A stretch of DNA of 64,000 nucleotides, from positions 4,402,001 to 4,466,000 of the forward strand of contig CATNEN010000001.1 of assembly GCA_950097015.1 (NCBI GenBank), written 5' to 3'. The notes beneath the pieces are model-generated. The model was not told where the DNA came from and did no database searches. It worked only from the letters and a program-made list of their open reading frames with translations. Position numbers and translations under genes: made by a program. Every line of letters starts with the position of its first letter. Position 1 is the stretch's first letter. The DNA comes from Macrostomum hystrix (taxonomy: Eukaryota > Animalia > Platyhelminthes). Shown here piece after piece: positions 1 through 64,000 of this stretch.

Positions 1-778
1 TCTCTCTCGTTTTTCCTTTTCCATGCATCCTAGAGCGAGCTTTCATTGCCTGAAAGCTGTCTGTTCCAGTCTTCTCTCTTCTTCATCGGCTTCCTTTAAA
101 AGAATTATTTTTTTCAAATATGGCAAAAGCTAGAAAATGTAGACAGGGCCTGTGACAGCGGCTTAATCAATCGGGTTTCTGAGAAGACGCGAAATCTGAG
201 TATTGAGCTTGGCTTGACAAATCAATGCCATGCCAGTTCTTGCTCAGCCCCCGCCAAACCACCGGATACATGATGGCCCCGGGTGGTAAAAGAGGTCTTC
301 TTTTCACTTGCTTTTTTATTTGAAAATTTATTCTCGAATTTGTCTTGTATAATGAATTGGTTTCGGCTTTTTTGAAGCTAAAGTAAAGTCCTCTCCTCCC
401 ACATTGCCCCGCTCTGTCTCTGTCATGATGGCGTCTCGCGCTATCAGTCATGCCAATGCAAAGTCTTGATTTCTTGTCACATGCAGTCAGCTTATTCAAA
501 CTGGGCTAGAGGTTCCTTCTAGCTCACTCCGAATGAGGGAATCCCTTTCGCATGGGATTTGGGATTTCTTCTAAGCATTATCCGGCGAAAAATCTATTGG
601 ATAATATCGCTCTCCTGTTTGGTAATTCTTGGTAGACGAGTACTACCATTGTCAACTACTTGACTCGCGCTCTATTTTGTACCACTTCAACCACAGTACC
701 ACTTCTATTTTGTACTTTTATTTTTACTTTGTACTTGTATTAGCCCATGCAATGCTGTCGAATGCTCGACACCCGCAG

Positions 779-34655
<33,877 letters not shown>

Positions 34656-35135
34656 AGTAGGTCGCAGCTAGCAGGTTTCATCACATTGTTTCAAACCCTC
34701 ACATCTAATCTGTTTGCGCTTGCCGTGTCTTTAAACAATAGATAGCTAGCATATTTAGACTGAAGTTGTTTCTTTAAAAAATATTTTTCTATATTTGCTA
34801 TAACTTTGCATGTTTGCATCTTTCTGCTTTGATAACGAAATAAGTAATACGATTTTGCATTACTAATATAGAATATGTAAAAATTTGATTTAGTGAACAA
34901 AAATTAGACACAGACGAGACAGAACTTTTCAACTTCTGACGGAGAGAAATAATTCAGTGTTCTTGAGCTAGACACTGAAGAGCTGAGCACTTTGTGAACT
35001 TTCTAGATATTTCTTTTAATTAAACGAATGACGTTTGCATATCGTTATAAATGTTGTCATTTGTTTTTCTCTTATTTATTTGTCCATTACTTACACCTAT
35101 GCTTGCAGCTAAAGTTATTCTTTGCATTTTTTCAG

Positions 35136-35313
35136 TCGGCCGGAAACATCATTTCTGAGCCTTTTGAACCCATTGAAAGTCATTCGGCTGCTGATGTACA
35201 AGCATCGATGGATACTAATCAAGCTGTTAATACTGACTCTATTGACCGCGATAATTGTATTGTTTATATACTCGAGTCCGGGCTACATAGCCAAGAAGAT
35301 GATTGGAGCTTAA
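35136..35313 (+). CDS. OTOF: Otoferlin alternative terminal coding exon B (duplicated transmembrane anchor)
   Basis: RPETSFLSLLNPLKVIRLLMYKHRWILIKLLILTLLTAIIVLFIYSSPGYIAKKMIGA*; same phase-2 acceptor (ttttttcag), intact frame. Confidence 0.85.
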
Positions 35314-36962
35314 TTACAGGTGGATTTTTTAATTAGTTTGTGGCCTAATGAAACCTTCCGTTTGTTACGGATTGCATGCTAGCTTACTAAAGCATTTCTC
35401 GTGCTTTCATTCCTTCTGTGGAGCACTAAAACGCAGAATTAACTAATCCTAAAAAATCCAGTGAAAGTGTTCATAGCTCGTATATTTTATAAAAACAGAA
35501 ATATTTCATGGCTCGTTCTAAATTACAATTTTTTTCTTCGTTTCAGAATCAACATGGCTTGGCCTGAAGAGCCGCGTATACTGTTATTTGATCTGATATT
35601 TTAACCATGTTGCAAGCGATCAAGAAGACTAAATGTATTGATGTGTTGCCCATCGTAAAATATATTTGCATCTCATCTATAAGCGTTATTTTCTACCGTT
35701 TTCATGTCATCATTTGTGACAAGCTGTGTACGCTAAATGTTAAGCTGTCATGCATTTTGAAAATTTTCATTTAGGGTAAAAGCAGAACCGAAAACTGTCT
35801 TGTTCGTTTTAATCGGTGTTACTTAAGATTTGAGCTATTAAAAAAATTTCGTTAATTCCAGAAAATTTATTTTTCTTCGACGTTATAAAATGCTACTCAC
35901 TTCCTAGAGTGCTGTTGTTACACGAGTAAACGATATTCTATTTATTTTCAACACTAATTGCATGCGTTAAGCACTAAAATAGAAGCACCTGTTTTGCTTT
36001 TAATCTGGTCACAAGATTAACATTCTGTTCTGTTCTTACTTCATTTTCTGTCTTACATTTTCGATCCGGACAATTTTGCCTGAGATTTCATTCTAATACG
36101 AGCTATTGTGTCTTTTCAGCATTCCGTCGTGAATGTCTTTTGTTTTTTCTTGATTCTGACACAAAACATAATTGCTGGTTGTATGAAATTAAACGCTTCA
36201 GATGTCGTTACGAGTATTTACCACCAAATATTTGAGATTTCGAGAGCTGCAGCGTGGCAAAGAAAAGAGTAGATTAAAGAAGAGTAAATTAAGGCGGATA
36301 TTGCGAGGTTAAAAACGCCTCAAAGCCTCACAATTAGTACTTCCATAGGTTAAAACATTATACGATTTTGTTAATATAAAGACATACGACGCGTTTTCCT
36401 GTTTATTAAGTGTAAATCTACTTTCTCGCAATAATACACCATTGTGGTTAAACGTGGTTTTTTTATTTTGCGAACTACGCATGCTATTACACAATGAGTA
36501 CTGCTGAAATTATAAAAATTCAGATCGGTAAAAATTATGAAAAATTGCCTGCTTTTTATAATCAATTCGAGTCTTTGCATGTGAAACTGCCAGCGCTAAA
36601 GAACTGTTTACGTTACTATTTATGGTAAAAAATTTCACCTAATCTATACAGTGAGGCTGATGCTATTCTAACTCGTATATTATGTATCGTCGGAAATCGA
36701 AACTACAATAAACATTCTGAAAAGGCGTACAGTACATGTATGATTAACCTGCCAGATGTACTGCACATGCTGTACTCATTGTGCACTTACGCTGCCGTTT
36801 TTGTTTAAATACACACATAGAACAGCTTATTTCTATATTTTTGCTTTATTATTACGACATGAAACGCCTTTTACGAGTACATTTATGAGCTTTTATTTTA
36901 TTAGGATTACAAAGTTCAGGTAAACTCGTTCTCAGGTAGATATAGGTAAGCTTCGCAAATTA

Positions 36963-37310
36963 AGGGGGTGAGTGGCTAAGCGGTCTAATGCGTCTGCCTC
37001 TCGCACCAAGGTGCGATTCTGAGCTCGATTCTGCGGCGAGGTGACATTCATTTGATCGCAGCCGCGGAGAGAAGGCTTGGGCGTGAAATTTACGCCCTTG
37101 AGGGCCAACCTCCAAGGCACAGTGAAAGTGTACACTGCCTGACGATGAGAAAGTCAGGGGCAGATGTACACACCTGTGTGAGCGTATGCCTGCGTACGGT
37201 ATCTGTGTGTGTGTGTGTGCTCAGGAGTCAGCGAAATGGGCAGAATTGCCTACTCGCTGGCTGCGGGTCTAGTGTCACCAAATGATGTGCTCGCAGCCCT
37301 GCTGCAATTT
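36963..37310 (+). mobile_element. SINE family A, near full length
   Basis: High identity to 4623-4985. Confidence 0.9.
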
Positions 37311-37766
37311 TTAATGAGTACTATTAAGCATTTAATTAAAACGTTTCGCATCCGTGTTTCCAGCTATTCTATTTCGTCTACCAAATTTAAGTAAGCATGC
37401 AGGGACGAAACTCAAACTTATTTCCTGTTTTGTTAGCAATGCACAATGGGCTCAATTACGTCTTCTTCGCTCTAAGACCTGACGAGCTCGCATATAAGAT
37501 GGAAAGATAGGTAAGAGAAAGGTAAGGAAAGCTAACAAAAAACGGAGTCCAAGAAAACCCAAAAGTGGCTCACATATAACTTTTTCATTTTTATCAACAT
37601 CCCTGAGTCTATCTTGGAGCTGTCTTAGCTGCTAGCAACGAGGTTGTTGTAAAGGCGTGAACAGCTAGGTTTACATATATCAGCTGTATAAATTAGAAAA
37701 TGGCTAATCTCGTTCTTTATTGAGTGAAAGACAAGACTCGCGTGCCGAGCTATATCTACGCGAAGC

Positions 37767-40700
37767 ATGTCACGCTTAGAAACTGGCTGCTTTCAGCGGC
37801 TGCTGCTACTGCCGATTGTACTTCTAGCACTATTCGCATGGATTGCATGCAACGCAGGCTCGATTCCGGATGCTTCGTGGATTTCAGTGAGCTGCAACCA
37901 GAGCGAATGGGGCCCAGCGGTTTGCGTCTGCCAGAAGGCCAGTCGCAGCGAGACTCGGTGCCAACTGCAGCCCGGGACGCTGGTTCCACCTGGCTTGCTG
38001 TCCTGCATCTCAATAATGCCGAAAAAACTCAGCAGTTTAAGCATCGATTGCGGCCAGTACAGTGACTGCGCCACTGTGAGTTTGAGTCAGTTGGTTTACC
38101 GCTCGGAGCTGCTCCAGCTAGAATTGTCGCACTGTGGTCTTGATGCAGCTGATGAAGTTAATCCGCCAGGAGGCACCCAGTTTGCTTTAATAGCTGACGA
38201 AGCTATTGGCATCTCTGCCGGCTCGGCTGGGTTTCTGTCGAACTCACCTGTCGACAATCCATCAGCTAGGCGCGATGCTACTCACTATGGATGCTCCTTG
38301 CGGCGCTTAAAGATTGTAGAGGCCGATTTAAAATTTCCGACAGTTTTGGTTCAGAAATGTCCCAGTCTAAATAGCATCAACATTTCGAAATCGCGGCTCC
38401 GGGTAAGCCTTTTTCGGGGTTCGATTCCCGACTTTACTGGAACAATTTGTGCCCATTAGCAAGACACTTATCTCTGGATTGCTTCATTGCACCCAGCTGT
38501 TACATGGGTACCAGCATTAGCTGTGGTAAATGAGGATGGGTGTGGCTGCACAGCCGTCGCAGCCTTCAGATGCGCCACGCCATAGCTGCGGCTGTATCTT
38601 CGGCTGTACATCTGGCCGAAACGCCTCGGGGCAGGTGTAATCAATTGCTCGCTGGCATAGTCTTTAAGTTGTCTTTTTTTTGCTAATGATTTCTAAACCA
38701 CCATTCAACTCAGGATCTCACTGACTTAGATGTACTAGCCATCTCCTCTGCCGCAGAGGTCATTCTTTCTGGAGACGAACTGTTCTACTTCGGCGACAGT
38801 CTCGTAACCAAAGCCTTCGACGGGATGAATCAACAGCCTCTGGCTACGCAATGCGTAAGGAAGCGCTGCTCAAACTTTACCACCAAAGCCAAAGCTCTGA
38901 TCGAACAGATGGTGGTTAAAAATGGCGCAGTGACAGATGCCAGGAAGCTCTACTACATGATGGAGACAGAGAATATCGATTTCCGACTGATTTTAGGTCG
39001 CACAGAAGGCGAGCTGCACGTAGCAGGTCCACTTAGTACGCTGGACCTGTCAAATAACCGTCTATCCGTCATTCCAAGCTCCCTATCTATGATGAGCAAT
39101 CTCATACTGCTCAACCTGAGCAGGAACCGTATCGACAATATTTACCACGAGTCCGGCTGCTGGGGTGGGCCAGCCAGCGGCGTGCCGCTTCTGCCGGAGC
39201 AGAAGACAAAGCGTCAGTGCTACTGGTTCTGGGCGTCAAGGAAAACCCTGCACATTCTGGACCTGTCTCACAATTTCATATACTATCTCGGTCAAGTTGA
39301 GCCTTGGTATGAGGTAAGAAGACGCTCATTTCGATAAATGAAGGGCCGTTTGCTTCCCTCAATGTTCCTATTTTCAAACCCGTGGTTTTCTCTCTTTTTG
39401 GATGATTGGTATAGCGGGTAACACGGGCTGCCTCTCGCACAAAGGTCTTTGAGCTCGAATCCGCAGCGAGGCCACGTTAACTTGTGGCGCAGCCGCATGA
39501 CGAAGGCTTTGGGGGCTCAGTGTGCACCAACTGACAATTAAATTATTAGAATCCATTAAGTTTATTAGATGTCAATAAATTTCTTGCCTACACAACAATG
39601 ATAATTTCAGGTTGATCTGTGGATTTTACACCTGTCCTACAACCGCATTGCTGTGATGGGTGCGGATTCATTCACCGGAAGCTTGGCGTCTAATCTGCGG
39701 TATCTCTACATAAACAACAACTTTCTTCAAACTATCCAGCTTAACAGCTTGCGCCAGCTCAGCAAGCTCAATGCAAACAATAACAGACTAGCGTGCATTA
39801 AAAATGATACACTTCCTCATTCGGAAAATATGAGACTCATTGAGCTAGCAAATAATGAAATATCGTCGATATCACCATTCGTATTCAAGCAGTACAAGAT
39901 GCTTAAAATACTCGATCTCAGCAACAACAGATTGGAGTATATGCCCTACAGTAGCTTTGAGACCAGCCTGCGTCACGCTGCATCTGACAGGGTTGAACTG
40001 CTTATCGACAATCAAAAGGTGGTGCCAGTCTGCAATTGCAAGCATTTCTTTTTCTACGCCATGCAACAGGAGCAGAACGATGATAACTTGTTCACACTGC
40101 CAAGCTTGCAGAACAGATACGCGAAGACTTTGAAATGCAGGCTGATTCCAAAGTCAGCGAACGGGTCCAACATCACTAAGCATCTTGCCGCTATGAACTT
40201 AGAAGACTTCGGCTGCCAGCTTCACGACTACGGTAACATTGAGCTGCCGTTGTCGATTTGCAAGCGCAAAAGTGGTCACTGCATTGGACGCTGCAATCCT
40301 GGTTGCTACTGCTGGACTAATGCCATATCGACCATTATGAACTGCTCGGTGGAAGGAATGACACTGTCTGCTAAGAGCATTCCGATGCCCGTCACAGAGC
40401 TGGATTTCTCTTTTGTGACGACTAGCTATTTTCACGCTCTTCACAGAAACACACTCTCTTGGCTGATCGATGAGGACAGGCACGCCTTGAGGGTACTCCG
40501 CGCCACCCACAACAACATCGTCAGCATCAAAGACTATGCCTTCACAACAACGCCATTACTGAACAAACTGTTCCTTTCCCACAATTCAATAAAGACCCTT
40601 ACGAGTCAGACTTTCGCCGGCTTGGAGAGTACGCTGTGCCAATTGGAACTGGATCACAATAGTCTGTCGTCTATCAGTGTCAGCCAGGTGCTTGAGCCGC

Positions 40701-41830
40701 TACAGTCTCTGGCTAAGGTTACTCTGCTTGGGAATCCCTTCGAGTGCAGTTGCTCAGGTGTGCACCTCAGCTACATGAAGAGCATGGCCGATTATTATAA
40801 AATCAAAAGTGTCATTCAAGACTACAGACAACTTACCTGTAATCTGACTAGCTCATTTGTGAAAGACTTCAACTACTACAACCTATCTTCTACCTACAGC
40901 AACATTTCCCTGACCAGATTTCCCCTGCAAAGTGTTTCACTTCTAGAGGCCGTTTGCGATGAAATTAGTGACCTAAAGTCTCAGCTCAAGGTGAAAATTC
41001 TCCATACTTCGCTAATTACGCTTGGCATTGCGGCGGGCCTTATAGCTCTGGGATTTCTGATGCGTCGGCGCCATTTTATCATAAGCATAATCACATTCAG
41101 CCTTCTTATCCACGTCATGAGACCCAGGCGTTGTCGAAACGTCAAGCTTTATCACGCATTTTTCTATTTCGACAATGAGAACGACTCTGAGGCTGCGGAA
41201 GATATTCTGAAGCACATAATTAATCCACCTGTAGAATTCCCGAACAGCAAAGAGATCAAAGTGTGCACCTGTGCGGAATTAGCCACATCTTATGACAATG
41301 AGGGCCCAGTGCAGCGGACTGATTTTGAATCAATCGAAACTGGAGTGGCCGAAAGCTTCAAAGTGTTGCTACTACTGTCGACGGGACTTATTCAAAAGAA
41401 AGGCAAAGAGATAGCAGGTATCATGAACTTACTAGGTCATAGAGGCATGGCCCAAGATTTGATTCTGATTACAGTGGATAAAAAGGACGAGCTGGAACTT
41501 CAATTGTCGCGAGTTCAGGAAACCATTCGGTCGGCACAGGAGCGCAAAGGTATGGAGGCGTTATTGTGGCTCGCGGCTAGACGCCAAATCATTCGCTACG
41601 GCAGTCAGGACTGGCAGTATCGTCTCATGACCAGCATAATGGGCGACTTTCCGCAAGTTTCTTCTCATCGCCAGAATGTCTTTCCCACTCCCAGTGAAAG
41701 AGATCTTCCGCTTTCAACGGAGTCGAGCTCCGGAGCTCAGCAAATGACTGAGCACTCTCACCTATTGGGTTCAACCAGAACGCCACTAACAACGCGAGAG
41801 TTTTACGATGATGACGTTGGAAGCTGTTGA
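37767..41830 (+). CDS. Leucine-rich-repeat transmembrane receptor, Toll-like (multi-cysteine-cluster) architecture with divergent TIR-like domain, about 1151 aa
   Basis: Exons 37767-38402, 38714-39313 and 39611-41830, all phase 0 GT-AG. Signal peptide (LLLLPIVLLALFAWIACNA), many LxxLxLxxN repeats, internal Cys clusters (VCNCKH; CNPGCYC...NCS), LRRCT GNPFECSC, TM at about 41009-41061, then LYHAFFYF...IKVCT...SFKVLLLLS...LILI...DWQYRL, which resembles TIR boxes. Confidence 0.85.
38414..38645 (+). mobile_element. SINE family B, 5'-truncated, in intron 1 of the LRR gene
   Basis: ggggttcgattcccgact...agcaagacactta...gggtaccagcattagctg...caggtgtaatcaatt. Confidence 0.85.
39400..39540 (+). mobile_element. 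SINE family A fragment in intron 2 of the LRR gene
   Basis: tgcctctcgcacaaaggtc..gagctcgaatccgcagcgaggccac. Confidence 0.75.
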
Positions 41831-42616
41831 ACACTTTTCTCGACCAATATGACCTAGATTAAAAAATCTTCTAGACTGACAAGAACAACTATTTCGTATG
41901 GAATATGAAATTTCGGTTCTGGGCCCGCTGATCTGGCTGTACTTCTCTCTATCTCTAATGCACCTGCTTTGGTGCTCGAATTCGTTATTTGGTAATATCT
42001 TTTTTCATACCCACTGTCGTTTGGTGACAGCTACCATTATTGAGAAATGAAGACTACACAATTGTATATTTTCACAACGTTTTTACCATGCCTTTTAGTT
42101 CTATTAGCTTTATAATATTCTATCAAATCATTATATTCTTTCGCCCTCTACACATAGCATCTATCACTATATCCCTGAGACTACGAGCTCGTATTAACAT
42201 TTAACAATATATATTTCATATTTTGTTTTATTCCTGGCGTCCCTTGTGTTTTTACTGCTCTTATTTTTACTACCATTGCTTTTGCTTTTCCCTTGCCAGC
42301 TCGATAATTGAATCCTACAAAACTTCGCTTTTTATGTTATGTTTTCGTTGTCCATTAAAATATTTGTTGTCAAAAAATATATATAAACGAAAAAAATATA
42401 CAAATGCACCTCTCGTCTTGGCAATTACCATAGACCATTCAGCGTGATAAACGAAATTTTAAGCCACGAAATGTATGGACGTATATACGAAAAAATCTTA
42501 GCTAGAAAAAGTCGATACGAGCTACGAGTATTTTTAATCATGACAGACATCTCTTAAGTCCTGCAAAACCATATCATGCCTGTGTTAAACCAAGACTGCT
42601 TGACTAGCTCTGAACA

Positions 42617-43770
42617 ATGACTGCTCATTCGATGGGCTCTCATGGACCAAATACTCTGAATTCAATACCGTGCATGAAACTAAATGTCGACAAAGTTTCC
42701 GTACAAACTTTAAGGCATCGACTGACAGCCTTACAAAATTTGATAGACTCCAAACTTGCGGGAAAAAACAAATGGAACATTTTCGGAGCACCGCCGTGTA
42801 AGGCCATTCGCGAGCTGTACTGGGTCTTTAGACCAGGTGATCCATTTTTACCTGGAGACAGGCTCGGTCTGTTAATCTGGGAGCACAATGTGATGAAGTG
42901 TACACGAAAACTCCTGGACGAGCACGAGAAGCGTCAGCAGGCGCAGCCACATCGGCTGCTTAATCGGTACGCATCGAAATGAATAGATTTTCGCGATGCA
43001 AACGTTAATAGTAATAATAATTGCAGGAGAGCTGTGGGCGATGGCACATCATTTTGGTGACACTAGACCCGCAGCCAGCGAGGAGGCAATTCTGCCCATT
43101 CCGCTGACTCCTGAGCACACACGCAGACAGGGGTGCACATCTGCCCTGACTACCTTTCTCATCGTCAGGCAGTGCACATTCTCACTGTACCTTGAAGGTT
43201 GACCCTCAAGAGCGTAAATTGTACAAGAAGCCTTATCTTCGTGGCGGCGCCCCAAATGAATGTGACCTCGCCGTGGAGTCGAGCTCAGGGACCTTGGTGC
43301 GAGTGGCAAACTTGTTAACCGCTCTGAGACTCAGCCCCGATGCGAACGTTAACGGCGTTTTTAACAGTATATATATTATATATTGGCATTTTTATTTTAG
43401 ATGTATTTTTTCTTCGCAATTTAACAGATCGCGATCGGTGGGCAACGACAAGCCTAACACTTATCGGCCCAATCAGCATCAGATAAATATTTTTCCACGC
43501 TCATCCAAGCTATCGAACAAAGAGAACCCCGCAGTAGCGAAAGCTTCGAGCGATAACAAAAATTTCGAAAATGATGAATACTACCTGCCCAGCAGTGAGG
43601 TGCCAGACGCTCGTATAATTAAACAAAAGCGAAATCGTCATCTCACCCCGGACCAGCAGCAGATTAACAAACGGTTGAGTACTGTCAATGGATTGAGACG
43701 ACGTCTCGACAATAGTCGATTCCGTACTGTCTGCCCTCGCTTGCTCTGTCACTCAGCTGCAGATCACTAG
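42617..43770 (+). CDS. Hypothetical protein of about 230 aa (2 exons)
   Basis: Exons 42617-42966 and 43428-43770 join in phase 2 (CG|gtacgc ... aacag|A); the intron contains a SINE. No recognisable domain. Confidence 0.5.
43005..43338 (-). mobile_element. SINE family A
   Basis: Reverse complement of family A, inside the orphan gene intron. Confidence 0.88.
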
Positions 43771-44928
43771 ATTAACAATCTGAGCATTGACTGGATAAAT
43801 TCGTGATGTTTTTGCCCCTGAGCCGAAATAGTTTAACTGCATTCATTTGTTAACCACTTTTATTGACAAGTAATCGCCGCTAAAAGTACGCTCGAACTCG
43901 AATGCACGCTAAAAATGTAAGGGATACAATTTGTTTAATTTACTACCATTCAAATGATTAAACTGAAAGTGATATAGTTTTTAATTCAAAACTGAGAAAA
44001 CTACGAAAAATCTAGTTGAAGATATAGAAAATAACTCCAAGAGAGCTGGTTGCCAGGTTCTAGGTTTCACTGCGGCAATAAGTATGTCTGCTTTGAAAAA
44101 AATTAACTAAAAGAACGACTTAGTTGGGAAGCCAGACAGTTGAAGTAAGTAATGAAGATGCAGAGTAATGCACGCACATGTCTATTTATTGAAAAGCACA
44201 ACGTTGATTGGCATCCGTTTGATACGCGACCTTGAGCTGGACAAAAACATCGCTATTGAATGAACTTCCGTCAATCCCAGCGCCGTTTTTGCGCCCAGAA
44301 GTCTTGAGTTAAGATCGCCGTTGCTAAGCCCTCTAATTGGGGTCGCTTTTCTGAGTCTAAGTACGAGCGTAGATGTCTATCAGCATACTCTCTCCCTGAG
44401 CGTCCAAACTTGATATTTCTTCTCTCCTGACAATTGAATTTCTTTTGACCGACCGCCTCCACCGCTTTCAGTGAGTGAGTACAGAGGACAGACAGTTAAC
44501 CAAAATTCAAGCGAGCTCATCTCTCTACCTCATATTATTCTCATTTTAGTGCGGGTCCTGACAATCCAGAGGCTTCTTAATACCGCACACAAGAATATTG
44601 TTGATGGTAGACTATAGCTTTGACCCTTCACAACAAACATTTAGCAGGCAAGGCGGCAACCAAAATAATAGCCAAGTGACGCTGGTCTGCAGTGCTCAGA
44701 AAATACTTACTGTCTCTCTTAGCCTCTCTTACCTGTCTAGCCTCACTTGTCGTACCCTTCTCTACCTAGCTTTCGCTAACTAGCACCCCGCTATTTTAGA
44801 CGCCTCCAAAAACGAGCAATTCATCGTCCTACTGTCCATTGACAAGCCCTGGTTGCTGGGCAATCTCCACCCAGCAACCATTTTTGGCACAAAGTTTTTC
44901 TCTGGTAGAAAAGCAATTTTCGGCAAAG

Positions 44929-46420
44929 ATGTACATGACAAAACGGCAGGACGAGGATCAACTGACTGTGCGACTAACGTTGCACAAGGAGCTCCTGCAG
45001 CCGAAACGGCGACCATTGGGACAGGCGGTCGCGACTGCGTCGGCGGTGAATACCGTGGCGCAGGACCAACAGCCGCCGGAACGTGAGCCGACCATCTCAA
45101 TTGTGCCAGTGTTCTACTCGAACACAGTGCCGCCGCGGTCACGCCAGTTGAACAAGGAGTCGAGCGTGAACAGCACAAAGATGCTCATGCGACGACACGC
45201 GCATGTGCCGAAGAGAAATTTAAATGCGCATGAATTCTTTAAGTCCATCTACCAGGTGAGTAAAACAATGCCTCAGCCTTATTAAGTTACCTTCTAATTC
45301 AGTTTCCTACACACCTGTCCCCAAAACAAATGCATCCAGGGTCAGCTGTCCGGCATTCTGTACTTCCTTCGCGTTGTCAGCATACGCAGCGTGGATCCAG
45401 CGGATGGAAAAACGCCTCTGATGGCAGCCTTGCATATTAGCAGCGATCGCCGACGTCAGGAAGTGTTCAACTACCTAGCCAATCATGGAGCAGTTTATAG
45501 CGGCGTGGACGACCAGTTCAAACGAGATCTTGTGGGTTGGGCCACCGCATTAGGACGGCAGGAAGAGCTTCGCGAAGTTCTGCGGGATACAACCGAGGAA
45601 GTACGTAGTCTCTTGTTTTTCAGGCGCTTCTATGTAGCTTTTGTGATGCTTTTAGGAATCAATAATAAATAAATTACTATTTTATGTACTTACCAAATTT
45701 TATTTGTCGGTACTTAAAAAAGCTCTTTTGGCATTGTGATATTCCCTGCTCGGACATAATTTTCAGGTAAATTTACAGTACCGCGACGCCCTAGGTCTCA
45801 CCTATCTTCACCTGGCAGTCATGTCTGGAAGCCTACCTACTGTTGAAATTATAATCGACGAATTTCGTCGTCTAGACATAAGCGTCGACCTGCCCGATGC
45901 CGACGGCATCACGCCCTATCTGCTGTCGCGAAAGCTCGGCTACACGCGCATCTCGCAGGCCCTGCAGCAGCGGGGCCGGGCCAGCGCGCACAAAAGCGAC
46001 CCGGTGAGCTTTCGCAGTCCCCGCGAATGGTCCGTCATCGGTCGCCGGGAGCGTCTGATGGCCAAGCAGCAGCTTCTGCGCTACTCAAATCGTGCTGTAT
46101 TACCGCTGACGGAGGAGGAGTCGCCGATGGAGGCGCTGCCACCGCCGCCAGTGGCGGAACGCGGCGAAACCTACGTCGAGATGCGGATGCAATCGCTCGC
46201 GCCCCCGACGAGCAAAACCTCGCAAGAATTGGTTCACGACGTTTTCGACCTGTGGAGCGAGCAGCATCGACCTAGTTATCGGCGAGGCGCCGCTAGATCT
46301 CGGTGGCTGACATCGGGCCAGGAGGGTGGACAGCACGATGGCGCCGGCCGGGGCGGCGTCGGCGGTGCCAAGTTTGGCAAGAAACCAACTGGGAAACGAA
46401 GTAGATTAGGCAACAAGTAA
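44929..46420 (+). CDS. Ankyrin-repeat protein of about 413 aa (loosely ANKRD34/63-like)
   Basis: Exons 44929-45255, 45340-45600 and 45767-46420, phase 0. ANK motifs DGKTPLMAA, DALGLTYLHLA, DADGITPYLLS. Start codon uncertain. Confidence 0.8.
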
Positions 46421-46634
46421 CTTTTCTGAACTTTTTCAGCCATATTTTACTTCACTGTTGACAGCTCCGTATAGGAAAGCTTGTAAAGTTTAGAGTCTAG
46501 TAAGGAGTGCATCATTAAATTACACTTTTAGATGAAACATTTAAGTGCTGAAATGTGAACGTACGTTTCGTGCATTAAGTTTCTAATGTGGCTTTTTACT
46601 AATTTAGTGAGTCGCTAATTACAGAAATTTAAAT

Positions 46635-46936
46635 GGAGGTTGTAGTCTAGTGGTTAGAGCGTCGGATTCACGACTGAAAGGTCGGGGGTTCGATTCCCGA
46701 CTCCACTGGAACAATTTGTGTCCTTTAGTAAGACACTTAACTCTGCGTTGCTTCAGTTCACCCAGCTATTAAATGGGTACCAGCATTGGCTGGGGTAATT
46801 GAGGGTGGGTGTGGCGTCCGCCCAGTCCGTGGACTGAACAGCCGTACGCAGCCTTCAGATGCGCCTCGCAATAGCTGCGGCTGTGCTGTCGGCTGCACAT
46901 TTAGCCCGATTGGGGCAGGCGTAATCAATTATTATA
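46635..46936 (+). mobile_element. SINE family B, near full length
   Basis: tRNA-like head GGAGGTTGTAGTCTAGTGGTTAGAGCG...GGTTCGATTCCCGACTCCA, CORE-like domain, (att) tail. Confidence 0.9.
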
Positions 46937-48030
46937 AAATGTCACTCATGTCTTAAATAAATAATCCCAAAGAGTTTTCCTGAAAACTTGTGTAGTTTTC
47001 TGTCAATGCGACGAATTTCATATTTCATATTTCATATTTCATATTTTCTGTAAAATAATAGTAACATGCGTACAGTATGTAGAAATTTGCACTCAAAATA
47101 TAACTTACTTTACTTTTGATATAACTTATCTGTTGTCCTTCTTGTGGCTGAAAATCAGCAACTTTGTTATATTTCGAGGTTGGCGACTCACTACTGTTCA
47201 TGCCGGTTAGTAGTGTAATGCGCGTCTGAATTTAGAAATGTAATACTTAGTTCTTAATGTATTAGAGAAACTGTTATATGGGCTTTATCTTAACTGCTTG
47301 GGTCCTTTAGACCTGAACTTAAGTGGCCTCCATCATAAATTTAAAGACTAAATGCTTCTCAGAAATGAAGACTATTGAGCAAGACTTAATTATTAATGGC
47401 AAAGTGCTGAGCTGAAAATTCTACGAGAAATGGCCACTGATTTGGACTGAAAACCCCTTCTCTCCCAGCCTTAAAATTCTCCTTCTTATAGATGGCTTTT
47501 TATACTGTGGGATTCCGGGTCATTTTCGGCAACCACTCGACTTCACTGCTGAAGTAAGTCACTCTATCTAATAACCGGAGCCATTTGCCATCGAGTCACT
47601 GAGCTTGAGTAGAGTGTGGCCTGTAGGCTGCTTGAGTTTGTTAATTCAATAATTCTATTCGAATTCTGTACTTGAAGTAGCGATAATAAAATCATGATAT
47701 TCGGATTTGTGCCGTATTACAACACAGTTGTGAGGCTGTGAGACAACTGACCTTATTGCTCGTATATTAATTTTTTAATTTTAACTAAAATTATATCATA
47801 TAGGCAAAAAATGCATGTACTTTAAATTGAATAGTCTAAATGACGTTGTCATTGAAATATTACTATTTAAAATCCTTTCAAGCTAAAACATATTACGAGT
47901 ACATGAAGCATTTTTAAGTCGATACTGTATTCGTTTCGTAAATTTTTAATTGGAAAGAATGAGTTGCTGTGCAAGAAGTACAAAAACAAGGACTATCGTT
48001 CACGTCTAAAAAATTTAACTATTTGCAGAA

Positions 48031-48300
48031 GTCAGTCAGTCAGTCAGTCAGTCAGTCAGTCAGTCAGTCAGTCAGTCAGTCAGTCAGTCAGTCAGTCAGT
48101 CAGTCAGTCAGTCAGTCAGTCAGTCAGTCAGTCAGTCAGTCAGTCAGTCAGTCAGTCAGTCAGTCAGTCAGTCAGTCAGTCAGTCAGTCAGTCAGTCAGT
48201 CAGTCAGTCAGTCAGTCAGTCAGTCAGTCAGTCAGTCAGTCAGTCAGTCAGTCAGTCAGTCAGTCAGTCAGTCAGTCAGTCAGTCAGTCAGTCAGTCAGT
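48031..48300. repeat. Perfect (GTCA)n microsatellite, about 67 units
   Basis: Direct inspection; overlaps the stop codon of the Cys-loop gene. Confidence 0.98.
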
Positions 48301-51300
48301 GGTTAGGCAGTCGGCAGTCGGCCATCTCGGAGGGATCATAGTGATCTAAAGCTACCGGATGCGACCTTGGAATCAGCAGCAGCACGGCTATTAGGATAGC
48401 CATTGTGTAGAGGGTGAAGAACGCCCTGTCCAATACTATCGCCATTGCGCGCCACTCCATGGCAATAAGATTTCTCTTCTCTTTGTCCCGCAGGCGGCCT
48501 AGATACAGTCTCAGGTATCGTTTCACTTCGTGCACCTCGCGTTCCAGAGGCCCACCAGGGCGCGACAGAATTGGCGAATCATCTGGCGTTGCTGACAAAG
48601 CCGACAATGCTTCCTCCACCGTGGCCGGTGGTCGCTGATGGCAGACACCTTCTGGTAGTTCGCCGACGCTATTGTCAAATTTGTTGTGCTTCAGCCGGGG
48701 CAGCCGGGAAGGTCGGGCTCCAGACACGGTGGTCAACAGGTGTTGAGGCACAGCGTCTAACTCTTCGCACTGCTGCGGTGGCAGCGGTACCGACTGCCGG
48801 ACAAGGAACAACCGACCAAGACCCTCTACGATCAGTCGTCTAAGTAGCGGATTTAGGCGACCTTGGCGTTCGGCTCGAAAGTACAGATTGAGCACGATTG
48901 TAGCCAGGAAGGTGCTCAAAGTGATGAGTATCATGTTCAGACAGTAGAAGTAGCCAATCAAAGGAAATGTGCGAACAGCGCTTGGTGTAGTTTCGGCTAG
49001 CAGAAGCAATAGGATGAAGAAAGCGACAAAGATGTTCATCCCGAGCTGGGTTTTAGCTGGCGATTCTGGCGGCAGCCAGAAGATTACCCAGGTGAGGCAG
49101 GACAGCAGGATGCAGGGCAGAACTAGGATGGACAGGTAGAACGCCGGGTTGCGGTGCATGCGGATTTTGTACTCCAACTTTTTGTAGGTCCGATTGTACA
49201 AACGACCACTCGGATCCTGATAGGTAACATTCGTGCAGCGAATCTGAGAACGAATTTGTCGATTCCTCAGCGAAGGTCGCACTCTGAATTCGTCCTGACC
49301 GTCGGAGTACCACTCGTTGCTCTTGATGTAGTTGGTAAAGTCCACGTAGGGATTCGGTTCGTACTTGAAAGGCTCGTACTGTGGATGGAAAATCAGGAAT
49401 AGAAAAGCTGAGTATTAACAGAAGAGAGCAAGGAACAAAATCAAGTAGTAAACTAAAACAACTGACTTGGGAATGAAACTCAACACCCAGTATAATTGCA
49501 GTCGATTGAATTCTTTCCACGATGCTGAATGCCTCGACGGGTGCAACAACAACGGGCAGTTGCATACCAATGCCTCGCATTTCAATCCGATAGAGAGAGT
49601 CAGACCATCGGAAAGTGATTAATTTATAAATTATTTACGACCTCGACCTTGCCCACAATAATACACACACACATACACACCCCTTGATAAAGCTCATTTT
49701 CATTCACATAAGCAAAGTGAGAGGAATGTGGATCGTCAGTAGACAGGATCGGCATTCTGAATGCCGCGGCTTCTGCTCTTCGTCTCTAGAGCTTTTTTGT
49801 AGGGAAGCATGAACTGTTCTCACAGAGACGCATGAACTGTAGTTGCTGCTGTAGCTGCTGCTGTTGCTTGCCGGTGTGACTGCAAAGCATGCAGTTCCCT
49901 GCCAGAGCTACCCCCATGGGAAAATTAACGGAATAGAAAATTGCCTCCCGTTTTTTGACTGCTTCAAGAGCACGAGACAGTTTTATGCTGCGTACATCGT
50001 GTGTCATGTGGTGCAGATTCGTACACGACTTACACCGCTCTGTTATTTAAAATACTAAAGCTTATAAGCAACTTGAATGTATTTAAAAAATAACATTTAA
50101 GCTGGTAGCAACCATTATTTAATACCCAGCTGTGGTGTTTCCCTTTAAATGTCATCACTTTAAAGGCACATAAAAATACGCCGAAGCCAAAATACACAGG
50201 TTTTTTTCATTTCTAAAAGCAATATTGACGCAAATATGGCTTCACAAGTATCCAGAGCCAAAGTTAAGTGCTATACACGTGGCAGTATTACAGGCGAGCA
50301 TGAGGTCGTTGTTTCCACACTACCTCGCTAGCCGCATGTTCTCTGTTAGTTTAGAAACATATTTTTCCCGTTTTTTGAAATTTTAACCTATTGGCATTGT
50401 AAAATAAGGCACGCGAGCCCTTCGTCTTTTTCCTAACATTTCTTCCCAAAATGGGCAATGTTTCCCAGGCTTCAAATGACAGGTTTATTGAAGAGAAAAT
50501 CTTGCGAAGGAAAATACGAGACTTTTGGAACGTTCTTAAACTTAAATTTGTTTCCTGTTGGAATAATATTAAATGCAAAATCAGTGGAATATCAATTGGA
50601 CTACCCATTCTACAAGAAAACATAGTTATTAGAAGTCATAATAGCTTTTAGAGATGACCACAATCAGTTGGAAATTAATCTCGGTCATTTGGTCGATTCT
50701 TTGTCATTTGGACATTAGCAACAATTATTTGAGCAATTCATTAAGCTTCATTAATAATATGGATAATTCTTGTTCACTTCTTTATTAACCTCAGTGTTGG
50801 GCAACCTTCCGGCACTTCCGGCACTTTTTGTGCCGGAAGTTACTGTTTTTTAAAGCGGCACTTTTTTCCGGTTCTTTTTTTTGTAGTGCCGGACTAGGGT
50901 ATCGGAAGTTACTTTTTGTTAAGTCCGGTACTTCCGGCACTTTTTTAAATGCAGAGAAAAAAAGAGAAAGAAAGTAAAGAAAACATACAAATTGAAAGAA
51001 TTTTCATATCATCAGTTCATAATGTCGTAAGAAATGCCGAGAAATTTCGAATTTTATTTAGTTGGTGAATTTTAACAACTTTTTGGTTCTTTAAAAAATT
51101 AAATTTTTAATTCGAGCAGAGCGAGCACCTCTTGCCGACGCGACACTAAACCGCCTTGTACTACTTCGCGGCAACAGGCATTTGATGTGAATTGTGACAA
51201 CATGACTGTCTATATCTAGCTTTTACACTAGTGCTAAAGCTTTCAAGTTTAAATTACGGGGGTTCCTTTTAAGAAGCATGCAAACTTTTTTTCTCAGCTG

Positions 51301-54300
51301 TTAACCTAGGCTAAATTGTCTAAATGTCAAAGTAGTTTTTTCAGGGCTTAAAAGGTTATTGAATTAATAAAGGTAATTATCAGCAGGGCAGCAGCGCCAC
51401 TAGAGCTACTCTTTCCACTTTTTTAGAGTTGTCACTTTATGTCATTAGTTTGTAAGACTTGTGTTGTTAGTTATTCAGTGGTGTGATTGAGGCGCGAATA
51501 TGCGATTTCTGAGGGCAGGCTCGAATTATCGTCAAACAGAGGCGCGATTTTTCAATTTTCGAATTTTCATTTTTTACTGATCACGTTTAGTCTATTTGCG
51601 CACGCTTTATTCAAATTTAAACTTAATGTAATGTTATGGTGTAAAATACATGCAAATCTAATTATTTTTCAGCTTTTTTAGTTGCGCAGGCCAAACTTTT
51701 GAGTGGTAATTGGTAAAGTTCTGCCACAGCAAGGATTGAACCTTAGTGCTGGAAAAAGAAGCAAAAACCATAAAAATATAGGTTTTCAGAAATTAATTTT
51801 TCGTTTTCAATAATTTCATTTAATCATTTTCCACTTGGTTTTACTCTAGACAAGTTGGCAGTTGCAAAGGCATGTTATTATTGGTTTTTTAATAATAAAA
51901 ACATAATTAAGCCCTTCTTTAACACGCGATTTTTCAAAAGTAGAAAGTACCGATGCCGAAGAACCGGAAGTTACTTTTATTTTCGAGTGCCGGTACCGGA
52001 ACTACTACCGGAAGTTACTTTCTTTAGAACCGGAAGTTACTTGACCGGAAGTTACTTTTTTAAAGTAACTTGCCCAACACTGCCTGGCTGATTCAGACAT
52101 GAACATCTGAAATTTAGACATTTGTTTAACTATTGTCGGATGGCTTAAAATTAACAGACTTAAGAGTAAATAATTTGTAAAAACGAATAGTAAAAAATTC
52201 TAATCTGAGTTCGTGGAAACCATAAAATTTTTCCATTTTTGTTAACTTAACAGTAGAACTACCAAGGGGGGAATTCCCCCCCCCTTGACAATTCTTTTTG
52301 CTGCACCCGAACGGAACAATGCAAGCACACAAAACTCAAGAACACGGGACTTTTTGTTGCGCATCTTCTGAAACAAGAAACAAGTCGCCAGCTCTTCAGA
52401 CCGTCGAGATATTCAATGTTTCTGGCCGAAGGTCCGATTTTTCCCATAAGAGCTAGTTTATTTCATACAGCCCTATACACGAATTTGCACTGCGCCTCAG
52501 TGCGGCCTTTCCAGACCTTCAAACTTTATCAGCACGTCACCCGAATGTTCCTGCATCATCCCCAATGTCGAGGCTTGATCAGTGAAAGTAGAGAAATTCG
52601 CTTTAGGGACTCCATGGTCGGCTGGTGCCACTTGTTGAAGGTCCAGCAGCTCCGTCTAGATAAAGGTCGGTGACCGCCGAAGTCGGAGATGATGCAGGCA
52701 CATTCGGGTGACAAGTTGATCAATTTTGAAGGCCTGGCAAGGCCGTACTAAGGCGCAGTGCGAATTCGTGTATAGGGGTGTATGAAATAAACTAGCTCTT
52801 ATGGGAAAAATCGGACCTTCGGCCAGAAACATTGAATATCTCGACGGTCTGAAGAGCTGGCGACTTGTTTCTTGTTTCAGAAGATGCGCAACAAAAAGTT
52901 GGCCCGTGTTCTTGAGTTTCGTGTGCTTGCATTGTTCCGTTCGGGTGCAGCAAAAAATTGTTAAGGGGGGGAATTTCCCCCCCATGGGTATAAAAAACGT
53001 GCGGCAAAATGGCTTGGTAGTCCTACTGTTAAAGACACTGACCTATTTTTAATCTGGAATTGAAAAAATGCAATTTCCCGTGACAATATTTCTAGGAAAC
53101 GTTCCTTCCCTTGGCGAGAAGAAATCGATTTCTGTTGGCTGATAAGATAATCGTCAAATCGGCAGTTACATGCAAGGTTCGTGACGGTTGTAGAGCGCTA
53201 CGGGATATCTGCGGCTAGTTTCTATGATATTTTATTCACAAATTATTTTTTAAATACCAAGTCGACTTTATAAAAGCAACGTATACCCCTTTTTTACAAG
53301 CGGTCGTTTCAATCTCAGATTTTAATCTGTCGGATTAATTGGCTGCTGGCTTCTAGTGTACATTTGTATACCTGCCTCACAAACTGTACCTTTCTATCCG
53401 TCTACCCCATACTCACCCTTAAGTCCTATCGAGTTTTGCTTTTACATCTAACTTACTCTACCTTTGAGTCTACCTCTCATTTAAATTCTACCGCTCAATC
53501 TTAGGTCTACCTCTCAATCTACATTTCAGGTCTACCTCTCGATCTACCTTTGAGTCTACCTCTCAATCTACCTTTGAGTCAACCTCTCAATCTACCTTTA
53601 AGTCTACCTCTCAATCTACGTTTAAGTCTACCGCTCAATCTTAGGTCTACCTCTCAATCTACATTTCAGGTCTACCTCTCGATCTACCTTTGAGTCTACC
53701 TCTCAATCTACCTTTGAGTCTACCTCTCAATCTACCTTTAAGTCTACCTCTCAATCTACGTTTAAGTCTACCGCTCAATCTACGTTTAAGTCTACCGCTC
53801 AATCTTAGGTCTACCTCTCAATCTACATTTTAGGTCTACCTCTCAATCTACATTTTAGGTCTACCTCTCAATCTACATTTTAGGTCTACCTCTCAATCTA
53901 CATTTTAGGTCTACCTCTCAATCTACCTTTGAGTCTAACTCTCAATCTAGTAGTAGACTCAAAGGTATTGAGAAGTAATGATTGAGAAGGATTAAGTCTA
54001 AGTCTAAGTCTTAGTCTACCTCTTACATCTACCTCTTAAGTCTACCTCTCAATCTACCTTTAAGTCTACCTCTCAATCTACCTTTAAGTCTACCTCTCAA
54101 TCTACCTTTAAGTCTACCTCTCAATCTACCTTTAAGTCTACTCTCTTTCTCCCTACACTACCGGTTAATCCAGAAAGTTAAAAATCTGCTTTGCCAAGGA
54201 AGAGTGTTACATCTGAGAAACAGGCAATTATTCAACGTGTAACAACTCAGTCAAGCCAACAGTTTTTTATCTTGTACCAAAATATCCTGACTAGAAAATG

Positions 54301-56025
54301 TGACTTGACTAGCAATTAGACGTTGAAAACATGAGCGTTCATTGCGCAGCAGTCAGAAAGTCTTCAATCTTGTCTACGGCATGTTAATTAGTAGCTATGG
54401 TTTTCTGCTTGTATTTCAGAAGGCACATTATGCAGATTCCTGCAGTCTCAATTCATTAAGAGCTTGCAACAAGCATTGCTTACTGTCTGCTTTGGCAGAA
54501 TTTGAATCATGTATTTTAATTAAAATATTAGTTTTCCTATCAGGCTGACAATCCCATGAGAAATCTGTTAAGTTTAATAAAAATTAATCTTCATCGTTAA
54601 TAGAAGTCAGCTTCAGCAGTGTTTCTTGTTTTAGCAGTTTTAACTGTTATCCTACAGATCTTGAGATCATTTGAGAATATGTGAGATGATTTGAGAGTAT
54701 GTGAGATGATTTGAGAGAATGTGAGATGATTTGAGAGAATGTGAGATGATTTGAGAGTATGTGAGATGATTTGAGAGAATGTGAGATGATTTGAGAGAAT
54801 GTGAGATGATTTGAGAGTATGTGAGATGATTTGAGAGTATGTGAGATTATTTGAGAGAATGTGAGATGATTTGAGAGAATGTGAGATGATTTGAGAGAAT
54901 GTGAGATGATTTGAGAGAATGTGAGATGATTTGAGAGAATGTGAGATGATTTGAGAGTATGTGAGATGATTTGAGAGTATGTGAGATGATTTGAGAGTAT
55001 GTGAGATGATTTGAGAGTATGTGAGATGATTTGAGAGAATGTGAGATGATTTGAGAGAATGTGAGATGATTTGAGAGAATGTGAGATGATTTGAGAGTAT
55101 GTGAAATGATTTGAGAGAATGTGAGATGATTTGAGAGTATGTGAGATGATTTGAGAGAATGTGAGATGATTTGAGAGTATGTGAGATGATTTGAGAGTAT
55201 GTGAGATGATTTGAGAGTATGTGAGATGATTTGAGAGTATGTGAGATGATTTGAGAGTATGTGAGATGATTTGAGAGTATGTGAGATGATTTGAGAGTAT
55301 GTGAGATGATTTGAGAGAATGTGAGATGAGTAGGAGTTTTAGAAAATGATTCTCACCTCGAAGCCGAACCAGGTGAGGTTGAGTTGTGTTATGTCGTAAG
55401 TCCAGGAACCGAACTCCAGATAGCACACTTGGGTGTCGAACGGAAAGTATTGAATTTCCACCGGGCAGGTGCTTTTAAACAGACTCTGCGGAATCCACAG
55501 GACGGTGCCATCTGAGTAAACCACCACCCGCGCCATGCGCTTCTCCAGGAGTCTCTCGTCGGCGAAATTGTGCAATCGAATGTCCGGAGTCCAAACCTCG
55601 TAGGGAAACAGTCGTACCTGAGTGATGTTCTCAAACTCGCCATCGGCAAGCCAGGACTCCCAGTTGAGTAGAGGATCTTTCCAGGTGTACCTCAGCCAAC
55701 AATTGGTGCGCAGCATTTGACGATTCTCGTCTAGATCAAGGATCTGGATGATCGCCAGACCGAATTCTATCGTGATCTGGTCTGTGCTGTTGATCACTGG
55801 CCTGCCCAGCAATCCGAAATCCTGGTAACGATGCACCAAGCGTTGAATTAGGGTCTTCTCGCGAGACTTGTTTGCCGCGGCCCTGAAACTGCTCAATCTT
55901 TGATAATCATGGTGATGATCTTGCAGGTGCTGCTGCTGCTGTTGCTGCTGCTGTTCCGAGTTGCTAACTAGTAAGCCGAATAGCAGAAACGATTGCCAAG
56001 TTGCGTACAATAGTGTGCTAATCAT
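48296..56025 (-). CDS. Cys-loop ligand-gated ion channel, nicotinic acetylcholine receptor-like non-alpha subunit with anion-type pore (ACC-like), about 583 aa
   Basis: Exons 56025-55357 and 49378-48296, phase 0. Signal peptide, GRPV, WTPDI, Cys-loop CPVEIQYFPFDTQVC, FGSWTYD, M1-M4, M2 LPPESPAKTQLGMNIFVAFF, EWRAMAIVLDR. No vicinal CC in loop C. Confidence 0.95.
50792..52082. mobile_element. Non-autonomous DNA transposon, hAT-like (about 1.3 kb)
   Basis: 13-bp TIR CAGTGTTGGGCAA / TTGCCCAACACTG with clustered subterminal CCGGAAGTTACT and CCGGCAC repeats at both ends; no clean 8-bp TSD. Confidence 0.75.
52251..53028. mobile_element. Foldback MITE with arms of about 320 bp and TTAA target duplication (piggyBac-like)
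   Basis: TTAA|CAGTAGAACTACCAA ... TTGGTAGTCCTACTG|TTAA; arms at about 52251-52570 and 52678-53028 are long inverted copies. Confidence 0.88.
53455..54140. repeat. Minisatellite with a unit of about 24 bp (AGTCTACCTCTCAATCTACCTTTA)
   Basis: Degenerate tandem array with a short inverted segment near 53950-53990. Confidence 0.92.
54661..55329. repeat. 20-bp minisatellite (GTGAGATGATTTGAGAGWAT), about 33 copies
   Basis: Direct inspection; lies in the Cys-loop gene intron about 27 nt from the donor. Confidence 0.97.
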
Positions 56026-56396
56026 TTTCTTATCAATAGGCGCCTAATATATAATGTATTGGTTCCTGCAGAATCCAGTTGATATACTGCTGGGTTCTCA
56101 TAATCATCTTCTTCGATAAAAAAGTTCTCTTATCATGCTCGAATTGAGTCTTATGATATTGCCCCTCGGGTTGACTAAATAGGGTTGGTAAATAATGTTT
56201 TTCTGCAGCGAGAACAAATCTGACAATTCTCCTCTAATAGCCCAAGTCGATGCTGTAGGGCCATACATGTATGCGTGAGCCTCATCGACCAATCAGCTGA
56301 ACTAAGCCGATAATGCTAGGCCTCCCTTTTAATCTCTCCTCCTATTGGATTGAGTTTCAGGGCTTTCTAAAATACTTGTATTTCTTGTTAGAGAAC

Positions 56397-57420
56397 AGTG
56401 ATTGGATGGGTGAGTGATTGGATGGGTGAGTGAGTGGGTGAGTGAGTAAGTGAGTGAGTGAGTTAGTGGGTGAGTGAGTGAGTGAGTGAGTGAGTGGGTG
56501 AGTGAGTGAGTGTGTGAGTGAGTGAGTGAGTGAGTGAGTGAGTAAGTGAGTGTGTGAGTGAGTGAGTGGGTGAGTGAGTGAGTGAGTGAGTGAGTGAGTG
56601 AGTAAGTGAGTGTGTGAGTGAGTGAGTGGGTGAGTGAGTGAGTGAGTGAGTGAGTGAGTGAGTGAGTGAGTGAGTGAGTAAGTGAGTGAGTGAGTGGGTG
56701 AGTGAGTGAGTGAGTGAGTGAGTGAGTGAGTGAGTGAGTGAGTGAGTGGGTGAGTGAGTAAGTGAGTGAGTGAGTGAGTGAGTGGGTGAGTGAGTGAGTG
56801 AGTGAGTGAGTGAGTGAGTGAGTGAGTGAGTGAGTGAGTGGGTGAGTGAGTAAGTGAGTGAGTGAGTGAGTGAGTGGGTGAGTGAGTAAGTGAGTGAGTG
56901 AGTGAGTGAGTGAGTGAGTGAGTAAGTGAGTGAGTGAGTGAGTGAGTGAGTGAGTGGGTGAGTGAGTAAGTGAGTGAGTGAGTGAGTGAGTGAGTGAGTG
57001 AGTGAGTGAGTGAGTGAGTGAGTGAGTGAGTGGGTGAGTGAGTGAGTGAGTGAGTGAGTGAGTGAGTGAGTGAGTGAGTGGGTGAGTGAGTGAGTGGGTG
57101 AGTGAGTGAGTGAGTGAGTGAGTGAGTGAGTGAGTGAGTGAGTGAGTGAGTGAGTGTGTGAGTGAGTGAGTGAGTGAGTGGGTGAGTGAATTAGTGAGTA
57201 AGTGAGTGAGTGAGTAAGTGAGTGAGTAAGTGAGTGTGTGAGTGAGTGAGTGAGTGAGTGAGTGAGTGAGTGAGTGAGTGAGTGAGTGGGTGAGTGAGTG
57301 AGTGTGTGAGTGAGTGAGTGAGTGAGTGAGTGAGTGAGTGAGTGAGTGGGTGAGTGACTAAGTGACAGATGAATTGAGCGAGTGACAGATAAAGTTAGTT
57401 AAAGATGAAGTAAGTGAGTG
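56397..57420. repeat. (GAGT)n microsatellite, about 1 kb, imperfect
   Basis: Direct inspection. Confidence 0.97.
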
Positions 57421-58317
57421 ACAGATGAATCCAGCGAGTGACAGATGACGTGTAAGACTCGGAGAGGCAAGAAATGATAAGTACTTTTAGAAATCTAGTT
57501 TTACTCTTAATCTGCAACAATAATCAAACACTTGCTTATCTGCTGTGGTCGAGTCGACAAATTAATAAGGCATCTAAATGCAAAATAGCAGACGTTCATA
57601 CTGAGTTTTAATGACCTGTCATTTCAATCAAGCATTTATAGCTATAGGATAGGATTTTTAACAGACTTGTTGTCACGTTCACTAATCATTTATTTAGCAA
57701 GACAGATTGCGTTTGCATAAATTTGTAATCAGTTTGGAGATGTTTTAAGCTTGGGTCCGATGTTATTTAATCCATATAAAAGCACATGCGTCTGACAATC
57801 GCTACTTAAAGTAGACGTTTGAAGAAAACTAAGTAGGAAATTGAGAAAAACAAATTAGTAAAATCGACTTTTACAGAAAAAAGTAGCATTATACTAAATA
57901 AAACACAGGAAATGCTTTGCTTACTCAAGAAATGTAACTACTTGGCTATTTGAACTGAGAAGCTTAGGAAAATTAGCAAAAACAACTATTTAATTGTTTA
58001 ACAAACTTACGTTAGAATTCACAAGACAAGCAAATAAACAAAAACTTGCCTTATTTAAACCGCCTCTTCATTGACACAGTCACAAATGATGTAACTTGAA
58101 AAAGTAAAAATTTGGAATGTAGAGTGATGTTTAATATTTTTATTGTTGTTAAGCGGGCAATGATCAAACATAGAAATTATGTACAAACTCAAATAATATC
58201 AATTGTAGTTATTTATTTATTTACATTTTGCATTACAGGGTTTTAATTATGTTTGTGCGTACGTACTAAAAGCTCTGTGTAATGTGGGAATCACCTCACT
58301 TCGGGAATGTTCAGACA

Positions 58318-59342
58318 TGGGAGAGATGAGACACGGGAGAGATGAGACACGGGAGAGATGAGACACGGGAGAGATGAGACACGGGAGAGATGAGACACGG
58401 GAGAGATGAGACACGGGAGAGATGAGACACGGGAGAGATGAGACACGGGAGAGATGAGACACGGGAGAGATGAGACACGGGAGAGATGAGACACGGGAGA
58501 GATGAGACACGGGAGAGATGAGACACGGGAGAGATGAGACACGGGAGAGATGAGACACGGGAGAGATGAGACACGGGAGAGATGAGACACGGGAGAGATG
58601 AGACACGGGAGAAATGAGACACGGGAGAGATGAGACACGGGAGAGATGAGACACGGGAGAGATGAGACACGGGAGAGATGAGACACGGGAGAGATGAGAC
58701 ACGGGAGAGATGAGACACGGGAGAGATGAGACACGGGAGAGATCAGACACGGGAGAAATGAGACACGGGAGAGATGAGACACGGGAGAGATCAGACACGG
58801 GAGAGATGAGATACGGGAGAAATGAGACACGGGAGAGATGAGACACAGGAGAGATCAGACACGGGAGAGATGAGATACGGGAGAGTTGAGACACGGGAGA
58901 GATCAGACACGGGAGAGATCAGACACGGGAGAGATCAGACACGGGAGAGATGAGACACGGGAGAGATCAGACACGGGAGAGATCAGACACGGGAGAGATG
59001 AGACACGGGAGAGATCAGACACGGGAGAGATGAGACACGGGAGAGATCAGACACGGGAGAGATGAGACACGGGAGAGATCAGACACGGGAGAGTTGAGAC
59101 ACGGGAGAGTTAAGACACGGGAGAAATGAGACACGGGAGAGATGAGATACGGGAGAAATGAGACACGGGAGAGATCAGACACGGGAGAAATGAGACACGG
59201 GAGAGATCAGACACGGGAGAAATGAGACACGGGAGAGATGAGACACGGGAGAGATGAGATACGGGAGAAATGAGACACGGGAGAGATGAGACACGGGAGA
59301 GATGAGACACGGGAGAGATAAGACACGGGAGAGTTGAGACAG
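58318..59342. repeat. 16-bp minisatellite (GAGAGATGAGACACGG), about 64 copies
   Basis: Direct inspection. Confidence 0.97.
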
Positions 59343-59881
59343 GAACTCCGCTGTCCCTACCTAGCAGAGCCTTTGTTCTAAACTACTATAGATCAGCAAG
59401 TTGCACACAAAGTGTTGGGAAATCATATATACATATTCTTTACCTGGCCAAAACATGAAAAAGTTAAAATGGCTTGAGATTGCAAGAATGCGTGTTGCAG
59501 TAAACAGTGATTGGAAATATAGCAGCAGCGATTTAGATTTCGATTTGTAAAAGAACAGGACGTCTTTTTAAGAGTAAGAATGGCCGGTCGTTTGAATAAT
59601 ATTAGACAACAAAAACCATAGTTACTTGCGAACTAAACTACTAACACAAATTGGCGTGTTAGTAGGCACGATCATATATGAACTATTTAGCAATATAATC
59701 TTCATGTAACATATGCTCGTATGGAGTTCACAACTATTGAATGATCTGCAGAAAGGATCAATATGCGACTGGATTTAAAGGGTTTTGAGGTTGCCACCAC
59801 GGATTTTTAAAGGTCTGGGGTTGCTCATGAATCATAAGCGAACAAATAATAACAAATAGCTAAAGACTTATCAATTTACAT

Positions 59882-62800
59882 TCAGTCGGCTGCATGCAGT
59901 TGACCGCCGTGACCTTCAGCCTCGACAGCCCCTCCGTGAGCCGTATCTCTGAGCAGAGAATTCGCTTCTCTAAGCAGAGTGTCGGCCTTCCTAAGCATCA
60001 TGCGGCTTAGCTCTAGTCGAGTCGCTCCGGAGTAGTCCGAGCCGACCTCTTCTTCCTCATCTTCATGACCGGCTGGTACGAATGGCGTTGACTCTTCTGG
60101 CACGGCGGGAATCGAATTGGCGGACAGATTCACCTGCTGCTGCTGCTGCTGCTTGACCCCTGCGCCACGAAGTGAACTTCTTGAATGAGAATTCCTGCCA
60201 GACAGCAGCTGACCGTAGGGACTGGACGGTCGGGAGCTGTGTCGCGACGATGGCGCCGGTACGTCGTCGTAGAGAATTCGCGACATGGAATCCGAGACGC
60301 CCTGTTGGTGATGATTATGGTCGAGTCGAGATTGAGCAACCATCGAGCGGTTAGAAAAAATGTACATTTGAGTGCAGCCCGTATTAGGGCCGTTTTAATT
60401 GAGTCCTTATTAGGGCCGTTTTAATTGAGCCCGTAAAAGGGCCGTTTAATTAGAGCCCTTATTACTGCCCTTCTAACATATCTATTTTAGGGCAGTTTAA
60501 CATATAGCCCGTATTAGGGGCAGTTTTAACATTTGTTTAACCTTTTCGGCAGTTTTTCATAGGCCTTATCTGTTTTTGTTTGGCCAGTTTTAAACACCTT
60601 TTTTGCCCTTATTTACCGTTTTAAAAAAACACTTTTTCAGAAAAACAAAGATTTGTTGATCTTGCCTGCAAATAGTAGAGGCTGGCCTGAGTCTGTCCCA
60701 CCGGCGGCAGCGTTCGAGATCTGTGCATGCCAGGCGCATCTATGTAGGTGGTCTCCATGGTGCGGACTGACGATCTCTGTGGCTGATGCCGTGTCATTCT
60801 AGGCACCACTTCTTCGTAAGTATCCTCCCCTGGCGTTCCGGATCGGAGATTAGCTGCGGGTTCCTTCTCAACCACCTGGACGGTGCTGACGCAGAGACAG
60901 TGGGCTAGGCAGCCAGGCGGTTCACGTTTTCGTCGACGAAGAGCTGCATGATTGAGTAGGGTAGAGTTGAGTAGGGTTAGAGTTGAGTTGTATTTGGGTT
61001 GATTTTTACCCTGTATCTAATCTCTCCCGTGTCACGTCTGGACTGTATCTAATCTCTCCCGTGTCACGTCTGGACTGTATCTAATCTCTCCCGTGTCACG
61101 TCTAGACTGTATCTAATCTCTGGCGTGTCACGTCTAGACGGCATCTAATCTCTCGCGTGTCACGTCTACCCTGTATCTAATCTCTCGCGTGTCACGTCTA
61201 GACTGTATCTAATCTCTCGCGTGTCACGTCTAGACTGTATCTAATCTCTCCCGTGTCACGTCTAGACTGTATCTAATCTCTCGCGTGTCTCATTTACCCT
61301 GCGTCTAATCTCTCGCGTGTCACGTCTACCCTGTATCTAATCTTAGGGTTTCAGTTGAGTAAGTTTTAGAGTTGAGCAGTATTTGAGTTCATTAGGGTTT
61401 GGTTTGGCTAGGCTTTGGACGCGTCGCTCATCGTGCGTCGCGTCGTAGCCACATCTGGACAGCCTAACTCAAACGAAGAAAAGATTCACTTTAGTAATCT
61501 CACAATGACCTGACGTGGCCTCGTCAGAATATAGCAGAACGATACACAACAGACGGAAACAGCAAATAAAGGATAGAGAGACTATACAGAGAACAGGGAA
61601 AGTGAATAAATGAACTGCATGCACTAACTGCCTCTGCTGCGAGGAGGAACTAAGCTCTTCTTCTAAAAGCGATTGCAATAAGCTGCTGCTGCTAGTCAGT
61701 GACGTAATCACACTACAGCAAGCCATTGTGTAGTAGTATTATAAATTGCCTAATTTGCAATACTGACTCCGTCATGGCGCGTTCATTCGCGCATAATTTA
61801 TGCCTATAAGATTAAGGCCCCTTTTGTAATTCATTCAAGCATTACATCAGCCTAGTTTCCAATTCTAATTTGTTAAGCCGAATAACACTGATAAAAACGA
61901 TGAGTAAGTGTAGCGAGTGGCTCTACTCTAAGTTTATGGTTCAGATCATTTTTAATTATGAAGTCTTCCTTAAAAAAAGAATACGATTTCTTAAAAAAAC
62001 GATACAAAAATGACCAATGCGATTTAAAGACGAACGAAAGGTACTTCAATAATGTGAATTGTAGCCAAAATTTAGTTTTTACAGTAAAATTTCGAAAAAA
62101 TAGTTCTTTTCCTCTTACTTTTTTGTCTTTTTGTATTCAAATCTCGGATAGATGGCGATGACAAAAGACAAACATGTTTTAGGTTTTAGGTCTTGGTATT
62201 GTTGATTTGTGTGACGTGTGTGTATAAATAAATTACAATGTGTTGATTATGGGTTTAGGTTGAGTAGGGTTTGGGTTGAGAAGGATTTTGGTTGAGTAGT
62301 GTTTAGGTTGATTTGGGTTTGGGTTGAGTAGGGTTTGGGTTGAGTAGGGTTTGGGTTGAGTAGTGTTTAGGTTGATTTGGGTTTGGGTTGAGTAGGGTTT
62401 GGGTTGAGTAGGGTTTAGGTTGAGTAGGGTTTGAGTAGGGTTTGGGTTGAGTAAGGTTTGGGTTGAGTAGGGTTTGGGTTGATTTGGGTTTGGGTTTAGT
62501 CGAGTTTGGGTTGAGTCGGGTTGAGAATTGTTTGTGTTCAGTAGGGTTTGTCTTGAGTAGGCTTTGGGCTTAAGTAGGTTTTAGGCTGAGTAGATTTTTT
62601 GTTGAGTAGGGTTTCAGATAAGTAGGATTTGGTTTGAGTAAGGTTTTGGTTTGAGATAGTTTATAGTAAGGTGAGTTTAGGTTGGGCTTTTTGGAGAGAA
62701 TAGGGTAGGATTTTTGTTCGATTTTAAGCATAAACTGTGCAGTTCTTAAAAATATTTCGTACGACAATAAGGTAAAACAGGATAGTTAAGGAGGCCATGA

Positions 62801-63897
62801 AACAGGACTCACAGACGTAGTACTTGGCCAAGCAGCAGCGAATGCAGAAAGCTAAATTGACAATTAGCGACACACAGAGCAGGGCTGGCACTCCGAATAC
62901 GAAATCTGCGCGTGCGAACTGGATCACTGCGGATTTAAGGCCATTGTGGATGATAGTTTTGTTTCTAACAAAAGTTAAAAATCGTTGGAATTGTTTTATT
63001 TGCTGTACTTTTTTACCCTCTCAGTCTCTCCCATCTTTCTCTTCTTTTAATGTATCTTTTCTGACCTTATCTCTCTCCTATCTCCTTATCTCTCTCCTAT
63101 CTCCTTATCTCTCTCCTGTCTCTTTATCTCTCTCCTGTTTCCTTATCTCTCTCCTGTCTCCTTATCTCTCTCCTGTCTCATTATCTCTCTCCTGTATCCT
63201 TATCTCTCTCCTGTATCCTTATCTCTCTCCTGTTTCCTTATCTCTCTCCTGTCTCATTATCTCTCTCCTGTATCCTTATCTCTCTCCTGTATCCTTATCT
63301 CTCTCCTGTTTCCTTATCTCTCTCCTGTATCCTTATCTCTCTCCTGTCCCATTATCTCTCTCCTGTTTCCTTATCTCTCTCCTGTCTCATTATCTCTCTC
63401 CTGTATCCTTATCTCTCTCCTGTCCCATTATCTCTCTCCTGTTTCCTTATCTCTCTCCTGTCTCCTTATCTCTCTCCCGTCTTTTTATCTCTCTCCTGTC
63501 TTTTTATCTCTCTCCTGTCTCATTATCTCTCTCCTGTCTCCTTATCTCTCTCCTGTCTCCTTATCTCTCTCCTGTATCCTTATCTCTCTCCTGACTCCTT
63601 ATCTCTCTCCTGTCTCCTTATCTCTCTCCTGTCTCATTATCTCTCTCCTGTCTCCTTATCTCTCTAGTATCTCATTTTCTCTGGCTTTATCTCTCTCTTC
63701 TCTCCTTCCACCCTCAAACTTAAATCTGATTGTCTCATCCTTTGATTTTTGTCTTTGGCAAAAAAACGAAGCCAGAATTGATCAAAATTCTCCCGACTCC
63801 AACTTACATCGCGCATCGTAATTGGTTGTGTCATCTCTGTTTCCAGTTTCGGTTGTTGCATCTGTCCCAGCTTGACCACTGTCTGGTTGGGGTTGCC
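59882..63897 (-). CDS. Single-pass membrane protein with a Cys-rich juxtamembrane region and Tyr-motif cytoplasmic tail; 5' end outside the window
   Basis: Exons 63897-63808, 62926-62813 (TM FVFGVPALLCVSLIVNLAFCI), 60943-60666 and 60301-59882 join in consistent phases (1, 1, 0). The last intron needs a GC donor (CAG|GCAAG). Confidence 0.65.
60378..60530. repeat. Degenerate repeat with a unit of about 26 bp (GCCCGTATTAGGGCCGTTTTAATTGA)
   Basis: About 5 imperfect copies within an intron. Confidence 0.75.
61010..61342. repeat. 32-bp minisatellite (CTGTATCTAATCTCTCSCGTGTCACGTCTAGA), about 10 copies
   Basis: Direct inspection. Confidence 0.93.
62250..62710. repeat. 16-bp G-rich minisatellite (GGGTTTGGGTTGAGTA)
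   Basis: Direct inspection; degenerates towards 62700. Confidence 0.9.
63060..63665. repeat. 19-bp pyrimidine-rich minisatellite (CTTATCTCTCTCCTGTCTC)
   Basis: Direct inspection; about 31 copies. Confidence 0.95.
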
Positions 63898-64000
63898 CTG
63901 AGAATGAAATGAATTGTGTTGCCAATTTTAGCAATTTCTTCAGTAAGTTTTCGTTTAGGTGGAATCCCGCTGTGAGTTTATTGTGCAACTAGTATGAACA

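What the first reader, a model, noticed from the sequence alone, without database searches (positions are those of the whole stretch)
37767..41830. Toll-like receptor architecture with a cryptic, highly diverged TIR domain in a probable flatworm
Seen: signal peptide, LRR block, LRRCT (VCNCKH, about 40030), LRRNT (CNPGCYC, about 40292), about 4 more LRRs, LRRCT (GNPFECSC, about 40733), TM, then a domain of about 165 aa (about 41147-41643). Established: two LRR blocks split by a cysteine cluster pair is the protostome-type (mcc) Toll layout. Inference: the tail keeps TIR landmarks in order. LYHAFFYF resembles box 1 YDAFISY, IKVCT resembles YKLCL, IETGVAESFKVLLLLS resembles I..AI..SRR.I.VLS, LILI resembles the betaD strand, and WQYRL resembles box 3 FW.KL. 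The BB-loop RDxxPG and the WC before the conserved Glu are lost (KKGKE). Canonical TLRs have been reported absent from Platyhelminthes. If the host is a flatworm, this could be a TLR missed because its TIR falls below profile thresholds, possibly signalling without MyD88-type BB-loop contacts.
Basis: partly seen in the sequence, partly recalled or inferred. Interest (0 to 1): 0.82.

Follow-up and report, generated by a model that had tools for sequence, protein, structure and literature searches.

The report
Diverged Toll-like receptor in Macrostomum flatworm
An intact three-exon gene of a Macrostomum flatworm encodes a receptor built like an insect Toll receptor, but its inner signalling domain has drifted so far that standard domain tests miss it, in a phylum that published surveys say has no such receptors.

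Summary
Window 37767-41830 (+) is an intact three-exon gene (37767-38402, 38714-39313, 39611-41830). I analysed the exons separately and never joined them. Their ends abut exactly on two M. lignano proteins. The genome matches the published M. hystrix assembly: about 220 Mb in 42 contigs.

- **Ectodomain:** it is colinear with an insect Toll through LRRCT, LRRNT, LRRs and LRRCT.
- **Tail, negative results:** the 178-aa tail hits no Pfam TIR and no PDB chain. A profile search of 1.84 billion proteins found only three Macrostomum relatives.
- **Tail, positive results:** the six-sequence family profile matches canonical TIRs at 94-95% hhalign probability, and 0 of 200 column shuffles reached the real score. 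A language-model look-up of the orthologue's tail lands on TIR clusters. UniRef already names the orthologue 'TIR domain-containing protein'.
- **Limits:** the window sequence alone is not significant (35% and 1%). The fold is untested because structure prediction was off.

The same genome has Pfam-positive TLRs and a Death-TIR protein. The scan had already noted other TLR-like genes on other DNA of this genome.

The parts
37767..38402 (+). Exon 1 (212 codons): start codon, hydrophobic signal-peptide-like N-terminus, cysteine-rich region with 2 irregular LRR cores
   Evidence: ORF and GT donor at 38403. Maps to P0026 residues 26-226 at 47% identity. Hydropathy and LRR cores. No Pfam hit.
38403..38713 (+). 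Intron 1 (GT...AG, phase 0)
   Evidence: Sequence read. The junction SRLR|DLT is matched by the M. lignano model P0026.
38714..39313 (+). Exon 2 (200 codons): LRRs
   Evidence: Pfam LRR_8 33.8 bits on the ORF 38825-39334, which overlaps this exon. 62% identity to P0026 residues 227-426. 3 LRR cores.
39314..39610 (+). Intron 2 (GT...AG, phase 0)
   Evidence: The junction PWYE|VDL is matched by PWYQ|VNL in P0001 and P0026.
39611..41830 (+). Exon 3 (739 codons plus stop): LRRs, LRRCT, LRRNT, LRRs, LRRCT, TM, TIR-like tail, unconserved C-terminus
   Evidence: Pfam LRR_8 71.4 bits. 52% identity to P0001 over 682 aa.
40022..40219 (+). First LRRCT-like cysteine cluster (CxC...C...C)
   Evidence: Cysteines at 141, 143, 176 and 202 of the exon 3 product. 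VPVCNC aligns with NPFLCNC of insect Toll P0004. No Pfam LRRCT hit.
40256..40345 (+). LRRNT-like cysteine cluster
   Evidence: Cysteines at 217, 224, 228, 232, 234 and 245. CNPGCYC...MNCS aligns with CPVNCLC...VDCS of P0004.
40730..40966 (+). Membrane-proximal LRRCT-like cluster
   Evidence: GNPFECSC aligns with GNPWSCEC of P0004 and with GNPWDCGC of PDB 7wrq. Cysteines at 379, 381, 410 and 449.
40997..41062 (+). Transmembrane segment, followed by RRRH and a second, shorter hydrophobic juxtamembrane stretch (41075-41119)
   Evidence: The only Kyte-Doolittle 19-residue windows above 1.8 in the exon 3 product start at aa 463-467. Sequence.
41120..41653 (+). 178-aa TIR-like cytoplasmic domain, with no RDxxPG BB-loop motif at the aligned position
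   Evidence: 49% identity to M. lignano over 178 aligned columns. hhalign of the family profile against TIRs gives 88-95% probability, with a shuffle control. Atlas look-up of the orthologue's tail lands on TIR clusters. No Pfam or PDB hit.
41654..41830 (+). 58-aa C-terminal tail not conserved with M. lignano, then the stop codon
   Evidence: There is no true alignment to P0026: 20% identity to an unrelated part. The tblastn HSP ends at 41653.

Best explanation
**What it is (my estimate about 0.85).** This is an intact three-exon gene of a Macrostomum flatworm, most likely M. hystrix. It encodes a type I membrane receptor of about 1151 codons with the protostome-type (multiple cysteine cluster) Toll layout: signal peptide, about 10 LRRs, LRRCT, LRRNT, 4 LRRs, LRRCT, one TM helix and a 178-aa cytoplasmic domain. 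That domain descends from a TIR domain but has diverged beyond Pfam's reach and has no RDxxPG BB-loop motif at the aligned position. The gene belongs to a clade seen only in Macrostomum (window gene/P0001; L010/P0028; L011, L012/P0027; L013).

**How it most likely works (inferred, about 0.45).** A ligand brings two ectodomains together. The paired TIR-like tails then form a platform that recruits a TIR adaptor. One gene in the same genome encodes Death and TIR in a single ORF. Because the BB-loop stretch is the least conserved part between the two species, the contact would have to use other surfaces. Candidates are the well-conserved betaC, betaD-alphaD and betaE-alphaE (DWQY) stretches.

**Shown:** gene structure, orthology, ectodomain layout, family-level homology of the tail to TIR, and conservation of the tail. 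**Inferred:** the fold, membrane topology, expression, ligand, adaptor and output.
For: - **Gene model.**. The exon products abut exactly on P0026, and tblastn gives three strong HSPs.
- **Species.** M. lignano orthologues PAA94200.1 and PAA63714.1. The assembly size and contig count equal those in the abstract of PMC10468722.
- **Ectodomain.** Pfam LRR hits. The alignment with insect Toll P0004 is colinear through both cysteine-cluster regions, pairwise E 2e-13.
- **Tail, profile comparisons.** hhalign of the family profile against 7 own-genome Pfam-positive TIRs gave 88.1% (137 columns) and 90.6%. Against 18 canonical TIRs it gave 95.1%, E 3.5e-8, and against 11 non-flatworm TLR TIRs 94.0%, E 1.4e-7. 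In 200 column shuffles, 0 reached the real score (maximum 22.4 against 44.5), and the reversed profile gave 0.7%.
- **Tail, other signals.** In the Atlas feature search of P0001 residues 700-875, the three best clusters are all TIR (0.90, 0.89, 0.87), and 10 of the 10 best named hits share that family or clan. UniRef names P0001, P0027 and P0028 'TIR domain-containing protein'.
- **Constraint.** The tail is 49% identical to M. lignano, while the last 58 aa are unalignable. Paralogue tails L011 and L012 give dN/dS 0.116 over 173 codons.
- **Adaptor candidate.** Death and TIR_2 lie in one 515-aa ORF.
Against: - No Pfam TIR or TIR_2 hit on the window tail at E<=1, on paralogues L010-L012 at E<=5, or on the M. 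lignano relatives at E<=10.
- No PDB chain matched by phmmer (0 at E<=10). With the family profile, 9 weak hits appeared and none is a TIR.
- The HMMER profile search of 1.84 billion representatives gave 4 hits at E<=0.001: three Macrostomum proteins and one repetitive fish mucin with 0 matched stretches. No canonical TIR was found.
- The window sequence alone scores only 35.4% and 1.1% hhalign probability. Window plus orthologue scores 62.7% and 21.2%.
- In the strongest runs only the N-terminal half (76-77 columns) is aligned.
- The Atlas score is a lead only. It shares 162 features, below the 170 typical of true family members. Shuffled proteins reach 0.9 in 4-10 of 100 cases, and none of this was measured for parts of proteins.
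- The TIR tree places the family on a 2.05-substitution stem, and its position is unresolved with long-branch attraction flagged.
- The BB-loop motif, which I recall canonical TLR signalling uses, is absent.
Confidence: 0.7

Rival explanations
1. The tail is TIR-derived but no longer signals. The protein acts as a decoy, a co-receptor for the more canonical Toll receptors of the same genome, or a developmental adhesion or guidance receptor whose output does not use TIR-TIR recruitment.
For: - There is no RDxxPG at the BB-loop position, and that stretch is the least conserved part of the tail between the two species, including a 5-residue indel.
- The same genome has LRR-TM-TIR genes whose TIR passes Pfam and which could do the canonical job.
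- The ectodomain's non-Macrostomum matches include Slit and chaoptin as well as Tolls.
Against: - The tail as a whole is as conserved as the ectodomain (49% against 47-62%).
- Paralogue tails are under strong purifying selection (dN/dS 0.116). Some function of the tail is therefore kept.
- Box 1-like, betaC and box 3-like (DW.Y) stretches are kept across the six sequences of the family alignment.
Confidence: 0.3
2. The tail is not related to TIR at all. The protein would be an LRR-only 'TLR-like' receptor with a novel Macrostomum-specific cytoplasmic domain, and the TIR resemblance would be convergent alternation of beta-strand and alpha-helix patterns.
For: - There are no Pfam, PDB or big-library links to any TIR.
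- The window sequence alone is not significant by hhalign.
- The tree placement is unresolved.
Against: - The family profile matches two independent TIR sets at 94-95% probability, with 0 of 200 shuffles reaching the score.
- The register matches box 1, betaB, betaC, betaD and box 3 in order over 137 columns.
- The Atlas look-up lands on TIR clusters.
- UniRef names three relatives as TIR-containing.
- The domain sits where a TIR sits in a Toll-type architecture.
Confidence: 0.1
3. The locus is a pseudogene or a mis-assembled set of ORFs and makes no protein.
For: No expression data could be obtained. Exon 1 has no Pfam hit.
Against: - Three open exons of 212, 200 and 739 codons have canonical splice sites and phase 0.
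- They are colinear with the M. lignano gene models, with exact abutment.
- Identity across species is 47-62% in every exon.
Confidence: 0.03
4. The tail is an enzymatic (NAD-cleaving, SARM1-like) TIR rather than a scaffold.
For: In one alignment the Glu of KKGKE falls on the conserved Glu after the WC position of canonical TIRs. That Glu is also present in the M. lignano orthologue.
Against: - The Glu is not kept in the paralogues L011, L012 and P0027.
- Other hhalign runs do not place it consistently.
- No NADase TIR was among any hits.
- Nothing else was tested.
Confidence: 0.03

Closest known systems
M. lignano hypothetical proteins BOX15_Mlig030947g1/g2 (PAA94200.1, 914 aa; PAA63714.1, 1144 aa, partial; UniRef A0A267H7C3 'TIR domain-containing protein')
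   Same: These are the orthologues. They share the same exon junctions, 47-62% identity exon by exon, and the same tail at 49% identity.
   Different: They come from another species. The g1 model lacks exon 1. The BB-loop stretch differs and has a 5-residue indel. My searches found no paper that discusses them.
Insect P-type (multiple cysteine cluster) Toll receptors, here P0004/P0003 (Parthenolecanium corni 'TIR domain-containing protein', about 1290 aa, Pfam LRR plus TIR)
   Same: They have the same order of parts: LRRs, LRRCT, LRRNT, LRRs, LRRCT, TM and a cytoplasmic domain. The colinear alignment covers about 420 aa.
   Different: Identity is only 23%. Their TIR passes Pfam and carries an RDF-type BB-loop motif (sequences). 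The window tail fails Pfam and lacks that motif.
Pfam-positive Toll-like receptors of the same genome (L002 at G000:C1:26819545, L005 at C29:2727844, L004 at C38:8428677)
   Same: They share the host genome and the LRR / LRRCT-like / TM / TIR order.
   Different: Their TIRs score 23-25 bits, over the 21.3 cut-off, and keep HDRAxxPG. They are not detectably similar to the window's exon 3 at E<=1e-3. In the TIR tree they form a separate clade (99/99).
'LRR-only TLR-like' proteins in the sense of Orus-Alcalde et al. 2021 (PMC8609888)
   Same: A survey that first filters on a TIR HMM, as that paper describes (passages read), would probably not retain this protein as TIR-bearing. The TIR models tried here fail on it; that paper's own profile was not run.
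   Different: The protein has a conserved 178-aa cytoplasmic domain that is homologous to TIR at profile-profile level.

Membership tests
Toll-like receptor (criteria of PMC8609888: TIR + TM + at least one LRR) | At least one LRR domain | tested here: met
   Pfam LRR_8 scores 71.4 bits on the exon 3 ORF and 33.8 bits on the ORF overlapping exon 2, against a cut-off of 27.
Toll-like receptor (criteria of PMC8609888: TIR + TM + at least one LRR) | Single transmembrane helix between ectodomain and TIR | tested here: met
   One hydrophobic stretch, at aa 463-484 of the exon 3 product, exceeds Kyte-Doolittle 1.8 over 19 residues. This is crude hydropathy; no dedicated TM predictor was available.
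Toll-like receptor (criteria of PMC8609888: TIR + TM + at least one LRR) | TIR domain recognised by a profile HMM (Pfam PF01582 / PF13676 over the cut-off) | tested here: not met
   There were 0 families for the tail at E<=1. No TIR family was found for paralogue ORFs L010-L012 at E<=5 or for P0001, P0026, P0027 and P0028 at E<=10. The tail is not among the 7 PF01582 or 38 PF13676 genome matches.
Toll-like receptor (criteria of PMC8609888: TIR + TM + at least one LRR) | Homology of the cytoplasmic domain to TIR by profile-profile comparison | tested here: met
   The family profile scores 95.1% against 18 TIRs and 94.0% against 11 non-flatworm TIRs. 0 of 200 shuffles reach the real score. For the window sequence alone the result is inconclusive (35.4% and 1.1%).
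Toll-like receptor (criteria of PMC8609888: TIR + TM + at least one LRR) | Flavodoxin-like TIR fold | not testable with these tools
The Atlas holds no model of the orthologue.
Toll-like receptor (criteria of PMC8609888: TIR + TM + at least one LRR) | Box 2 / BB-loop motif RDxxPG (recalled as the canonical signalling motif) | tested here: not met
   In the hhalign alignments the position is CTCAELATSYDNEGPVQ, which has no RD..PG. The own-genome and insect TIRs aligned there have HDRAxxPG or HYRDF.
P-type / multiple-cysteine-cluster TLR | More than one LRRCT, with an LRRNT between the LRR blocks (definition read in PMC8609888) | tested here: met
   All three clusters align with those of insect Toll P0004. 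Caveat: the Pfam LRRCT and LRRNT models did not hit.
MyD88-dependent Toll pathway | A Death+TIR adaptor in the same genome | tested here: inconclusive
   Death (39.4 bits) and TIR_2 (74.5 bits) lie in one 515-aa ORF at G000:C38:30080434-30081027. Orthology to MyD88 and any interaction were not tested.
NAD-cleaving (SARM1-like) TIR | Catalytic Glu in the conserved position | tested here: inconclusive
   The Glu of KKGKE aligns with the conserved Glu but not consistently. It is absent from the paralogues.

The most novel reading that the evidence does not exclude
Macrostomum keeps a private clade of Toll-type receptors whose TIR domain has given up the BB loop. These receptors would signal, or regulate the canonical Tolls of the same animal, through a different surface. 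The candidate surface is the betaD-alphaD stretch, which is strongly conserved between the orthologues, together with the DWQY box 3. If so, Toll receptors were present in the flatworm ancestor and were lost only later in the planarian and parasite lineages that the published surveys found empty. There would also be a mode of TIR assembly not described for TLRs.
Probability: 0.2. Interest if true: 0.7.

Novelty: new variant of a known kind. Interest (0 to 1): 0.5.

Why it matters
Published surveys state that Platyhelminthes have no Toll-like receptors, and the M. lignano genome is listed with 0. I read this in passages of PMC8609888 and in the review PMC7958881.

This gene shows one way such surveys can miss receptors. 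The architecture is complete, but the TIR is below HMM thresholds. Together with the Pfam-positive TLRs in the same genome, it suggests that the early-branching flatworm genus Macrostomum retains Toll-type receptors. 'Loss in flatworms' would then be a loss inside the phylum rather than at its base.

The gene also offers a natural experiment on what a TLR tail can do without the BB loop.

Three things limit the weight of this particular gene:
- It is one of several such genes in the genome.
- Its orthologue already carries an automatic TIR label in UniRef.
- Neither the fold nor expression could be tested here.

Tried and rejected
- **Word search on the tail.** 1623 candidates were found and none scored E<=0.01. 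This was a false negative of the word index, because later found P0001, whose tail is 49% identical.
- **PDB search with alignment A1.** The profile kept 519 positions, including the LRR columns of full-length P0001, so it returned only LRR proteins. I discarded it and repeated the search with the tail-only alignment A4 (9 weak hits, none a TIR).
- **Nucleoside 2-deoxyribosyltransferase chains.** Four of these 9 hits, at E 0.85-1.8, are too weak to use.
- **P0029.** This Amia mucin-4 has 0 matched stretches and is a tandem repeat. I treated it as spurious and left it out of all alignments.
- **TIR tree (24 rows, none dropped, 146 of 221 columns kept).** It shows only that the tail family is one clade (100/99). 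Its position relative to other TIRs is unresolved and long-branch attraction was flagged, so no origin is claimed.
- **Second TIR-like domain.** Paralogues P0028 and L012 seem to carry one, but tblastn of the P0028 C-terminus against the window gave no hit at E<=1.
- **Rfam on 36500-43000.** 0 matches.
- **Literature.** Four searches found no open paper describing a Macrostomum Toll-like receptor. The 'Toll' hits in PMC12732829 and PMC6109357 are author names in reference lists. PMC12849515 has nothing on true flatworms. The additional files and the 'data not shown' of PMC8609888 may list TLR-like proteins of M. lignano that I could not see.
- **Not joined.** The three exon products were never joined into one protein. 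Every search, alignment and script used them exon by exon.

Full report
**Gene model.** The region holds three open stretches on the + strand. Reading the DNA and translating the pieces separately gives three exons: 37767-38402 (212 codons), 38714-39313 (200 codons) and 39611-41830 (739 codons plus stop). Both introns have GT/AG and phase 0. I never joined the exons; every search, alignment and script used them one by one. Two M. lignano proteins support the model: P0001 (PAA94200.1, 914 aa) and P0026 (PAA63714.1, 1144 aa, partial). The three exon products align to P0026 at residues 26-226, 227-426 and 427-1102, abutting exactly at both junctions, with 47%, 62% and 49-53% identity. tblastn of P0026 against the whole window gives three strong HSPs (37869-38402, 38711-39316, 39605-41653) and one weak one at E 0.80.

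**Organism.** The window's genome has 220,453,370 bases in 42 contigs. The abstract of Wiberg et al. 2023 (PMC10468722, outline and abstract read) gives about 220 Mb in 42 contigs for Macrostomum hystrix. The closest proteins in a 5.8-billion-protein collection are from M. lignano at 52% identity. The host is therefore a Macrostomum flatworm, most likely M. hystrix.

**Ectodomain.**
- Pfam finds LRR_8, LRR_4 and LRR_1 on the ORF overlapping exon 2 and on the exon 3 ORF, and nothing in exon 1.
- The cysteines form CxC...C...C (aa 141, 143, 176, 202 of the exon 3 product), then a six-cysteine cluster (217-245), then CxC...C...C (379, 381, 410, 449).
- A pairwise alignment with an insect Toll-type protein (P0004, Pfam LRR plus TIR) is colinear through all three clusters. 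VPVCNC pairs with NPFLCNC, CNPGCYC...MNCS with CPVNCLC...VDCS, and GNPFECSC with GNPWSCEC; E is 2e-13.
- This is the P-type / multiple-cysteine-cluster layout as defined in PMC8609888 (passage read).
- The Pfam LRRCT and LRRNT models did not hit.
- Outside Macrostomum, the best long matches are Toll-type proteins, Slit and chaoptin at similar scores. The ectodomain alone does not prove 'Toll'.

**Tail, negative results.**
- The residues encoded by 41120-41827 hit no Pfam family at E<=1 and no PDB chain at E<=10.
- The ORFs of paralogues L010, L011 and L012 (E<=5) and the M. lignano proteins P0001, P0026, P0027 and P0028 (E<=10) have no TIR hit either.
- The tail is not among the 7 PF01582 or the 38 PF13676 matches in the genome.
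- A HMMER profile of four tails (A3) was searched against 1.84 billion representatives. It found 4 proteins at E<=0.001: P0001, P0027 and P0028, all M. lignano, and a repetitive fish mucin with 0 matched stretches. No canonical TIR protein appeared.
- The same profile type against PDB gave 9 weak hits, none a TIR.

**Tail, positive results.**
- The tail has paralogues in the same genome: L011 and L012, and L010 with the tail split by an intron.
- hhalign of the tail family against the seven own-genome stretches that pass Pfam TIR gave 88.1% probability, E 3.1e-6, over 137 colinear columns. With six tails it gave 90.6%.
- In that alignment KLYHAFFYF falls on box 1, IKVCT on betaB, VAESFKVLLLLS on betaC, DLILITV on betaD, and IIRYGSQDWQYRL on betaE and box 3.
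- Controls: 200 column shuffles of the tail alignment gave mean score 11.6, sd 2.2 and maximum 22.4, against the real 44.5. So 0 of 200 reached it. The reversed alignment gave 0.7%.
- Against TIRs from non-flatworm TLRs only, the probability was 82.5% with 4 templates and 94.0%, E 1.4e-7, with 11 templates. Against all 18 canonical TIRs it was 95.1%, E 3.5e-8.
- The signal is a family signal. The window tail alone gives 35.4% and 1.1%, window plus orthologue 62.7% and 21.2%, the L011 group 17.5% and 73.1%, and P0028 alone 67.8% and 18.9%.
- The ESM Atlas could not read the window sequence. For residues 700-875 of the stored orthologue P0001, its three nearest clusters are all TIR families (0.90, 0.89, 0.87), and 10 of the 10 best named hits share that family or clan. 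The tool itself rates this as a lead: 162 shared features, and not calibrated for parts of proteins.
- UniRef names P0001, P0027 and P0028 'TIR domain-containing protein', and names two fragments of the P0028 cluster 'Protein toll'. From my own knowledge, such names come from an automatic PROSITE-type domain rule. I could not run that profile here.

**Divergence and constraint.**
- No RDxxPG lies at the BB-loop position. That stretch is the least conserved part between the two species and has a 5-residue indel.
- FFYFD, KVLxLLST, DLILIT, QERKGME and IRYGSxDWQY are kept.
- The tail domain is 49% identical to M. lignano, and the following 58 residues are unalignable. This sets the domain's end near 41653.
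- The paralogue tails L011 and L012 differ at 36 of 173 residues, with dN/dS 0.116.
- In a tree of 24 TIR or TIR-like stretches, the six tails form one clade (100/99) on a stem of 2.05 substitutions per site, and the window groups with P0001 (96/90). The clade's position among TIRs is unresolved and long-branch attraction was flagged.

**Context in the genome.**
- The genome is not devoid of canonical parts. The open frames at L002 and L005 carry LRR_8 plus a TIR above Pfam's cut-off (25.3 and 23.2 bits against 21.3). The L004 frame carries the TIR, an LRRCT-like motif and a hydrophobic stretch.
- All three show an LRRCT-like cluster, a hydrophobic stretch and an HDRAxxPG motif.
- The relatives of L002 are Tollo-like TLRs of other phyla. 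No M. lignano protein was among its 7 hits at E<=1e-8.
- A 515-aa ORF carries Death followed by TIR_2, which is a MyD88-like architecture. Five tandem copies of a Death plus two-TIR_2 unit lie at C38:17955229-17996330.

**Literature.**
- Orus-Alcalde et al. 2021 (PMC8609888; passages and section 5 read) list M. lignano with 0 TLRs and conclude that TLRs are absent from Platyhelminthes.
- Their method first filters on a TIR HMM, then on an LRR HMM, then checks with SMART. They add that TLR-like proteins were present 'data not shown'.
- The review PMC7958881 (passages read) says the same for planarians, citing Peiris 2014, Gerdol 2017 and Tsoumtsa 2018. I did not read those three.
- Four searches found no open paper that describes a Macrostomum TLR. 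Supplements were closed.

**What could not be done.**
I have no transcript evidence and no M. lignano DNA for a codon-level test of the window gene itself.

**Verdict.** This is a diverged, Macrostomum-specific member of the Toll-type receptors with a TIR-derived tail that lacks the BB-loop motif. It is one of several TLR-like genes in this genome. Other agents of this scan reported such genes on other DNA, and the Pfam-positive ones make the stronger case against 'no TLRs in flatworms'. I rate the identity at about 0.85. The proposed signalling mechanism (dimerisation, then adaptor recruitment through a non-BB-loop surface) I rate at about 0.45, with a non-signalling decoy or co-receptor role as the main rival.

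Noticed in passing
L002 76-2313 (+) = G000:C1 near 26819545; L005 814-3099 (-) = G000:C29 near 2727844; L004 952-2361 (+) = G000:C38 near 8428677: These are long open frames. L002 and L005 have LRR_8 plus a TIR over Pfam's cut-off. L004 has the TIR, an LRRCT-like motif and a hydrophobic stretch. All three keep HDRAxxPG. These are more canonical Toll-like receptors in the same flatworm genome. L002's relatives are Tollo-like TLRs of other phyla, and no M. lignano protein was among its 7 hits.
   Followed up: partly
L015 636-2183 (-) = G000:C38:30080434-30081027: A 515-aa ORF carries a Death domain directly followed by a TIR_2 domain, which is a MyD88-like architecture. Orthology to MyD88 was not tested.
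   Followed up: partly
G000:C38:17955229-17996330: Five tandem copies of a unit with one Death match and two TIR_2 matches lie on the minus strand, spaced about 7.7-13 kb apart.
   Followed up: no
L012 about 3655-4386 (+); P0028 residues about 1130-1357: Paralogues of the window gene carry a long C-terminal extension after the TIR-like domain. Earlier scan notes read it as a second TIR-like domain. The window gene and its M. lignano orthologue lack it.
   Followed up: partly
window 41075-41119: A second, 15-residue hydrophobic stretch lies four residues (RRRH) after the TM helix. Comparable stretches follow the TM in the paralogues (RRRH/KRHK then a hydrophobic run). It may be an amphipathic juxtamembrane helix.
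   Followed up: no
L003 736-1932 (+) = G000:C7 near 12713212: A TIR-bearing open frame is preceded in the same frame by a run of tandem PELQLTE heptads.
   Followed up: no
window 54001-60000: Base skews are strong: GC skew is 0.235, 0.596 and 0.327 in three successive 2-kb bins, and AT skew is 0.331 at 58001-60000. This suggests a strand-biased repeat or satellite.
   Followed up: no
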